A DNA stretch of 64,000 bases from a virus: the IMG/VR virus record IMGVR_UViG_3300023179_009191, positions 33,703 through 97,702 of that record; one strand, written 5' to 3'. Positions 1 through 64,000 of the stretch are shown here, piece after piece; position 1 is the stretch's first letter, and each line of letters begins with the position of its first letter. The position numbers and the translations under genes are program-made. Below the pieces are notes generated by a model. It saw nothing but the letters and a program-made list of their open reading frames with translations, was not told the origin of the DNA and did no database searches.

Positions 1-96
1 CTGTGACTGAATAGATTAGACCTCTTGCGCGCCAGGCACATAGCCGGGAAGGCGAAGACCTAAGTTTCTAATCGTTCCTCCGCTCTTGATTTTTAT

Positions 97-168
97 GAGG
101 TTCGTGGTGTAATGACAGCACTTCAGATTGTGGTTCTGACTGATAGGGTTTAAATCCCTCCGAACCTC
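97..168 (+). tRNA. tRNA-His(GUG) with encoded G-1
   Basis: Acceptor stem AGGTTCG/CGAACCT, anticodon arm TCAGA-TTGTGGT-TCTGA, T arm AGGG-TTTAAAT-CCCT, G-1:C73 His identity pair; CCA not encoded. Confidence 0.9.
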
Positions 169-178
169 CCTTTTATAG

Positions 179-212
179 TTGAACAATTTTCTATTTCACT
201 TATAATATAAAC
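179..212 (+). promoter_or_regulatory. sigma70-type early promoter, leaderless
   Basis: TTGAAC-N16-TATAAT followed 6 nt later by ATG at 213. Confidence 0.7.
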
Positions 213-449
213 ATGAAAAATACTAAGACGTTGCCAGAAATTAAAATTGGTCCATTCAAGCCTGCTAAGTATTATCAAGCTGACTTTACCGGTCCAGATA
301 AATTCATGGATGAGATCACAGAACTGGGACGCAAAGTTGCTACAAACGATGAGCTTTTTAACATTGGTATTAACTATGTTCTTTCTAATGCAGTTAATGG
401 TCAATTTGAGCTTACTTCAGTAGATAAGAAGAAGAAAAAGAAGAAGTGA
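213..449 (+). CDS. hypothetical protein (poly-Lys C-terminus)
   Basis: ORF directly after promoter. Confidence 0.65.
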   Translation: MKNTKTLPEIKIGPFKPAKYYQADFTGPDKFMDEITELGRKVATNDELFNIGINYVLSNAVNGQFELTSVDKKKKKKK

Positions 450-454
450 GCTAG

Positions 455-793
455 ATGGCAGTTAAATTTACATTAACAGGAGAGCATTTACCTTATGGTG
501 AATTGCAATCTGCTGAAACTAATAACTTGGTTCAGAGTAAAATTACCCATGAGTTTGTAGCAGAAACTTTAGATGAGGTGTTGCCTCAAATAAAGGCTTT
601 CTTACTTGGATTGCAATATAACCCAGAAGGAGATCTGGAATTTGTTAATAATTATCCAGACACTCCTACAGAACAGCCTTTTGAATACAAACCATACAGT
701 TGGCAAGAGCATAATCCTGTGCATGCCAAAGATATTAAGCAGACCACTACCCTAGGTAATACTAAGAAACATAATTGTGTGTCCAAATTGTAA
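455..793 (+). CDS. hypothetical phage protein
   Basis: ORF in tightly packed + strand run. Confidence 0.65.
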   Translation: MAVKFTLTGEHLPYGELQSAETNNLVQSKITHEFVAETLDEVLPQIKAFLLGLQYNPEGDLEFVNNYPDTPTEQPFEYKPYSWQEHNPVHAKDIKQTTTLGNTKKHNCVSKL

Positions 794-892
794 GCTATTA
801 ATTGGTACAGAGTTTAATTTGAGCGTATTTATCCTGCTAGGATTTGTTGCTTGCATAACTGCATTTCTCATTTATATTATAAGAAAGAATAT

Positions 893-1054
893 ATGAGTGA
901 TTTAGTAGATGTTTGGTTTACTTTGGAACAATTGAAAACAATTAAACTTTCTCTAAGTAATTATTACCATGAATGTTCTTCAGATTCTCAATTGGAGCTT
1001 GATCCTATCATAGAGCATATTGACCATCTTATTAAACATTATAATCATAAATGA
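893..1054 (+). CDS. hypothetical protein
   Basis: ATG at 893; ATGA overlap with next ORF. Confidence 0.55.
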   Translation: MSDLVDVWFTLEQLKTIKLSLSNYYHECSSDSQLELDPIIEHIDHLIKHYNHK

Positions 1055-1344
1055 GCATAGACCCCAAGAACAAAGTAGATAAATTTATATTAGAAGCTGT
1101 GAAGAAAATGTTCTCTACTATTGGAGAGAAATATACTGCAGAGTTTGTATTGGACAAAACCTGGTTTCAAAAGAAACAATGGGATATGCAGCAAGAGAAA
1201 AAGTTTAAGAAATGGTTTATTGGCCATGCCAGAAAGCGTTTGGGCTGGAATAAAGCATTAAGTGAAAAAGAATATAGCTGGTTTAACTTGATGTGGGGGT
1301 GGAGTTACAAGGATGAAACAAGAGCTAGAAAACAAACTGTATGA
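1051..1344 (+). CDS. hypothetical protein (Trp-rich)
   Basis: ATGA-coupled ORF. Confidence 0.65.
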   Translation: MSIDPKNKVDKFILEAVKKMFSTIGEKYTAEFVLDKTWFQKKQWDMQQEKKFKKWFIGHARKRLGWNKALSEKEYSWFNLMWGWSYKDETRARKQTV

Positions 1345-1530
1345 GATATGCAATAACTAAAACTTATGATACAGATTCAGACAACCCATATACAAATAAA
1401 GTACCTAGTTTTAATGTTATTGATCTAAAGAACGGTCTTCAGATCATGGATACATTTTATACTCAAGAAGCTGCTGAAAGATACTTGAGTGATATTATTG
1501 ATGAAGCAAGAACTAGAAAACAAACTGTAT
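1312..1530 (+). repeat. 31-bp imperfect direct repeat (1312-1342, 1500-1530) flanking a small ORF
   Basis: GATGAA[A/G]CAAGA[G/A]CTAGAAAACAAACTGTAT, 2 mismatches. Confidence 0.9.
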
Positions 1531-1532
1531 AA
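1341..1532 (+). CDS. hypothetical protein
   Basis: ATGA-coupled ORF between the direct repeats. Confidence 0.55.
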   Translation: MRYAITKTYDTDSDNPYTNKVPSFNVIDLKNGLQIMDTFYTQEAAERYLSDIIDEARTRKQTV

Positions 1533-1839
1533 CGATTTTCCCAAGCTCTTTCGTCAGAAAGACCTGGACAAAATGCAAACATGCATGTGCTGGGGCATTG
1601 AATGTCCTGATGAATGGTTTGATGTGATCTACAAAGCATGTCAACTAATTCAATCCAGGATTGATAATAATCAGCATTTATCTGACAAATATCCGCAAAT
1701 TGAATTTACTCAAGCCAAAGAGAAATTTGGAACTTTGTGCATGTACTACCATCCCCCCACTGATTGGGTGGATGGGGTGTTAGACATGGCAGATGCCATA
1801 TTATATAATGATAAGTTGATTGGCAGACAGCTTAAATGA
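1501..1839 (+). CDS. hypothetical phage protein (W-G-x-E-C...W; Q-x-KEKFG-x-L motif)
   Basis: QAKEKFGTL motif recurrent in small phage proteins. Confidence 0.7.
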   Translation: MKQELENKLYNDFPKLFRQKDLDKMQTCMCWGIECPDEWFDVIYKACQLIQSRIDNNQHLSDKYPQIEFTQAKEKFGTLCMYYHPPTDWVDGVLDMADAILYNDKLIGRQLK

Positions 1840-1931
1840 ATAGTGTGATTGAATTTGCAGATGTGGCTTCTGTATTTTTATGCTTGAGCTTCTTCATATT
1901 CTGCTATATGATGTTTAAGAATAAATAAATT

Positions 1932-2621
1932 ATGGGACTATTTGACACAGTAATTATTGAAAAACTTAAACTGGAATATCCTCCAGAAGTGGATAGCTTC
2001 TTGAAAGAAAGAAATGCAGAATTTCCTAATGATTTTCAAACCAAAGATTTGGATTGCAGCATGGCCATGTACAAAATCACAGAAGATGGCCAACTGTGGC
2101 ATGAGCAAAGGGTCCCTAATGGTAAGAAAGTAAAAAGAGAGCCATGGCCCAGGTTCAAGCAGGACTTGTCTTGGCTGGAAACTGTTTACTGGGATTATAG
2201 AGAAAAGCAGCTTGATAAAAAAATGAATGCATTGTATTCTGAATTTGATGAAGGTTATGATTTGGTTTTCAAACCTTCTAATGTTACTACCACTATCAAT
2301 CTGTATACTTTTGAATTGATTCAAGACAAATACTTGACCTTAGATTACGAAGTAATCTTGGTAGGAGGCAAAGTAGTGAGCTCCCGTTTAACTCATCATG
2401 AGATTGAAACAGATGAAGAAAAAAATAATAGAGAGATTAGAGATAAAGAGTTAGACGAAAATCTAACCGCCCGCAGAAAAGCTTTGAATAAACTGCATGC
2501 ACAATGGTATTACCCTGTTATTAAAGAGGTATACAATCCTCTGGTATTTCTTACAAGTAAGTCCCTGCAATACATAGCAGAAAGACTAAAACAGTTGAGC
2601 TATAAGCTAACAAAATATTGA
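1932..2621 (+). CDS. hypothetical protein (MGLFD...FQTKDLD family)
   Basis: 229-aa ORF; ATAAATA motif just upstream. Confidence 0.75.
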   Translation: MGLFDTVIIEKLKLEYPPEVDSFLKERNAEFPNDFQTKDLDCSMAMYKITEDGQLWHEQRVPNGKKVKREPWPRFKQDLSWLETVYWDYREKQLDKKMNALYSEFDEGYDLVFKPSNVTTTINLYTFELIQDKYLTLDYEVILVGGKVVSSRLTHHEIETDEEKNNREIRDKELDENLTARRKALNKLHAQWYYPVIKEVYNPLVFLTSKSLQYIAERLKQLSYKLTKY

Positions 2622-2658
2622 AAATACTTTTAAAAAAGAGAGAAAGGAGTATATCTGG

Positions 2659-2937
2659 GTGAGTAAAGATAAACAATTAGAAAGTGCTTGGAAAGTGAGA
2701 TTTCCTTTTTGGTTTTGGGGTAAACTTCCCTTCAATTTAAGATATGAAATCTTTCTGTTTCACAAGTTGAGAGAATGGAGAGATGGAATGTCCTTCTTTG
2801 AATTGATTATTAATTTAGACAGGTATGACAAATTTGAATATATAAAATTTAAAGATAACCCTACATTTAATTTTCATTTAATCATTTTAAACTTTACAAT
2901 ATTTCAGATAGAAATATACAAAAGAAAAAATGACTAA
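2659..2937 (+). CDS. hypothetical protein
   Basis: ORF, GTG start. Confidence 0.55.
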   Translation: MSKDKQLESAWKVRFPFWFWGKLPFNLRYEIFLFHKLREWRDGMSFFELIINLDRYDKFEYIKFKDNPTFNFHLIILNFTIFQIEIYKRKND

Positions 2938-3190
2938 TAACGAACTTCACAACGAATTGATGCATGTTGTGGTGAGGCTCCCCCAAGATTATGAGCCTTT
3001 TGGAACAGTTAAGAGATGGGAAGATGATAACAAAAATTATCCAGATTGTTCCATGGGGTGTAGGTATTATAAACCTCTGAAAGGAGAGTTGGGCCAAGAT
3101 TGGGGTGTTTGTGTTAACCGCAACAATTACAGGTTTGGATTATTGACTTTTGAACATATGAGCGGGGTTACTTGTTTCGAAAAAGCTTGA
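2930..3190 (+). CDS. Cys-rich DUF3027-like protein
   Basis: C-x3-C-x-YY-x-PL-x-G-x-LG-x-DWGVC-x-N...EH...C pattern. Confidence 0.55.
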   Translation: MTNNELHNELMHVVVRLPQDYEPFGTVKRWEDDNKNYPDCSMGCRYYKPLKGELGQDWGVCVNRNNYRFGLLTFEHMSGVTCFEKA

Positions 3191-3220
3191 CCATATTCTA
3201 AATTCCTACATATTTTAACC

Positions 3221-3406
3221 ATGGATTTAACAACTAATGTACAAAGACTAGTGGAAGAGATCTGCTACATGTCTGAGGGATTTGGAAGTATAGACAGAGC
3301 TATTAGCTTTGCTAAAGATAGACAAATTAATCTTAACTATCATGTTCCCGGTCATATGTGGCCAGACATTGAGCTTGAGTTGGAAGAGCTTATAGCCAAT
3401 CAATAA
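3221..3406 (+). CDS. hypothetical early protein
   Basis: Leaderless after promoter 3187. Confidence 0.65.
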   Translation: MDLTTNVQRLVEEICYMSEGFGSIDRAISFAKDRQINLNYHVPGHMWPDIELELEELIANQ

Positions 3407-3445
3407 AAAGCTTGACTAAATTTCTAGTTCCTTCATAATATAGGC

Positions 3446-3718
3446 ATGATGAAAAAAGATACATTTATAAAAGATTGGGAAGAATGGGCTGATATGACCA
3501 ACAAGCTTCCTTTGGAGATTCGAGTCAATAGCCGCAGGGCAGGGGCTTACAGTATCAAAAAGAGTGGCATGCTACCAGAAGGCTGTGGCATCAGTTCTTC
3601 AGATGTTAATCATGAATTGTTTAGCATCTGGAAAGATTGCGGTAAAGATTTTTCCAGCTATCTTTCAACGTTAGTTGAGCTTTTAAATCAGAGAGAAGAT
3701 AGTGAGGTAATGGCATGA
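3446..3718 (+). CDS. hypothetical early protein
   Basis: Leaderless ATGATG after promoter 3412. Confidence 0.7.
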   Translation: MMKKDTFIKDWEEWADMTNKLPLEIRVNSRRAGAYSIKKSGMLPEGCGISSSDVNHELFSIWKDCGKDFSSYLSTLVELLNQREDSEVMA

Positions 3719-3809
3719 AGCTTTCCGTTAATTTAGTTATTTTTATTCTGGGCATTTTATGCTGGAGTATTATAATTAGTGGAAGTATATTAATAAATTA
3801 TCTACTCAA

Positions 3810-4004
3810 ATGAATCATACTGAATCAAATAATTTTACAGAAGAACATCTTGGCAAGAGAGTAAAATTCTATCTGGATGATGGTTCGCTTTTTACTGGCA
3901 TTATTACTAGTTTTCCCAATGAAGAGCATGTGTCTGTTCTGGTTGATCATGCCTGGTCAAATTGGAATTGGTATGTGAGGAATGAAGCTGTCTTGCTTGT
4001 ATGA
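3810..4004 (+). CDS. hypothetical protein, possible SH3/Sm-like fold
   Basis: LGKRVKF...FTGIIT pattern. Confidence 0.5.
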   Translation: MNHTESNNFTEEHLGKRVKFYLDDGSLFTGIITSFPNEEHVSVLVDHAWSNWNWYVRNEAVLLV

Positions 4005-4154
4005 CTCAGAAACAAGCTCTTAAAATATTGAAGTGCATTCAGATAGATCCCTCCCTAGCAGACCAATTTACTGAAGAAGAAATAGAACAACTTGAATGTG
4101 AAGCTCATAAAAAAGCTTGACAAAATATAATATTTCACTCATAATATAACAATC

Positions 4155-5066
4155 ATGAATATAAAAGTGGGATCTACAAAGTTTCAACATATCAGTGAAA
4201 TTACCATTCCAGATGTGTATTACCGCAGGCTCAAGTGTGGCAATGAGAAGATTGATGCTGCATTTGGTGATGGCATTTTGCCTGGTAGTAGCATTACTCT
4301 GACTGCCCGGGCTGGCATGGGCAAGACTACTTTTGTGTTGCAGTTGCTGGAAATGCTTAACAATCAAGGACACAAAGTGGGCTACTGCTCTTCTGAGGAG
4401 AGTGTTGCCCAGCTTGCCATGACTTGCAAACGTTTGCAAGTGAAGAATATCCAGGTGTGCAATGAGAGTGATGTGGATACCATCTCCAAGTACATGGAAG
4501 ACTTGGATGTTGTTGTGGTAGATAGCTTTCAGAGTTTGGTCAAAGGCAATAAGAAGGGCAGAGAGCTGGAGAAGTATTGCATTGAGAAATTGGTAATTCG
4601 TGCCAAGGAGACTGAGTGTGCAGTTATCTTGATCTGTCACAATACCAAAGCTGGTGGCATCAAGGGCAGTTCTTTTATTATTCATGCTGTGGATGTTAAC
4701 ATTTCTATTCACCAGATCAAAGACGCTGATATTAATGCCCGTTGCATTCGGTTTGATAAGAATCGCTTTGGTCCTGCAGTTGATATTGAAGGGTTCATTG
4801 AATACTCTGGTTATGACTTTGACAAAGAGGTGGTTGTTGATGCAGGTGCAGATAACAAGCCTTCCAAAGCAGACAAGAAGAAAGAGCAGAGAGACATTAT
4901 TCTCAAGATGGAAACGGTTACTGTGCAAGAGGTTTGCAAGAAACTCAGCATTGACAGTACCCGTGCAGGATTTCTTCTCAGAGAACTGGTCCTGGAATGC
5001 AAATTGGTCAAGCAAGGCAGAGGGGTTGAAGCCACTTATGCCAAGCCTGATATTAATGTTGACTAG
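4155..5066 (+). CDS. RadA/Sms-like RecA-fold ATPase with C-terminal HTH-like domain
   Basis: Walker A ARAGMGKTT, SSEES, Walker B VVVVDSFQS, ICHNTKAGGIKG, RadA signature KNRFG. Confidence 0.85.
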   Translation: MNIKVGSTKFQHISEITIPDVYYRRLKCGNEKIDAAFGDGILPGSSITLTARAGMGKTTFVLQLLEMLNNQGHKVGYCSSEESVAQLAMTCKRLQVKNIQVCNESDVDTISKYMEDLDVVVVDSFQSLVKGNKKGRELEKYCIEKLVIRAKETECAVILICHNTKAGGIKGSSFIIHAVDVNISIHQIKDADINARCIRFDKNRFGPAVDIEGFIEYSGYDFDKEVVVDAGADNKPSKADKKKEQRDIILKMETVTVQEVCKKLSIDSTRAGFLLRELVLECKLVKQGRGVEATYAKPDINVD

Positions 5067-5092
5067 GTCTTATATTCCTTCATAATAGTATC

Positions 5093-5677
5093 ATGATGAT
5101 TGCACAAGATACCAAAGTTATTAACGATAGCCATTTTGACCGTCTTTATAATAAAGACTTTGTGTTTGATGTTCATGATACGAATAACTTTCTTCGCCTT
5201 CCTAATGGCAGAGTTCAGGCTAACGTTTCTTTTAGCCCTCGTTATTCAGATCGCTATTCCACTAAGAATAACTATCTTTTTATTAGCGGTGAGCGTGGTC
5301 CTCATGAGTTAGATTCCTCTGTTAAGTATTACCATCAAGAGCTTCAACCTGGCCCAAAAGGTGAGGATGAAGCCATGGATAAAGAATGGCGTATTTACAA
5401 TCGTAAAGAAGTTAAGATCATGAACACATATCTTCTTATTCTGGGTTGTGAAATTGAATATCGTGCTAAGAATGTTGACAGCGAAACTTCGTGGGATTTT
5501 CCTGGTTTCTATATGGTACTATCAGAGTGGCTTAACAAGAGTGGTTTTTATAATCGAACCTTCAGTCCTTATGCTGGCTGCCAGATATGCAAATGCTCCC
5601 CTGGCTTCAAGTTAAAGAATGTGCATCCTAGCATTAAGAATGTGGCCATGTATGTGGATTTCAAAGAAAATGAGTGA
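5093..5677 (+). CDS. hypothetical early protein (AGC-x2-C-x-CSPGF motif)
   Basis: Leaderless ATGATG; C-terminal Cys cluster. Confidence 0.7.
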   Translation: MMIAQDTKVINDSHFDRLYNKDFVFDVHDTNNFLRLPNGRVQANVSFSPRYSDRYSTKNNYLFISGERGPHELDSSVKYYHQELQPGPKGEDEAMDKEWRIYNRKEVKIMNTYLLILGCEIEYRAKNVDSETSWDFPGFYMVLSEWLNKSGFYNRTFSPYAGCQICKCSPGFKLKNVHPSIKNVAMYVDFKENE

Positions 5678-5797
5678 TGGCATTTACTTGGAAGCTATTC
5701 AAAATCTTAGAGAAGAAAACAAGAAGCTAGAAGAGCAAGTTTCATCCCTGAAAAAAATGATTGAGGACCTTATCAATTCCTATAACATTGTTATTAA

Positions 5798-6274
5798 ATG
5801 AGCGCATATATCTACAAATTAATTAGTCCGAAGAAATATACTTGGATGAATGTACAATTTGAGACCAATGGACTAGCTGAAACCAAACCAGTCTATCATC
5901 TTAAGTTTTGGTATAAACCATACAACGGTATGGAAGATGATAAGAAACTTCAAAAACAGTTATGTAGAGAAGAGAGGAAGACCAAAGAGCTTTTTAAAAA
6001 TGTAAAGGTTGAATATGCTATTCTTACATTTGGCTGGGATGGGGGTAAGGGCAGTATTAGTAAACCTTTTAATCATGGGGAATACTTTGGATGCTATCAA
6101 GTAGTCAATTGGAATAAGCTGAGGCGAAATGGTGAAATTATTGACCTTGACGAAGCCTGGCTAGGTAATTGTAATAGGATTTGTTTTAATGATGAGGCAT
6201 TTGATAACATCTATCATAAAGCCTTCCTAGCTTCAAGAGAAGATATTGTAGATGAGGTGATGAGTTGTGCCTGA
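5798..6274 (+). CDS. hypothetical protein
   Basis: ORF overlapping neighbours. Confidence 0.65.
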   Translation: MSAYIYKLISPKKYTWMNVQFETNGLAETKPVYHLKFWYKPYNGMEDDKKLQKQLCREERKTKELFKNVKVEYAILTFGWDGGKGSISKPFNHGEYFGCYQVVNWNKLRRNGEIIDLDEAWLGNCNRICFNDEAFDNIYHKAFLASREDIVDEVMSCA

Positions 6275-7171
6275 CATGTATCACAAGAAGAAGTTCAAAG
6301 GCAAGCATCTCAAAGGGTGCAAGTATGAATACTCCACCTGGATGGGGAGCGATCTGGGGTGGGTGGATACTTTCAGAGATATAGAAGGTGAAAAAATTCT
6401 GAATGCATATTACCAAGCCAAAGCAGACTTTGAAGACAGAGATTTTGAACGCAAAATGAAATTGGTTTGACTCTATGAAATACATTTCACTGCACATGGG
6501 TGGGGAACAATATGACTATGCTTATGAGCCACAAACTTGCACAGTGTATACTCAAATGTTCAATCAAGTGCCTGTGCACAGTGTGCATTTGAGGTGTGGT
6601 ACCATTCTCAAGCATGATGACTTGAGACAGTTGATACAAAATAAACTGCAAGCTTATGAAATGCTTGAAAACAGCTTTTGATACAGTATAATCATGTGAT
6701 GAAACATGTATTTGAATTGTATGAACATGGAAGCAGAGGCATTGTATTCAAAGGGTATCAAACTGTGCATGCACCAGATGCTGAAACTGCCAGGCTATCT
6801 GCACAAGACCAATTTCCAGAATACCATGTGGTGCCCATTCATGTGCCTGAGGGCAAGCAGTGAGTGTGGTCAAAATGATGGGTGAGTATTTTCAAAACAC
6901 CATTTATGCACACACACATGCAGTGTTTGCTCAATTGGGCATCACCATTGACAAGGATAACATCTGGCATGATTTGGCTCAAACCACCCCTCAATGCATG
7001 AAGAGCACATTTTACATCAAAGGTGTGGACAATGTGGTCAGAAAAGACTTTCATGCTGCAGTTGCTGCCAGCAAATTGCACAATCCCCAATTGACACAAC
7101 TCAAAGTCAAAAGCAAGAGACCAGGCAAAGAAGTTAGATTCTACCTGGAAGTTACCAAGAGTGCACTCTGA
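6267..7171 (+). CDS. run of four small hypothetical ORFs (6267-6470, 6475-6681, 6678-6863, 6860-7171)
   Basis: Abutting or overlapping + strand ORFs. Confidence 0.5.
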
Positions 7172-7781
7172 GTGACAGCCCATGAATTTGTTCAAATGTA
7201 TCTCAAATTCTATTATGACTCTGTGGTCATGAGGAATCAAGATATGCATGAGAAGTTTGATGACTTGGCAGAAATGGCTTTGCAGATTATTAATGAAAAA
7301 AATTAACATGTTCATCATGGACTTTGCAGGATATTTTGTTATTCTGGCAGGAGCAGCATTGATTGCAATGGTGGAAATGTTGGTTCAAATGAAACAAACG
7401 TTGCAGAAGTTTTTGTTGGATTTTATTGTTCCCTTGATTTTAGAATTTGCTGCATGTGCAAATTGGATTTTGGCAATTGCCTGGCAAGGAACATTGAGCA
7501 TCACATCAGATGTTGCTCTTCAATTGAGCCAATGGTTGTTGCATGTGAGCAGAGTGTCTCATGCCAGGAGTGAACAGTTAATTTGTAAAACTTGGCACAA
7601 CTGAGAAACTGCAGCATATGCTGCATGCATGAACATGGAGCCACCTCAAAGACACATGACTCATGTTAAAAAATCATAATTTTGCCTGGTTTCCCATGAA
7701 TATTTGCATGCCTGAGGCAACTATTTCATGGTGGAAGCTGTGCAAATCAAATATTTACAACCCCTGATAATAAATAACTAT

Positions 7782-8372
7782 ATGAGAAAAGATGATCATC
7801 TAATTTATGAATCTTTGGTACAAAGCAGGATGCCTATGGGTGATGAGCAGGCAGCTAAGATTATTACAGATAAGATCAAAGGTACTCCTAATCTTAACAT
7901 ACAGAACATAAAAATGTATGTGCAAAAATATCTAGGAATGGTGGGTAAATCACCATCAGATGTGGATTATATTGCTTCTCTGGTGCATGATAATTTACAG
8001 AACATGGGCATGGGAGAGAATGCTGAAGGTCCTGTGAAGATTGACAGAGTGAGTGCCACAGATATCATAAAACCTGTGTCTCAACAATCTGGACCTGTGA
8101 AAATAGATTGGGGAGTAGAAGATGATGAGAATGCCTCAGGTGCATCTGCTGCTTTTCATTATGATCCCATGCCCGGATTAGAAAAGACAGCTGTCCAAAT
8201 TAGAGACTTATTGCAAGGGGCAGCCAATGATGAGGTGAGAACTGAGCACATCATCAAGATGGCCCAGACCATACTAGGCTCTCCTAAAGACTATGATGCC
8301 AATGAATACAGAAAAATGCTGGATGGATTGATTGTGCTGTTGAACAGATTCATTGTAGTCCCCATGAATTAA
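7782..8372 (+). CDS. late hypothetical protein, possible internal head protein
   Basis: ATAAATA upstream; LIYE possible prohead-protease site; GPVKID occurs twice. Confidence 0.6.
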   Translation: MRKDDHLIYESLVQSRMPMGDEQAAKIITDKIKGTPNLNIQNIKMYVQKYLGMVGKSPSDVDYIASLVHDNLQNMGMGENAEGPVKIDRVSATDIIKPVSQQSGPVKIDWGVEDDENASGASAAFHYDPMPGLEKTAVQIRDLLQGAANDEVRTEHIIKMAQTILGSPKDYDANEYRKMLDGLIVLLNRFIVVPMN

Positions 8373-8460
8373 TTTTTTTAGAAAACTAAAAACACCGTTA
8401 TTCCATTAGCTTTAGCTGCACGGTTGGGCCTGAAAAATTCTCAGACACATAAATATACAC

Positions 8461-8877
8461 ATGGCCTTGGGCACAGTGGATTATGTGAGTACTGCACCAT
8501 GGAACAATGCATTGAACCCATGGCCTCAGTATGCTCAATTGCAATTGTCTGCTGCAGACATACAAGGTGGTGCATGGTTAACATATACTCTGTTACAATT
8601 TGATCCATTAACACCTGAAATATTTTACAGTGCCAATACAGAAGAAGGCAATTACTTGACATGCAATGGAACTGAATGGAAAGTTATAGCTCAAGAAGAG
8701 TTAGATTATTATATTTTAACAACTGCAATCAGAGCCTTACCTGCAGGATACAAGCAAGGCAACACGGGCTGGATTGCAGTAGAAGGTAGCCAAGTGACCA
8801 GCATCAGCATCATGCCAGTGACCACAGTGCTAACTCCATGGGAATTCAGAAGAAGAAGATCATTGGAATATGTGTAA
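8461..8877 (+). CDS. late hypothetical protein, possibly virion-associated
   Basis: CATAAATA late promoter 5 nt upstream; beta-rich composition. Confidence 0.6.
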   Translation: MALGTVDYVSTAPWNNALNPWPQYAQLQLSAADIQGGAWLTYTLLQFDPLTPEIFYSANTEEGNYLTCNGTEWKVIAQEELDYYILTTAIRALPAGYKQGNTGWIAVEGSQVTSISIMPVTTVLTPWEFRRRRSLEYV

Positions 8878-9084
8878 AAAAAGCAGATAATATTGGAAAA
8901 TAAGTGAAAAACAGAAGGAAAAACATTGAATTGTGGTGGAAAATGACATTTTTCTGTTACCCGGCACTGTACATTGCAGTGTATTTGATGTATGTTGTTA
9001 GTAGAAATGGCTAGGAAATACAGAAATAGTGGGAAAATACCAGAAAATGCTTGACTAAAATACGCGATCATATACAATAGGTAA

Positions 9085-9354
9085 ATGATGAATGCAACAG
9101 AACAAGTCGGACTTAAATTCGAAACCTATCAAGAGCTCTCAGAGGGGGCCAAGGAGCTCTATAATACCATGTTCGATTATTTCACCTATTCTCCGGACCC
9201 TCGCTATAAGCATATCCACGAATTTAGGAAGCGTATTACCAGTTACAAGGGTAAGGACTTTACGATTCTCCAAGAGTACTTTAATAATGAACCGGCTATA
9301 CAGTGGCATGGACAGTCTGCTCCTCCGTGGGAATACTTTAAAGATCCTTATTGA
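9085..9354 (+). CDS. hypothetical early protein
   Basis: Leaderless ATGATG after promoter 9051. Confidence 0.7.
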   Translation: MMNATEQVGLKFETYQELSEGAKELYNTMFDYFTYSPDPRYKHIHEFRKRITSYKGKDFTILQEYFNNEPAIQWHGQSAPPWEYFKDPY

Positions 9355-9423
9355 ACTATTATCCCCGGACAACGATTATCCCCGTCTCATTTCTACACGA
9401 ACTTAAACAACGATTATCCCCGT
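9354..9423 (+). repeat. three iteron-like direct repeats (ACAACGATTATCCCCGT)
   Basis: Exact 17-mers at 9369-9385 and 9407-9423; partial copy at 9354-9367. Confidence 0.85.
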
Positions 9424-9472
9424 TTGAGAATAATAGCCTTGTATATTCGTTAACCGCCTCTATAATATACTG

Positions 9473-9778
9473 ATGGCTAGATGGAAGAGAGGACAAGAGA
9501 TATACGAAAAGCTTATCTCCAATTTAGGGGAGTATATATCTGAACAAACCTCCGATTCTAGGGCCCTGGCATATGCCAAATCTAGTATACCGGAGTTTAT
9601 AGATGGGCTTACTGTAAAAGACCTTAACCTCATCCACGAATACCTCTCCTATAGAACAGAGATTACCCCCGATATCCGTACCCCCACCTACGTGTACTCA
9701 GGCGGTGACAGGATAGCTGCAGTTACCCGATACCTACAGAAGAATATAGACCTTGAATTGGCCAAATGCTATGCTTAA
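9473..9778 (+). CDS. hypothetical early protein
   Basis: Leaderless after TATAAT 9461-9466. Confidence 0.7.
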   Translation: MARWKRGQEIYEKLISNLGEYISEQTSDSRALAYAKSSIPEFIDGLTVKDLNLIHEYLSYRTEITPDIRTPTYVYSGGDRIAAVTRYLQKNIDLELAKCYA

Positions 9779-10064
9779 ATGGGCCTGTCAGGTCCCGGCC
9801 ATGGGTCTGTTTTCTAGTATAGTAGGAATTCTGGTACTGTTCTACCTGCTTCTTAAACTTCTGTAACTTGTTCATCTTAGCATTTTGCTAAATGGTTGAA
9901 AATGACTGAGCAGACCTAACCATTTCTGTCTCAACACTCTCTGTAGTTTGTTCATGCCCAACAATCCAACCACTGTTCATAATCAACACCTTTACGCGTA
10001 AAGTAAAGGTCCAGAGCCCCCTCCTCCTCTCCTAATATAAGATGGTACTGCCTTCCTAAATTGT

Positions 10065-10098
10065 CCCTATATTATAAAGGAATTCTAGATTCTGTCAA
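10065..10098 (-). promoter_or_regulatory. antisense copy of the early promoter, firing into non-coding DNA
   Basis: Minus strand TTGACA-gaatctagaattcctt-TATAAT-ataggg. Confidence 0.75.
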
Positions 10099-10146
10099 TA
10101 ACAAAATAAGGCTTGTTGCAACCCCAAATTCAGATATAATATAGGT

Positions 10147-11752
10147 ATGATGAAACTAGAAAGAAAGAAACAAATTAGTGAGCTTATTGAAGAGACATTC
10201 AATAATGTTCAAAAACTAAATGAATTGTTAAAGAAATCAGATTATGAATGGGCCAATAAGAATTGGGAGTCTGAAAATGATGATGATTATGAATTGGCTG
10301 AATCCATTCTTAATGTGGGAGAGAATCTTAAAGATTGGGGCAAGCAATTTAGGGGTTGACTAAATCCAAAATTCAGCCATAATATAGGTATGATGAAAGA
10401 AGAAAACAAAAGAACGTTTGAGGTAGATATTGCAGTCACCCTCTTTATCACTCAAGAAGTAGAAGCAACAGATGAAGATGAAGCTCAAAGAATTGCAGAA
10501 GATTCCATCAAAACTGGAACTGTAATGAATGCTTGGGAGTGTAGAGATTGTGAGATTGAAAGTACAGGCTGTACTGAAGTGGAGGTAGAGTGAATACATT
10601 CCAACCTTATACACAAACAAATGTTGTAGACTTCTATAAGGAGTTGGTTAAGAGGTGGGCTGATGACCAATTGGACCAACTGCATGAATACCCTATTACT
10701 GATAGGAAGAATGCATTAGCAAGGCTTCTTGACTCCTCTCTAGATGTGTTCCGAGATGATATTACAGAAGAAATCAGAAAAAGAAATTTGTCTTTTTTGG
10801 TTGACTAAAAACTAAATTCCACCATAATAGGTGTATGATGAATAAAGAACAATACTTACAAATTGACTTGTATAATGGCAAAAGCAAATGGATCTCCAAA
10901 AAGGACTTTCTCCTTTTTACAGTAGGGGATGGTACTGAAGAGGCAGATTATAATTGGAAAGACAATTGGGAATATATTAGAAAGACTCCCACCCACACAA
11001 CCTATAAAGGGGAAGAGTGTATTTTAGTAGATTTCACCAACACAAAATTGGCTTGACCCAAACCCAAATTCAGCCATAATATAAACATGATGAAACCATT
11101 AACCGAAGAACAACTCAGTTACCGCGCACTTGACCTGCACATGACAGCTGAGAACATCCGCACCAATCTATCCAATATTGAGGCGATGTTGAGTATATCC
11201 AATCCTAATTGGAAGAACTTGTATACAGCATTACAAGAGATTGATAGCAAAACTGATCGGCTATCAGATCGGGTTCGCTGGAAATAAGAGTTGACCAAAT
11301 CCTAATTTCCCATATAATATGAGTATGATAAATGATACAGAGAGGTGGGAGAGAATGTTGAAGGTGGGTTATTCAATTGAGAACATTATTAATGGGCTCA
11401 AATATATTGGAAATGAAATTAATATTGAGACTCCTTTATGGGAAACATTCTGCAAAAGAATTGATACAATCGACAATAATGTGGATAAGCTCATTGAATT
11501 GATTGAGATCAGAAAGCAGAACAAATGAAGTTCTCTTATAAGAAGCTGGTTGATGAGCATACAAAAGCTCTGAAGTTAAGATGGGGTAGTGACTGCCTCT
11601 CCGAAGGGAGCAAGACAGCCATCAATTATGGATGGTCACAGACAGACAATTCTATCTGCTCTAAAATATATCAAGAGAGTGGGCATCAAGTTTTAGATAC
11701 TTGGTTTGATGAAGAGGATAAGATTTACAGGTCAGCCCAATCCAATTATTGA
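10147..11752 (+). CDS. seven small early hypothetical proteins (10147-10359, 10390-10593, 10590-10808, 10835-11056, 11087-11287, 11325-11528, 11525-11752)
   Basis: Five start leaderless after their own promoter; two are coupled to the upstream ORF by a 4-nt start/stop overlap. Confidence 0.7.
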
Positions 11753-11787
11753 GTTGACTAAAACAGAAGTTCTTTCATAATAATAGC

Positions 11788-11933
11788 AGTTCCTTCCGCA
11801 GTACGGGTTTGACTAGCCCAATTGATGTACTGAAGCCCCAACGCCCAGAGTCTGAGGCGAGTAGAGGTGGGTATATTGTCCTAACTACTGTCGACGTTAC
11901 TAGAGTAGGGGAGTCGGAAGGAGCTACTTTTTT
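11788..11933 (+). ncRNA. novel structured ncRNA candidate (~145 nt)
   Basis: Array promoter (TTGACT 11754, CATAAT 11776) with no ATG at +1; 11-bp closing stem 11788-11798/11915-11925, several internal helices, T6 tail. Confidence 0.75.
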
Positions 11934-11969
11934 AGTTGACCCAAACAGAAGTTCCATCATAATATAGGT

Positions 11970-12290
11970 ATGATGAATAACACAGAACTAGCCAAGGCCT
12001 TGACAGTGATGGTAACTGATCCCAAGATCAGAAGCTTCCTAGAAGATAACGATCCCATGGCTCTGAAGCAAGCCACAGAAGCTCTCAGAAACTATTTTAA
12101 CCAATATCAGACCACCCATTACACACTTTCAGGTGAAGTGCCCTGGACGCCCCCAGTGGGACCTGCTGATTACTACCCTGATTGGGATTTCTATATGAAG
12201 CCTCACCATGAATACACTACAGACATGAAGACTGAGCCTTTGAAGTGGGGTCCGTTTGGAGAAGGTGGCTCTACACCTCTTGGGAAATAA
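11970..12290 (+). CDS. hypothetical early protein
   Basis: Leaderless ATGATG. Confidence 0.7.
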   Translation: MMNNTELAKALTVMVTDPKIRSFLEDNDPMALKQATEALRNYFNQYQTTHYTLSGEVPWTPPVGPADYYPDWDFYMKPHHEYTTDMKTEPLKWGPFGEGGSTPLGK

Positions 12291-12456
12291 CTGATGCTGT
12301 ACATCATTAAGGTAGAGAAGATGTGTGAGGCTGTTATAACTGTAGAAGCAGAGAGTGAAGAACAAGCCAAAGAGAAAGCAGAATTTCACAAATATAATAT
12401 GGTTCTTGGTTGGAAATAAGAGTTGACTTCAACCCAAATTCCTGCATAATAGTAGT

Positions 12457-12624
12457 ATGATGACAATGACGATCAAAGAAGCGGTGAAGAAGTACAAGAA
12501 GCAGGACACCTGCAGGTACTTCCTCAAATGCACCAATAAGGCCACCACCACCATCCCCAACCCCATTCTAGGAGAGGTGCCTGCTTGTAAGAGCTGTGCA
12601 GACTTCTATCGGAGACAATCATGA
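12457..12624 (+). CDS. small zinc-finger-like protein (55 aa, below ORF-track cutoff)
   Basis: Leaderless ATGATG; C-x5-C...CKSC. Confidence 0.6.
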   Translation: MMTMTIKEAVKKYKKQDTCRYFLKCTNKATTTIPNPILGEVPACKSCADFYRRQS

Positions 12625-12796
12625 CATACAGAGAACTAGCCAATCGTATCAACCAGATGAATGAGTACCAACAGGACTGTCATGTAACCTATTGGCATGA
12701 TGATGAGTATTATGGTAAGCTGATTATCGACTTCGCTGATGTGAGGACTGAAGATCGTTTAGATGGATGGCATCCTTACTTAACTCAATTACCTTC

Positions 12797-12970
12797 ATGA
12801 CATACAGAGTAACTTGGTATTCCAATTGGGTGAAGCCTGAAGTTTATACTGAGCTCACCAAAGCAGAAGCAGAAGAACTAGTTAGAGAGGGTGTGGAGCG
12901 TCAGTACAGAGTAGAAGTGATAGAAGAGAACTCTGTGGAATATTGGGCCCAACCTGAGCGCTTAAAGTAG
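12797..12970 (+). CDS. hypothetical protein
   Basis: ORF within the cassette array. Confidence 0.55.
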   Translation: MTYRVTWYSNWVKPEVYTELTKAEAEELVREGVERQYRVEVIEENSVEYWAQPERLK

Positions 12971-13005
12971 TTGCCGTTAACCTAACTTTCGCATATACTA
13001 TAGGT

Positions 13006-13326
13006 ATGATGAATAAAGAAGTTACTTACGAGATATACGATCAAATGATTGGTGAATGGCGCAATGTTACCGAGCCCGCTATTGGCGGTATCAAGTGGGG
13101 TAAGCGCGAACAGATTGGGGATGAAGTCCAGTCTGCTTATTACGATCACACTTATTACAAGGTACCCTTCTATGGTCCTTGCGATCTGGGTCGTATGCAA
13201 CGAGCTCTCTACAGGTTATATCCTGCTCGCTTTAACAAATTTGGTGGTTATACTACCGTTAGTAAGGTAGAAAAGCTTGATGATCAACACATTAAGGTAG
13301 AGATGTGCTACCATATTGGCGATTAG
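13006..13326 (+). CDS. hypothetical early protein
   Basis: Leaderless ATGATG; ends YHIGD. Confidence 0.7.
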   Translation: MMNKEVTYEIYDQMIGEWRNVTEPAIGGIKWGKREQIGDEVQSAYYDHTYYKVPFYGPCDLGRMQRALYRLYPARFNKFGGYTTVSKVEKLDDQHIKVEMCYHIGD

Positions 13327-13335
13327 TAATTGTAG

Positions 13336-13806
13336 TTACAATAGTTTACAGCTCTTAGTTAGATTTTCTCTTGCCCACAGTGGTTGTAAGTTCTTGTAAT
13401 TGAAGCACTGTTTCTGCTGTTCTACATCAGTTAAATCAAAGCTAGAACAAGGGAGAATGTGATCCACATGCCATCCACGTGCTCCATAATTATCCCAAGA
13501 CATCCCTGGTTTAAACAAGGATTCAATATGTTCTCTCAGCTGTTCTATAGAACATCCAATCAACTCTTGCGTTCTTTTAGACTTAGGAGCTTTACCCTTG
13601 AGTGCATGCCATATGCGATTACCTAGCAGTTGCTTGAGTCTGGTACCAGGATTACTTTTATGAAGAGCTCTGCGTCTTTCATAAGCTTTTTGTTTATTCT
13701 TAAGAAAGTAAAGCCTCATACGCTCTTTAGCTTCAGGTGTATCTTTAACACTATTATAGTATTCTCTAGCTTTTTGTCTGTGATACTCAACCCAATCTCT
13801 CATCAT
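13336..13806 (-). CDS. HNH homing endonuclease-like protein
   Basis: GMSWDNYG..WHVDHILP...CFNYKNLQPLWARENLTK; GCATAAATA late promoter upstream. Confidence 0.85.
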   Translation of the reverse strand: MMRDWVEYHRQKAREYYNSVKDTPEAKERMRLYFLKNKQKAYERRRALHKSNPGTRLKQLLGNRIWHALKGKAPKSKRTQELIGCSIEQLREHIESLFKPGMSWDNYGARGWHVDHILPCSSFDLTDVEQQKQCFNYKNLQPLWARENLTKSCKLL

Positions 13807-13851
13807 ATTATTTATGCTTGAGCTTAAGGGAGTTTCAACTACAATACAAAT

Positions 13852-14073
13852 ATGATGAAAAGCCGATTAAGAGACATTGAAGACATTGTTTTAAACATAC
13901 CAGAAACGAATGAGCTCAAAGGACAATTGAGGACCGCTATCAACGATAGTGATATTCGTACTGAAGATAAGCGACGTCTTCATATGCACATCAATCAATG
14001 TAACACTATCAACGACTTACAGCGCCTATTCTATAACGCTTTACTCAAGTATGAAGGACATGGAGTTGTATGA
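13852..14073 (+). CDS. hypothetical early protein
   Basis: Leaderless ATGATG. Confidence 0.7.
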   Translation: MMKSRLRDIEDIVLNIPETNELKGQLRTAINDSDIRTEDKRRLHMHINQCNTINDLQRLFYNALLKYEGHGVV

Positions 14074-14356
14074 GTTGGGTGGCTAGAAAGATTTGTATGT
14101 CAGATGACGTTGATCAACAGCAGGTTATCAAAGAGTACTTTGATAATAAAGAACAAGTAAGACTACTTCAAGAGCAAGAGATCAAGAAGTTCTGGAGTGA
14201 ATATGAGGATGAGTACTACAATGGATAAGCTTATTCAGTTCTGTTTGATGGTGTTAGCTAACCTCATTGCACTGGCTATCTATGGTATTGTTACAGTCTG
14301 TATATGGAGGGCCATTTGGTAGTTGCCGTTAACCCAAATGCCATTATAATAGGGGT

Positions 14357-15015
14357 ATGATGAATAACACAGTTACCGTTGAGTTGCCTCGAGCTGAAAA
14401 GGTTGAGGACAGCACAGGAGGCAGGGTGGGCTATTGCATCGGCCATCTCTTGAACCTCAAACAGATGATGCATATCAATTCTGGCCATGGAGGTGAGGGA
14501 GTGTTCTCTCAGTCTGAGATGCTCCAACAGATCGATAAGGTTATCGACAAGCTGGACCAGATCACTTACCCTTACGCAGTTTAAATTGATGAGTACAACT
14601 GAACAAGCCACCGGTTATGAAACACCCTACAACGCAGAACTGCATTGCAAAAAGATTGCATGGATGGTTAAGAACAGTCCTGAATGGGATGACACGAAGC
14701 AGACTCTGGAAGAGTACCTGGAAACCGTCCCAGATTACCCCACGGATGCACAGGTGGAAGGCTTCAACCATCTGTACGTGGCACCTTTTGTGCCTGTTAA
14801 GAAACAGAAGCCTTATGAAGGAGAAGATGTAAATGAAGGATAAGTTGGATCAGAGCTCTGAGCTCAGAGACATCTTTGCTGGGTTGGCTATGCATGCACT
14901 AATTGGTCAACCAGCTGCCACTCACAAGTGGGTGGCCCACCAAGCGTACAAGTATGCTGACGCCATGCTTGACGAACGTGACAGCGTCAGTGATAATAAG
15001 GAGAACAAAAGCTAG
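14357..15015 (+). CDS. three small hypothetical ORFs (14357-14584, 14589-14843, 14833-15015)
   Basis: Last ORF carries the common phage motif LRDxFAGLAMxAL...AYxYADAML. Confidence 0.65.
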
Positions 15016-15647
15016 TATTTGTTGCTCTTTTTGATATTATCAACTGCCCACAGTGGCTGTAGATTTTTAATATTAAAACACTCACTCACTTGAACAGGAT
15101 CACTGAGATTGAAGCTGGAGACAGGCCTGATATGATCAATGTGCCACAAGTGCATGTTATTCCAGGTCATGCCAGGCTGGAACAATGCTTCTATGTGTTG
15201 TCTGGCTTGAGTCCAGTGAGTGATGCCCAGCATGCATTTGGTATGCCTCTTCAGGTAGCTGGTAGCCTTGAGAGCAGCTCTGGTCCTGGCTCTGCATCTG
15301 ACAGCAATCCTCTCCTCAGGTGTATTGGCTTTAAAGACTTCGGGATGTTCTCTGGTATACTTCTTGCGGTATTCACTCTGTTGCTGTTTGTTCTGTTGGT
15401 ACCACTGTCTGCCTTTGATCAGTCTTTGCTCTCTTTGCTCAGCAGTTTCATGCATTCTTTTGGCCTTAGCACGCATAATCTCTTTCTGAATCCTGTCCTG
15501 GACATATGCAGGGTCTTTGCGCCTGTGTTGCAGATACTCTCTCTCACACTGTCTGCATGTTTGCTGCAAACCATGCTTGCCAGTCTTACACTTATTAAAG
15601 TCAGCAAAGTTTTTGTGTATTTTGCAGCTGCTACAGTATTTGGTCAT
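15012..15647 (-). CDS. HNH homing endonuclease-like protein with N-terminal CxxC zinc ribbon
   Basis: CSSC...CRQC; GMTWNN..WHIDHIRP...CFNIKNLQPLWAVDNIKK; GCATAAATA upstream. Confidence 0.85.
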   Translation of the reverse strand: MTKYCSSCKIHKNFADFNKCKTGKHGLQQTCRQCEREYLQHRRKDPAYVQDRIQKEIMRAKAKRMHETAEQREQRLIKGRQWYQQNKQQQSEYRKKYTREHPEVFKANTPEERIAVRCRARTRAALKATSYLKRHTKCMLGITHWTQARQHIEALFQPGMTWNNMHLWHIDHIRPVSSFNLSDPVQVSECFNIKNLQPLWAVDNIKKSNKY

Positions 15648-15732
15648 TTATATATTTATGCAAACACAATGAGATGGTCCACTATTTTTAGCATTGATTT
15701 ACTTGGATGGTTCAACTACAATAGGAGGTACA

Positions 15733-16416
15733 ATGCAAACAAATAATATTACAGGTGAAGTTACTAACAAGTTGGTGCAGATGTTTGAATACATCAACGC
15801 TGAACTTGAATTAAATTTAGACACTCCAGTGTTTACTCTAATTCCTAATCGTGGCCGTCAGAGTTACTATGGATGGTTCTGGCAAGGACGGTGGCAGAGC
15901 GGCAAGAAGAACTTACCAGAGATTAATATTACTGCTGACACCCTCAAGAGGTCTGTGGAAGACATCTTTGAAACAGTTTTGCATGAATGTGTACATTATG
16001 TGAATTGGTCCAAGGACATTGTGGACTGCAATGTGAACCAGTATCATAACAAAGCGTTCAAGAAGCAAGCTGAAGCATTTGGCTTGAAGGTCGAACGTAT
16101 GCGTAATAAGGGCTATGCGAAGACCTCATTAGATGAGAAGGCCAATAACCTGGTTAAGAAGTACAAATGCAAGTATTGCAAGGATGACAAGAATCCCTTT
16201 CATGTGTACCGGGTAAGTGAAGAGCGCATCTCTATCGTAAAGAAGAATCACAAGAGGTTCATTGCCATTGATGGTGCATTGGCCACACAAGCTGAAGGAC
16301 GGTATGACAGTGGCACCTTGCGTCAATTGGTAGAGCATTTGCTACAGTCATATGTATCTGAAGGTGATGTGTATGAACACATGGCCACAGGCAGTGTGCA
16401 TGCAGAGGTCATGTAA
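15733..16416 (+). CDS. SprT-like zinc metalloprotease
   Basis: LHECVH (HEXXH) plus YHNKAFK; AGGAGG Shine-Dalgarno. Confidence 0.8.
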   Translation: MQTNNITGEVTNKLVQMFEYINAELELNLDTPVFTLIPNRGRQSYYGWFWQGRWQSGKKNLPEINITADTLKRSVEDIFETVLHECVHYVNWSKDIVDCNVNQYHNKAFKKQAEAFGLKVERMRNKGYAKTSLDEKANNLVKKYKCKYCKDDKNPFHVYRVSEERISIVKKNHKRFIAIDGALATQAEGRYDSGTLRQLVEHLLQSYVSEGDVYEHMATGSVHAEVM

Positions 16417-16502
16417 CCGTGGTATGCATTGAACTGGCCCTAGTCATAGCCGTATTAAGTTTGTTATTGACCTGCCGCTACTAACCCCATACAATCAGAG
16501 GC

Positions 16503-16802
16503 ATGATGAATACACAAGTAACAGAATATAAGACCATTCCCACGCAATTCAAGAAGAAGGGATTTGTTTACACTCAATTGAAGAGAGAAGGTGCAAGGGC
16601 CATCTATCAACAGACCCGAGAGGGGTCGACCATTAACAATTACGAGGTAGTTAAGATTGGACGGCACAATGGCTACATCATGGGTGGTGTTGCAATTGAG
16701 CCAGCAGAGACCTATCCAGGCTCCAGCTTGTGGGGCATTACAGGGTGGACTTGCACTAGCTTGGAAGATGCTTGCAAGCGGTATGAAGCATTGAGCAGCT
16801 AA
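16503..16802 (+). CDS. hypothetical early protein (ExYPxSSxWG family)
   Basis: Leaderless ATGATG. Confidence 0.7.
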   Translation: MMNTQVTEYKTIPTQFKKKGFVYTQLKREGARAIYQQTREGSTINNYEVVKIGRHNGYIMGGVAIEPAETYPGSSLWGITGWTCTSLEDACKRYEALSS

Positions 16803-16955
16803 TGTTTGACATAGCTATGGTGCTAGGCTTTGCCTGGTTGCTGGGTTGGTGGACATGTTTTGTCACATTGAACAAAGCATGGAAGACAGACATGAAGCAA
16901 GCATTGTTGGGTTGGATTGTCAAGAAGATTGGCAAACCAGACTAGTCATTGCATG

Positions 16956-17027
16956 GGGCAGGTAGCTTAAAGGTGAAGCGCTCGACTCATAATCGAAGGA
17001 GTATTGGTTCAAGTCCAATCCTGCCCA
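16956..17027 (+). tRNA. tRNA-CAU (Ile2 or elongator Met)
   Basis: Acceptor GGGCAGG/CCTGCCC-A, anticodon loop CTCATAA, T arm ATTGG-TTCAAGT-CCAAT. Confidence 0.9.
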
Positions 17028-17459
17028 AGGCCAGTGGTTGCATGATACAATCTGTAGCAGAGTACATGGAGATGAAACGCAAAGTGGCACATGCATTGGC
17101 ATCAGATGATCATTGGTTTGTCAGCACCACAGTTGATTGTCTGAGCATGTACCCTGCCAGCATTCCATGGCATGTGTCTGAGAATGGTGCCAGTGCACGC
17201 TAGACACTGGCAGTAATAGAGAACCCAGGCACGCGAATTCTGTCATATGCACAACTCAGTTCTGGTTTCTAGAAGGTGCATGCCAAATTTTTTTTGCAAA
17301 ATCTCAGAGAATTCCATGTAGGGTTTTCCATAGCCAGTAGATTGCCGGTGCCGTAATCCAGCCTATCAGAACACCCAACACAATTAACACAGTACCTACA
17401 GCACAATCATTCATGAACCATTTGACTGCTTGGTATAGGCCATGGCGCATATCCTTACA

Positions 17460-17930
17460 TTAATAATTGGCTTTTACGTACAATGAACTCAACACACTTT
17501 GTCCTGTGGCCACCCACCCAGCTCCACTGTCCATGGGTTCCACAGTGGAAGGTGTTTTCAGATATGCCACATCATTCAATGTGGACAAGTAAAAGCTAAC
17601 GGTTGCCAGAGTTTCCACAAACCACCGGTCCACTCCAGCATAGTTTGCATATCTCAAGTTTGTGTATGGTGCATTACTATATGTTGCATCTGGTACACCT
17701 GGATTAAAAAAAATCAGATTTTTGGTATCCAAATTGATGTTGCTGGCACTCATGGTCACACTGAATGACAAATACCATCCATTCTTTTGATATTCAGGCA
17801 CTGGTGCTGGTGCAGCCACACTCTGTGCCACAGGACAACCATTGTTTAACACAGATTTTAATGATAATCTGTTGTTCACAGCATTTCTTTTCTGTCTCTG
17901 CAAGTCTGCATATGTGGGTACATTGGGCAT
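17460..17930 (-). CDS. late hypothetical protein
   Basis: GCATAAATA upstream. Confidence 0.6.
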   Translation of the reverse strand: MPNVPTYADLQRQKRNAVNNRLSLKSVLNNGCPVAQSVAAPAPVPEYQKNGWYLSFSVTMSASNINLDTKNLIFFNPGVPDATYSNAPYTNLRYANYAGVDRWFVETLATVSFYLSTLNDVAYLKTPSTVEPMDSGAGWVATGQSVLSSLYVKANY

Positions 17931-18236
17931 GCAATTATTTATGCACAGTCTGTATCCACTTCATCCAATTCATCTGCATCTTCATCCATGTCATCATCTG
18001 GTGGATATATGTCCATTCTGATCATATGCTTTTATTCACCAGCTGCATCTGGTTTAAAGCACTTGTTGCACACAGCAATTGCTGTGTTTCTTTCTTGTTC
18101 TGCGTTGCATCTCCTGCAGATCATATGATTTGAATGTGGTCCCATGTTATTTATGGCCTCTATATTCTGAACTGTGCTGCAAGCGGCTGCGCCGCTCCAG
18201 GAATAGGGGAACAATCACAGCTCTTAAAAAAACAAT

Positions 18237-18434
18237 TTACTGATTGATGCTAGCAGACAATTTCTTTTTAAAATCTGCAACATACTTTGCAACAAACTTG
18301 TCCAAAGCTGCATTGGCTGCCTCAAGACCCTTGGACTTGGCAATCTTTGATACCTCATGCACATTCAATGCCACTGCCATGGTGTTGATAACTTTCTTGC
18401 CTGTGATAAAATTTGTTTCAATATTTAAATTCAT
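18237..18434 (-). CDS. hypothetical protein
   Basis: ORF with TAAATA upstream. Confidence 0.55.
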   Translation of the reverse strand: MNLNIETNFITGKKVINTMAVALNVHEVSKIAKSKGLEAANAALDKFVAKYVADFKKKLSASINQ

Positions 18435-18614
18435 GCAAATATTTACTGCATGCAGTTAATAAGGCAACACCCACAATTTGAAGGCACATATCACCATGCA
18501 CCCCAGGGCCACCAACACCATGACAAGAGCAGTGTTGCAAGGCCTCATCACATTATTTAACACCATGAACAAGCAGTGAAACTAAATTGGATGGAACAAT
18601 TCAGTTTGCAAACA

Positions 18615-18815
18615 TCAAGCCACCCTGGCCTTGCGAGCGTTGCGAACTTCTGTGATGCGCTTGCGCTCAGCTTTGCAAATGTCAGCAATGGCCTTCAAAC
18701 CCTTGCGCAGGCGGGAAGATGCTGCATTCTGTTCTTTGACAAAAAACTTTTCATGGTCTGTTGTCAATGCATTTGCCAAGTCAACTATCTGTGTGATGAA
18801 GTTATTGTTATCCAT
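18615..18815 (-). CDS. Hc1 (histone H1-like) family small basic protein
   Basis: D-x-EKF...NAA.SR.RK.L..I...CK..RK pattern resembles Hc1 proteins. Confidence 0.75.
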   Translation of the reverse strand: MDNNNFITQIVDLANALTTDHEKFFVKEQNAASSRLRKGLKAIADICKAERKRITEVRNARKARVA

Positions 18816-19011
18816 ATGTTTATATTAAAGGGGCATCACAAAAAATCAACTGCAATTGTTATTAAATATTTGCATGGTGCAGAAAACTAAAATTACTGCT
18901 GACCTTGTTTTGGATCTGTACAAACAAGCCAAAAAAACCACAGGCATCAAAAAAGAAAAAATGATGCACAAAATTATTTACCTGTCTCAACATTTGCATG
19001 AGTATGTAAAT

Positions 19012-19257
19012 TTAGAAAAGATCACTGTCCAATAAAGATTGCCTGGGCTTGGTTTGGAACAATTTGGCTTGTTTTACTATGTGCTTCTTGTCATGGTTGA
19101 AGCGGTAAGACTTGCACACCGGGCACACATGATTTTTGTAATCCAATATGGAATCACAACATTCACACACTTTGAAAATGCTCCAATTTTGCATGACAAA
19201 ATTGCACACCTCTTTGCGAGTCATGTGTTTTATCTGATCCAATTGTGACTTGGTCAC
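19012..19257 (-). CDS. zinc-ribbon protein
   Basis: CECC...CPVC. Confidence 0.65.
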   Translation of the reverse strand: MTKSQLDQIKHMTRKEVCNFVMQNWSIFKVCECCDSILDYKNHVCPVCKSYRFNHDKKHIVKQAKLFQTKPRQSLLDSDLF

Positions 19258-19269
19258 ATAAATACTTAA

Positions 19270-19743
19270 GTGAACAAAGATGTTTTATTGGAACAGGTTT
19301 ACTTGAATAAACTCAAGCCCAACCAGAGTGCCAATCATACAGAAACCCAGCCCCAGAATGTTCCTGATGGTGCCCAAGTGCCTGTGGATTACCGTGATGA
19401 ACAGCAAGAAGAAACACCTGTTGCAGGGCCAATTAAAAGAGAGAGAGCAGGAGAACTGGTAAAAATAGACAAGTCTGATTTGGATAAATCTGAAGTGTTG
19501 GTGCATGGCTTTGGAGTTGTAACATTGGGGTATTTGAAACGCAATGTGTCAGAAAAATTTCAAGATTTATCCAAGAGAGTGTTGAACAATGAGCCCAATT
19601 TTGTTTACAGCCGCATCAAAGAGAAGCATGGGTTCTTGATGCATGCCATCAAAGCATTGGTTGAAATTGAAAAAGACATAGAAAAGCTCAGAAGAGCAGG
19701 CAAAATGCCTGGCATGTTGCGCAGGTATAATTTCAATGCATAG
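19270..19743 (+). CDS. late hypothetical protein
   Basis: CATAAATA upstream. Confidence 0.65.
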   Translation: MNKDVLLEQVYLNKLKPNQSANHTETQPQNVPDGAQVPVDYRDEQQEETPVAGPIKRERAGELVKIDKSDLDKSEVLVHGFGVVTLGYLKRNVSEKFQDLSKRVLNNEPNFVYSRIKEKHGFLMHAIKALVEIEKDIEKLRRAGKMPGMLRRYNFNA

Positions 19744-19778
19744 TTGATATTTTAAAACCCGTTTGCATAATAATTTGT

Positions 19779-20216
19779 ATGGAAAAAACCATAGTAACTT
19801 GGCGCAAGGTAATGTCACTGTGCAGCAACATTGTTGCTCAATTGAAGGACAAATATCCCAATGTTGTTGATTATGACATTGTTGGATTGAGCAGAGGTGG
19901 GCTTGTGCCTGGTGTTATTATCAGCAACATGCTCAACGTGCGGCAAATGCATGCCCTGGGCATGAGATCTTATGCAGATCAAGAGAAAACTGAAACACAT
20001 GTGTATCAAGTTCCAGACATAGCATCCATGAGAAAAATACTTCTCATTGATGACATATCAGACACAGGTGAAAGTTTCAAGCAAACCCATGAAATGCTTG
20101 TGAACAAAGAAGTCATAACAGTGTCTTTGTTTTTAAAAGAAAAAACTAAATTTGTTCCCAATGTTTATGGGAAAAAAGTAAAACATGACCAATGGGTTGT
20201 ATTTCCTTGGGAATAA
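19779..20216 (+). CDS. type I phosphoribosyltransferase (xanthine/guanine PRT-like)
   Basis: GLSRGGLVP, PRPP loop LLIDDISDTG, C-terminal WVVFPWE. Confidence 0.9.
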   Translation: MEKTIVTWRKVMSLCSNIVAQLKDKYPNVVDYDIVGLSRGGLVPGVIISNMLNVRQMHALGMRSYADQEKTETHVYQVPDIASMRKILLIDDISDTGESFKQTHEMLVNKEVITVSLFLKEKTKFVPNVYGKKVKHDQWVVFPWE

Positions 20217-20327
20217 ACAAGTTTTTTTGCTTGACAATTTTTGCAATTCATTTAAACTAGATTAAATAATAAAGAGTAATTTTTATACTGCCTTTGCAGG
20301 CTTGTGCCGTTGCCGGCAAACTACCTT

Positions 20328-20894
20328 ATGAAAACAAACACAAAAATAAACAAAACACTGCTGCTCAAACTGGTGTTAATTGCATCCACTGCATCAATGA
20401 GCATTACTGATTATGCAGAGAGAAGCAAAACTATCCATGATATTAAAGCAGAATTAACTGGTGTGCCTCTTGTTCAAGAAAAGCAAAAAGCCAATCAAAT
20501 AGTAGTGCAGAATGATGGCATAAAGTATGGAGATGTTTTTGTGCCCAAAACTAATAACAGTGAATTCAAGATAATTACTGTGCGCTTGACAGTATATTGG
20601 GCCAAGGGTGGAGGAACTGATGGTGATAGTGCTAAAATGAAAAGCTCCACAGGTTATACGTTAAAACAAGGTGAGTCCATTGCTGTGGATCCACGCATCA
20701 TTCCTTACACCAGAGAAGTGATCATTCCCAATGTAGGTTTGGTGAAAGCTGTTGATACTGGCACAGATGTTAAACGTAAAACTGCATCCCATGGCAAATT
20801 GCCTGTTATTGATGTGTTTTTTATGCATAAAAAAGATGCCATGTTGTTTGCTAATAAATACCCAAAAATCGTTAAAGTAGCTGTCTTAAACTAA
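20328..20894 (+). CDS. 3D-domain (MltA-like) peptidoglycan hydrolase with N-terminal signal or anchor
   Basis: LTVY, IAVDPRIIP, AVDTG, IDVF. Confidence 0.85.
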   Translation: MKTNTKINKTLLLKLVLIASTASMSITDYAERSKTIHDIKAELTGVPLVQEKQKANQIVVQNDGIKYGDVFVPKTNNSEFKIITVRLTVYWAKGGGTDGDSAKMKSSTGYTLKQGESIAVDPRIIPYTREVIIPNVGLVKAVDTGTDVKRKTASHGKLPVIDVFFMHKKDAMLFANKYPKIVKVAVLN

Positions 20895-20912
20895 TAAAAC
20901 ATAAATATATGT

Positions 20913-21353
20913 GTGCAAACGTTTAAGGAATTTTATGATTTTTCAAAATTAGCTAATAAAGATAGTAATTTTGAATCTAAGCACTCGAGTAAACTTGATA
21001 AATTACAAATAGCTCTTGATGTAGCTGGATTAGAGCCTACTCAAACACTAGGAGCTATTCCTGATGGTGCAAACGCTGTTATCTCGCTTCTTAGAGCAGC
21101 AGCCTCAAAAGAACCAGATGTAAGAAAAAAACACTTAATTAATGCAGGTATAAGTGCAGTTGGGGTAATACCCTTTGGTGACGTTATTAAAGTTTTAAAA
21201 GTTAAAGGAGCAGCAAAGCCAGTTTTAAAAACAGCTATAAAAGGTGCGCGCCTTGCAAAAAATTATGCAAAGATGCAAAGGCAGCAAAGAGTATCACAAG
21301 TACCTGCTTCTGCTCCTGCTACATCTGCTGTAGCTCAAACTGCGGTAGCATAA
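20913..21353 (+). CDS. late protein with capsid-targeting-like N-terminus and PT-TG-like region
   Basis: MQTFKEFY; LDVAG...PDGANA...ISAVGVIPFGD. Confidence 0.6.
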   Translation: MQTFKEFYDFSKLANKDSNFESKHSSKLDKLQIALDVAGLEPTQTLGAIPDGANAVISLLRAAASKEPDVRKKHLINAGISAVGVIPFGDVIKVLKVKGAAKPVLKTAIKGARLAKNYAKMQRQQRVSQVPASAPATSAVAQTAVA

Positions 21354-22021
21354 TGCATCCTGAGATTAAACATCAGCTCTACGGTGGTGATGTCTCTGAT
21401 TATTACAAAAAACCTGTACAAAAAGATGTTAAGCAAGAAAATAAAGAGCTTGCTGATATTTACGATACAATTAAAAAGAAACGATTTTTTGTAAAAGAAG
21501 ATGCAGATTTGCCTCCATCTGCAATAATTCAAAAAGCAGAAGATACAAAGCTTACTTTTGATGAAATATTATCATTAATAAAGCAACATGAAGGCTACAG
21601 GCATGAAATGTATCTGGATTCCAGAGGCATTCCTACCATTGGCATTGGGTTTAATTTGACAAGACCTGATGCTAAAAAAATACTGCAACAAGTGGGTGCC
21701 AGTCATGAAAAAATCTTGACCAAACAACAATCACTCTCTGATGATCAGATTCAACAAGTTTTTCAAATTTGTATCAATATAGCTTATCAAGATGCAAAGA
21801 AATGGATGCCCAGTTTTGATTCTCTTCCTAAACACATTAAATTGGCCATTTTAGACATGTCGTTTAACTTGGGATACCCGCGTTTGAGCAAATTTATTAA
21901 AACCAAAGATCACATAATACAAGGCAACTACAGAGATGCTGCACAGGAAATTAAAAGCAGCAAATGGGCTACACAAGTAGGCAACAGAGCCAAAAATATA
22001 GTTAATCTTTTTTCTTCTTAA
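21353..22021 (+). CDS. GH24 T4-type lysozyme with N-terminal extension
   Basis: HEGYRHEMYLDSRGIPTIGIG (E-x8-D-x5-T triad), MSFNLG, SKWATQVGNRA. Confidence 0.9.
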   Translation: MHPEIKHQLYGGDVSDYYKKPVQKDVKQENKELADIYDTIKKKRFFVKEDADLPPSAIIQKAEDTKLTFDEILSLIKQHEGYRHEMYLDSRGIPTIGIGFNLTRPDAKKILQQVGASHEKILTKQQSLSDDQIQQVFQICINIAYQDAKKWMPSFDSLPKHIKLAILDMSFNLGYPRLSKFIKTKDHIIQGNYRDAAQEIKSSKWATQVGNRAKNIVNLFSS

Positions 22022-22199
22022 TTTTCTTTTTTTTCTTTGGAAGAATAATGGGCGTGGTTTTCACGGAGCTAGGAAACGTGTTGTTTATGTCACCTGACGT
22101 CATGCCTGTGTCAGGCCCAGCATTTATGGCATTTTGAGACATGGTTCTTTGCACAAATGGAGAAATAAATTCTTCGTAGAAGAACTGTTTAAAGTTCAT
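22002..22199 (-). CDS. small protein with capsid-targeting-like N-terminus
   Basis: MNFKQFFYEE; Lys-rich tail. Confidence 0.55.
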   Translation of the reverse strand: MNFKQFFYEEFISPFVQRTMSQNAINAGPDTGMTSGDINNTFPSSVKTTPIILPKKKKKIKKKKD

Positions 22200-23377
22200 T
22201 TTTTTTGTTCCAATTTGTCGTTCAATTCTTTGATACTTTCAATGAGCAGGGGTATTAATTTTTGATAATTTACAGCCTTGACACCTGAGTTTCTGCTCTG
22301 TACTGCTTCTGGCACAACTTGTTCAACTTCTTGTGCAATAACACCTGTATCAGCTCCATGCAAGTGTTCATTGCAACCAGGTTTCCAATCAAAATTATAG
22401 CCTGAAATTTTATTTAATTTTTGCAAAGGTGTTTCAATTTTTTTGATATTTTGCTTCATGGTCACATCTGAAGTATAGAAAGCAATGATATCACCATCTG
22501 AAATTATGGTGCTCTTGGAGCATAATGTGCCAGTAACAGTGGTAGGAACACTTATGTTCACTTTGCTACTAGCCAGTGTCATGTAATTAGAATCAATGCT
22601 AAAAGTAGCTCCTGCTGGTATATTCACAACAGTAATACCATTGCTTCCTGTGAGTGTAGAGGCTGCAATAACTTCATTTATATTGATGGCTGATAAGGTA
22701 GAAGAGCTGATCCTGCCTACCACTTGATTGGGTTGCACAGACAAGATTGCTGGGCCAGCAACACCATTGGTAATATTTGCATACAGTGAGTTGGCTGCAA
22801 TGTGTTGCAAGTTGGTATTTGCAACTCCTGTGGAAACAGAACCTAGTGCAATTGCAATTTGAGCAGCAGCAGAAGGCTTTACAATTGTCAATCCATCCAC
22901 TGCATTGCTGTTTAATTTTGTAACAGTAACAGCTTGTGTTTGCAAATTTAATTGCTGGTTTGCATCATAAAAAAATTCAGATGAATTTATGAGAGTGCCC
23001 ACATCATAGGCTTGAAAATCAGATGATAGAGGCACATTGGATGAACTGTAGTTGGATCTGGCAGAAAGACTATAAATGGTTCGTGTGGATTTATCAAAAA
23101 TTATGTCTCCTTTTTCTGATCCACTCAGAGCAAGCACATTGTATGCCTGTTGACTGAAACCTGAATTGTTATAATTGCCAAACAATGCATTCACAGCACC
23201 TAAATTTCTCATGCCCACTGCAATGCCACCATATTGACCATTGCCTATGTACAGTCTCTGTGTATCAATACAATAGGCAGGTTCTCCTATTTCAAAAGCG
23301 ATGCCTGTGGTGTTTGTTGTTCTTCTCTGTGCATCAAAGCCTCTTCTTATGATAATCTTAGTAATATCGTTTGGCAT
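22196..23377 (-). CDS. tail fibre/spike with Mtd-like N-terminus and C-terminal S74 intramolecular chaperone
   Basis: KIIIRRG...GEPAY.D..RLYIG; SD..MKQNI...GVIAQEVEQVVPEAV...VNYQKLIPLLIESIKEL. Confidence 0.85.
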   Translation of the reverse strand: MPNDITKIIIRRGFDAQRRTTNTTGIAFEIGEPAYCIDTQRLYIGNGQYGGIAVGMRNLGAVNALFGNYNNSGFSQQAYNVLALSGSEKGDIIFDKSTRTIYSLSARSNYSSSNVPLSSDFQAYDVGTLINSSEFFYDANQQLNLQTQAVTVTKLNSNAVDGLTIVKPSAAAQIAIALGSVSTGVANTNLQHIAANSLYANITNGVAGPAILSVQPNQVVGRISSSTLSAININEVIAASTLTGSNGITVVNIPAGATFSIDSNYMTLASSKVNISVPTTVTGTLCSKSTIISDGDIIAFYTSDVTMKQNIKKIETPLQKLNKISGYNFDWKPGCNEHLHGADTGVIAQEVEQVVPEAVQSRNSGVKAVNYQKLIPLLIESIKELNDKLEQKK

Positions 23378-23419
23378 GATTTAAATTATTTATATAAAAG
23401 TATAAATATAAATATAATA

Positions 23420-23656
23420 ATGACATCCAAAAACATGTATTCTGCTGTTTTAGATAGAAATACAGTCAAAGTATTCAATGTGGTCTCTGGTGCTAAAGAG
23501 TATACCATCAACTTAGGATCAGATACAGTAGTCAGCGGGCCTGTAATTTCTGGAGAAACACTTAGTTTTGTGGCTAAAAATTTTAAAGGTGAAACCAGGG
23601 GCAAAGTATATAATTTAGCCAAGGGTAACCTAAAGTACAGTTTCAGTGTGAGATGA
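23420..23656 (+). CDS. hypothetical protein
   Basis: TATAAATA upstream. Confidence 0.6.
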   Translation: MTSKNMYSAVLDRNTVKVFNVVSGAKEYTINLGSDTVVSGPVISGETLSFVAKNFKGETRGKVYNLAKGNLKYSFSVR

Positions 23657-23657
23657 T

Positions 23658-24044
23658 ATGAAAAGACACAGCTCCAACAACATAACCACCATAAAAAAAG
23701 ATTTAGCTGCACTCTATAAAACAGTTTATCAAGGCAATGGTACGCCTTCTATTGTCAATCAAATAACAAAATTAAATGAACAAGTTAAATCTCTGGAACA
23801 AAAGATGGATACAAAGTTTGAAGGCTTTGAAACTGAAATGAGCCTTAAATTTAAGAACATTACCGACGTGGTCACAGAAAAATTCACAAATTTAAGTGAT
23901 CAAATAGAAAGAGAGTTTAATTCAGAAAAACTAATAACTGATAAAAAATGGAGCCATAAAACTTCCATTACCACTGCTTTGCTTGCTTCTGTTACCTCTG
24001 TTTTTGTTGTTTTTATTACAGAAGTTTTGAAAAGATTACATTGA
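23658..24044 (+). CDS. coiled-coil protein with C-terminal transmembrane helix
   Basis: ITTALLASVTSVFVVFI. Confidence 0.65.
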   Translation: MKRHSSNNITTIKKDLAALYKTVYQGNGTPSIVNQITKLNEQVKSLEQKMDTKFEGFETEMSLKFKNITDVVTEKFTNLSDQIEREFNSEKLITDKKWSHKTSITTALLASVTSVFVVFITEVLKRLH

Positions 24045-24131
24045 TTTCCTGTAAAGTATCTTTATTATTTTGAATGTGATGCATTTAAAAATTTTTTCTA
24101 ATTTTTATTCCTTTAAAGAATAAATTATTTC

Positions 24132-26402
24132 ATGGCTATGAGTTCTGGAACTACTGTGAGAAAGAGAGATGGAGAAGTTGAAAAATTTAATATTGAGAAA
24201 ATTAATAAGGTTATTAGTTGGGCTACCGACAACATTTCTGGTGTTAGTTTGTCAGACATTGAAATTAATGCCAATCTGAACATTGTTGACAATATTAGCA
24301 CCCGCGAGATACATCAAGTGCTAATTGAATCTGCTGCAAATTTAATTTCCTTGGAGACGCCCAATTATCAATATGTTGCTGCTCGGTTACAAAATTATCA
24401 GCTCAGAAAAGATGTGTGGGGTGGCAAGCATGCGCCCAGACTTCTGGATGTAGTTAATACTGGCATTAAAAATAAAATTTATGATCCAATAATTTTGCAA
24501 AAATACACAGCTAATGAAATTAATAAAATTGGAGAATTTATTGATCATGATAGGGATTTTATTTTTACATATGCAGGCATCAAGCAATTGTGTGACAAAT
24601 ATTTGATTAAAAACAGAGTGACTGATGTGATTTATGAAACGCCGCAATTTGCTTATATTCTCATTGCTGCATATGGTTTTATAAACTACCCTAAGGAAAC
24701 GCGCCTGGAGTATGTGAGAAGATTTTACAATGCTATTTCTAAGCATAAAATTAATTTGCCTACCCCGGTTATGGCCGGTCTTAGAACTAATTCCAAAAGC
24801 TATGCAAGTTGTTGTTTGATTGGTGTAGATGACAATAAGGAGTCTATTACTGCATCCAGTACAGCTATTTCCATTGCTACTGCCAGTCGGTGTGGCATAG
24901 GCATTGATGTTTCCAGGATAAGAGCTATTGGGGCTCCAGTGAACAATGGTGAAGTGGTGCACACTGGTGTCATACCGTTCTTAAAAATATTTGAAGCATC
25001 AGTTAAAGCATGGCAGCAAAATGGTTTACGCGGAGGTAGCGCTACCACCAATGTCATGTGGTGGCATTATGAGATAGAAGATATTGTTGTTTTAAAGAAT
25101 AATGCTGGGACAGATGATAACAGGGTGCGTAAATTAGATTATACTGTAGGCATGTCCAAGCTTTTTTATGACAGGGTTTTAAAGAATGAAGAGGTCACAT
25201 TGTTCTCCCCTCATGAGGTTCCTGAGCTTTGGGATGCTTGGGGCACATCAAAGTTTGATAAAACATACAAAGAATTAGAAGAAAATAAAAAAATAAAGTT
25301 TAAAAGGAAAGTTTCAGCTCGCAAGCTCTTTGGTCTCATAGTAAAAGAAAGAGTTGAAACTGGTAGGATCTATATTCTCAATGTTGATAATGCCAATGAA
25401 CATGGCGCATGGCTAGACAAGGTAACCATGAGTAATTTGTGTACTGAGGTCATTCACCCCACTGTTCCTCTCAAAGATTTTCATGATACAGATGCTGAGA
25501 TAGGCATGTGCATTCTATCTGCAATAAACATGCTAGAAATTAAAGATTGGAAAGACTTGGAAAAAACTTCAGACTTGGCAGTAAGATTCTTGGAAGAAAT
25601 AATTGATATACAAACATATTTTAACAAAGCTGCAGAAAATTTTGCCAAGAAGAGAAGAAGTTTGGGCATTGGTATTACTAACTTAGCAGCATATTTTGCT
25701 AAGAATGAAGTTACATATGGTTCCAGACATTCTCTTGTTTTACTGGATGAATGGATGGAGCATTTTCAATATTATCTGCTCAAGTCTAGCATGGCATTAG
25801 CCAGGGAAAGAGGAAGGTGTGAAAAATTTGAAAGAACCAAGTATGCCAAGGGAATTTTGCCAGTGGATAGTTACAAGAGCAAGGTGGATGATATAGTTAA
25901 AAGAAAGTTTGCTTTAAATTGGAATGAATTGAGAGAAGAAATTAAGATGCATGGGCTCAGACACTCCACTCTTTCCAGCTGCATGCCTTGTGAATCTAGC
26001 TCTGTTGTTCAATGCTCCACCAATGGTGTTGAGCCTGTCAGATCTTTAATTACATTTAAAACATCCAAAATGGGCAAATTGCCTGTGTTGGTTCCCGGCA
26101 TTGGGAAATATGAAGACAAGTATGAGTTAGCATATAATTTTAAAGATAATATAGGCATTTTGAATGTTAATGCAGTAATTCAAAAGTATTTAGACATGGC
26201 CATATCTACTAATGTTTATTATAATTACAGTCACTATGAGAATCATATTCTGCCCGATAGTAAAGTAATGAAGGAATTGCTGTATGCATACAGCATGGGT
26301 CTTATAAGTTTATACTATAATAATACTGATGATGGCGACAAAGAGCAAGTTGTTGATGCTGCAAAAGAAGTAGATTGCTCCAGTGGAGCTTGCAAATTAT
26401 AA
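24132..26402 (+). CDS. nrdA: class Ia ribonucleotide reductase alpha subunit with ATP cone
   Basis: VRKRDG ATP cone, ASCCL, SNLCTE, C-terminal CSSGAC. Confidence 0.97.
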   Translation: MAMSSGTTVRKRDGEVEKFNIEKINKVISWATDNISGVSLSDIEINANLNIVDNISTREIHQVLIESAANLISLETPNYQYVAARLQNYQLRKDVWGGKHAPRLLDVVNTGIKNKIYDPIILQKYTANEINKIGEFIDHDRDFIFTYAGIKQLCDKYLIKNRVTDVIYETPQFAYILIAAYGFINYPKETRLEYVRRFYNAISKHKINLPTPVMAGLRTNSKSYASCCLIGVDDNKESITASSTAISIATASRCGIGIDVSRIRAIGAPVNNGEVVHTGVIPFLKIFEASVKAWQQNGLRGGSATTNVMWWHYEIEDIVVLKNNAGTDDNRVRKLDYTVGMSKLFYDRVLKNEEVTLFSPHEVPELWDAWGTSKFDKTYKELEENKKIKFKRKVSARKLFGLIVKERVETGRIYILNVDNANEHGAWLDKVTMSNLCTEVIHPTVPLKDFHDTDAEIGMCILSAINMLEIKDWKDLEKTSDLAVRFLEEIIDIQTYFNKAAENFAKKRRSLGIGITNLAAYFAKNEVTYGSRHSLVLLDEWMEHFQYYLLKSSMALARERGRCEKFERTKYAKGILPVDSYKSKVDDIVKRKFALNWNELREEIKMHGLRHSTLSSCMPCESSSVVQCSTNGVEPVRSLITFKTSKMGKLPVLVPGIGKYEDKYELAYNFKDNIGILNVNAVIQKYLDMAISTNVYYNYSHYENHILPDSKVMKELLYAYSMGLISLYYNNTDDGDKEQVVDAAKEVDCSSGACKL

Positions 26403-26419
26403 ATATATAATTGTACTCC

Positions 26420-27484
26420 ATGAAGTCAGTTCTTAATATTAAAAACATAGACTATACCAAACAGCCTCTGTTTTTTGGGGAAGATTTAAATCTGCAAAGA
26501 TATGATCGTTTTAAATATCCCATATTTTTTGAGTTGTTCAAAAAGCAAGAAGAATTTTTTTGGTGGCCACATGAAATAAGCTTACAAAAAGACCGCAATG
26601 ACTACAAAGAGCTCAAGGGTTCAGAAAGGTTTGTTTTTGATAATAATCTCAAGTTTCAAACACTGGGTGATAGCATGCTGTCCAGATCCATTCATTCATT
26701 AAAAGATTATGTATCTAATCCAGAATTAGAAATTTGCATGAATACCTGGCAGCGCTTTGAAGGTATTCATAGCTACAGTTATTCATATTTGCTTAACAAC
26801 GTGCATCCTGATGCATCATCATTTTTCGATAGCATCATGGAAGACAAGGAAATAGTATCCAGGGCAGAATTAATACGTAATAATTTTGATAAAATTTTAG
26901 GTGATGATGAAAAGAAAGATTTAAAACAAAAAGTTTTTGATTGTATTCTATCTGTTAATGTTATGGAAGGATTGGTTTTTTATGTTAGCTTTGCTTGTAG
27001 TTTTTATTTTGGCTACAGAGGCATCATGGAAGGCAATGCTAAGATCATTAAATTTATTCAGAGAGATGAATCACAGCACTTTGCTACTACACAAAATTTA
27101 ATTAAAATTTTAAGAGAAGAGGATAAGGAAGGATTTACTAGCATAGTAAAAAAGAGTGAAGATAAGATTTATGCATTTTATGAACAAGCAGCTAAAAATG
27201 AAATTGAATGGTCTGAGTATTTGTTTAGTAAAGGCTCTTTGCTTGGATTGAATGCTGAAGTATTGGGAGGGTATGCCAAATGGCTGTGTGATGCAAGGTT
27301 GCGTTCCCTGGGGTACAAGAAGATTTTTAATCAAAAAAACAATCCCATAGCAGGGTGGTTGGATAGCTATCTAGATAGTAGCAAGGTTCAAGTTGCTCCA
27401 CAGGAAACAGAAATTTCTGCTTATAAGATTGGTGCACGTGACACATCAGTTTCTGATGATGACTTTAATGACATAGAATTGTGA
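26420..27484 (+). CDS. nrdB: ribonucleotide reductase beta subunit
   Basis: FFWWPHE, EGIHSYSY, EGLVFYVSF, RDESQH, VAPQETE. Confidence 0.97.
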   Translation: MKSVLNIKNIDYTKQPLFFGEDLNLQRYDRFKYPIFFELFKKQEEFFWWPHEISLQKDRNDYKELKGSERFVFDNNLKFQTLGDSMLSRSIHSLKDYVSNPELEICMNTWQRFEGIHSYSYSYLLNNVHPDASSFFDSIMEDKEIVSRAELIRNNFDKILGDDEKKDLKQKVFDCILSVNVMEGLVFYVSFACSFYFGYRGIMEGNAKIIKFIQRDESQHFATTQNLIKILREEDKEGFTSIVKKSEDKIYAFYEQAAKNEIEWSEYLFSKGSLLGLNAEVLGGYAKWLCDARLRSLGYKKIFNQKNNPIAGWLDSYLDSSKVQVAPQETEISAYKIGARDTSVSDDDFNDIEL

Positions 27485-27711
27485 TAACCACAGAATTTAA
27501 AAAAAATTGTACTGCTGAAGAATTGGGGTTACTATATTTAATTTTAATTGATGGGTTTTCTTATTGTAACTATGAACCTTCATTTGATTGTTTATCTTTT
27601 TTGCGCATTAATATGGCTATAAAAAAATTAGATGAATTAAAGAATAAGATAAAACCTGAAAATCTGCCTGTAGTTGATTCACTTCAAAAAAAGTTAACCC
27701 TAGAAATATAA
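27481..27711 (+). CDS. hypothetical protein
   Basis: GTGA overlap with nrdB. Confidence 0.55.
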   Translation: MITTEFKKNCTAEELGLLYLILIDGFSYCNYEPSFDCLSFLRINMAIKKLDELKNKIKPENLPVVDSLQKKLTLEI

Positions 27712-27818
27712 ATAAAATCGAAGGAGCAGTTGTACTTAGTCTACACTAGGGGTGGGTTGGTGGGAACCTGAGAAAGGTTACTAGTGTAGAGAATAGGCTT
27801 TTGTAAATAAATATTTTT

Positions 27819-28001
27819 ATGGCAGCATTATCTGCTATAGAAAATACTGCATTGTATAGAAAGTTCTTGGAAGAGAGGGAACACATTTTAAGAAACAAAT
27901 GGTTCATGTCTGAGAAAGAAGGGCATGATGTTGGTTTTGAAAGAGCTTTATTAAATTGGGTGAGCAATTTTAGAAACAAATGGTTACAAGATAACAAATA
28001 A
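27819..28001 (+). CDS. DUF4032-like small protein
   Basis: LY..FL.ERE.IL..KWF.SEK.G.DVGFE.AL..W. Confidence 0.7.
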   Translation: MAALSAIENTALYRKFLEEREHILRNKWFMSEKEGHDVGFERALLNWVSNFRNKWLQDNK

Positions 28002-30581
28002 TTATTTCTTTGAATTGGCTATAGGACCATTCTGAATGGGTACACCATCTTGAAGAGATTGGGCTGCTTGTCTTACTTCTGCATTTGTATTTTTAAGAGT
28101 AAGCGGTAGATTTTTAAATGTATGACTATGTTTAGAAATTAAGATACTATCTTCATCTCTGCCTGTGCCATACACAACAATGGGCATATTGGCTGCATTA
28201 ATACCACCCGAGCCTAAATCTGAACCTTGCACAGGTAGAGGAGTTTGTGCATAAACAGTAACTGTATCATTATTACTATCGGTAAATGTACCTATGACAG
28301 TACCTTGTGGTACATAACCAATGATGCCACTACCTGCTGCACCACCAAGCAAAGCAGATTTAGCTACACCATATCCAATTATTTTACCATTGCCGTTTGT
28401 AGGATCGGTTACTGCAGCACCATAGCATATGGTTTCATTAGTCTCTTGAATTTCTGCAGGTGCTGTTACATGTTGAACAAACAATTCTCCTTCATAATAG
28501 CCACCACCTAAAACAATTGTATTCTTACTAACACCCAGAGTACTGTCTATCAATACTTGTTTTTTGTTTCTTTGTCTGATGCTTATGATATCGCCCACTA
28601 TGGATACTCTCTTGCCACCATCAATATTAATTTCATTTTCAGAGCCAATATTTACTTGCTCTCCTGCTACATTAGTAATAGTACCAGAAATATTAACTGG
28701 CCCATAAGATTTCATGTTTATTCCACCTGCCCCTACAAGAACATTGAACCTGTTGCATACACTTAGAGTATAATTTCCACCTGGTAAGTCAGTAACATTA
28801 ACATATTCATGCAACGGGGAGGGTTTTCTGTTTACGAAAGTACCATAATCAGCTATTCTTATTTCATTTGGATTCATTTTGCCTTTGGCATCTATTCGAA
28901 TGGATCCAAAATCATTCATTACTGTACCAATGGTTTCTATTTTATGTTTTGAAATTTCTATTATTTCGCTACCACCAAGGCCTAATTTTTTTTCAATTTC
29001 AGATAAACTATTAATTTTTTCAGTAAAAAATTTGTTTATTAAAGCTTGTTTTGTAGAAGGTGTCCATTGGCCTTCAAAAGATGAAGGAGAAATTCCAGTG
29101 CCTCCACATGCAGGGCAGGGTTTATTGCCTAGAAATGTTGCAGGTGTTGAAGGAAATGTGGTACCATCAACAGCGCCGCCAAGCAATGTTACTGGCAAGC
29201 CATAACTAAAAGTTCCTGCTACCCCTGGATATAATACTGATTTGAAAATAACATTATTATAAATTGTATTTCCATATGTATAATTGCCTGTGCTGTCACT
29301 ATAAGAGGGTAGAACAATATTTTCAAAAGCAGGATTGTAGCTTATGTTGTATGTGAAATAGCTATTTTTGCTTTTTGTACAAACAGGGCATGGGGCAGCT
29401 GCCCCCATTTTCATTTGCTTTGAAGATGAAAATTTTAGTAATTTGTTTGAAAATTTATTTGCTCTTTGAATATCAAACATTTGCTTAACATCAGCTAGCT
29501 CAGAAACAATCTCCTTCCATTTATTAGCAATTTCAGAATTGATTTTACCAATTTTTTTATAAAAGTTTCCTGCTGTGTTTAAATCATAATCTCTTTCTGT
29601 ATATTCATTTCTGTCTCCTTTTATGGTTAAGAATGAATCTTCAAGTACTAATTTTTGGTCATTTTTTGTGGCCAGCTCTATATTTGTAAAATTATTAAAT
29701 TCTTTGAAAGAGCCTGAATAATGAGTAAATTTTAAAGCCTCTTTATTGTCAGTATTTACAAATGCTAAGGTTCCACCTTTTTGATTGATTACAAATTTAT
29801 TTCTGTAAGTTTCGGTACTTAGTGTGGGGTCGTTGTTTACTTTGTTTTCAAATTCTCCAGGGTAATCAATACCAGCATCCGCTCTTATGTTTTCATTATT
29901 AATATCTGTTGCAGATCCTGCAGAATATATGCTATTCCAATCCTCTGCTCCAAAAGATGAAGCAAAGTATACTGGCTTCATTGCATCGCCTGCTGCAAAG
30001 AAAATCCACAAGTGCGAGCCTACACAGGGTATAGAGAAAGAACCTTTGGCACTATTGCTGTATACTTCCGGTACATAGTTGTAACTTAATTTGTTTGCAT
30101 TATTTACGTTTGTTTCTCTTGGGTCATTGAATGCATCTTTTAATTTAAAAAAATCTAAATCAAATAAATTTCCAGGTTTTTCTCCAATATTATCATAATT
30201 CTGGGAGTATGGTGTAATGTTGCTTGCATTTACTTCATTATTGTCCAGGTTGGTAGCAAATGTAGGGTTTTTATTGGAGTCACTTATGCTACCAACTTTA
30301 TTTGAAGCAAAAAATCTGCCACTTGTATTTTCACCAACTAATGGTGAAGCACATTCTGCCCAAGGCAATATTTTTTTTAAATCTTCAACAATGCTTGTCA
30401 AATCAGAATAGGTATTAGCGCCTACAAATTTAAATTTTTTGTCACGCTTTATTTCATTCCATCCCTTGTAAACAGTAGGTGAAATGTGAGGTACAAAAAC
30501 CTTTACTCTGCCTCTTTTGAGCGGATCATTGTTTTGCACTACTATGCCCAAATAATTACCATAGTAAAGTGGTGCTTTCAT
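28002..30581 (-). CDS. gp5/VgrG-like baseplate hub-spike protein
   Basis: N-terminal OB-fold YLGIVVQNNDPLKRGRVKV, FSIPCVGSHLWIFF..GD..P.YF; HSHTF near C-terminus. Confidence 0.8.
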   Translation of the reverse strand: MKAPLYYGNYLGIVVQNNDPLKRGRVKVFVPHISPTVYKGWNEIKRDKKFKFVGANTYSDLTSIVEDLKKILPWAECASPLVGENTSGRFFASNKVGSISDSNKNPTFATNLDNNEVNASNITPYSQNYDNIGEKPGNLFDLDFFKLKDAFNDPRETNVNNANKLSYNYVPEVYSNSAKGSFSIPCVGSHLWIFFAAGDAMKPVYFASSFGAEDWNSIYSAGSATDINNENIRADAGIDYPGEFENKVNNDPTLSTETYRNKFVINQKGGTLAFVNTDNKEALKFTHYSGSFKEFNNFTNIELATKNDQKLVLEDSFLTIKGDRNEYTERDYDLNTAGNFYKKIGKINSEIANKWKEIVSELADVKQMFDIQRANKFSNKLLKFSSSKQMKMGAAAPCPVCTKSKNSYFTYNISYNPAFENIVLPSYSDSTGNYTYGNTIYNNVIFKSVLYPGVAGTFSYGLPVTLLGGAVDGTTFPSTPATFLGNKPCPACGGTGISPSSFEGQWTPSTKQALINKFFTEKINSLSEIEKKLGLGGSEIIEISKHKIETIGTVMNDFGSIRIDAKGKMNPNEIRIADYGTFVNRKPSPLHEYVNVTDLPGGNYTLSVCNRFNVLVGAGGINMKSYGPVNISGTITNVAGEQVNIGSENEINIDGGKRVSIVGDIISIRQRNKKQVLIDSTLGVSKNTIVLGGGYYEGELFVQHVTAPAEIQETNETICYGAAVTDPTNGNGKIIGYGVAKSALLGGAAGSGIIGYVPQGTVIGTFTDSNNDTVTVYAQTPLPVQGSDLGSGGINAANMPIVVYGTGRDEDSILISKHSHTFKNLPLTLKNTNAEVRQAAQSLQDGVPIQNGPIANSKK

Positions 30582-30617
30582 GTTGAATATATTAGTATTT
30601 ACTGTTATAATAATAGG

Positions 30618-31430
30618 ATGCTAATGAAAGTATCTCATGAGTCTCCTGTATCTATTCTAGAATTATCAAGAAATTATAATGATTTTGATTACTGTTTAGT
30701 ACATCTATTGGATCAATATCCGGAATATAAAAATTATTACAAATCAGCTCGAGCTACATATGATAGAGAAGTTTTACTGGACAACTCTATTTTTGAACTT
30801 GGAAAATCATTTGATCCCAGAAGATTTTATGAGTCTGCTCTGGATATACAACCCAATATGTTTATTGTTCCTGATGCCTTAGAGGATTATACAGAAACGG
30901 TGGATAGCTTTAAACGGTTTACAGATAAAAAATATGATCTAAAGCATACTTTTCTTACTAAGGCAATCGGTGCTGTGCAGGGTAAAAATTGGCAACAGCT
31001 AACAGAATGTTACAAGTTTATGTCTGATCAAGCAGATATGATTGCAATTAGTTTTGATTTTAGTTACTATAATATAACTGGTCAAGGATGGCATCATCTA
31101 GAGCGCTGGTGCTCTGGCCGCCAACGCTTCATCATGGACTTAGTAAATAGTGGCATATGGAGGTGGGACAAGCCTCATCACTTACTAGGCTGCTCGCTAG
31201 CAAAAGAGTTTAGATTCTATGTCGATAGAAATATTTACAATATTGTGTCTTGTGATACTAGTAATCCAATTGTTGCTGCTATTCATGGATTAAAATATGA
31301 TGCGGATTATGGTCTACAGAGCAAACCCACAACTAAGCTTGCAGATCTCATAACACACGAATTTACGCATGATCAGTTTGATCTTGTAACCTATAATACG
31401 AATATGTTTAAGAAGATTATTAGAAGATAA
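30618..31430 (+). CDS. TGT-fold DpdA-like 7-deazaguanine transglycosylase (DpdA3-like)
   Basis: LLDNSIFE, IVPD, AVQG, HHLLG, SCDTSNP motifs; context with QueF; leaderless promoter TTGAAT-N17-TATAAT. Confidence 0.65.
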   Translation: MLMKVSHESPVSILELSRNYNDFDYCLVHLLDQYPEYKNYYKSARATYDREVLLDNSIFELGKSFDPRRFYESALDIQPNMFIVPDALEDYTETVDSFKRFTDKKYDLKHTFLTKAIGAVQGKNWQQLTECYKFMSDQADMIAISFDFSYYNITGQGWHHLERWCSGRQRFIMDLVNSGIWRWDKPHHLLGCSLAKEFRFYVDRNIYNIVSCDTSNPIVAAIHGLKYDADYGLQSKPTTKLADLITHEFTHDQFDLVTYNTNMFKKIIRR

Positions 31431-31441
31431 AAGGAGTTATA

Positions 31442-32026
31442 ATGGCAGCTGCAAAAAATAGAGACTGGCTTTGCTTCTTTAGTAGAAGTGGCTCTGAAAT
31501 TAATAACCTTAGTAAAACATTAGAAATATACCCTGACGCTATTGTTACTAATAGACAAAATCTGGAAGGGGTAAATACAGATTTATTGTCAGTAAATACT
31601 TTCCGGGAGCACAAATTAAACAGCGCTATATGGTATACATTACCAACTAAACCCACAGTAACAGATTACGAGCAAATATTAAGTAGATTTGATAACCCAG
31701 TAATTACATTACACGGATATCTTCGTATTATTCCAAAAGAAATTTGTGAAAAATATGAAATTTATAATCTGCATCCTGGTCTCATAGACAAATATCCGGA
31801 ACTCAAGGGGTTCAATCCTCAAGAAAGAGCATTTAAGGGTGGTTATGATTTAGCTGGGTGCGTTATTCATAAGGTTATTCCTGAAGTAGATGCAGGTGAA
31901 TTAATCATGGGTCAAGGTGTATCTATTAAAAATAAAACTCTTGAGGAAGTGTATGCAGCTTTGCATATTTGTGCTTCTGATCTATGGAAAAGCTTCTTTA
32001 CAGCATATAATATATTGGAACGTTAA
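31442..32026 (+). CDS. PurN-like formyltransferase (putative preQ1 formyltransferase, DpdN-like)
   Basis: FSRSGS, LHGYLRII, NLHPGL...G, GCVIHKV...VDAG. Confidence 0.85.
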   Translation: MAAAKNRDWLCFFSRSGSEINNLSKTLEIYPDAIVTNRQNLEGVNTDLLSVNTFREHKLNSAIWYTLPTKPTVTDYEQILSRFDNPVITLHGYLRIIPKEICEKYEIYNLHPGLIDKYPELKGFNPQERAFKGGYDLAGCVIHKVIPEVDAGELIMGQGVSIKNKTLEEVYAALHICASDLWKSFFTAYNILER

Positions 32027-32027
32027 T

Positions 32028-32999
32028 ATGGATATTTCTTTGCATTATGAGAATGTATTTCTCAAGCCTAATTTTAATTCTGTTAAAACCCGAGCTGACA
32101 TTGATACTAATGTTAAGTTTTTAGGTAAAAACTTCAGACTACCTGTTGTACCTGCTAATATGAAGTGTTGTGTAGATTTTGATATCTGTCAAATTCTTGA
32201 TTCAAAATATTATTTCTATGTTATGCATAGATTTGATCATGACATATTTGCATTTGTTAAAGATGCAAATGCAGTTTTCTTTAATTATATTTCTATTAGT
32301 GTTGGAATTCAACAAAAGGACAGAGCGCTTATTAATAATTTAGCTGCTCATAAATTGAGAGTAGATTTTATTACCATTGATGTTGCTCATGGTCATCATG
32401 CAAGAGTTGCAGATCAAATTAAATTTATTAAAGATAAATTACCAGATACTAAAGTTATTGCTGGAAATGTTGCTACCCGCAATGGTGCAGAATATCTACA
32501 TATGGCAGGTGCAGATGCAGTAAAAGTAGGTATTGGTGGAGGGTATGCATGTACAACAAAAGACAAGACTGGTTTTACATATCCCATGTTTAGCTGTGTC
32601 ATGGAGTGTGCTAATAATGAGGGGTCTAGTTTTGAGATACCCATTGTTGCAGATGGTGGTGTCAGGTGCAATGGTGATATTGCTAAAGCTTTAGTAGCAG
32701 GGGCAAAAATGGTGATGTGTGGCTCCATATTTGCTGCTTGTTCTGATAGCCCTGCTCCTGTTGTAAAGGATACTGCAGGCAGACGTTACAAACAATATTA
32801 TGGTTCAGCAAGTATACACAATAAAATTGATAAGAAAAATATTGAAGGTACCATGAAGCTTATGGAAACAGATTCATTTACTTATGAAGAAAAATTGTTA
32901 GAAATTTCTCAAGATTTGCAAAGTGCAATTAGTTATGCAGGTGGTTGCAATCTGGGTGCATTAAATTTAAATAACGTTGGCTACGGTGTAAGAATATGA
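32028..32999 (+). CDS. guaC: GMP reductase (type 2)
   Basis: LPVVPANM, YFYVMHRF, IDVAHGH, KVGIGGG.AC.T, ADGG, YYGSAS. Confidence 0.9.
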   Translation: MDISLHYENVFLKPNFNSVKTRADIDTNVKFLGKNFRLPVVPANMKCCVDFDICQILDSKYYFYVMHRFDHDIFAFVKDANAVFFNYISISVGIQQKDRALINNLAAHKLRVDFITIDVAHGHHARVADQIKFIKDKLPDTKVIAGNVATRNGAEYLHMAGADAVKVGIGGGYACTTKDKTGFTYPMFSCVMECANNEGSSFEIPIVADGGVRCNGDIAKALVAGAKMVMCGSIFAACSDSPAPVVKDTAGRRYKQYYGSASIHNKIDKKNIEGTMKLMETDSFTYEEKLLEISQDLQSAISYAGGCNLGALNLNNVGYGVRI

Positions 33000-33346
33000 G
33001 CAAAGAAGATTATATAAAATATGTTGCAGAGCATTTTCCCATTACAGTAGAAGAATTTAAAAAGATTCAGCAAGAACAGTTTGAAATTTTCTGTAAGAAG
33101 CAGTTTGATTATGGCCCTGGAAATATATCCTTAGGGTCAGATTTGAACAAAAAAGAAGACAGATTTGCCTCCATATTTGCTATTGTGGTTAGACTTAATG
33201 ACAAAATTCAAAGACTGATTAATCTCGTTTTAAAAAAGCAAACTCTGCAAGGTGCTGCCAATGAACCAGTTATGGATGCTTTTCGGGATGCAGCAGTTTA
33301 TTGCATCATAGCAGAAATAGTTTATAATCATAAATGGGCCAAATGA
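32996..33346 (+). CDS. nucleotide modification-associated domain 1 (DUF1599, MazG-like) protein
   Basis: KKQFDYGPGNI...RLNDKIQRL...NEP..D.F.D...Y. Confidence 0.8.
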   Translation: MSKEDYIKYVAEHFPITVEEFKKIQQEQFEIFCKKQFDYGPGNISLGSDLNKKEDRFASIFAIVVRLNDKIQRLINLVLKKQTLQGAANEPVMDAFRDAAVYCIIAEIVYNHKWAK

Positions 33347-33546
33347 GAACTAAATTGACTAAAAAGCAAATTAAAAAACTTGAAAAACAAGGCAGACTCA
33401 GAGATTCTGTTGAAATTTGGGTTGACCGTCACAACCACAAGCTGGAGCTTCTAAGAACATTTACAAGCCTTACTGCAGCTCTTTGCTCATCACTGGTTTT
33501 ATTAAAATTATTTGGCCTTCTTCATTAGTTCATTTATTATAATTTT

Positions 33547-34137
33547 GTGCACATAACTTTTACAGGGCCGCAGTGTTCAGGCAAAACAACATTGCTAAAA
33601 GCAATGAAAAAAGAACAAGGAATTGTAGACAAATTTTGGTATGTTGATGAAGTAACTAGACTGGTTAAAAGAGAATTTTGTGTGGATATAAATGAATCAG
33701 GTGCAAATGATGTAACTCAATTGTTAATTATAAACAAGGAACTAGAGAATCTCTTTAAATACAAGAAAGAGTATTTGTGGGATCGTTGTCAAGGCATTGT
33801 GCATGATAGATGTCTGTTGGATGGTTTAGTTTTTACTTCATATTTTTATGAAAAGAAATTGGTTTCGCAGCAAGTATGGATGCAGGCTGTTAGCTATTGG
33901 TACAGATTTCATGAAAAATATGACATTATTTTTTATCCTGATCCTCATGATGTGAAGCTAGTAGATGATGGAGAAAGAAGTACAAATAAAGTTTTTAGAG
34001 ACTCAATTATTAAACTTTATGAAGAATACTATTTAAATACATTTCAGGTGAAAAATAAATTAGTTATTTTAAAGGGAACAGTTGAACAACGCATGGAACA
34101 GATTAAAATTAAACTACATGAACAAGGTATTAGATAA
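33547..34137 (+). CDS. P-loop NMP-kinase-like protein (AAA_28)
   Basis: ITFTGPQCSGKTT, HDRCLLD, DDGER. Confidence 0.8.
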   Translation: MHITFTGPQCSGKTTLLKAMKKEQGIVDKFWYVDEVTRLVKREFCVDINESGANDVTQLLIINKELENLFKYKKEYLWDRCQGIVHDRCLLDGLVFTSYFYEKKLVSQQVWMQAVSYWYRFHEKYDIIFYPDPHDVKLVDDGERSTNKVFRDSIIKLYEEYYLNTFQVKNKLVILKGTVEQRMEQIKIKLHEQGIR

Positions 34138-35032
34138 TAGCAACATTTCAAAGCATTTGGGCAAAGTAACAGGATATAAATCCACTTATGATCCTTCACT
34201 CTTGGTCAGAGAACCCAGAATTAACAACAGAAAGCATCTGGACATTACTGATGAAACTGTGCCTTTCACAGGTTACGATATTTGGAATGCTTATGAAGTA
34301 TCTTGTTTAACTGCAGACGGTATGCCTATTGCTGCCATTGCTAAAATTGTTTACCCTTGCAAAAATAAATATATTGTTGAATCCAAATCTATTAAGCTGT
34401 ATATGAATTCTTTCAACATGCAGGTCTTCAAGGGATCTGTGCCATGCGTTGTAAATGAATTGCAGAATACTATTGCCAGAGATTTATCTAATTTGCTTGA
34501 AACAGAGGTTAAAGTTCATGTAAGATTGGCAAAAGCTGTTTCAGATGATCTTTTTTATCCTCCAGTATTTAGCAATAAATCTTTTCCTACATTGGAGCAT
34601 AATATTGATATTTCTATGATCCAATCAAGATCTTATACTGAAGACCCATCTATTTTATCTGCCTTTGAAAGCACAGCTTCTACAGTGCAAAGATTTCACT
34701 CTGCTCTGTTAAAAAGTAATTGCCGGGTAACATCACAGCCTGATTGGGGTGATGTATATATTCATTACAAGGGCAAATATGCAATTACTTCAACATCTCT
34801 TCTGCAGTATATTGTTTCATTTAGAGATGAGTGTCATTTTCATGAAGAAATTTGTGAAACCATTTATATGCGTTTGTTTAGGCTATTCTTTCCTGAAGAA
34901 TTAATGGTAAGCTGTTTATATGTTAGAAGGGGCGGCATTGACATTAACCCAATACGTGCCAGTAACTATAGCTTGTTAGATGAAGTACTTATTGACGAGA
35001 CAAAGTATTTTACGAAAACAGTAAGACAGTAA
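34118..35032 (+). CDS. queF: NADPH-dependent preQ0 reductase (two-domain type)
   Basis: ESKSIKLYMNSF, LKSNCRVTSQPDWG, HFHEEICE, RRGGIDINP. Confidence 0.93.
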   Translation: MNKVLDNSNISKHLGKVTGYKSTYDPSLLVREPRINNRKHLDITDETVPFTGYDIWNAYEVSCLTADGMPIAAIAKIVYPCKNKYIVESKSIKLYMNSFNMQVFKGSVPCVVNELQNTIARDLSNLLETEVKVHVRLAKAVSDDLFYPPVFSNKSFPTLEHNIDISMIQSRSYTEDPSILSAFESTASTVQRFHSALLKSNCRVTSQPDWGDVYIHYKGKYAITSTSLLQYIVSFRDECHFHEEICETIYMRLFRLFFPEELMVSCLYVRRGGIDINPIRASNYSLLDEVLIDETKYFTKTVRQ

Positions 35033-35554
35033 TTAACCGTTCAAATTCCACGTTCTGCAGAAGTCTGCTACAGTATGAAGATAAGATACATTGCTTGATG
35101 CATCATTATCAACAGTGCCTACATCAATAAATGGCACATCAATGACGGATGTATAATTTGGGTTCGCTACTATGCTTGATCTATTTGCAGATAATTGTAT
35201 ATTGGTTGTAAAAAAGTCTGAACCTTGGAATCCGATTGCAAATGTGGCTACAGAGAGCTGGGGATTAAATGTGCTTCCTCTGAGATAACCATAGTATGTG
35301 TTGTTACCATATTTGCTAGGCAATGTCATAACAATGGAGCCCAATGTAAGATAAGGTGAAGAACTTGTTACTGCTGAAAGAGTAAGAGCAATTGTTCCAT
35401 TAAAAACTGTGTTTGTTCCGGAAAGAACACCACTTCTAAAATTACCATCAATTGCACCAGATGCAGGTATGGTTACTGAATAAACAGAAACTGCAGGGTA
35501 GAAGCTGCTGTTGGTTGCTATTGTAGAAAATGATGATGTAATTGAGCTTGCCAT
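35033..35554 (-). CDS. Ser/Thr-rich putative head decoration protein
   Basis: Directly downstream of gp23; own ATAAATA late promoter. Confidence 0.6.
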   Translation of the reverse strand: MASSITSSFSTIATNSSFYPAVSVYSVTIPASGAIDGNFRSGVLSGTNTVFNGTIALTLSAVTSSSPYLTLGSIVMTLPSKYGNNTYYGYLRGSTFNPQLSVATFAIGFQGSDFFTTNIQLSANRSSIVANPNYTSVIDVPFIDVGTVDNDASSNVSYLHTVADFCRTWNLNG

Positions 35555-35607
35555 ATAAAATATTTATTCTAAAGATATAGATTTTTTTACCTAATTTAAA
35601 TTTATCC

Positions 35608-35640
35608 AAAAAAAAAGGGCCCCGCAAGAGGCCCTTTTTT
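35608..35640 (-). terminator. intrinsic terminator after major capsid gene
   Basis: A9-GGGCC-ccgcaaga-GGCCC-T6 hairpin. Confidence 0.85.
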
Positions 35641-35698
35641 AAACTTCCTGGGACTTACCAGGTGAAAGAAATTTCTTTTTAATCCCTTGTATACTTTT

Positions 35699-37195
35699 TT
35701 AGAAGTAAACAGATGACTGACCGGGTAGGAACGCTGTTCCAAGACCCTGCAGGATGATGACGTGATAGTAGAGATTAGCACCAAAGATGTTATCAACAAC
35801 ACCGTAGCGGGTCAATAGACCAACACGGGGGCTGAAATCATTGGGGCCAATTGTTCTCTGTACCATGACAGGAATGTAGGGGCAATAGATAATACCAGTG
35901 TCATAGAATTCTGGTCCCTTGTAACCCAAGAGAGCATATTCAAGACGTGTGGTACGATACTGAGAGGCACCATATGTACCAGTGCCACTATAATTGCCAC
36001 CCTGACCGAGCTCAAACTGAGCTTCGGTGCGTGTGTCACGGTAAACATTGAACCTACCAGCCAAAGAACCTACCTTAGCAACACCGACGGGCTGTGTATT
36101 GACATTACCCTGTACTGGTACCCACTGGAATTCAGGGAGCATTTCGAGGATAGCGCAAACGCGTGGGGTTGCAACAATGAAGTTAGCAGAACCACGGCGG
36201 TTACGAACTGCAATACGATTAGCTTCGACGATGAGCCTCTGGTAGAAGTCACGATTACGTTCAACGAGCCAACGGCCGTCGGCTGAAGCAGGGGACCAAA
36301 CAGAGAAACCGCGGCCAAAGCCACCGTTTAGAGCTGTCTGAATCATTCTGATGATCATTTCACGATCGATTTCGGCCTGTAGCTCATAAGACATAGCGTT
36401 TGTGAGCTCAGTGTCGATATCAATACCGTTCATGTTCTTCAGATCCTGCTCGAGTTCAACTGACCAGCGAGCAGCAAGTCTACGTGTACCGGCTTCGACA
36501 GCGGTCTTCTCAAAGCTGACTACGATCTGAGGAATCTTGCTTGTTAGCTCGAAGTTAGCGAGCAACTGAGCAACACCCTTATCCTGATCAACCATTGGGA
36601 AGTATGTACCGGCTGTGTCACCAGAGAGCTGGACAGATGAAGTACCAGTGAATCTGGTGTCCAGATACTGATAACCGAGTTCATCGCCATCTGACTGAAG
36701 CTGAGGATTATTGAGATTGGATGTAGCAGAGGCATCCAGGTTGCCAGTTGTGTTGTAACCTAGTGCATCGCTCTCATACTTGTAGCGGAGGGCGAAGGCT
36801 AGACCAACTGGGCCTGACATGGGCTGTACACCAACGATCTCGTTAGTAATCAACTCAGGGAAGGTACGTCTGATCATCGGAATGAGGATCTTAGGAAGAC
36901 GGTAATCACCAGGGGCATAAGCACTATCATTCTGTGAAGGGAACTGATTGCCATAAGCACCGTCATTAACGGAGCCATTGGAAAATACAGAACCTGTTCC
37001 ACCGGACTGATTGGAAGCTTCAAAACACCACTTCTCTTGGTTTTCCAAGAGGATGGCAGTGTTTAGGCGTGTGTGATCGTCTTCGATTGCCTTGACATTG
37101 GCAGAAGTGTAATCCAGAACTGGACCCCACTTTTCAACCAATAGCTTGGCGCGATCTTCACTGATGTAAGACTGTGAAGGACGAATATTTGCCAT
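35699..37195 (-). CDS. T4-like major capsid protein gp23
   Basis: KWGPVLD, TAILLENQE, GVQPMSGPVGLAFALR, ELEQDLK..GID, YCPYIP, F.PRVGLLTRYG. Confidence 0.97.
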   Translation of the reverse strand: MANIRPSQSYISEDRAKLLVEKWGPVLDYTSANVKAIEDDHTRLNTAILLENQEKWCFEASNQSGGTGSVFSNGSVNDGAYGNQFPSQNDSAYAPGDYRLPKILIPMIRRTFPELITNEIVGVQPMSGPVGLAFALRYKYESDALGYNTTGNLDASATSNLNNPQLQSDGDELGYQYLDTRFTGTSSVQLSGDTAGTYFPMVDQDKGVAQLLANFELTSKIPQIVVSFEKTAVEAGTRRLAARWSVELEQDLKNMNGIDIDTELTNAMSYELQAEIDREMIIRMIQTALNGGFGRGFSVWSPASADGRWLVERNRDFYQRLIVEANRIAVRNRRGSANFIVATPRVCAILEMLPEFQWVPVQGNVNTQPVGVAKVGSLAGRFNVYRDTRTEAQFELGQGGNYSGTGTYGASQYRTTRLEYALLGYKGPEFYDTGIIYCPYIPVMVQRTIGPNDFSPRVGLLTRYGVVDNIFGANLYYHVIILQGLGTAFLPGQSSVYF

Positions 37196-37273
37196 AATTA
37201 TTTTTTCTCCAAAAGAGAATTTGTCGACCTAGAATTTATTCTGTTCAGGGGTTATACCCTCAAGAAAAAGAAA

Positions 37274-38155
37274 TTAGTATTTGCTAAGCTCTGACATGTA
37301 GTTCTTAAAAGCAGGTTCAGTTGCTTGTTCTTCTACTTGTGCAGATTCTGTTACAACAGGTCTGTCCATCTTAACTGCTATTGTTTCTTTCTTAGCTTCT
37401 TCCTTAAGACCTGTCAATCTTTCTTCTTCTGTTTTTTCATAAAGCCCCAAAGTGTATTTAAAGTTTTCGTTTATAAACTGAGCTGATTTTCCAGACAACA
37501 TTTTTCTCATGTAATCTTTCTTTTCAGTTTCTAGATCTTGAACATTTTTTTCAAGAGCTAGTTCAGCTTTAACTTTATTAAGCTCAGCTGTGAGCTTCTC
37601 AACGTTGGTATTTGAGGCTTCAAGCTGCTTGGCAGCTTCATCTATTTTGTTTTTACCATCAACAACAGCTTCTTTAATGCTTTCTTTAGCTAGAGCCATG
37701 TCAACAGCAAGTGCTTCTCTAATGTTGGAGAGCAAGTTAAGAGCTTTTTTGTTCTTAACTGCTTCAGCAACTTCAGTCAGAGGAAGTTTTTCATCCAGAT
37801 AAGCTTCTAGATATTTTGAAATGGATTCAACCAGAGTGTCTTTGAAATTCTTTGCTTCATCATTAATAGCAGCTTCATATTTCTTAACAACTGCTTGTAG
37901 TTTTTGAGCACGGTCAGTATCCAAAGCCTCTACAACTTTGTTAAGTTTTTCTGTATGATCTGTATCAATGGCTTCAACTAATTTTTCAAGCTTAGCAGAA
38001 TAATCAGCATCTTGCTCCATGAGAGCCTTCTTGACGTGAATATTTACTTTTTCTGTTACAGCAGAATTAAATGCAGTTTCAATTTCCTTGAGATTTTCTT
38101 CAGAAAGAATATCTTTGGTTGCTTCTTTGAGTGTATCTGTTATGTTCTTTTCCAT
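37274..38155 (-). CDS. prohead core scaffold protein gp22
   Basis: Acidic coiled coil, LVESISKYL, position upstream of gp23. Confidence 0.85.
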   Translation of the reverse strand: MEKNITDTLKEATKDILSEENLKEIETAFNSAVTEKVNIHVKKALMEQDADYSAKLEKLVEAIDTDHTEKLNKVVEALDTDRAQKLQAVVKKYEAAINDEAKNFKDTLVESISKYLEAYLDEKLPLTEVAEAVKNKKALNLLSNIREALAVDMALAKESIKEAVVDGKNKIDEAAKQLEASNTNVEKLTAELNKVKAELALEKNVQDLETEKKDYMRKMLSGKSAQFINENFKYTLGLYEKTEEERLTGLKEEAKKETIAVKMDRPVVTESAQVEEQATEPAFKNYMSELSKY

Positions 38156-38156
38156 A

Positions 38157-38321
38157 TTAAAAAAGTTTTTGGTTGGAAGTTTTTTCAATTCTATCTTTTA
38201 GCTTAGAGTTGATTACTTCCTGTAAATATTTATTGGCTTCTGCATAATTTTTTTGAGAAATATTTTTAATAAAGTTTAAAATGTTTTCTCTTTCTGCAGT
38301 CTCTAGATTATTGTTAATCAT
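38157..38321 (-). CDS. small prohead core protein (gp67-like), 54 aa
   Basis: FIKNI...NYAEA...L...I..KL..RI between gp21 and gp22. Confidence 0.55.
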   Translation of the reverse strand: MINNNLETAERENILNFIKNISQKNYAEANKYLQEVINSKLKDRIEKTSNQKLF

Positions 38322-38338
38322 GTGTTTATATTATTTAT

Positions 38339-38998
38339 TTAAAGTTTGCTTATAAAATTCAATATTTGTTCTTTCAAGAAATAACTTACATTGTGCTTAG
38401 GCAAGGTGGCCAGGCTTCTCTCTAGAGCTGCATATGTTTCCTCCAGTTCGCCGTTGGATTTTAAAACATACTGCTTGCTCTCTAAAATTCCATTTACAAA
38501 TGCTTTGGGGCAGCTTGGATCTGCAACACAGTCAATGGCAATGAGTCTCATGTTAGTAACTTTGTTAACGCCATTTTCTTCATTGAGCTCACCCAAAGCT
38601 CTGGATGACATGCCAACACTGACACCATCTTTGACCAAGCATTCAACAATTTTTCCTGAAGGTGTGGAGAGTACTTGAGACTTACCATAAACATAATTGC
38701 CTTCCATTCTCAAGTTTGTCACCAAATGACATGCATTAGCTAAATTTACATCAGCAGACTCAGGGTGATTGAGCTCACCCATGGCTCTTTTTGATTCCAC
38801 CATTTCTTTGGTATATCGTGCCACCTCTTTCATCATGTCATCTTTCTCATAGATGCGTTTGTTTTTGTTTACAGTTTCACACATCATGTAGGGGCCAGAA
38901 ATAAAAAGTTTAGGTGACTCTTTATTATTTTTTTCTTCATAAATGTATTCAAAGTCGCCATTATTTTGAGGCGTTTCGACAATAAGACGCAGTGCCAT
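38339..38998 (-). CDS. prohead protease gp21
   Basis: NKNKRIY, GELNHP, TPSGKI, GMSSRALG, DCVADPS. Confidence 0.95.
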   Translation of the reverse strand: MALRLIVETPQNNGDFEYIYEEKNNKESPKLFISGPYMMCETVNKNKRIYEKDDMMKEVARYTKEMVESKRAMGELNHPESADVNLANACHLVTNLRMEGNYVYGKSQVLSTPSGKIVECLVKDGVSVGMSSRALGELNEENGVNKVTNMRLIAIDCVADPSCPKAFVNGILESKQYVLKSNGELEETYAALERSLATLPKHNVSYFLKEQILNFISKL

Positions 38999-39016
38999 AA
39001 TATTATTTATTAAATT

Positions 39017-39481
39017 CTAGCTTCTTTTACTAATACCTAATTCTTTTTCTGTTAAAATAAGAAATTTATAGCCTCTTTGCTCACACCATTGTTTAGCAGC
39101 TTCCCACTTGGAAATATTCTGTAAATATCTATAATTTTCATAATTAATAGTACTTCTACGCTTGTTTCCGGAAACAGGTGTTTTTGTTTGACTGGACGGC
39201 TTTATTTCAATAATATACTTTACTATTTTATCATTTTCTTTCAAAGCAATTATACCATCAGTATAGTATCTATGTACTTTACCATCTGCTTTGCTTATGT
39301 ATGGAATTATTACTGATTCTGAGGCCCATTCTAAAATGTTAGGGTTGTCATCACACCAACGAAAAAACTTGAGCTCCCACCCTGATCTGTAAACAGGCAT
39401 GTTTTTACCCACATATTTTTTGGCATTCTTAGGCTTAAAAAACCCTTGCCTATATTTATCATCTCTCTTGAGAGGCAGCAT
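39017..39481 (-). CDS. head completion nuclease gp4
   Basis: YRSGWE..F..WCD.N..I..WASE, HRYYTD, IEIKP, KWEAA. Confidence 0.92.
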   Translation of the reverse strand: MLPLKRDDKYRQGFFKPKNAKKYVGKNMPVYRSGWELKFFRWCDDNPNILEWASESVIIPYISKADGKVHRYYTDGIIALKENDKIVKYIIEIKPSSQTKTPVSGNKRRSTINYENYRYLQNISKWEAAKQWCEQRGYKFLILTEKELGISKRS

Positions 39482-39483
39482 AT

Positions 39484-40572
39484 TTACCCAACAAAGAACA
39501 TGGGTGGTGCTGAATCACCAAATCCTGCAGGGCCCTGTTGCAGGAGCAATGCTTCAAGTTTTTCTTTTTCTGCTTTACCATCTTCAAGAATAGCAGCATT
39601 TATGGTACCGCCACCAAAAAGCTGGGTGCCCTGATATTTGCCCCTGATAGTACCTACAGTTATTTTGCTCAAAGCCAGAGCATACTGATAAACCCATTGC
39701 TCCTTGATAATATCTTTCAGAGGTCTCTCAACATGGCAATAAATTACACCATAAAAACGACTGCCAGAACCAGGCGTCCTGGGTGGTGGCATCATTACTA
39801 AATATTGAGTACGAGGATCAAAAGTGAAATATCTTCTTTGTGCCAGAAGCTTTTCTCTGTCTTTAAGCCAATTCTTTAAAACATACCAGCTTATCAAATC
39901 AAACCCATAGTTTCCCATGGCATAACTAAAATAAGTTTGCTGAGCTAAAGTTTGTTCAATAGTAAATAGTGTATTAACACCTGTTGTACTGCCTTCTTCA
40001 AAATCAACAACATCAACTACTTTTCTATAATCCATTATATCATAATCAAAGCTATTGTAGAATTTTTCCTTAATGCATTCACCGGTTCCAGATGCATCAA
40101 AGAAAGAGCTTAACCCTGGATTGTAGCTTGTTATGGGCGAATAAGTAGACTGTTGAAAAATTTGATTTTTAAAAATACCATTTTCATACGTGGCAGACAG
40201 AGCTGAGGATGATGAAAAAGTGGATGCTGGTAATGATGTATTAGCTACATAAACAGTGGGAACTGTGGGATCTATGACTTTGTTAAATGTGGGAGAAATA
40301 CTAAAGAGCTCGTCAAGCTTGAGACCCTTGCCATCCACATATAGATCTGAATCAAACACCAGGTATTCTTCTGTATAGCCTGCATATTTAGTAAACATTT
40401 CAACTGACACACTAATATTTTCAAACAATTGATCGTGGTGAATCTCCACGGTAACCAAAGGAGCACCTAATGCTCTCATGATTCTTTCTCCTAATCTCTG
40501 ATATGAGCAAATCTTATTATTAAGATTAGTGCTTTGAAAAGCAGAGATTGGTGTTACATCTGTACAGGGCAT
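39484..40572 (-). CDS. neck protein gp13
   Basis: LGAPLVTVEI, WVYQYALAL.K...G..RGKY, GG.TIN, PPMFFVG. Confidence 0.85.
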   Translation of the reverse strand: MPCTDVTPISAFQSTNLNNKICSYQRLGERIMRALGAPLVTVEIHHDQLFENISVSVEMFTKYAGYTEEYLVFDSDLYVDGKGLKLDELFSISPTFNKVIDPTVPTVYVANTSLPASTFSSSSALSATYENGIFKNQIFQQSTYSPITSYNPGLSSFFDASGTGECIKEKFYNSFDYDIMDYRKVVDVVDFEEGSTTGVNTLFTIEQTLAQQTYFSYAMGNYGFDLISWYVLKNWLKDREKLLAQRRYFTFDPRTQYLVMMPPPRTPGSGSRFYGVIYCHVERPLKDIIKEQWVYQYALALSKITVGTIRGKYQGTQLFGGGTINAAILEDGKAEKEKLEALLLQQGPAGFGDSAPPMFFVG

Positions 40573-40583
40573 TTAAATATTTA

Positions 40584-42359
40584 TTAAGCAGGCAAGGCTG
40601 TTTCACCGCCTGGAGCAGCTTCAGGGCCTGCAGCACTGGTTTCAGTTTCAGCTTCAGCTCCACCAGCAGCTGCTGTCTCTGGTGCAGGCCCAAAAGCAGG
40701 CGGAGCCTCTGAACCGCCTGCAGGTGCAGCTCCACCACCACCAGTTTCTCCTGGTGCTGCTACAGTTTGGCCTTGTTGCCTCCAGTTGGGGCCAGCATTT
40801 TCAATCTGCGCAAGTTCCCACAATAATTCCTTGTCTTTTCTTAGAAATTCTCTGTTTGCCATAATGTCACTATCAGACCAGCCCAGATATTTTTTCTGGG
40901 CATATGTCTTGGAGACCAGATCGCTTTGTGTAATTGTATTGAAGCTATTTGCTTTGAGCTCAAACTTCTGATTTTCTCTTAATTCATAGAAGTTAGTAGG
41001 AACATTGAAGGTAAGAGTAAAATCTTCTTCATGCAGCTTTATCTCTTCCCATATGCCCTTCAGTTTGAGGTGGGTAATAAAGCCGCCCTTTAATCCTGAT
41101 GCAAACCTTTGCTGCAATCTAATTATGAATCTTGCAAACTTTAATTCTTCTCTAAGAATATTTGTACCATCAGTATATACATCATCAGGGTTTAATCTTG
41201 ATGTGGGTACTTTGAGTGACTTATATAATTTTTTAACAAAATACAATAGATCTGTAAGCTCACCCAGATTTTGTCCAGCAGGAAGTGATGTAACTGTTGT
41301 CCCCTCACTTCCAGTTCTTTTGGCAAACCAAAAACTGTCAAGCATGGATTGAGGATTAAATTTTTGTACTGTAGCATTTTGATCAGCATCAAATGTTCTT
41401 CTGGACCAATAGTTGGTCATGAGTTTGCGTAGGTATGCTTCTGCTTTGGGCGGGGGCATGTTACCCACATCTACGTTGAATACAAGTCTTTCTGGAGCCC
41501 TTACTAAGCGATAAATTACAATTGAATCTTCTATAAGAGACAGCTGTCTGTAAGCTCGGCGAGCATTTTCTATAAATGGAAGGCGCACAGTTTTGCTTTC
41601 ATTCCATATGCCTGAATTTACATATGTTACTTGGTTAATATCCAGAGGAACCAGTTCAGTCTTTACTATTTTACCGGGGTTCTTGGAATCATAAATAGGT
41701 TTTCTAAGCAGATATCCTTTTATGTTCATGTTTTGCACATTTGCATAAACAGGATCAACTGAATCAGAGGGTATAGTAAGCACACCAAGAATACCTTCTT
41801 TGGTAAATTTCTTGTGGATTATATGCTCAAAATATACTTCAGCATCAACTAATAAATTTCGCACATACTCCCATCCCTTGTTTTCCAAATCAAAATAACT
41901 AACATATTTTTGAAATTCTTTTTTAATTTTATTTTTTTGTGTATCAGACAAATTAGTATCTTTAAAAATTACTTTTATAATTTCACCATTATCATCTTTG
42001 TTAATAAATTCATCACAAATTTCATCAAGTGCATCTGCTACTTCAGCAAAAGCTGCCATGACTCTGTAATCCATGAGCCGGCGTGCTTTATCAGGCTGAA
42101 TATTTGCATACATAAATTCATGATAGTTTTTATCACGAATTATATTGCCAAATAAATCTTCAGAATAAAAAGTAGTATTTGAAATGGATTGTCTTGAAAG
42201 TGCTTCACTTCGCTTTGTGCCTTGCTCATAAAAGGCATCATATTTAGGATTCAATTGATTTATTTTGTTGTTAACATCAACTGACTGGTAGGGCAATTTA
42301 GATGAGATAAATTTCATTAAATCTCTTCCAAATGTAGATTCACGATTGGGGTCAGCCAT
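40584..42359 (-). CDS. portal protein gp20
   Basis: YRQLSLIEDSIVIYRLVRAPER..F..DVGNMP..KAE, REELKF.RFI.RLQ. Confidence 0.96.
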   Translation of the reverse strand: MADPNRESTFGRDLMKFISSKLPYQSVDVNNKINQLNPKYDAFYEQGTKRSEALSRQSISNTTFYSEDLFGNIIRDKNYHEFMYANIQPDKARRLMDYRVMAAFAEVADALDEICDEFINKDDNGEIIKVIFKDTNLSDTQKNKIKKEFQKYVSYFDLENKGWEYVRNLLVDAEVYFEHIIHKKFTKEGILGVLTIPSDSVDPVYANVQNMNIKGYLLRKPIYDSKNPGKIVKTELVPLDINQVTYVNSGIWNESKTVRLPFIENARRAYRQLSLIEDSIVIYRLVRAPERLVFNVDVGNMPPPKAEAYLRKLMTNYWSRRTFDADQNATVQKFNPQSMLDSFWFAKRTGSEGTTVTSLPAGQNLGELTDLLYFVKKLYKSLKVPTSRLNPDDVYTDGTNILREELKFARFIIRLQQRFASGLKGGFITHLKLKGIWEEIKLHEEDFTLTFNVPTNFYELRENQKFELKANSFNTITQSDLVSKTYAQKKYLGWSDSDIMANREFLRKDKELLWELAQIENAGPNWRQQGQTVAAPGETGGGGAAPAGGSEAPPAFGPAPETAAAGGAEAETETSAAGPEAAPGGETALPA

Positions 42360-42451
42360 ATAGATATTTATAATATATTAAAGTATTTAAAAATCTATTA
42401 TTTATTAAATGTTTACAAGCATTTAAATCTTAGCTGTGGTAATATGTAGTG

Positions 42452-42796
42452 TTATGCAGATGTATAATTAATGAGATAATCTTCTTTGGAAAGCAAAGAA
42501 TAGCCTGCATTATTGCCTATAATAATATCATAAGTAGAGCTCAGAGCTGGAAAACCACCTACCGTAATTTCTATAAGATTGTTGTTTTTTACTGAATATG
42601 TATTAATTTCATATCCGGAGAATGGCGGGAAGCATGCAGATAGTTTTGCATTATCTGCAAACAGGTTAACTGCAGTCACAGAAGAGATAGAAGAATTGCT
42701 CGTGGAGCTCAAATACACAAAAAATGTTTTATCGTAAAAATATCCTTTTAATGAAATATTTGCGGATTGCCCAGGGTGAAGAGTTAAGATGTTCAT
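42452..42796 (-). CDS. hypothetical structural protein
   Basis: ATGA-coupled to gp15; Ser-rich. Confidence 0.6.
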   Translation of the reverse strand: MNILTLHPGQSANISLKGYFYDKTFFVYLSSTSNSSISSVTAVNLFADNAKLSACFPPFSGYEINTYSVKNNNLIEITVGGFPALSSTYDIIIGNNAGYSLLSKEDYLINYTSA

Positions 42797-43602
42797 GTTA
42801 TTACTGTATAATCAAAGTTGGTATTTTGTGGGTAACCAGAAACACCAACAAATTCAGTTTCATTTGCAACATTAGAACTTGCAGGGTATGTATAAGATAA
42901 CCCTGATAGTGTTTCATAATCTGTTAAAATTCTTGAATTATAGAATTTGTTGTCAATATAGAAAATATTTGCAACAGGATCAGAGAATGCTGTAAATAGC
43001 CAGCCTTTTATGGTGAAGGAGGTGTCAGCAACTATTCTATATTTTTCGCTTGGGCCTATGTCGGTGGGGTAGCTTAAATTTAAATTGCCATTCCACAAAA
43101 CTTCACTTCTTATTTCCTGTGGTATTGAGAAACCACCGGTGGCCAGATCTTCTGGTATTTTCCATGACAAGATAATGTATGGGTTGCTATAAGGTACAAA
43201 ATTACTAATAATTTGATCCATGTCTGTTTGAAATTTTGTTAATATGGACATGTTTAGTGATATATTCACAGGCACAGGGCTTTTTATAAATGTGCTTTTG
43301 TCTGTTGTGGCTTGCAATGTTTTTCCTTGAGGCAAATAAAATCCGTTTACTTTGTTAAAAACTCTGGATTCGTCTCTGGAGATACCAGCAATGCTCACTG
43401 CAACTACTGGCACAGTGATATTTTGAGCCTTATTCACCAGATCAAACATTACTCTTTGTTTTGGAGAATATACATATCTTACTTGTACACCATTCTGAGG
43501 AATGCGGTTAGCATTATACCTCTTTATTACAATGTTGTCAAAAGCATTAACAAACTGTGTAATTAAGTCTTTTACTTCAAAATGATATGTATAATTTAAC
43601 AC
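42793..43602 (-). CDS. tail terminator/sheath stabilizer gp15
   Basis: Y.F....F.NI.I.R, YSPKQR, P.PVNI...MSI..K...DMDQI...F.P; GTG start after ATAAATA. Confidence 0.85.
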   Translation of the reverse strand: MLNYTYHFEVKDLITQFVNAFDNIVIKRYNANRIPQNGVQVRYVYSPKQRVMFDLVNKAQNITVPVVAVSIAGISRDESRVFNKVNGFYLPQGKTLQATTDKSTFIKSPVPVNISLNMSILTKFQTDMDQIISNFVPYSNPYIILSWKIPEDLATGGFSIPQEIRSEVLWNGNLNLSYPTDIGPSEKYRIVADTSFTIKGWLFTAFSDPVANIFYIDNKFYNSRILTDYETLSGLSYTYPASSNVANETEFVGVSGYPQNTNFDYTVIT

Positions 43603-43613
43603 AATATTATTTA

Positions 43614-45245
43614 TCAGCAAACTCTATCAATAAAATAACGAGGAAGCTTATCTTTAAGTCTTTTTAAAACATTAACAATATTACCATCTAAAATGTAGGT
43701 GGTCGAATAATCATGTTTGCTTCTGGTAGCTCTACCACAGGCTTGTACAACAGCGTTAAGCATTTTATTTTCATACCAGTTTTTATCCATATCAAACAAC
43801 TTTTTTATTCTTTTGCTAGAAAGAGGTGGATATGGAAGTTTTACTATGATCTGAAATCTGGCTAAATCATCTTTTAAATCAATTCCATAAGCAAGAGATG
43901 GTGATACTAAAATTGTAGGAAAATCAGATTCAAAGTGCTGCTTCAAAATGTCTTCATTATTCATTGTTTCATCTCTAAATAGAAATCGTCTGTTAGTATA
44001 CAATTTATTTTTTAAAATATTGGTAATTTCTTGTGTGTGGGTATGAATAATGCCTTTATCGTTTTTATGAAATTCAACAATTTGCTTTATTTGTTCAGCT
44101 ATGTTAGGAAGTACTATTTTGAGATTTTTATAATTTAAATTATTTCTTGAAGTTACATGTATGGGTGATTTTGCTGGATCAAAATCACTTTCTGCTTCAA
44201 TATATTCATACTCCTTGATGCCTAAAGTTTTGGCAAAATTTTTATGATCTATGATTGTTGCAGACATGAGCAATATGTTGTCACCGCAATCAAATATATG
44301 CTTTGATAGTCTGTCAATCTTGAGAGGGGTAAATGTTACCTTTCTTACATCGCGGTCAACAACAAATTCACAGTCACGCCAGAGTGTATCAATAGAGGAG
44401 AGAGAATTAATCAAATTTTTTAAATAAATGAGTTTAATTCTATCTGGCTGAGAGAGTACATTATGTTTTTTTCCAGCTTTAATTGTCAGATTGTTAATTT
44501 TTTCATTGCAGCTAAGCATCAAGTCTCCAATCCATGCTCTTATTTTTTCATATGACTCGTTGGTAAGAATTCGGTAATCAATACCATAATTTTTGAGACG
44601 CTCATAATTTATTTCTGCAGAGAAGCGTTTTACAAGTTCATCTTCTAATTCTGAAGCTTCATCACAAATTATAAAATTCTTGCGTTTAAGATGTTTGGGC
44701 AAAGCCAAAAACATCTTATAATTTAGAACAGAAAATTTAGATAAAAGAGCTGTGTTTCTTGCATTATAATATGGGCATCTATTTTTTTCCCAGCAGTCAT
44801 CTTTAAGCTTGTTAACAAATAAACAAGGTGCAGTCTCTACATCAAAATTTTGATCTATATCACAAATATAGTTTGTTTTTCCTTTGAGAATATTAGTTTC
44901 AGGAAAAAGCTTAACATACTGATCTTGAAGAGATTTTGTGATAGTAAGTGCAAAGCAGCCAAAGGGCGGTGTAGAGAGGCATTCCACTTCATTAGCATAA
45001 TTGCCAAGATGGTCTTGTTTGTATGCCTGGTATGAAGTAACAAGATTTGCAAATTTTTGATCACAATCATTGCTTGCTCCTGCAAGTGTTTTAGCTAGAA
45101 AACTCTTACCAGATCCAGTTGGTGCACAAACAATTACAAATTTTTTGCCTTTATTAAAGGCTCTTTCAACGCTTTTTATAAGCTTAATTTGATTATTAGA
45201 GGGATTGTATTCTTTGGGAAAATGATTTAAATAACGGCTAAACAC
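43614..45245 (-). CDS. DinG/YoaA-like SF2 helicase (Fe-S type)
   Basis: APTGSGKS, LKGKTNYIC, CPY, ICDEA, MSAT, QACGRATR. Confidence 0.88.
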   Translation of the reverse strand: MFSRYLNHFPKEYNPSNNQIKLIKSVERAFNKGKKFVIVCAPTGSGKSFLAKTLAGASNDCDQKFANLVTSYQAYKQDHLGNYANEVECLSTPPFGCFALTITKSLQDQYVKLFPETNILKGKTNYICDIDQNFDVETAPCLFVNKLKDDCWEKNRCPYYNARNTALLSKFSVLNYKMFLALPKHLKRKNFIICDEASELEDELVKRFSAEINYERLKNYGIDYRILTNESYEKIRAWIGDLMLSCNEKINNLTIKAGKKHNVLSQPDRIKLIYLKNLINSLSSIDTLWRDCEFVVDRDVRKVTFTPLKIDRLSKHIFDCGDNILLMSATIIDHKNFAKTLGIKEYEYIEAESDFDPAKSPIHVTSRNNLNYKNLKIVLPNIAEQIKQIVEFHKNDKGIIHTHTQEITNILKNKLYTNRRFLFRDETMNNEDILKQHFESDFPTILVSPSLAYGIDLKDDLARFQIIVKLPYPPLSSKRIKKLFDMDKNWYENKMLNAVVQACGRATRSKHDYSTTYILDGNIVNVLKRLKDKLPRYFIDRVC

Positions 45246-45273
45246 AATTTATAATAGCATCAATTTTTGCAAT

Positions 45274-45621
45274 TTAAATATATATTTTTAAAATAAGTTT
45301 CTTATTAAAAAGTTTTGACTGCTTCTTATTTTTAAGCTTGAGTAAATAATCTTTTATAGCAGGATTATTTTTTACAAAAGTTTCAATGGTGTAATCAAAC
45401 GTAATACTATTATCATTTTCTAAATAAACAAATGGGTAAGGAATTTCATATAAAAATCTTTTATTTTTTTGTGCACTATATAGTAAAAATGAACAGAAAA
45501 AGTCTTTAATACTAAACAGAATAATTTTACCTGACTTGATTGTTTTATTATCAATTACAAAATCAATTTTCTTTTGTAAATGCTTGTTGATTGTATTAAT
45601 AATATGTTCAGGTGAGATCAT
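45274..45621 (-). CDS. hypothetical protein
   Basis: ATGA-coupled ORF. Confidence 0.65.
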   Translation of the reverse strand: MISPEHIINTINKHLQKKIDFVIDNKTIKSGKIILFSIKDFFCSFLLYSAQKNKRFLYEIPYPFVYLENDNSITFDYTIETFVKNNPAIKDYLLKLKNKKQSKLFNKKLILKIYI

Positions 45622-45995
45622 CGGTTCATGAAATTTATTTTTTGTGATGTGGTAAGTTTGGATAATTTTTGAGCAAAATAATTCCAGAATTCTTTATTAG
45701 CAGGTATGGTAGTAATTAAATTACAGGCAGCCATGTTTACACATCTATAATTTTGCATGAAGATATCCCAAACTATAAGCAAATTTTTTTGATTTGGATT
45801 AAATTTAGGAGGTCTATTTGTGGGTCTGTAATTTAATACTAGTCTGCCTTCAGTACTATTAAGCAATGTAAAACTATTAGTGCAAAGCATTCTTCTGGTT
45901 TCAGGGAAGCCTGGTTTTATGCGGCGTCTAAAGAATTTTATTTCTGTAACATTGTTTTGAACAATGGTTTTTAAGGTTGGTAGTGAAACCTTCAT
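45618..45995 (-). CDS. WYL_2/Sm-like SH3-barrel protein
   Basis: F.R...RRMLCT...VWD....YR pattern typical of T4-like phages. Confidence 0.6.
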   Translation of the reverse strand: MKVSLPTLKTIVQNNVTEIKFFRRRIKPGFPETRRMLCTNSFTLLNSTEGRLVLNYRPTNRPPKFNPNQKNLLIVWDIFMQNYRCVNMAACNLITTIPANKEFWNYFAQKLSKLTTSQKINFMNR

Positions 45996-46000
45996 TCACC

Positions 46001-46444
46001 TTATTTCTTTTTCTTCACAGTTTGTGCAGCTACAGAGGTATTATCTTCTAATACAGAGCAAATTCCAAAAATGCGCTGCTCATTAAGAAAGATACCCTTC
46101 CTGAGAGTACCGTAACCATCAACAGCTATATTTGCTACAGGTATGCCAAGATTATTAGGAAAGCATACATGATCACCTGTTTTGGTATGTTTAGCATTGG
46201 GGCCAGCTAAAATTACTTCTCCTATACGCCATGCTTTAGTGTCTACATTGACGGGTACAACAATACCATTGCGTACAATACTCGCACCATCTTCAGTTTC
46301 ATCTACAAATTTTACAAGCAAAACATCATCAAGCAATGTTTTTAAGCTGAAACCGTAAAAAACAGAATTAAATGAATTTTTGGGCAATTCAGACAAATCA
46401 ATTAAACTTTTTTGTGTGGGTAGTATATCAATATTGGCAGGCAT
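46001..46444 (-). CDS. co-chaperonin GroES/gp31-like
   Basis: LDDVLLV...GIVVP...GEVILAGP...GD.V...LNE..IFG. Confidence 0.8.
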   Translation of the reverse strand: MPANIDILPTQKSLIDLSELPKNSFNSVFYGFSLKTLLDDVLLVKFVDETEDGASIVRNGIVVPVNVDTKAWRIGEVILAGPNAKHTKTGDHVCFPNNLGIPVANIAVDGYGTLRKGIFLNEQRIFGICSVLEDNTSVAAQTVKKKK

Positions 46445-46447
46445 ATA

Positions 46448-46819
46448 TTAATTTAATTTGTAGTTAAGAGATTTCAATACTTCAGTATAATTTTTTATTT
46501 CACGCAAAGATAATTCCATGGCTTTTGAATATTGCATTTGTTCGTTGTTTTCTTCTTTTTGTTCTTTTGTCTTTTTAAAATAAGTTATTTTTTTAGTTGG
46601 TACTTTATCAAAAATATTAATAAACAAATAATACAGAGAATGCTTATTAAGAGTAAGATATTTGTTTAATAGATTGCTCTTTAATGCAAGTGCATTAGAA
46701 TACATGCTAACCCACCTGTTTATCATATAAGGCATAAATAAAGATTCAGAATCTATGTTTGATAGTGTATTTTTCTTTTTATGAAAAAGAATATCTGCTA
46801 AGAAATCAAATATTGTCAT
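46448..46819 (-). CDS. clamp loader small subunit gp62
   Basis: FDFL..I...K, F.PYMINRWVSM. Confidence 0.75.
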   Translation of the reverse strand: MTIFDFLADILFHKKKNTLSNIDSESLFMPYMINRWVSMYSNALALKSNLLNKYLTLNKHSLYYLFINIFDKVPTKKITYFKKTKEQKEENNEQMQYSKAMELSLREIKNYTEVLKSLNYKLN

Positions 46820-47406
46820 TAACAAATAACTTTTGATGTAGCAATAAAAATATCGTCGTTGAGTGAATAGAACAGCTCAACAATATCATTCATAAATGCA
46901 GTACTAGCGCTGTCAGTTAGATTGGTACTAAAGGCAAAGGCGGGGGCTCTTTTACCAGCAACAACATTAATACCGGTATGGCCAAGAGCAACATTATTTT
47001 TAGAGTACGTAATGCTTACACTGCACTTGCCTTTTTGCTGTGTAACCCCGCCTTGTTGATGTTCCTTATGAACAATAAGATCATCACCATCCACTTCAAT
47101 AGGAGCCTTAAGGTATTTGGAACTTAAAATATTAGCAAGCTGTGTGTTAAAGAGTCTCTGCCATGCAACTGCACCAAAGGGATCAAGATTTGGAATTTCC
47201 CAAAGAAAGTTAATAGCATCATCACTATAAATAAAATCATTGTTAAGAACGTCTTCAGAATCAATCATGCCCTCTGTTTCAACTTTCATAGGAGCTCTGA
47301 AAGCAATTATATTACCAATGGGAAGTGTCTTATCACGAAAAAACTTATAAGCAAAACGTGCATGAAGTAGCTTACCGTCATAAACTTTGATATCATTTAA
47401 AATCAT
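46819..47406 (-). CDS. DUF366 family protein (BPL/LplA-like fold)
   Basis: YDG..L...AY, I.AFR.P..V..M.D.ED, I.S, GDDL, GK.SVSI, HTGIN. Confidence 0.75.
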   Translation of the reverse strand: MILNDIKVYDGKLLHARFAYKFFRDKTLPIGNIIAFRAPMKVETEGMIDSEDVLNNDFIYSDDAINFLWEIPNLDPFGAVAWQRLFNTQLANILSSKYLKAPIEVDGDDLIVHKEHQQGGVTQQKGKCSVSITYSKNNVALGHTGINVVAGKRAPAFAFSTNLTDSASTAFMNDIVELFYSLNDDIFIATSKVIC

Positions 47407-47444
47407 AAATCAATTTTATATTATATTAAAATAAGATCAAGCAA

Positions 47445-48143
47445 TTAAAGTTGCAGTATGTTAGAGATTTTATTCCAAATACCGACATCAACGATGGCGC
47501 GGTTTTTAGATCCCATACCTTCATAAATGCCTTGATTATTAAGATGATTCCTTATTCTTATTTGAGGATATGTAAGTGCTTTCTGAATTTCTTCTTCAGA
47601 GGGTACAGCAGTTAAATTATGCAAACAATATCTATCTAAGTATGTCTTATTCACATTTTGTGATGTCATGATATCTCCTATGACAACATCATCCTCTTTG
47701 AAATAATTGACAGTATTAAAGTTTTTAGCTAAAAGCTGTAGCATGTCTTGCGAGAAAATAATACAAGCTCCTGAAACAAAATGCCATGCTGGGTCAAAAA
47801 ACCCCATATAAATATTATCTTTAAGTGTTGCAAGCTTTTCTCTGATAATATCCATATTAATAAAAGTTGAGCTATTTACTCTTATTATAAAATCATAGTT
47901 ATTAAAAATACCGCTTTGAATAAGATTAATGAATTTTAAATATATCACTGGTATTCCACCTTCATTATGTATATCAGAATAATAATTTAAACTGCGTTTG
48001 CTTAAATCATTTTTTGAATTATCTGTACCATTATAAACAAAATAATAATCTTCATTGTTTTTTTCTAAATAAGCGCGCTTTATTTTATCAAAATGATTAT
48101 ATAGCGGATCATCATACGTCATAACAGCTGTGCATATTTTCAT
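47445..48143 (-). CDS. GT-A glycosyltransferase (GT31-like)
   Basis: YDFIIRVNSSTF, FVSGA.I.FS, EDDV.IG. Confidence 0.7.
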   Translation of the reverse strand: MKICTAVMTYDDPLYNHFDKIKRAYLEKNNEDYYFVYNGTDNSKNDLSKRSLNYYSDIHNEGGIPVIYLKFINLIQSGIFNNYDFIIRVNSSTFINMDIIREKLATLKDNIYMGFFDPAWHFVSGACIIFSQDMLQLLAKNFNTVNYFKEDDVVIGDIMTSQNVNKTYLDRYCLHNLTAVPSEEEIQKALTYPQIRIRNHLNNQGIYEGMGSKNRAIVDVGIWNKISNILQL

Positions 48144-48730
48144 ACAGCTTCTTCTTTATATTTTAAAACGACAATATTATTATCATCCAAAACAGGAGTA
48201 TTTTGAGATAAATCTAATATGTACAACTTTAATTGATCTTTTAAAGACATCAAATTATTAACTGTTGAAACGTGTATATCTTCATAGTACATCATGCCTT
48301 TATCTGAAAGTAGTTGGTCGTAATTTTTAAAGAAAAATTCCTGATGATGCCATGCATGGCTTCCGTCGTCTATAATTATATCAAACATTCCATGTTCTTT
48401 TTTTATAAAATCTATAGTTTCTTGATAAAGCATCTTTTTTATAAAATTTTATTTTGTCATTAAACTTTGGCTGCAATTCTGCATCATATGGATCAATGCC
48501 CACAACCAAATCAGCAAAATTTAATTCAGACCATATTATTAAACTAATACCAGTAAATACTCCTATCTCTAAAATTTTAAGATTTCTACCAATACGGTTA
48601 GCCTGTGCATAAAAAGTAAATCATAAATAGGACCATATCTATGAGCTTGCCGGCCTTTTGAATTTAAATCTCCCGGAATAAAATGTTTATCGCATATAGA
48701 ATCAGACAATATTTTACATATGTTGCTCAT
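48140..48730 (-). pseudogene. class I SAM methyltransferase interrupted by two single-base frameshifts
   Basis: HRY...Y / ILEIGV..G.SL..W...VGID / FDIIIDDGSH...Q...G..Y.ED split across frames at about 48613 and 48428. Confidence 0.75.
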
Positions 48731-48734
48731 ACTT

Positions 48735-49550
48735 TTACAATTCTAAAATATTTACAAAATTATTATCAAAGGCTCTTGAAATATTTTTTATATTCCATAG
48801 GTTGTTAATATGAATGCCGTGGCTTTTAACTTCTTGTGCTCCAAAATATCCAAATTTTTTTGGTGTTATAATATTTTTAGCGTTACCTAAAAAACACCCC
48901 CACCAGGAAAAGGTACTATTTGAACAAATAATATTATTAAAAGTTAAATGAGTAGCTAAATCTAATTTAGAATTACCTGCCAGTATTTTTATATCATGTT
49001 CTTTTATTATTCTATCTAAATATTTTTTTTCATATGCATTATCGCTAATTGTGTTAGAGCCTTTGTAACTGCTTATCAAGAAATATTTTTTCCCAGGTAA
49101 ATTATCAATCAATTTATTATAATAATCAAAATGAATTATTTCTGAATTTATCCCTTCATGAATAAAGTCGCCAAGCCTTACTAAAATTAATGTATCTTCT
49201 TTATTTTCATTAATATCGGGCAGTTTAAAAAAAGTTTTTATACGCTGTTCGTAATTATTAAAAAACTCTGCATCTTGAAAATAACCGGAAACCAAATAGT
49301 TATTTTCAAGCGAAAGTTTTAAAGAAGTGCTGCCATTAATATTTTTATGATTAAAATATCCTAAATCATCTAATAAAATTGTGTTGTCTGATTTTGTTTC
49401 TTTAAAATTTAAGTGATTTGTTGTTTCTATGATGTCATTAAACTTAAAATCTGTCTGTAAATTTAATCCATTTTCTTCTGCAAGAATTCTTGCATAGCAG
49501 TATTGAAACATGCAGTTTCCAAAATTACCTATATAATTTATTTTTATCAT
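48735..49550 (-). CDS. GT11 alpha-1,2-fucosyltransferase-like
   Basis: GNFGNCMFQY, GYFQ, VRLGDF, NSTFSWWG. Confidence 0.85.
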   Translation of the reverse strand: MIKINYIGNFGNCMFQYCYARILAEENGLNLQTDFKFNDIIETTNHLNFKETKSDNTILLDDLGYFNHKNINGSTSLKLSLENNYLVSGYFQDAEFFNNYEQRIKTFFKLPDINENKEDTLILVRLGDFIHEGINSEIIHFDYYNKLIDNLPGKKYFLISSYKGSNTISDNAYEKKYLDRIIKEHDIKILAGNSKLDLATHLTFNNIICSNSTFSWWGCFLGNAKNIITPKKFGYFGAQEVKSHGIHINNLWNIKNISRAFDNNFVNILEL

Positions 49551-49564
49551 TTTTATTCTGTTAT

Positions 49565-50428
49565 TTATTCTGTTATTTTTTTATACCAATATTCTAAGTC
49601 TAATTGTTCTAGATTAAATTTACTGAAAGGAAAAAAGTCTGTTATTTTACTTTTTAAAAAGTTTTCATTTATTTGTGAATAACTATCAACCTGTAAAATT
49701 GGCAGATCATTAAATTCTTTAAATGTATAGGGGTGATTATATATTACAGGAACACATTCTAGATAAAGACATTCCCATATTCTATGGCAATCTACTCCAT
49801 TTCCAGGTGGCGCTATACAGAAGTAAGACTGTTTTAATTTTTTAATATACTCTGTAAAAGAAGCTGGCTGAGCCATTAATATACCATTAGCTTCTGTTTC
49901 AGCATTTACTTTTAGTCTTACTGGTGTGTTTGTAGAACAGTCAAAGCTTTTAAAAACTAAATTATTTTTTTGTAGATTTAACTCCATTATTTGCTTTAAT
50001 GCATTTAAATCACCGTGTGGCCATTGACTGTTGGCAATGCCAATAGGTACAGAAAAAAGTTTGGGATGAGATGTATATTTGTTTTGACAAAACCATTTTT
50101 TAATTTTAGAAGAATTAAGATATGGGTAAAAATTTGATGTTATGCCTACATCACTATTGTGTGTTATAAGAGTGAACGGTCCTTCAATTTGAGGATAAAC
50201 ATAATTAAAAAAATAATCTAAAATATGTGGGTAGGTAAAAATTATTTTAGCATATTTTAACTCATCAGGAATTTTTACGTCCGTTTTACTAGGACTAAAA
50301 ACATAACATTTAGTCTTGGTGTTTTGTATTTGTGTTTTTACTAGCTCAGAATTAAAATTATTTTCTGTATTCAGCGCTACCGTTACATCAGCAAACTCTT
50401 GAAGTTTTTCTCCAGTTACAAAATTCAT
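49565..50428 (-). CDS. exostosin (GT47)-like glycosyltransferase
   Basis: LITHNSD, PIGIAN, FCIAPPGNG.DCHRIWE.LY...VP. Confidence 0.8.
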   Translation of the reverse strand: MNFVTGEKLQEFADVTVALNTENNFNSELVKTQIQNTKTKCYVFSPSKTDVKIPDELKYAKIIFTYPHILDYFFNYVYPQIEGPFTLITHNSDVGITSNFYPYLNSSKIKKWFCQNKYTSHPKLFSVPIGIANSQWPHGDLNALKQIMELNLQKNNLVFKSFDCSTNTPVRLKVNAETEANGILMAQPASFTEYIKKLKQSYFCIAPPGNGVDCHRIWECLYLECVPVIYNHPYTFKEFNDLPILQVDSYSQINENFLKSKITDFFPFSKFNLEQLDLEYWYKKITE

Positions 50429-51081
50429 AATGATCTTTTGAACAGAGTATCGCCGTGTGTGTAAATAGGTATAAAGTTATTAGCGGTGAGGAAATTTATA
50501 AGCTGCTGATTACTGGGGGCATTAGTATAAAAATCAGAATCAAATTCTGCAATAATAAATTTTACTGTGTCTATTAATTCTTCAAGCCCAAGCAGTAAAT
50601 TATATTCGCCTCCTTGAAGATCTAAGCATAGCATATCAACTTGTGTTATATTTAAATTTTTTAAAATCGATTTTAAAGTTTTAGACTGCACTTTTATTTT
50701 ATTCATAGGAGCATCAGCCACATCTTTATGTTGATAAATTGAAGAAATACCAGCATTATGTGCAGGACAATTTGCAGTATCAAAGCTGTGAAAATTGATT
50801 TCACCTTCTATATTTGAAAGTGCATAATTAAAAAATTTTATTCTGCCTTGGCTGTTTTGTATATTGTGTTTGCATACGTCTACACACTCTGGGTTACATT
50901 CAAAAGATAAAATAGTGGCATTAGGGTATAATATTTCTAATTGCAATGCATCAAGCAAGTCTCTTGAACCACATTCTACAATTACTTTTATGTTTTGTTT
51001 ATCTTTAATATGTTCAGTAAAATCTGGCTGAACATAAGTTGCAGTTGGGGTTGTTACATTTCTAATATATTTAAAATTCAT
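50425..51081 (-). CDS. FkbM-family methyltransferase
   Basis: ECGSR, SFECNP, DMLCLDLQGGE. Confidence 0.85.
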   Translation of the reverse strand: MNFKYIRNVTTPTATYVQPDFTEHIKDKQNIKVIVECGSRDLLDALQLEILYPNATILSFECNPECVDVCKHNIQNSQGRIKFFNYALSNIEGEINFHSFDTANCPAHNAGISSIYQHKDVADAPMNKIKVQSKTLKSILKNLNITQVDMLCLDLQGGEYNLLLGLEELIDTVKFIIAEFDSDFYTNAPSNQQLINFLTANNFIPIYTHGDTLFKRSL

Positions 51082-51926
51082 AAACTAAATTCTCCTAGCT
51101 GTTTAGAGTGTACGTGTAAATTACAAATAGGGATTTGTTGATTATCATATATTATATAAGGCTGCTTATTAAATTTATCAACTACTGGTTTTATAGTATT
51201 TGATACTATGAAGCGGTCAACCAACCGGTTAACATTGCTAGGGTGAACAGTGTTTTTAGGTGCATTACCTGAGCCTCCAAGATACTGCCCATACGTACTA
51301 GGATCAAAAACAAAATTAAATTTTACAAAGCTTTTATCTTGTGGTGTGCTCGGTAAAATACTAATTAAATCGCTGTTTTTGTGTATGTGACCCAGGAGCT
51401 TCATTTCATGCGGCATATCGTTAAATAAAGACTTAAGTCTGGGTATACCTAATGTTGCTAAATCAAAAAGGTTATCACATATTTCTACTAAACTGTGATA
51501 TGTTTTTATATAAGTAAACCCACAAACTAACTCATCTTCTTTATGCTGCGTGAAGCTAGCATTTGTGGTTGTATCATTTAATATGGAGATAAAATTGTGA
51601 ACATTTTTATAAATTAAAACATCATTATCAAAATGAATGATGTCATTTATTTTAGTTTTAAGCAAAAAATCATTTATATAAAAAAATCTTTCAAAAGATG
51701 TTTTCCACAGAGGGTCGCAGTCATTTTTATAAAAATCAATGCTTTGCAATCTGTTAATTGCTAGATCGTTTACATTAATTACATTGACTTCATTAACGTT
51801 GGTTAAGTTAGCATCTGTTAATAGAAAAATTTTATAGTTTGTTTGTGTTTGCTTTATTTGTTGTATGCATTGTGCTAAATGTTTTGGAAAAACACCGTCT
51901 TTGTGAAATAGTATAAAGTGTGTCAT
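51078..51926 (-). CDS. GT-A fold glycosyltransferase
   Basis: ERFF, HFDNDV (DxD), FDP..YGQYLGG, NLHVHSK. Confidence 0.7.
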   Translation of the reverse strand: MTHFILFHKDGVFPKHLAQCIQQIKQTQTNYKIFLLTDANLTNVNEVNVINVNDLAINRLQSIDFYKNDCDPLWKTSFERFFYINDFLLKTKINDIIHFDNDVLIYKNVHNFISILNDTTTNASFTQHKEDELVCGFTYIKTYHSLVEICDNLFDLATLGIPRLKSLFNDMPHEMKLLGHIHKNSDLISILPSTPQDKSFVKFNFVFDPSTYGQYLGGSGNAPKNTVHPSNVNRLVDRFIVSNTIKPVVDKFNKQPYIIYDNQQIPICNLHVHSKQLGEFSL

Positions 51927-51928
51927 TA

Positions 51929-52651
51929 TTAAAGAAAAATATAATTTGTATTGCTGTATATATAGTGGCACCCGTACTTCGGATCATACTTTTTCGGTAT
52001 TAAAACAAATATTTCTGTATCAGTACTAGCAAGATGTTTAATTGTAGAAGCTAAATTGGACGGGCCAGAATATAATGTTATAAATCTTTTACAAGACATT
52101 AAAACATCTGAATAATGCATTAAGTCATTAATATCAATTTTTTTAAATTTATTTGCAGTATCAAAATGAGTACCATAAGTAACTTTTGAGTGAGTAACTG
52201 ATAATGTATCTTCATTTAAATCAAATTTGTTAAGAATGTTTAAAATATTTTGTGGGTTATAATTGCTTGCTATGGAATGAATTGAAAGATCGAGAACGGT
52301 TTTTTTCTTTAAATCAGATATAAAATTTGGTTTATAATAAATTTTAGGATATTCTATATTTGTATTAAATCCGTAAACTCTCTGAACAACCTGTATATGA
52401 TTTAAGCTTCCAGGCTGCTCAAATAAAGCACATTTATCTGACCACGATAAATCAGTAGAATCAACTTTTTCTTTTTCTATAAAGGGATTGAACCCCCAAA
52501 CAATATCATAAATTTGCTGGTTTCTTACTGCATTATGTTTTGATAAAAAACACTTTTTGCCATGTTGAGAACACAATTCTGGTATTAGTGAATGCGCTAA
52601 ATTATCTCCTAGTCCGCCCCAAGGTTGATAAATTGTAATTTTTTCTGTCAT
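51929..52651 (-). CDS. GT-B glycosyltransferase-like protein
   Basis: GGLGDNL, LYSG...LAS. Confidence 0.6.
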   Translation of the reverse strand: MTEKITIYQPWGGLGDNLAHSLIPELCSQHGKKCFLSKHNAVRNQQIYDIVWGFNPFIEKEKVDSTDLSWSDKCALFEQPGSLNHIQVVQRVYGFNTNIEYPKIYYKPNFISDLKKKTVLDLSIHSIASNYNPQNILNILNKFDLNEDTLSVTHSKVTYGTHFDTANKFKKIDINDLMHYSDVLMSCKRFITLYSGPSNLASTIKHLASTDTEIFVLIPKKYDPKYGCHYIYSNTNYIFL

Positions 52652-53436
52652 AGATTTATATACTTATATCTTAGGTTTTCAATTAAAAGATCTACTCCAA
52701 GCTCTTCATTTTTACTGTTCCAACCTGTTTTAGGAATTGCATTTATAATATTATCTCCATCGCATAAAAAACCGGACCAGAAGCTAAAAGAACCTTGACT
52801 TAGTATTAGGTTATTATGAGCGGATAGAAAAGATATTGTATTTTTTTCTGTATCATTGAAAATTGATGCATTGTATTTTTTTAGCATATATTGAATAGAC
52901 TCATGCTTAGGATAATCAGTACAGATAGTTATTTTGCCTGGTAAACATAGTCTTATAGCTTCTTCATAATATTCTGTTGGTAGTAAATTTTTTCTCAGGT
53001 TAGGACAAAGTAAATCACCCAATCGTATATGAATAGCTATATCAGTGCTGTTAGTAGAATACGGAGTTGCGTTAAACCACTTTTTAATATTATCTCTAAA
53101 TGGTATATAAAATTTTTTACGCTGAAAATAGCCATCAAGTATTATTTTTCTGGGTGTACTGTCATTAATAACTTCTGCTATTTCAAAATCAGGATGGCAG
53201 AAGTCATCAGACAAACTGTGATTTCCTAAATGCTGTACTGGTGCATCATGGTGCGCATATCCAGGCTGATCATAATTTAAATCTATACCTCTTAGCATAA
53301 ATTCTCTATCAACATCTGTTGGGCCAAATAGTTTAAACTTTAAGTTTTCAGAAATAATTCTTGCTGTAAAATAAGGAAACAATTGGTTTCCAAATCTGCC
53401 CATGCATTTTTTAATTGTTACGCTCATAATGCTCAA
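52648..53436 (-). CDS. GT11 fucosyltransferase-like
   Basis: GRFGNQLF, GYFQ, IHIRLGD, SFSFW. Confidence 0.85.
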   Translation of the reverse strand: MSIMSVTIKKCMGRFGNQLFPYFTARIISENLKFKLFGPTDVDREFMLRGIDLNYDQPGYAHHDAPVQHLGNHSLSDDFCHPDFEIAEVINDSTPRKIILDGYFQRKKFYIPFRDNIKKWFNATPYSTNSTDIAIHIRLGDLLCPNLRKNLLPTEYYEEAIRLCLPGKITICTDYPKHESIQYMLKKYNASIFNDTEKNTISFLSAHNNLILSQGSFSFWSGFLCDGDNIINAIPKTGWNSKNEELGVDLLIENLRYKYINL

Positions 53437-54301
53437 TTAATTTATAAAGATTTTTCATAAAGCCTACAGGTGTAAGATACTCATTACCAAAGTTAAAAAG
53501 ATTTTGCTGTATATTAATAAGACTATTATTTTTTGAATTGTAAAAAGATTTCACTGCATCAACTATATCTTGATCAGGCATTATTCTTACTATGTAATCA
53601 TCATAGTTAAAAATTTCTTCAAAAGGTAGAGCGCAATCTGTGTCAACCAATATGGGTATTCTACCCATGCAGATTGTTTGACAAAATCTATAGCTATAAT
53701 TACCCCAACCTCTTATACATAAAGTAAAAAGATTTTTAGAAATATTATTATAAAATTCATTAACTGATTTTTTTTGAATTTGCTCTGTAATATTATTGTT
53801 TATGCATTCTTCTGAAGAAGATGTGCCCCACTTGGGGCCATTTTTAATAATAAAATCTGTTTTAATATTTGAATTTTTTAATTCATTTAAATATTTTTCT
53901 CTATTAAATCTATCGCTAGCACCACAAAAGCCAACAGAGCACTCACCTGAATAAGGTATAAATTCTTTATTAGGTACTCTTTCTTCTGCAAGAGAAGTAA
54001 GAGAAAATTCATTTTTAAATTTTTTTGATTTGAGTAAATTGTTTTTAAAATTATAACCTATAGAAATGGGAATATATCCTTCTTCTATGTCACCTTGACC
54101 TAAAAAAACTACTTTTTTACCAAAGTTTTTTGACTTGAGTATAAATTTTTTTAATGACTCTTTTGAGTGATATATATTGTTATCTATTGAAGTACAAATA
54201 AAATAATTGCAATCCTGAGGTGAAGCAAATTTAAAAACCTTTTTAAAACACTCAGTAATATCAGAGCCTTTTAAAAATTCTTCTTCATAATAAACATTCA
54301 T
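53411..54301 (-). CDS. exostosin (GT47)-like glycosyltransferase
   Basis: VGFCG, FTLCIRGWGNYSYRF....GRIPI.VDTDC.LP. Confidence 0.8.
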   Translation of the reverse strand: MNVYYEEEFLKGSDITECFKKVFKFASPQDCNYFICTSIDNNIYHSKESLKKFILKSKNFGKKVVFLGQGDIEEGYIPISIGYNFKNNLLKSKKFKNEFSLTSLAEERVPNKEFIPYSGECSVGFCGASDRFNREKYLNELKNSNIKTDFIIKNGPKWGTSSSEECINNNITEQIQKKSVNEFYNNISKNLFTLCIRGWGNYSYRFCQTICMGRIPILVDTDCALPFEEIFNYDDYIVRIMPDQDIVDAVKSFYNSKNNSLINIQQNLFNFGNEYLTPVGFMKNLYKLIEHYERNN

Positions 54302-54394
54302 TTCTTTACTGCAATTACAGTACCATTTCTATCATTAGGATCATCATATACAATATTCCATAGTGTACTCTTTTACTTTTTCAAATAGTGTCAT
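54298..54394 (-). pseudogene. deletion remnant joining a gene start to an out-of-frame gene end
   Basis: ATGA-coupled start MTLFEKVKEYTM and ATGA-coupled end WNIVYDDPNDRNGTVIAVKK* in different frames (97 bp). Confidence 0.6.
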
Positions 54395-55257
54395 AAGTGG
54401 CTCCTGATATAATTAGAAAAATTTGATGATTTAAATGTTTCATAAGCTTTTTTACAGTTTAATTTCATTTTTTGCTCTCTTTCTACTGAAATATCTTCAA
54501 GCAAATTTTCAATATTATCATAATTCATTTTTTCAAAATCTTTTTCTTTAATAGAAATAATTGTATTGTCCCAATCCCAATCAGGTAAAATCCAGCTATC
54601 TGATACTAAAATTGGAATTGTTTGTGCATGCAAGCTTTCCCAGAATCTGACAGAAGAAGCTGAACTTCCCCTAGGACATAGAGAATAACGACTGCGTTGC
54701 AAAATATCTTGATATTCTTTTTCTTCTTTTGCTTTAGCATCTTTACTAATAACAACATTTGAGTCAACATGATAATTGTCTCTATAAACTATGCCAGGAC
54801 CATTGATACGACTCTTCATTCTCATTCTTATAGGGTGAGAGGTGTATGTTCCTACAAATGAAAATAATATATCTTTTTTAACACTATCAAAATCAAATGA
54901 GCTTGTAAATGGTATGGGTATAATCTCTACCTCAGAAATTGTATTTCCTTTCTCATGCAAAGGTGAAAATACTTTTGTAATATTGAGATGTTTAAAATAT
55001 AGTTTGAGCATCATATAACTATCATGCTGACAAACAGTAAAATTATTTTGTTGTTCTGTTTTATATTTGCTTAATGTTTTGAAGTAGAATTCAGCTGGCT
55101 GCCTGTTGGGATAATCAAGCCAATGCCCATTTAATATTTGAGTCCAGGGAACAGCTATATAATTAAGATCATTGCTATTCTTTAGCTGCTTAAAGCATTC
55201 ATATTCAACAGGAAATTTCTCATAAGGAAAAATGTCTTCAAAAAAAGAAATAACCAT
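54391..55257 (-). CDS. exostosin (GT47)-like glycosyltransferase
   Basis: FSFVG, SRYSLCPRG....S.RFWESL...IPI..SD. Confidence 0.82.
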   Translation of the reverse strand: MVISFFEDIFPYEKFPVEYECFKQLKNSNDLNYIAVPWTQILNGHWLDYPNRQPAEFYFKTLSKYKTEQQNNFTVCQHDSYMMLKLYFKHLNITKVFSPLHEKGNTISEVEIIPIPFTSSFDFDSVKKDILFSFVGTYTSHPIRMRMKSRINGPGIVYRDNYHVDSNVVISKDAKAKEEKEYQDILQRSRYSLCPRGSSASSVRFWESLHAQTIPILVSDSWILPDWDWDNTIISIKEKDFEKMNYDNIENLLEDISVEREQKMKLNCKKAYETFKSSNFSNYIRSHL

Positions 55258-56166
55258 TTATATATTATAATTTATATATTGGGCAAATCCATCGGGAGCT
55301 AAAAATTTCTCATATATACTTCTTGCTTCTTTTTGCCTGTTTATATAATCAGTTGGTGAAGCGTTTTGCCAAAATTCATTAATTTTATTATTAAGTTCTT
55401 CTGGGCTATCAACAAATACACACAACTTTTTCCAATCTATCCTATCTTCACAAGGCAAAACACAATCAGTATTTACAAAAATAGGTATACGTCCACAAGA
55501 TAAAGTCTCATAAAGTCTGTAAGAAAAATTTCCTGCTCCTCTTGTGCATAAAACTAAATCCGAGTTTATTATGTTGTTTATGTATTCAGTTCTGACTTGT
55601 TGATTGTGGGGAGAACCGCCCCAAAAACAATCTCTTATAATAAAGTTTGTTTGTATTTGATTATTATTTTTTAAGATTTCAATACAATTTTTTCTTATAG
55701 GGTTAGAAAAAACCCCACAAAAACTTACTACTAGAGTTTCTTTTTTCTCTCTACACTTAAATGGTATTATATCATTAAAATCTTGACTCCATGCTGGCAT
55801 TGCATATTCATTATTTTTTTGTTTTGATTTTAATAAAGATGTTCTAAAAAGAGTAATACTACTGTCTAGAAATGATGGTTTATCATTATCATCATTATAA
55901 AAAGCTAATATTTTTTTATTATATTTTCTGGCTTCAAAAATATAATCGCCAATCTTATAATTAAGTTTTTCTGGAAATAAAAACACATCACATTTTTCCT
56001 TAGTTGTATAGGTTACATGCTGCTCAATAGATACTCTCCATTTTTGGCTGTTTTTAAAGTCATTATCTTTTTGAAGAACATGTTCACTAAAAAATGGCAG
56101 GAGTAAAAATTGTTCTGAACAAAAATTATTAAAATCTGTATTGTCTTTATCAAACCAAATTTTCAT
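55258..56166 (-). CDS. exostosin (GT47)-like glycosyltransferase
   Basis: VSFCG, LCTRGAGNFSYRLYETLSCGRIP. Confidence 0.82.
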   Translation of the reverse strand: MKIWFDKDNTDFNNFCSEQFLLLPFFSEHVLQKDNDFKNSQKWRVSIEQHVTYTTKEKCDVFLFPEKLNYKIGDYIFEARKYNKKILAFYNDDNDKPSFLDSSITLFRTSLLKSKQKNNEYAMPAWSQDFNDIIPFKCREKKETLVVSFCGVFSNPIRKNCIEILKNNNQIQTNFIIRDCFWGGSPHNQQVRTEYINNIINSDLVLCTRGAGNFSYRLYETLSCGRIPIFVNTDCVLPCEDRIDWKKLCVFVDSPEELNNKINEFWQNASPTDYINRQKEARSIYEKFLAPDGFAQYINYNI

Positions 56167-56806
56167 AATTATGCTTTATCATATCAAGTAATTTTTGTTT
56201 ATTTTCAACTCCAACAACATAATTAGCATGATGTACTAAAATTTCTTTTGGTGGTATTATATTTGTAATACCATCCCAGTTAAATGTACCATCAGTATTG
56301 TTAAAAAAATTACCAATAGTATAATATTTCTTATTATCTAAAGTCTTACACCTTGCAAGATGTTTAAATTCATTTAAAGCTACTTGATCATTAACAAGAT
56401 GTCTAAAGTTCTTTTTTATAGTTTCAAATAAGTTAAGTGTTCGAAAATTACTTTGACATGCAAAAAAACCTGCACATAAACTCCCTCTATCTTCTTGGCA
56501 TACGATATCTACATTTTGTAGATTGCTCTCAAGATCTTTAAGAAAAGGTTTAAAAAATTGCACATCGCAATCTGCAAAAACAAACCAATTACCTTTATTT
56601 TCATTTATTGCATCCAATATTAAATTAATCTTATATTCCATTGAATCTAGCCACCCCTGAGACATGAAAGCTCCATGTATTGTTGTTTGCGGGTGGTATA
56701 AAACTCTAATAGCTGCTTGTTCTTTGGAATATATACTTCTCAAAGTATACTTAAAACTATCATACATACTTTTATGACTATCGCTGTAGTGGGTATATAT
56801 TTTCAT
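56150..56806 (-). CDS. nucleotide-diphospho-sugar transferase (GT77-like)
   Basis: FADCDV, LCAGFF, NDQ..LN, HHAN..G...K. Confidence 0.8.
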   Translation of the reverse strand: MKIYTHYSDSHKSMYDSFKYTLRSIYSKEQAAIRVLYHPQTTIHGAFMSQGWLDSMEYKINLILDAINENKGNWFVFADCDVQFFKPFLKDLESNLQNVDIVCQEDRGSLCAGFFACQSNFRTLNLFETIKKNFRHLVNDQVALNEFKHLARCKTLDNKKYYTIGNFFNNTDGTFNWDGITNIIPPKEILVHHANYVVGVENKQKLLDMIKHNYENLV

Positions 56807-57537
56807 TTAAAATTTTCAATATAAGTTTTTAGTTTTGCGAATTCTTCGTCCATTTCATTTTTATATTTTTGAACCCAGTCATTATTATTCCAAATATTAG
56901 TTCTTAATGCTTCAAGATTATTACTAATACTATCCATCTTACCTGTAGTTTCGCTATAATGTAAGTGTTTGATTAATATATCATGTCTGTAGATTGTTCT
57001 CTGTAATCTATCGAAAATAATTTGAGGCCATGTATCATGGTGTGTGTTCTCCATATAAGGTTCAACAAAGTAACCTGCTACATTTATATAATTTTTATGC
57101 ACAAAGAAATTAACACAAAGAGGGGGTACTCCAGCATATTTGTTGCCGGAGCCTCTCATACCATCGTTACAGTGTAGCATTATGATTTTATCTTTTGGTC
57201 CGCTTTCAAATTCTCTAATAATTTGTTCATCCCAATCTGGCGTCATAAACATCATATCATCACCTATCATAGCGTAAATATCTGAATCTATTTGTTTAGC
57301 CATATTATTCCACATGGTAGATAATCCAAGAAATTTGCCTTCATTTTTAAACATAACTGTTTTTATAAAAGGAATGTTATTACATAAGTAGGAATAATAT
57401 TTTCCTGCAGGATCATCTTCATCAACACCTAAAACAAGATAGACATCTTTACTCTTTATAGTAGTAACTAGGCTTGAGATGAGTGTGAGTAACTTATTTA
57501 GCCTATTTCTTGTGGGACACATTAATGCAATTTTCAT
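56803..57537 (-). CDS. GT2 glycosyltransferase
   Basis: PTRNR, DEDD, IGDD...T..WD. Confidence 0.8.
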   Translation of the reverse strand: MKIALMCPTRNRLNKLLTLISSLVTTIKSKDVYLVLGVDEDDPAGKYYSYLCNNIPFIKTVMFKNEGKFLGLSTMWNNMAKQIDSDIYAMIGDDMMFMTPDWDEQIIREFESGPKDKIIMLHCNDGMRGSGNKYAGVPPLCVNFFVHKNYINVAGYFVEPYMENTHHDTWPQIIFDRLQRTIYRHDILIKHLHYSETTGKMDSISNNLEALRTNIWNNNDWVQKYKNEMDEEFAKLKTYIENFK

Positions 57538-57620
57538 AATTTATTAATAATTTATATGACATTAATTCATTTCAGACTTTATGATATATAAAAAATATTT
57601 TTTTGTAAACATGGAAAATA

Positions 57621-58226
57621 TTATTTTTTAATAAAAAACATCTGCTCTTTTCCATATTGCGTGTTAGTTGAAAGTGTTAATGTTTCTACTTTTGATATTT
57701 TAGGCTTGTGTTCTTTTAAAAGATTAAGAAATTCTTTTTCAGATATTGATAAATCAGGTACATCAACACCAAGTGATTTATTATGTGAAATTTCAACAGT
57801 TTCGCCTTTATCATTTACAGGTATAAAGAATGTTATAACTAGTTTTTCTTTTGCACTATTTAATGCATTTTTAAGAATATTCATCCATGCATAATTATGC
57901 TCTAAAACATGTCTCATATGTATGCCATCACAATCAGAGCTATAAGTTTTAAGGTCAATAAATTTTTTAATGGCAAATTTAGTGTCGCTTCCATCAACTC
58001 CTATGGCATCTTTCCTAAATCTTAAAAAACCACCACCTCCACATCCCCAGTCTTCTACTGTCTTACAATCAAGTAAGAACTGAGCAGCTTTTTCATAAGT
58101 AACAGTATCACCATAAAGGAATGCAGAAGGATTGTTAGGTAAGTTTGTATAGTAGCCATTCCATTTATTAATATTGCATTCTTGTATTACTTTATTATTT
58201 TCTATCACAAAATTTTTTACCCCCAT
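57621..58226 (-). CDS. class I SAM methyltransferase
   Basis: VEDWGCGGG, GVDGS, RHVLEHN. Confidence 0.8.
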   Translation of the reverse strand: MGVKNFVIENNKVIQECNINKWNGYYTNLPNNPSAFLYGDTVTYEKAAQFLLDCKTVEDWGCGGGGFLRFRKDAIGVDGSDTKFAIKKFIDLKTYSSDCDGIHMRHVLEHNYAWMNILKNALNSAKEKLVITFFIPVNDKGETVEISHNKSLGVDVPDLSISEKEFLNLLKEHKPKISKVETLTLSTNTQYGKEQMFFIKK

Positions 58227-58852
58227 TTTTCATTAAACAATTCAGACAACCCATGTGTATATGCATAGCTATTTTCTAATAATTTATGGCTTTGTTGGTA
58301 CTTATGCAAGGCATATGCGTTATTTACTCTAGCATGTTTAAGATTTAATTTTTTAAGCGTATTAGCATAATCGTTATCTTGATACCAAAAAGAAAATTTT
58401 TCATCAAATGAGCCTATTTGTTTTTGAACATACTTATTCATTGCTATACACCAGCCCATAACTATTTTTTCTACATCAAAGCCTTCAGTAAAACTCTCTT
58501 TAGATTTAATTTGTCTTGTGGTGGGGCTAACAGAATCATAAACCGATAAAGCTTTATCGAGGTGATCAAAACATTCAGGTTCATAAACAACATCATTATT
58601 AGAAACAGCCAATTTATCCTCTTTGCTATCAATATGATTAAAAGCAATATTTAAAAATTTGTTGTAGTTAAAGTCGATACAGGGGAATAAAAATTCTGCA
58701 TTTAAATCAATTTGTTTGTTTTTAAGATTACAATTTGTCTCCATAACAATTATTTTGTTTACACATTTTGAAAGGCGAACAGAATCAATACATTCTTTAA
58801 GCATATAGTAATATTGAGGATTTTTTGTGTTTGATAATATTATTACAGTCAT
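58217..58852 (-). CDS. GT2 glycosyltransferase
   Basis: FNYNKFLN, NNDV, FDE.F.FWYQDND. Confidence 0.8.
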   Translation of the reverse strand: MTVIILSNTKNPQYYYMLKECIDSVRLSKCVNKIIVMETNCNLKNKQIDLNAEFLFPCIDFNYNKFLNIAFNHIDSKEDKLAVSNNDVVYEPECFDHLDKALSVYDSVSPTTRQIKSKESFTEGFDVEKIVMGWCIAMNKYVQKQIGSFDEKFSFWYQDNDYANTLKKLNLKHARVNNAYALHKYQQSHKLLENSYAYTHGLSELFNEKWG

Positions 58853-59448
58853 AATGGGTAATTTGTTACTAGTGGATTGACAACATATATCTTCTCTTCA
58901 CAGAATATATGATTAAATTTACATGAAGCATAAAAAGAAAAATCTCCACCATATCTATACTCCCAATTACCCATTTTATCAGGAATATTGGGAATTAAGC
59001 CGCAGGGAGTACCAATGTTTCCGAGTTTTAGGGAAGGATCTTTCCATACAAAATCGTTGTATCTATAATCTAAAATAATCTTAAAAAATATAATTGATTG
59101 CTTATCAGATGCATCTATAGCTTCTCTTATTTTTTTGAAAGATCCTTTTATGTATATATCATCATCGTCGCCATGAAGAATAAAATCCCCTTTCAGATTT
59201 TTTTGATATAAATTTCTGCAGCCGTGACCCCAGAAACCAAGATTTTTTTTAATATATAAAATATTTATATTGCAATTTAAATCATTAATAAATTGTACAA
59301 TTTGTTTGCTTGCTTTGTCAAAATAATCTTCACCATCTATAGCTATATAAAGAAAGTCGTTAATTTCAAGTTCGCTTATTAAACTTTTGAGCATATTAGT
59401 TAGAGTTGGTCTACCAGTAGTTGTAAGAAAAACAGAAATTGAATTCAT
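58849..59448 (-). CDS. GT2 glycosyltransferase
   Basis: TTGRPTL, WGH..RN, GDDDD, YGGDF.F. Confidence 0.8.
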   Translation of the reverse strand: MNSISVFLTTTGRPTLTNMLKSLISELEINDFLYIAIDGEDYFDKASKQIVQFINDLNCNINILYIKKNLGFWGHGCRNLYQKNLKGDFILHGDDDDIYIKGSFKKIREAIDASDKQSIIFFKIILDYRYNDFVWKDPSLKLGNIGTPCGLIPNIPDKMGNWEYRYGGDFSFYASCKFNHIFCEEKIYVVNPLVTNYPL

Positions 59449-60293
59449 TTTTTATTGTTTTTAAGTTTTTTGAGTGTATCAATAACTTGTTGTTCAGAAA
59501 AAAAAGGTGGTTGATTGGGATAGTGACCATGCTTTATTTTATATTTTTCTCTGCCACCATATACATTTTTTTCCCATTGCTCTTTCTTGTTTGCAATACT
59601 GCTGTTATCAATTGCACCAGGTGCTTCTGTGAGAAACTTATGTGAATCAAATATGTCCGCAAACCACCAAAAAGGCGGATGGTATCCTGCTTTTATAATT
59701 CTATATGTAAGGTCAACATGCTCCCATGCATTATAAAATTGTTCATCATGCAGCCCTACTTTCTCTAGCACATCTCTATCAAAATATGAAAACATGGCAA
59801 CTGTATGTTCAAATAGAGAGACTTTTATATTATTACCATAATCAATAATTTTCTTGGGATTAGGTTCAGAGTGTTGATTGCATAAATGTCTGTTATGTAA
59901 ATCCCATAAAACACTGGGGTCCTGTTTTCTATTAAAAGGACTGCCAGGACCGTAATTAAAATGCTTAATTCCTGAGACTTTGGCAGCTTCTATATATTTG
60001 TCAAACACGTCTTCTCTTAACAAAATAATATCATCCTCAAGCATAAAAATATGTTTGACATCTTGATTTAAAAGATACTGCAAAGCATCATTTTTGCTTA
60101 TGCCGACACCTTGATTTGTTTTGTGCTGAATAAGATTAAAATTGTTTTTGTATGTTTTTATACTATTAGAAATGTCCAGTTTACCATCATTTATAATAAC
60201 TACAGGTCCATTTATTTTGGGGAGACTTTTTAAGCATTTATCTAGGAAATCTATTCTATCACATGTAACTATGCCTATGCCTATTTTTTCCAT
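59445..60293 (-). CDS. GT2 glycosyltransferase
   Basis: GIVTCDR, NQGV..SKN, LEDD, DE.F...EH.D..YR. Confidence 0.85.
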   Translation of the reverse strand: MEKIGIGIVTCDRIDFLDKCLKSLPKINGPVVIINDGKLDISNSIKTYKNNFNLIQHKTNQGVGISKNDALQYLLNQDVKHIFMLEDDIILLREDVFDKYIEAAKVSGIKHFNYGPGSPFNRKQDPSVLWDLHNRHLCNQHSEPNPKKIIDYGNNIKVSLFEHTVAMFSYFDRDVLEKVGLHDEQFYNAWEHVDLTYRIIKAGYHPPFWWFADIFDSHKFLTEAPGAIDNSSIANKKEQWEKNVYGGREKYKIKHGHYPNQPPFFSEQQVIDTLKKLKNNKK

Positions 60294-60326
60294 ATGGTTT
60301 TTTATATTTTAGTATAAATAATGTTA

Positions 60327-61058
60327 ATGGCAATAAATGCTTCTAATAGTAATTTTGTAAACATAAACAATCTGCCTAAATCTCAGATTGCTTTGGATCC
60401 TGATCTTCTGGTTTTGCAAACACAAAACGGTACTCAAGCTATTACTTTTGAAAATTTTAATGTAGTAAAGACTGATGAAAATGGAAATGCTACAGTAACA
60501 GGAGATTTGAGCGGCGGTTATGCTGATCTTAAATCTGCATATGTAGGCGAAATAAGTGTTGATCAAGTTTATTCTAATAATTTGCTTGGTACAACTAATA
60601 GCATGGCATATCAAAACAGAATACAGACGACAAATGGTATAATTACTTCTTCTGATTATACAATTGGTTCACCTGAATATGTTAGCCTCTATAATCTGTA
60701 TCAAACTCTCTCAGCAAATTCTTCATCTTATTACAAAAAAGTTTTTGAATCAGTAACAACAGCAACTGTAAACAATGGTGCCCAGTATTCACAAATAATG
60801 TCTGTATCTCCAACTCCGCTTAATTATCAAGGCATTAAAGTAGGCAGTCTGATTGGAGCTGATATCAATGGAGCTTCCTTCTTCTGTCTTACACCAGTAC
60901 CAAATGGTGTTTACCTTACACAGTCTCCTGCAGCTTTAAGTGGTCTTTCTTATAATTCTCTGACTGATACTCTGACGTTTGTAATTACCCTTGGGGTTGC
61001 AAATACAACAGGTCAGCCAAATTATGTAAAATGCAGATTGGTTTATTTTTACGAATAA
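60327..61058 (+). CDS. late Ser/Thr/Asn-rich virion (tail/baseplate) protein
   Basis: TATAAATA upstream; NINNLP...DLL..QT..GT..I.F.NF N-terminal module. Confidence 0.65.
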   Translation: MAINASNSNFVNINNLPKSQIALDPDLLVLQTQNGTQAITFENFNVVKTDENGNATVTGDLSGGYADLKSAYVGEISVDQVYSNNLLGTTNSMAYQNRIQTTNGIITSSDYTIGSPEYVSLYNLYQTLSANSSSYYKKVFESVTTATVNNGAQYSQIMSVSPTPLNYQGIKVGSLIGADINGASFFCLTPVPNGVYLTQSPAALSGLSYNSLTDTLTFVITLGVANTTGQPNYVKCRLVYFYE

Positions 61059-61059
61059 A

Positions 61060-61272
61060 CTATTTGGTATGAAATAGTAAAGCTTTGTTGAGTTTCACTA
61101 AAGCTTTTTTTGGTTCTAAGCCTTCATCAATAAGTCTTTTGTATTCTTTCTTAAAAGCTACAACAAATTCTTCAGATAGATTAAAATTTTTTGGATAAAA
61201 CTCTCTTCTTATCCATTTTATAGATTTAAAATTTTCGTTTATCTTTTCAAAGGCTTGGTTAAATTTTGTCAC
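61060..61272 (-). CDS. small late hypothetical protein
   Basis: ATAAATA upstream, GTG start. Confidence 0.55.
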   Translation of the reverse strand: MTKFNQAFEKINENFKSIKWIRREFYPKNFNLSEEFVVAFKKEYKRLIDEGLEPKKALVKLNKALLFHTK

Positions 61273-61280
61273 CTAAATAT

Positions 61281-62012
61281 TTATTTAAGTAAGAACTTTT
61301 TCCTAAGTTTTATTTCTTCTTCTTCTTTTTCTCTTTCTTTCTTCTGAGCAGTCAGAATGGCTTCCATCATATCCAAGTTTTCCTTGGATAGTATACTCTG
61401 TTCTTCACCAATGAGATCTCCTTGCTCATTTAGGTAAAGTTTTATCATTTCTATACGTTCTTCTGGTAAACCAAATATTTCTATTATGGCAGGTGAATCA
61501 TCCTTTGGAAAAAAGGGTGAATTGCCTGTATGATAAGAGCGTTGAATAGCTTTAAAAATATTATCTATTTCCTTATTATAATTTTGGTCAATTTCTCTAC
61601 CCTCTCTTGCTTCAATTTTTACAGGGGCAACTTTAGTAATTGGAAGCAAGAAAACAATGTCCAAATGTCTCATACTTTCACTAACAAGAGGAATACATTT
61701 ATCAATAAACTCCTTGTCGATATCTGTTGCCTGCTTATCAAAACTCCACATGGAATAAACAAGATTATCCAGAGGGCATCTATCAAAAATTACATGATCT
61801 TCTTTGGTAGTATTCTGTAAATCATTAATAAGACAGTTTAACACTTTCCATTGACTGTCTTTTGTTACTTGCTTGTTTAGTGGTAATTTTTCTTTTTTTA
61901 CAATTTCACGGTAAGATTCTTTTGATCTTGTATAGTTTGGCCATTTTTTAAGAAAATCATTAATGAGGGTTGTTTTGCCTTGACACGCAGTACCAGAAAT
62001 TGCTATTCTCAT
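61281..62012 (-). CDS. P-loop NMP-kinase-like protein (AAA_28)
   Basis: IAISGTACQGKTT, FDRCPLD. Confidence 0.8.
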   Translation of the reverse strand: MRIAISGTACQGKTTLINDFLKKWPNYTRSKESYREIVKKEKLPLNKQVTKDSQWKVLNCLINDLQNTTKEDHVIFDRCPLDNLVYSMWSFDKQATDIDKEFIDKCIPLVSESMRHLDIVFLLPITKVAPVKIEAREGREIDQNYNKEIDNIFKAIQRSYHTGNSPFFPKDDSPAIIEIFGLPEERIEMIKLYLNEQGDLIGEEQSILSKENLDMMEAILTAQKKEREKEEEEIKLRKKFLLK

Positions 62013-62109
62013 TTTACAATATATTTAATTTACTATTATATAATATCAATTTTAAATGATGTATTAAAAATATCGTGAAAAACAGGCATGTGGAAATCCT
62101 GGCATGTGA

Positions 62110-62847
62110 TCAGACTTTCAATGCCTTGTCATAAATGACTAGCTGCAGTCTGGGGCTAAACTGATAGCCATGTTGCTTGCAAAGCTCGGCGACCAGTGGT
62201 GCCATCTCAACATGTTCAGATCGGCTACCACAACAAGGCATGAGCCATACCTTGCTTCTCTTAATATCAAACCGGTTTATATATTTTTCCTCTATTTCAA
62301 TGAGATCTTCTGGCTTAGTAATAACAAATTTAAATCCCGACCCATTGCGAGCATGCCAAGACAATACATCAGGTATGTATCTCTTGTTCTCCGGGTCGCC
62401 ATTGCTGGCTAGCTTGGGTGAAGTTGTGAAGGTAGCGTAATAATCTAGCTGCCAGGAAGGATCAGGCATGATTGTTGCATTAGTCTCAAAATCTATACGG
62501 GGTATGAAGCGGTATTTTTCAGAGAATGCAGCAATAAATTCTAGCAAGTTTTTTTGCTGTATGAGGGGCTCGCCTCCTGTTAATTTGAGCATACTATTTT
62601 TACGTAAATGAGAAACAAATCCTGATTCATCCATGAGCTGAAAAATTTGATCAAATGTAAGTCTGTTCTTTACAGACCAGCTAATAAAACTATCGCATCC
62701 ATGGGGTGAATCCTTGCTAGCAAATCCTTTGCAAGTCAAATTACACATGGATAAGCGCATAAAAACTGAGGGCTTACCCACATGCTCACCTTCACCCTCA
62801 ATAGTATGAAACAGCTTGTCATCTGATAAAAATATAAACTTATCCAT
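62110..62847 (-). CDS. queE: 7-carboxy-7-deazaguanine synthase (radical SAM)
   Basis: F.TIEGEG...G.P.VF.R...CNLTC...CD, LTGGEP, ETN, SPKL, KFV, SPRLQ. Confidence 0.9.
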   Translation of the reverse strand: MDKFIFLSDDKLFHTIEGEGEHVGKPSVFMRLSMCNLTCKGFASKDSPHGCDSFISWSVKNRLTFDQIFQLMDESGFVSHLRKNSMLKLTGGEPLIQQKNLLEFIAAFSEKYRFIPRIDFETNATIMPDPSWQLDYYATFTTSPKLASNGDPENKRYIPDVLSWHARNGSGFKFVITKPEDLIEIEEKYINRFDIKRSKVWLMPCCGSRSEHVEMAPLVAELCKQHGYQFSPRLQLVIYDKALKV

Positions 62848-62894
62848 AACACTATTATATATAAATTATGCAGAAATCAAATAAATATTATTAG

Positions 62895-63647
62895 ATGTCA
62901 AAGAAAGATAGGCAGCTTAAAAAGACTGCTAAAATAGATGAAACAAAGTTTTTGAAGTCTGATATATTTCTCAATTTTAAAATAGATCAGAAGTTTCATT
63001 TAAATGAGCATCACAAAGCGTTTGTAGAAAAAGCCATACAAGATGATTCTCTCATATTATTCTGTGATGGTCCAGCAGGCACATCAAAAACATATTTAGC
63101 AACATATGTAGCTCTAACTATGCTAAAAGACAAGAAAGCTGATGAAGTAGTTTACATAAGAAGCATAGTAGAATCAGCTCATAAAAAACTTGGCAGTTTG
63201 CCAGGTGAAGTAGATGAAAAATTTAAACCATGGAGTATACCCTTAATTGAGAAGTGTGATGAATTGGTAGGTAAGCAAATTACAAACATGCTTTTTGATA
63301 GCAATTATTTAAAATGCATACCTGTAAATTTTCTAAGGGGCAGTACTTTTGCTAATAGTGTGGTTATAGTTGACGAAGCACAAAATTTAGAACATAGCGA
63401 ATTAGTAACAATTTTAACAAGATTTGGAAAAAACTGTAAATTGTTTATTATTGGTGACACAAGACAATCTGATATTTTTGATAGGTCAGGCTTTGAAAAA
63501 ATAATGAATGCTTTTGATACTGAGGAGAGTCATAAGCATGGCATAAGAGCATTTAAGTTTACTGAAGAAGATATCACCAGAAGTAAATTGTTAAAATTCA
63601 TAGTGAAAGTAATATCAGGTATTAAAATTACTGCAGTAAAGAAGTAA
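62895..63647 (+). CDS. phoH: PhoH-family ATPase
   Basis: GPAGTSKT, LGSLPG..EK..P, FLRGSTF, DEAQN, TRFG, GD..Q.D. Confidence 0.93.
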   Translation: MSKKDRQLKKTAKIDETKFLKSDIFLNFKIDQKFHLNEHHKAFVEKAIQDDSLILFCDGPAGTSKTYLATYVALTMLKDKKADEVVYIRSIVESAHKKLGSLPGEVDEKFKPWSIPLIEKCDELVGKQITNMLFDSNYLKCIPVNFLRGSTFANSVVIVDEAQNLEHSELVTILTRFGKNCKLFIIGDTRQSDIFDRSGFEKIMNAFDTEESHKHGIRAFKFTEEDITRSKLLKFIVKVISGIKITAVKK

Positions 63648-63760
63648 AAAGAATTATACTTTTTTCATATTTTCAAGCATGCCTACTTGACTGTTCTTCT
63701 TGACAATTTATTGGTATATATACAAAAATTTTTTTAAATCTTCTTCTGGTGTCTTTAAAT

Positions 63761-63988
63761 TCACTTGCCCCAGCTGGTGCCGGCAAATAGATTGCTGAAC
63801 CCTGATGTGACTTTATTACCCACAGGAGCTGCTTTAATTTCTTTTCTTAAGGGTACATTGTCAATGTTACCTCCTGGGGAGACACTATTTTGTACTTCTG
63901 GTGCAGGTGCTGCTACTGCAGTAGCTACAGGTAGGTTTTGTGCTATTTCAAAATTCTTTATAACTTCTAGATCAATAGCGTTAGTCAC
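63761..63988 (-). CDS. hypothetical protein
   Basis: ORF near window edge. Confidence 0.45.
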   Translation of the reverse strand: MTNAIDLEVIKNFEIAQNLPVATAVAAPAPEVQNSVSPGGNIDNVPLRKEIKAAPVGNKVTSGFSNLFAGTSWGK

Positions 63989-64000
63989 ACCCCCTGTATA

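What the first reader, a model, noticed from the sequence alone, without database searches (positions are those of the whole stretch)
11754..11933. A promoter cassette whose cargo is a novel multi-helix ncRNA
Seen: the array promoter (TTGACT 11754, CATAAT 11776) predicts +1 at A11788, where sibling cassettes have ATG. That base instead starts an 11-bp closing helix AGTTCCTTCCG(11788-98)/CGGAAGGAGCT(11915-25), followed by ACTTTTTT and then the next promoter. Internal helices: CAGTAC(11799-804)/GTACTG(11827-32) capped by GGGTT/AGCCC; CCCC(11836-39)/GGGG(11908-11) enclosing CGCC-CAG/CTG-GGCG (11842-59) and AGTAG(11860-64)/CTACT(11885-89). It is GC-rich, has no sense ORF, and does not look like a tRNA or any ribozyme I recognise. 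Inference: an abundant early phage RNA acting as a decoy or mimic (anti-CRISPR RNA, antitoxin, tRNA/Y-RNA mimic or protein sponge), mobilised like a gene cassette.
Basis: partly seen in the sequence, partly recalled or inferred. Interest (0 to 1): 0.85.

Follow-up and report, generated by a model that had tools for sequence, protein, structure and literature searches.

The report
Four-armed small RNA gene of phages
This stretch is a real gene for a folded, non-coding RNA of about 140 bases; it belongs to an uncatalogued family that many uncultured freshwater phages carry, usually among their tRNA genes, and its function is still unknown.

Summary
The element is a plus-strand structured RNA gene. 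About 50 distinct homologues from roughly 70 freshwater phage contigs fold into the same four-way junction: 95% of pair cells are paired against 42-52% in slid controls, 26 of 40 pairs change on both sides, and all six helices covary. The apical CAG/CTG stem is not supported.

There is no match in Rfam 15, ARAGORN, GenBank phages or 185,579 cellular genomes.

New here:
- Outside this clade the RNA normally lies inside phage tRNA arrays, like T4 RNAC/RNAD. In this T4-like phage it has moved into an early promoter-terminator cassette.
- The P4 loop always carries a self-complementary 6-8-mer, kept through double substitutions. This suggests an RNA dimer.
- The P2 and P3 loops are invariant and complementary (GACU/AGUC).
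- Other variants are far more abundant in lake metagenomes than this phage.

Function is unknown and expression is unproven. The scan met this family before on other DNA (e1-5878297).

The parts
11754..11781 (+). Sigma-70-like early promoter: -35 TTGACT, 16-nt spacer, -10 CATAAT
   Evidence: In 21 of 27 distinct homologues the best -10 hexamer ends exactly 6 nt before the A of AGUUC, although the promoter sequences differ.
11788..11798 (+). P1 5' strand; A11788 is the predicted +1
   Evidence: Pairs with 11915-25. Six of 11 pairs change on both sides across 40 sequences. L099 has a wholly different P1 sequence that still pairs.
11799..11832 (+). P2 arm: outer helix 11799-804/11827-32, inner helix 11805-09/11815-19, invariant loop UGACU 11810-14, 3' bulge 11820-26
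   Evidence: All 5 modelled outer pairs and 4 of 5 inner pairs covary. The GACU of the loop is unchanged in 39 of 39 sequences.
11833..11835 (+). Junction J2/3 (AAG)
   Evidence: Conserved GAA(G/A/C) in alignments A8 and A9.
11836..11871 (+). P3 arm, the conserved core: outer helix 11836-39 with 11867 and 11869-71 (U11868 bulged), inner helix 11842-45/11856-59, internal loops 11840-41 and 11860-66, apical loop CAGAGUCUGA 11846-55
   Evidence: The outer helix covaries to CCUGC/GCAGG in 6 sequences. The first inner pair changes C-G to U-A in 13. AGUC in the loop is complementary to GACU of the P2 loop. Metagenome depth peaks over 11833-73.
11872..11879 (+). Junction J3/4 (UAUAUUGU)
   Evidence: A conserved (U/A)AUAU(A)UU in all clades.
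11880..11911 (+). P4 arm: 11880-82 and 11885-89 pair with 11904-11 (AA 11883-84 bulged); 14-nt loop 11890-903 holds the palindrome GUCGAC (11890-95) and CUAG (11900-03)
   Evidence: All 8 modelled P4 pairs covary. Within the window's clade C-G changes to U-A or U-G. The loop is self-complementary in every variant.
11915..11925 (+). P1 3' strand
11926..11933 (+). AC plus U6 tail: intrinsic-terminator-like end using P1 as the stem
   Evidence: Sibling cassettes have no plus-strand terminator-like site in 10000-13000. U-rich tails follow P1 in all clades.
11936..11963 (+). Promoter of the next cassette (gene 11970-12290); not part of the RNA
   Evidence: Contigs in other lakes join 11945/46 directly to 12445, which deletes that cassette (table 5).

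Best explanation
It is a stand-alone gene for a stably folded, trans-acting RNA of about 138-146 nt. The RNA belongs to an uncatalogued family of phage 'tRNA-array RNAs'. Shown: the family folds as a four-way junction (P1-P4) kept by compensatory changes. It is read from the plus strand. A host-type promoter lies at a fixed distance from its first base in 21 of 27 distinct homologues. There is one copy in each of the five phage records scanned whole. It occurs in T4-like phages and in unrelated large phages. Outside this clade it sits among tRNA genes on the same strand. In this phage it has been moved into an early promoter/terminator cassette in the shuffled small-gene region. Inferred: transcription starts at A11788 and ends at the U-run after P1. 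The invariant P2 loop (GACU) and P3 loop (AGUC) pair to lock a compact fold. The self-complementary P4 loop lets two molecules kiss into a dimer. The particle works by being bound by a protein or RNA of the host's or the phage's translation or tRNA machinery, or by a host defence, rather than by antisense pairing or by coding. Which partner it binds is unknown.
For: Fold: 40 distinct sequences have 95.0% of 1517 pair cells paired, against 42-52% when partners are slid. 26 of 40 pairs change on both sides, no shuffle out of 500 reaches this, and all six helices covary. About half of the homologues were found through a neighbouring protein rather than through the RNA core. Strand: 89 G-U cells would be A-C mismatches on the other strand, and the minus-strand fold is weaker. 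Transcription unit: 21 of 27 distinct upstream regions have their best -10 hexamer ending 6 nt before AGUUC, and U-rich tails follow P1. Not coding: no ATG frame is shared, open frames run from 18 to 90 codons, and indels are of 1, 2 and 10 nt. tRNA context: 34 of 41 distinct copies outside the window's type have a same-strand tRNA within 1.6 kb, and 10 of them within 60 nt. In four loci checked by eye, tRNA-Lys, tRNA-Pro or tRNA-Tyr starts within a few bases of the tail. Dimer loop: UCUAGA, UCAUGA, UCCGGA, GUCGAC, GUGCAC and the wobble form UCUAGG all keep self-complementarity through double changes of the central pair. Loop-loop contact: GACU/AGUC is complementary in 39 of 39 sequences, and the one varying neighbour (U to A) adds a fifth pair while breaking the rival local stem.
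Against: No discrete transcript has been seen; the RNA-run contig spans promoter, RNA and the next gene and may be DNA or read-through. The two loop interactions rest on invariance and on three or four substitution events, not on statistics. A multi-branch closing helix is an unusual terminator, and in some relatives a tRNA follows directly, so the 3' end there would be made by processing. Types D and E have a weak P1 and folds no better than shuffles. No conserved protein partner was found nearby.
Confidence: 0.6

Rival explanations
1. Anti-defence decoy or sponge, the first reader's idea: the early RNA titrates a host immune protein, nuclease or signalling molecule.
For: A host-type early promoter in the hyperplastic small-gene region. 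Shared by unrelated phages of the same lakes. An invariant core with a bulged-A hairpin that looks like a protein-binding site.
Against: No defence or counter-defence gene is linked to it. No resemblance to CRISPR repeats, ToxI-type repeats or tRNAs. The usual context is a tRNA array, not an anti-defence island.
Confidence: 0.2
2. A tRNA-linked RNA like T4 RNAC/RNAD: made and processed with the tRNAs, and acting on tRNA processing, tRNA-targeting nucleases or the ribosome.
For: Embedded in tRNA arrays on the same strand in most clades, sometimes with no spacer before the next tRNA. Same size class as T4 RNAC (139 nt) and RNAD (119 nt).
Against: ARAGORN and the Rfam tRNA model find nothing. There is no canonical T arm such as RNAC has. 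The covariance model does not match RNAC or RNAD. The window's copy is 5 kb from the nearest tRNA.
Confidence: 0.2
3. A self-cleaving or otherwise catalytic RNA.
For: A compact junction with invariant unpaired bases and two adjacent arms that carry internal loops.
Against: No Rfam family of any kind, the ribozyme families included, matches over the element at E up to 10. The loops do not fit hairpin-ribozyme loops A and B (my own knowledge of that ribozyme). There is no circular or repeat context.
Confidence: 0.05
4. A cis-acting leader or attenuator for the genes downstream.
For: P1 plus a U-run resembles a terminator. In some relatives a tRNA follows directly.
Against: Downstream neighbours differ between clades: a gene with its own promoter here, a convergent ORF in one lineage, tRNAs in others, and the RNA lies after tRNAs in yet others. 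No alternative anti-terminator pairing was seen.
Confidence: 0.05
5. A small protein gene or a DNA-level site (origin, recombination site or protein-binding palindrome).
For: One plus-strand frame is open across the core in all copies. The loop palindromes could be DNA sites.
Against: Starts are only TTG or GTG at shifting positions, open frames run from 18 to 90 codons, and the minus-strand ATG frame is lost in most clades. G-U pairs and wobble-tolerant palindromes point to RNA.
Confidence: 0.03

Closest known systems
Phage T4 RNAC and RNAD (species 1 and 2 stable RNAs of the tRNA region)
   Same: Small phage RNAs (139 and 119 nt) of unknown role, encoded in the tRNA array on the tRNA strand (PMC3014915, PMC9697503). 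This family is 130-160 nt and in most clades lies in the tRNA array.
   Different: No sequence or structure match. RNAC has a canonical T arm and this family has none. This family has its own promoter, a four-way junction and a palindromic loop. The window's copy lies outside the tRNA array.
PeSL promoter-early/stem-loop cassettes of T4-type phages (Arbiol 2010, PMC2839356; Comeau 2014, PMC4122927)
   Same: Repeated early promoters flank small units, and recombination between them adds or removes units. Here contigs from other lakes join 11945/46 to 12445, and neighbours differ between relatives.
   Different: The PeSL cassettes those papers describe carry protein genes, and the 2014 paper does not mention small or non-coding RNA. 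Here the cargo is an RNA and its closing helix doubles as the stem-loop.
Kissing-loop dimerisation hairpins (HIV-1 DIS; intermolecular loops of phi29 pRNA); from my own knowledge
   Same: A hairpin loop of about 9 nt holds a 6-nt palindrome flanked by purines (AAUCUAGAG, AAUCAUGAG). Variants keep the palindrome by double changes.
   Different: No homology. Dimerisation is not tested. The window's clade has a 14-nt loop with a different palindrome. No Rfam family matched over the element; that Rfam holds a pRNA model is my own recollection.
Orphan structured RNA motifs from metagenomes and phages (Weinberg 2010, PMC2864571, and later sets in Rfam)
   Same: Found by covariation, phage-associated, function unknown.
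   Different: It matches none of the 4227 Rfam 15 models, even at E up to 10.

Membership tests
Any Rfam 15 family | Covariance-model match at the gathering score, or any hint at E up to 10 | tested here: not met
   only chance hits far below the cut-offs, none covering the element.
tRNA or tRNA-like RNA | Cloverleaf found by ARAGORN or Rfam RF00005; T loop UUCRANY closed by G-C | tested here: not met
   The P4 loop UUCUAGA is not kept in types A, D and E (AUCUAGA, AUCAUGA, or a 14-nt loop).
T4 RNAC/RNAD-type tRNA-region RNAs | Gene lies inside the phage tRNA array on the tRNA strand | tested here: met
   For the family: 34 of 41 distinct copies outside the window's type lie within 1.6 kb of a same-strand tRNA and 10 within 60 nt. 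For this window it is not met: the nearest same-strand tRNA is tRNA-Met, 5.0 kb downstream.
T4 RNAC/RNAD-type tRNA-region RNAs | Homology to RNAC or RNAD | tested here: not met
   The covariance model run with filters off over the T4 tRNA region gives nothing on rnaC or rnaD.
PeSL cassette | Repeated early promoter with a preceding stem-loop, and unit gain or loss between relatives at the promoters | tested here: met
   Promoter array. P1 plus U6 ends 2 nt before the next promoter. Joints 11945/46 to 12445.
Self-cleaving ribozymes (hairpin, hammerhead, twister, twister-sister, pistol, hatchet, HDV-like) | Match to the family models and catalytic core motifs | tested here: not met
   Cleavage itself cannot be tested here.
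Kissing-loop dimerisation element | Self-complementary loop word kept by compensating changes | tested here: met
   Every loop variant holds a 6-8-nt self-complementary word. The central UA changes to AU or CG, and CG to GC.
Kissing-loop dimerisation element | The RNA forms dimers | not testable with these tools
   Needs native gels or SEC with loop mutants.
Riboswitch or cis-regulatory leader | The same downstream gene class in one transcript across homologues | tested here: not met
   Downstream neighbours vary and may be convergent.
Bacterial Y RNA (YrlA) with Ro/Rsr | Rfam YrlA match; a TROVE-domain gene in the genome | tested here: not met
   No Rfam hit. No TROVE or RtcB in G000 or G001, both partial genomes.

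The most novel reading that the evidence does not exclude
The family is a new class of self-assembling phage RNA particle. It would form a dimer or larger assembly through the palindromic P4 loop and the complementary P2 and P3 loops. Its activity would be unlike that of known RNAs, for example a sponge for a host factor or small molecule, or a catalyst. It would also be the first tractable representative of the phage tRNA-region stable RNAs, whose role has been unknown since T4 RNAC and RNAD were described.
Probability: 0.3. Interest if true: 0.85.

Novelty: new variant of a known kind. Interest (0 to 1): 0.68.

Why it matters
Phage tRNA regions have long been known to encode extra stable RNAs, such as T4 RNAC and RNAD, whose roles are still unknown (PMC3014915, PMC9697503). 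This family supplies what those lack: about 50 diverse sequences, a fold fixed by covariation, invariant loops that point to specific contacts, a testable dimer signal, presence in unrelated phage lineages and high abundance in lakes. It also shows that promoter cassettes of T4-like phages can carry an RNA gene. If a partner is found, it would reveal a new RNA-based layer of phage-host interaction in freshwater bacteria.

Tried and rejected
- GenBank phage searches with the element, its 6-kb surroundings and a type-B copy found nothing.
- The exact-core scan of 185,579 cellular genomes gave one GC-rich coding chance hit. Three GC-rich soil contigs from the metagenome scan are also chance hits.
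- RNA run X9: its contig covers promoter, RNA and the next gene. Depth is per contig, so it does not show a discrete or abundant transcript.
- Pfam and PHROGs on flanking genes gave only GP88, DUF932, RuvA_C and DUF4032-like hits, with no RNA-related function.
- No TROVE or RtcB in G000 or G001.
- A K-turn reading of the P3 internal loop was rejected: there are no G-A pairs at the required places.
- T-loop and anticodon-loop (CUA) readings of UUCUAGA were rejected because other clades do not keep them.
- Resemblance to the hairpin ribozyme (GUAUAUU, A-GUC) was rejected: the loops lie in the wrong places and there is no Rfam hit.
- The T4 rnaC and rnaD comparison was negative.
- A weak second hit at L032:11480-11654 (13.9 bits, fold z -0.79) is unconvincing.
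- Genome-wide counts of the palindromes show no enrichment.

Full report
**What is in the sequence.**
One search shows TTGACT (11754), a 16-nt spacer, CATAAT (11776) and six bases before A11788. The element runs to 11925 and is followed by ACTTTTTT and the next TTGACC promoter at 11936. The promoter word TTGAC-N18-ATAAT occurs 10 times in the window against 0.35 expected, nine of them on the plus strand. In five neighbouring cassettes the ATG lies exactly 34 nt after the TTG (10356/10390, 10801/10835, 11053/11087, 11936/11970, 12423/12457). A11788 therefore sits where the siblings have their start. The plus strand folds to -50.4 kcal/mol (z -2.33) and the minus strand gives z -1.28. Rfam finds nothing at the gathering score, nor at E up to 10, and ARAGORN finds nothing. 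The window comes from a 97.7-kb IMG/VR contig of a distant T4-like phage. It carries Gp23, a Gp20 portal and ribonucleotide reductase, and its capsid protein is only 34% identical to that of any isolate.

**Relatives.**
- GenBank phages hold nothing similar.
- The flanking proteins and the core word found two IMG/VR relatives.
- One metagenome scan with the P3 hairpin word gave 30 true loci.
- A covariance model built from 11 sequences with a hand-set structure finds one copy in each of the five phage records scanned whole.
- The GP88-like neighbour protein of one lineage pulled 34 IMG/VR loci. 25 of them hold the RNA, with core variants that the word scan had missed. This set is therefore not biased by the core.
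- A degenerate core word added 12 more contigs.
- In all there are about 50 distinct sequences from about 70 contigs. 20 sequencing runs from 11 studies hold part of the 3-kb stretch around the element; those that hold much of it are freshwater, lake or pond samples.
- The exact core is absent from 185,579 cellular species genomes, apart from one chance hit.

**Structure.**
On 40 distinct sequences, 95.0% of 1517 pair cells are standard pairs, against 42-52% when partners are slid. 26 of 40 pairs change on both sides, and no shuffle out of 500 reaches this.
- P1 has 11 bp; L099 replaces its whole sequence and it still pairs.
- The outer and inner helices of P2 covary.
- The outer helix of P3 changes from CCCC/GG-U-GGG to CCUGC/GCAGG.
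- The first inner pair of P3 changes from C-G to U-A in 13 sequences.
- All eight modelled P4 pairs covary.
- 89 cells are G-U pairs, which would be mismatches on the other strand. The RNA is therefore the plus strand.

Among nine close relatives the latter breaks in four and never compensates, while CTACT/AGTAG(11904-08) is 100% paired with one compensatory change. The apical CAG/CUG stem is doubtful because its middle U is U, A or C in relatives.

**Not coding, and not a DNA site.**
The plus-strand frame over the core is open only because the core is invariant. Its starts are TTG or GTG at shifting positions and its open stretch runs from 18 to 90 codons. The 61-aa minus-strand ATG frame is lost in most clades. 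Indels are of 1, 2 and 10 nt.

**Transcription unit.**
In 21 of 27 distinct upstream regions the best sigma-70-like promoter has its -10 hexamer ending six bases before the A of AGUUC. The promoters themselves differ (TTGACT/CATAAT, TTGACA/TACTAT, TTTACA/TAGGAT and others). U-rich tails follow P1. In 10000-13000 no other plus-strand terminator-like site is called. Expression itself is unproven: the one RNA run gave a contig that spans promoter, RNA and the next gene.

**Context.**
In this phage the RNA sits in the array of shuffled early cassettes. Contigs from other lakes join 11945/46 to 12445 and so delete the next cassette. Neighbours also differ between relatives. This is the PeSL kind of modular shuffling (PMC2839356, PMC4122927).

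Elsewhere the family lives in tRNA arrays. Of 41 distinct copies outside the window's type, 34 have a same-strand tRNA within 1.6 kb, 10 of them within 60 nt and 16 more within 350 nt. In loci L055, L072, L067 and L061, tRNA-Lys, tRNA-Pro or tRNA-Tyr starts within a few bases of the tail. The 12 distinct copies of the window's type have none within 1.6 kb. Where a tRNA is held in the locus, the nearest is tRNA-Met, 3.3-5.0 kb downstream.

The family occurs in Gp23-bearing phages (G000, G001). It also occurs in large phages without a Gp23 match (G002, 172 kb and rated complete; G003; G004). The positive control rang.

**Conserved loops.**
- The P2 loop GACU and the P3 loop AGUC are unchanged and complementary in 39 of 39 sequences. 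The only varying neighbour (U to A in type E) adds a fifth pair and breaks the rival local stem.
- The P4 loop always carries a self-complementary word: UCUAGA or UUCUAGAA, UCAUGA, UCCGGA, GUCGAC, GUGCAC, and UCUAGG with a wobble. The changes are double substitutions of the central pair.
- I read this as a kissing-loop dimer signal of the HIV-1 DIS kind. That comparison rests on my own knowledge, and it rests here on only three or four substitution events.

**Abundance.**
In three DNA runs the depth over 11833-73 is 1535, 2988 and 391, against 3-520 in the four bins on either side. Loose ends there show other variants of the family with different flanking sequence. Other members of the family are therefore much more abundant in those lakes than this phage.

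**Comparison with known RNAs.**
T4 RNAC and RNAD share the size class, the tRNA-array location and the unknown role (PMC3014915, PMC9697503). They are not homologous, and RNAC has a true T arm that this family lacks. The scan met this family before on another genome (e1-5878297) and reached the same general verdict.

**Verdict.**
This is a real, novel structured RNA gene. The mechanism is inferred only: a compact, probably dimeric particle that is bound by an unknown partner.

Noticed in passing
window 10356-12457 (also 3412, 5059): Early promoters with the ATG exactly 34 nt after the -35 TTG, that is, at the predicted +1. These look like leaderless small-gene cassettes, and no plus-strand terminator-like site lies between them.
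   Followed up: partly
window 10098-10071 (minus strand): A perfect 12-of-12 consensus promoter, TTGACA-16-TATAAT, pointing away from the cassette array.
   Followed up: no
window 27819-28001 (+); L013:599-808 (+): A 60-69-aa protein with a weak match to the C-terminal part of DUF4032. In seven loci of one lineage it lies convergent and directly after the RNA. In this phage its homologue (about 56% identity) is 16 kb away. It is a possible partner, or this may be plain synteny.
   Followed up: partly
L032:11480-11654 (-): A second, very weak model hit in the same contig. It has its own promoter, starts AGUUCUUUG, and holds AGCCCAACGCC...GGCGAAUAUAU. It may be a decayed or distant paralogue, but its fold is no better than shuffles.
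   Followed up: partly
window 11945-12445: Contigs in two lake and pond runs skip about 499 bases between two cassette promoters, with a few hybrid promoter bases between the sides. This is direct evidence of cassette loss or gain.
   Followed up: partly
L084:2574-2666, L089:10700-10793, L081:8240-8332 and others: The tRNA arrays next to the RNA start with an unusually long tRNA-Ile(UAU) of 91-94 nt. It may hold an insert or an intron.
   Followed up: no
G000, whole contig: CTAG (160 against 322 expected) and the two GANTC words counted, GAGTC and GACTC (27 and 32 against 60 and 55 expected), are about twofold under-represented. Homologues of the GP88-like neighbour protein occur in phages of Alphaproteobacteria. 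Together this is a faint host hint.
   Followed up: no
L061:1109-1268: One family member has P2 enlarged into a branched arm with an extra hairpin, and P4 lengthened. The core and the loop words are kept.
   Followed up: no

Follow-up and report, generated by a model that had tools for sequence, protein, structure and literature searches.

Why does a gene for GMP reductase lie within a phage operon for the replacement of guanine in DNA, and does the exclusion of guanine depend on it? This question was raised by a stretch of 64,000 nucleotides (hereafter the window) of the IMG/VR record IMGVR_UViG_3300023179_009191, covering record positions 33,703 to 97,702. The source contig, 43% complete according to CheckV, comes from an uncultured large phage distantly related to Flavobacterium phage immuto 2-6A. 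Its genome is 65% AT, the G+C content of the window is ~0.27-0.45, and megablast with the operon as query found no match in 50,697 phage records. A first-pass annotation had placed guaC, a Nmad1/DUF1599 gene and a kinase gene between a formyltransferase gene and queF, and had tentatively read them as a guanine-exclusion module. The gene set was confirmed. GuaC, a 116-codon frame (here called o116), a 64-codon ORF and the kinase, all at 32028-34137, are inserted between DpdA3-DpdN and QueF. The frames abut or overlap: the DpdN stop is at 32026 and the GuaC ATG at 32028, the GuaC stop and the o116 ATG share the ATGA at 32996-32999, and the start of QueF is overlapped by the end of the kinase. 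A phosphoribosyltransferase (PRTase) gene at 19779 and a second kinase gene beside queE at 61281, which had also been listed, were both found. On either side of the operon lie genes for a baseplate spike and for the major capsid protein. The 64-codon ORF (33334..33528, + strand), which has a hydrophobic tail, was rejected as probably not a gene, since it had no family match in Pfam or PHROG and was conserved in only one of 62 related loci.

The contig is predicted to carry a DpdA3/DpdN/QueF system replacing guanine by formyl-preQ1, a formylated 7-deazaguanine. The DpdA3-type TGT-like transglycosylase (30618..31430, + strand, 271 aa, PHROG 19058) showed 41% identity to the 'DNA guanine transglycosylase' of immuto 2-6A (E = 1e-55) and 44% identity to CP220 gp056 (E = 8e-49). 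DpdA3 sequences hold invariant Asp-containing motifs, which we take to be the catalytic Asp motifs of TGT. The protein gave no Pfam match and no match to PDB sequences, profile search included; its link with TGT is provided by the HHpred results in PMC10516641. As tblastn queries, neither the DpdA3 of the window nor that of CP220 reached the DpdA3 of phage phiST. A longer frame with a GTG start at 30486 was rejected as probably spurious, because most relatives show similarity only from residue ~31-47 onwards and the added stretch often runs into stop codons. A promoter-like site (30583..30611, + strand; TTGAAT-17-TATAAT with a TG extension) ends 6 nt before the DpdA3 ATG; it has 10/12 matches and an extended -10, the regional frequency of such sites is not above that in shuffles, and it may be taken as a lead only. 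The DpdN-type formyltransferase of the PurN superfamily (31442..32026, + strand; Formyl_trans_N, E = 4.1e-15), named after PMC10516641, was 44% identical to the immuto gp204 region. QueF, a bimodular preQ0 reductase (34118..35032, + strand), lies in a frame open from 34082 with an in-frame ATG at 34118, and was matched by QueF_N (5e-36) and QueF (7e-22) of Pfam and by TIGR03138 with 269 bits against a cut-off of 293. A QueE-like radical SAM enzyme with Fer4_12 (62110..62847, - strand) matched QueE models at E = 2e-16, under the curated cut-offs. The genes of the fdPreQ1 system on the contig are therefore those for DpdA3, DpdN, QueF and QueE. FolE, QueD and QueC were not found on this 43%-complete contig, and since five more complete relatives do have QueC and FolE, we read the missing genes as contig incompleteness and not as absence.

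GuaC (32028..32999, + strand, ATG start, 323 aa) is apparently intact. It gave the Pfam IMPDH/GMPR domain with E = 4.8e-56, and by far its best NCBIfam family was PRK05458 (GMP reductase; E = 2.2e-96, 323 bits against a curated equivalog cut-off of 344). It was aligned over its full length to the solved GMP reductase 1YPF of Bacillus anthracis (residues 6-313 versus 15-318, 245 bits, E = 1e-71), and in our reading of this alignment the catalytic Cys loop GIGGGYACTTK, the Glu of NIEG and the ADGG motif are kept. The CBS subdomain of IMPDH is not present. Orthologues in the same slot of relatives are 71-87% identical, and the Cys-loop and KKNIEG segments hold invariant columns across 11 phage orthologues. 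Compared with the cellular type-2 enzyme of B. anthracis (PDB 1YPF/2A1Y), the window protein is of the same length class, has the Cys loop in common and likewise has no CBS insert; it differs in being phage-borne and in scoring just below the NCBIfam equivalog cut-off, and GMP is its predicted substrate. Judged by these alignments, GuaC of the window appears to be a genuine, near-canonical type-2 GMP reductase.

The distribution of GuaC was examined in 62 DpdA3 loci from IMG/VR. GuaC was in the operon in 23 of them and after ribonucleotide reductase (RNR) genes in 7, and it was absent from the marine clade in 10/10 covered loci. Within the close clade it is patchy, having been repeatedly lost or moved, so that the guaC-dpd linkage put up for checking in the first-pass annotation was conserved only in part. 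No GuaC was found in immuto 2-6A or CP220, which were searched as complete genomes and are reported to have 100% of their G replaced (PMC10516641). Since GuaC is missing from these two phages and from the 10 marine loci, and is lost or moved even in the close clade, full replacement of G cannot need it. GuaC is an accessory and not a core component of the DpdA3 system. The earlier annotation named no precedent for GuaC in a dpd pathway, and in our literature search, too, no paper was found that ties GuaC to a phage dpd pathway.

A different gene was found to be the constant partner of DpdA3. The P-loop nucleoside/nucleotide kinase of the operon (33547..34137, + strand, GTG start, 196 aa; AAA_28 of Pfam, E = 2.5e-14) is homologous to a kinase that follows DpdA3 in 44/44 loci with enough downstream DNA. 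The automatic count, which required the kinase match to begin beyond the end of the DpdA3 match, was 41; in the other three loci the two matches share one base. In immuto and CP220 a kinase likewise follows DpdA3. Among the 50,697 phage records, homologues of the operon kinase were found in Firehammervirus phages only, and all but one of the Firehammervirus records with a kinase match also match DpdA3. The GxxxxGKT P-loop and a DRC motif are invariant in the family. The AlphaFold model (pLDDT 90) was nearest to dAK/dGK deoxynucleoside kinases, NadR ribosylnicotinamide kinase and TMPK (Foldseek E = 6e-07 to 1e-05, TM ~0.6-0.66), and profile matches included 8puu and 2pbr, the top ones being nucleoside kinases; the modelled protein is thus predicted to have the dNK-TMPK-NadR RNK fold. 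A conserved Glu of the family is aligned with the EPV Glu of 8puu, a deoxynucleoside kinase, which does not decide the phosphate acceptor. The second kinase (61281..62012, - strand; AAA_28, 1.5e-14; dNK, 8.8e-06, under the cut-off), beside QueE, is a paralogue of the operon kinase, and its phage homologues among the same 50,697 records were in Immutovirus and Firehammervirus only. Taken together, the two kinases thus had matches in these two genera and in no other phage of the set. Hence, of the guanine-exclusion reading, the part that stands is that pool enzymes sit in the DpdA3 operon with the kinase as invariable neighbour; the part that falls is GuaC, which is neither required nor conserved.

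Immuto 2-6A has the order of DpdA3, DpdN, kinase and QueF in common with the window (41%, 44% and 48% identity for DpdA3, DpdN and QueF, respectively) and shares the PRTase; a gene for PRA-PH, an all-alpha NTP-PPase, adjoins its DpdA3. Unlike in the window, GuaC is encoded nowhere in the immuto genome, and the operon is without a DUF1599-like gene. The dADG system of CP220 (Firehammervirus) has a DpdA3 with 44% identity, a homologous kinase directly after it, a second kinase paralogue elsewhere in the genome and an HD-domain phosphohydrolase directly upstream of DpdA3. It differs in the lack of GuaC, in the final base and in its hydrolase, an HD-type domain in a fusion with a further P-loop kinase; furthermore, DpdN and QueF were not detected in the 18.7-kb CP220 locus that was searched.

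In the window the corresponding hydrolase position may be taken by o116 (32996..33346, + strand, 116 aa), a borderline DUF1599/Nmad1 protein of four helices. It scored 12.9 bits against DUF1599 (PF07659), for which the gathering threshold is 25, and 15/24 orthologues gave sub-threshold matches; homologues at 44-50% identity pass the threshold with 25.6-29.6 bits, and DUF1599 accounted for 29/30 of the best named ESM Atlas clusters. In the AlphaFold model (pLDDT 85), the best Foldseek rows were the all-alpha NTP pyrophosphatases 2p06, DR2231 and 2a3q, all weak (E = 0.7-3.6). The alignment has invariant acidic and basic columns. A profile of o116 had no match among PDB sequences, and a wide structural search returned generic helical matches only, which is uninformative for a small helical protein. 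The earlier assignment as a DUF1599/MazG-like protein is thus borne out for DUF1599, by way of the relatives, and its MazG-like half comes solely from the weak Foldseek matches; o116 is possibly an all-alpha NTP pyrophosphatase of MazG-like kind.

In a marine clade, a dATP/dGTP diphosphohydrolase of MazZ type (PF18909) takes the slot of o116. No ORF of the window operon matched PF18909 in Pfam, and a comparison of the o116 profile with that of the PF18909 occupants fell short of significance (probability 0.3%) and gave no support for homology between the two. Elsewhere the dNTP-hydrolase-type neighbour is the PRA-PH of immuto or the HD-kinase fusion of CP220, and a MazG/dUTPase-like gene lies near DpdA3 in phiST (PMC10516641). 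PF18909 was found only in one marine DpdA3 subclade. The second marine subclade has no dNTP-hydrolase-type gene in the operon, and neither PF18909 nor MazG turned up in its 61%-complete record; searches for PF18909 and MazG gave nothing above cut-off in the complete relative of the window phage, CP220, phiST and one marine record. A dNTP-hydrolase-type gene is therefore a frequent partner of DpdA3, of a type that varies by lineage, and is not universal. The fixed core of the system is DpdA3 with the nucleoside/nucleotide kinase, usually adjoined by a dNTP-hydrolase-type protein. The Z-genome module of cyanophage S-2L and its relatives (PurZ, MazZ, DatZ; PMC8342488) follows the same logic, in which base synthesis is combined with removal of the canonical dNTP, and the PF18909 protein in the o116 slot of the marine clade adds to the likeness. 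The difference is that the target base is G and not A, and that the exclusion activity in the window is a prediction from gene content; PF18909, PurZ and DatZ were found neither in the window nor in its complete relative.

The PRTase (19779..20216, + strand; Pribosyltran) is Gpt-like. It scored 79 bits with PRK09177 (cut-off 138), can be aligned to purine PRTases of archaea and to the XGPRT of E. coli, and keeps the DDISDTG motif. The aspartate of DTG is used at N7 by 6-oxopurine PRTases, and the protein looks like a true 6-oxopurine enzyme. Its phage homologues were found in phiST-group phages, immuto and a few others. A class I ribonucleotide reductase with large and small subunits (24132..27484, + strand, Pfam) is also encoded.

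We consider it about an even chance (probability roughly 0.5) that GuaC and the PRTase form a dispensable guanine sink added to a module probably working at the nucleotide level. In such a scheme, dGTP would be cleaved, in the window by the DUF1599-like o116; DpdA3 would install the deazaguanine on a deoxynucleotide or deoxynucleoside that is still free in the pool, and the kinase would re-phosphorylate the modified product for the polymerase. The guanine expelled by the transglycosylase could be converted to GMP by the Gpt-like PRTase and then, most likely in a one-way sink, to IMP by GuaC. With such a sink, guanine would neither compete for re-insertion nor return to dGTP via the phage RNR, and the IMP formed might feed the A pool of the AT-rich genome. 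Pre-replicative timing, all substrates and the order of steps are inferred from the company of the genes. Several points count against this scheme. GuaC is missing from immuto, CP220 and the marine loci and is found in many phages that gave no DpdA3 match, the hydrolase neighbour is not universal, and the likeness of o116 to the MazG fold is weak. Draining GMP would compete with the supply of GTP to FolE, which speaks against the sink, and none of the TGT-superfamily enzymes is known to use mononucleotides as substrates. Against the swap at nucleotide level stands also the sole published view, in which DpdA3 works on DNA after replication (PMC10516641).

Alternatively, GuaC may be a generic purine balancer of a large AT-rich phage, which turns surplus GMP into IMP and AMP and has no special tie to deazaguanine, its position being a result of the clustering and moving of nucleotide genes. 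Many phages have GuaC and no DpdA3 match (e.g. Bacillus phage G, Staphylococcus 42E, Cr30 and XacN1), the same GuaC lineage lies outside the operon in relatives, directly after RNR-alpha/beta, and the low G+C content of the window, the patchiness of GuaC and its absence from the two phages reported to be fully replaced fit as well. We regard this explanation as possible but doubtful, because every GuaC slot in DpdA3 phages, of which there are at least three, adjoins dpd, QueE/kinase or RNR genes, a recurrence that extends down to 45% DpdA3 identity, and because in the window GuaC directly abuts DpdN and overlaps o116. DpdA3 phages also made up a marked share of the retrieved viral GuaC loci, although the search patterns came from the clade of the window.

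It is unlikely, in our judgement, that the whole process is post-replicative; DpdA3 would then exchange bases once the DNA has been made, the kinase would be a common dTMP/dNMP kinase, and o116 would serve general DNA synthesis as an unrelated helper. Insertion after replication has been proposed for all DpdA families (PMC10516641), the kinase is labelled thymidylate kinase in public records, and the invariant Asp-containing motifs are kept in DpdA3. If the kinase were a housekeeping enzyme, however, one would not expect to find it after DpdA3 in each lineage and in no other phages. The recurrent neighbours of dGTP-cleaving type and the ADG nucleoside detected in cells infected with CP220 (cited in PMC10516641) argue in the same direction.

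A PRTase with a homologue of GMP reductase is already established in the pathways of 7-deazapurine nucleoside antibiotics (PMC6112128). In tubercidin synthesis, the PRTase TubE (CDG + PRPP) is followed by the GMP reductase homologue TubD (PMC6112128), and ToyH/ToyE are the counterparts for toyocamycin (PMC6112128; bioRxiv 2026.04.15.718813). As in the window, preQ0/CDG genes are found there alongside genes for a PRTase of purine type and a homologue of GMP reductase, but these are secondary-metabolite clusters of Streptomyces without DpdA, their product is a free nucleoside and not DNA, and they need PurA/PurB-type steps, which the phage group of the window lacks. By analogy, the PRTase could join 7-deazaguanine to PRPP and GuaC could reductively deaminate the nucleotide, giving a 7-deazahypoxanthine-type or, with host PurA/PurB, a 7-deazaadenine-type DNA base, which would be a natural DNA base of a kind so far undescribed; this is very improbable, since no homologue of PurA/PurZ/ToyG (adenylosuccinate synthetase) was found in the contig or in four relatives, one of them 100% complete, the PRTase keeps the 6-oxopurine-type aspartate, DpdN and QueF are unchanged where GuaC is optional, and GuaC is a near-canonical type-2 enzyme.

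For DpdA3 phages the sole published proposal is a post-replicative swap on DNA (PMC10516641), and such a swap does not easily account for the replacement of 100% of G. In the window and roughly 100 relatives, DpdA3 is always accompanied by the kinase where the locus is covered, and often by a protein of dGTP-cleaving type; many DpdA3 lineages also have the guanine-disposal enzymes PRTase and GuaC. GuaC is an optional booster and not the key to guanine exclusion. The constant kinase hints that the swap may take place on free nucleotides instead of finished DNA, and the enzymes associated with DpdA3 could be tools for making 7-deazaguanine dNTPs.

The source IMG/VR viral contig is 97.7 kb long (43% complete by CheckV), and the window is its final 64 kb. 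Here the deazaguanine genes form a plus-strand run flanked by a baseplate-spike gene (28002-30581, minus strand) and the major capsid gene (35699-37195, minus strand). This run, which represents a version of the fdPreQ1 system known from immuto (PMC10516641), is composed of DpdA3, a TGT-like transglycosylase (30618-31430), the DpdN formyltransferase (31442-32026), GuaC (32028-32999), the 116-aa protein o116 (32996-33346), a 64-codon ORF (33334-33528), a P-loop kinase (33547-34137) and QueF (34118-35032). As the first-pass annotation had described, GuaC, o116 and the kinase stand between DpdN and QueF in abutting or overlapping frames: one base separates the DpdN stop from the GuaC ATG, the ATG of o116 shares bases with the GuaC stop, and QueF begins before the kinase frame ends. 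The purine PRTase (Gpt-like, 19779-20216) and the second kinase (61281-62012) adjoining QueE (62110-62847) were likewise found, and a class I RNR lies at 24132-27484. Two promoter-like sites each end 6 nt upstream of a start codon, a good one before the DpdA3 ATG (30583-30617 region) and a weaker one, with the same geometry, before the kinase GTG (33512-33546 region); the run may thus comprise two transcription units whose leaders are very short or absent. A PhoH-like ATPase gene (62895-63647) is divergent from QueE and the second kinase, and in the Campylobacter phage CP220, too, a PhoH-like gene lies within a few kb of DpdA3.

Scanning IMG/VR with DpdA3 as seed yielded 62 loci. Mapping of their neighbours by tblastn showed the kinase to be the constant companion. 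It followed DpdA3 in 44/44 loci having at least 4.5 kb downstream, including 3 in which the final base of the DpdA3 match is also the first of the kinase match (41 when counted as start after end); QueF was present in 43/44 and DpdN in 40/44 covered loci. The operon kinase (AlphaFold model pLDDT 90) belongs to the deoxynucleoside-kinase/NadR-RNK/thymidylate-kinase fold, and its best matches are nucleoside kinases. In a search of 50,697 phage records, the operon kinase had homologues only in Campylobacter Firehammervirus phages, and the second kinase only in members of Firehammervirus and Immutovirus; with one exception, the records matched by the kinases also carry a DpdA3 match.

Another frequent companion is a dNTP-hydrolase-type protein. 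By sequence, o116 appears to be a borderline DUF1599/Nmad1 member: it scores under the DUF1599 threshold itself, homologues at 44-50% identity exceed it, and 29/30 of the nearest named Atlas clusters are DUF1599. Its AlphaFold model (pLDDT 85) has four helices, and the best Foldseek rows are all-alpha NTP pyrophosphatases. Since their E is only ~1, the earlier label of a MazG-like protein is a lead rather than a result. In one marine subclade the same slot, directly upstream of the kinase, holds a MazZ-type PF18909 'dATP/dGTP diphosphohydrolase' gene (E = 1e-20 to 1e-24; L042:4226-4636, L044:5399-5770, L049:12202-12588, L043:5222-5593, L063:1468-1818). A conserved ORF of 176-211 aa precedes this gene in 3/5 loci (L042, L044, L049), as does an ORF of ~87 aa in L042 and L044. 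In immuto a PRA-PH (MazG-superfamily) gene lies two genes upstream of DpdA3, in CP220 a fusion of an HD-phosphohydrolase with a P-loop kinase lies directly upstream, and in phiST a MazG/dUTPase-like gene lies three genes away (PMC10516641). Such a partner of DpdA3 is frequent, not universal. The second kinase paralogue of CP220 (L067:5407-6410, gp006-gp007) stands directly before a dUTPase-family gene, another kinase and dNTP hydrolase pairing.

GuaC is, as judged from its sequence, a near-canonical type-2 GMP reductase; it matches NCBIfam PRK05458 with E = 2.2e-96 and 323 bits (cut-off 344), aligns full-length with the solved B. anthracis enzyme 1YPF and retains the catalytic Cys loop. Its linkage to the operon was patchy. 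Among close-clade loci (DpdA3 identity of 59% or more), 23 had GuaC within the operon, 7 had it directly downstream of RNR-alpha/beta, on the upstream side of the spike gene, and 4 lacked it despite coverage; 4 more were not callable. In the marine clade (51-57% identical) it was missing from 10/10 covered loci. On the DpdA3 tree, no fewer than 4 changes are required to account for the in-operon state, and in-operon and after-RNR copies fall in one well-supported clade of the GuaC tree, which indicates that GuaC moved between slots. Seeding the scan with GuaC instead brought up additional and more divergent DpdA3 phages with GuaC close to dpd genes. At 45-50% DpdA3 identity the order was PRTase, RNR-alpha, RNR-beta, GuaC, spike gene, DpdA3, kinase, QueF, and a third slot adjoined QueE and the second kinase (QueE, second kinase, GuaC); in ~20 other viral GuaC loci there was no dpd gene within 8 kb. 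Both non-operon arrangements were seen in more distant DpdA3 phages (whole loci L111, L119, L127 and L130; also L109, L117, L118 and L120). The 105-kb record IMGVR_UViG_3300010334_006426 (L016/L118) has DpdA3 near one end, ~2 kb in, and QueE, the second kinase and GuaC near the opposite end, ~2-4 kb in. Some reference phages without a DpdA3 match have GuaC as well (for example Bacillus phage G, 42E, Cr30 and XacN1). The complete genomes of immuto 2-6A and CP220, both reported as 100% G-replaced (PMC10516641), have no GuaC. The guanine-exclusion module proposed earlier is thus partly supported: the association of DpdA3 with a kinase and a hydrolase agrees with it, but GuaC is a frequent, mobile and dispensable companion, not a core part. 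As had been supposed, our literature search found no paper tying GuaC to deazaguanine systems of phages. GuaC and a PRTase beside preQ0/CDG genes have their nearest precedent in tubercidin/toyocamycin chemistry, whose PurA-type step was not found in this phage group.

Among phages, the PRTase has homologues in immuto, the phiST group, Synechococcus phage BUCT-ZZ01 and the Brevundimonas phages StAshley and MaInes; matches in the Synechococcus and Brevundimonas phages include ON615601.1 71323-71763 and ON529865.1 15308-15754. In phiST the gene adjoins a P-loop kinase and RNR. In BUCT-ZZ01 it has a queuosine gene as neighbour, and the match overlaps an annotated queuosine biosynthesis protein. 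The window protein retains the DTG aspartate typical of 6-oxopurine PRTases, and given the role of this residue, guanine would fit better as substrate than a 7-deaza base.

Some loci may make other bases. Two close relatives carry, between DpdA3 and DpdN, a gene for a flavin-dependent halogenase (Trp_halogenase, E = 2e-75 and 5e-79; L011:10810-12393, L016:4008-5585), joined in L016 by an AsnB-like amidotransferase (L016:2662-3939); this may point to a further, undescribed 7-deazaguanine derivative. In the divergent locus L041:1741-3546, DpdA3, a DUF1599-like gene and the kinase are all that precedes the capsid gene; DpdN and QueF are missing, and this phage probably installs a different deazaguanine.

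The identity and intactness of the genes, their synteny and their phyletic distribution are observed; from them we infer the following route. The dNTP-hydrolase-type protein would lower dGTP and produce dGMP; DpdA3 would exchange guanine for preQ1 on the free deoxynucleotide or deoxynucleoside; the two paralogous kinases would regenerate the diphosphate, and host Ndk the triphosphate, with formylation by DpdN at some stage. Guanine expelled by DpdA3 would become GMP via the PRTase and, where GuaC exists, be converted irreversibly to IMP. This sink would remove a competitor of the transglycosylase and keep guanine off the RNR-to-dGTP route. TGT-family enzymes re-insert guanine, which gives a rationale for the sink whether the swap is pre- or post-replicative. 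The published alternative is exchange on DNA, with insertion proposed as post-replicative in PMC10516641, in the text of which neither 'kinase' nor 'phosphoribosyl' occurs. The main value of the locus is that the pre- versus post-replicative question becomes testable.
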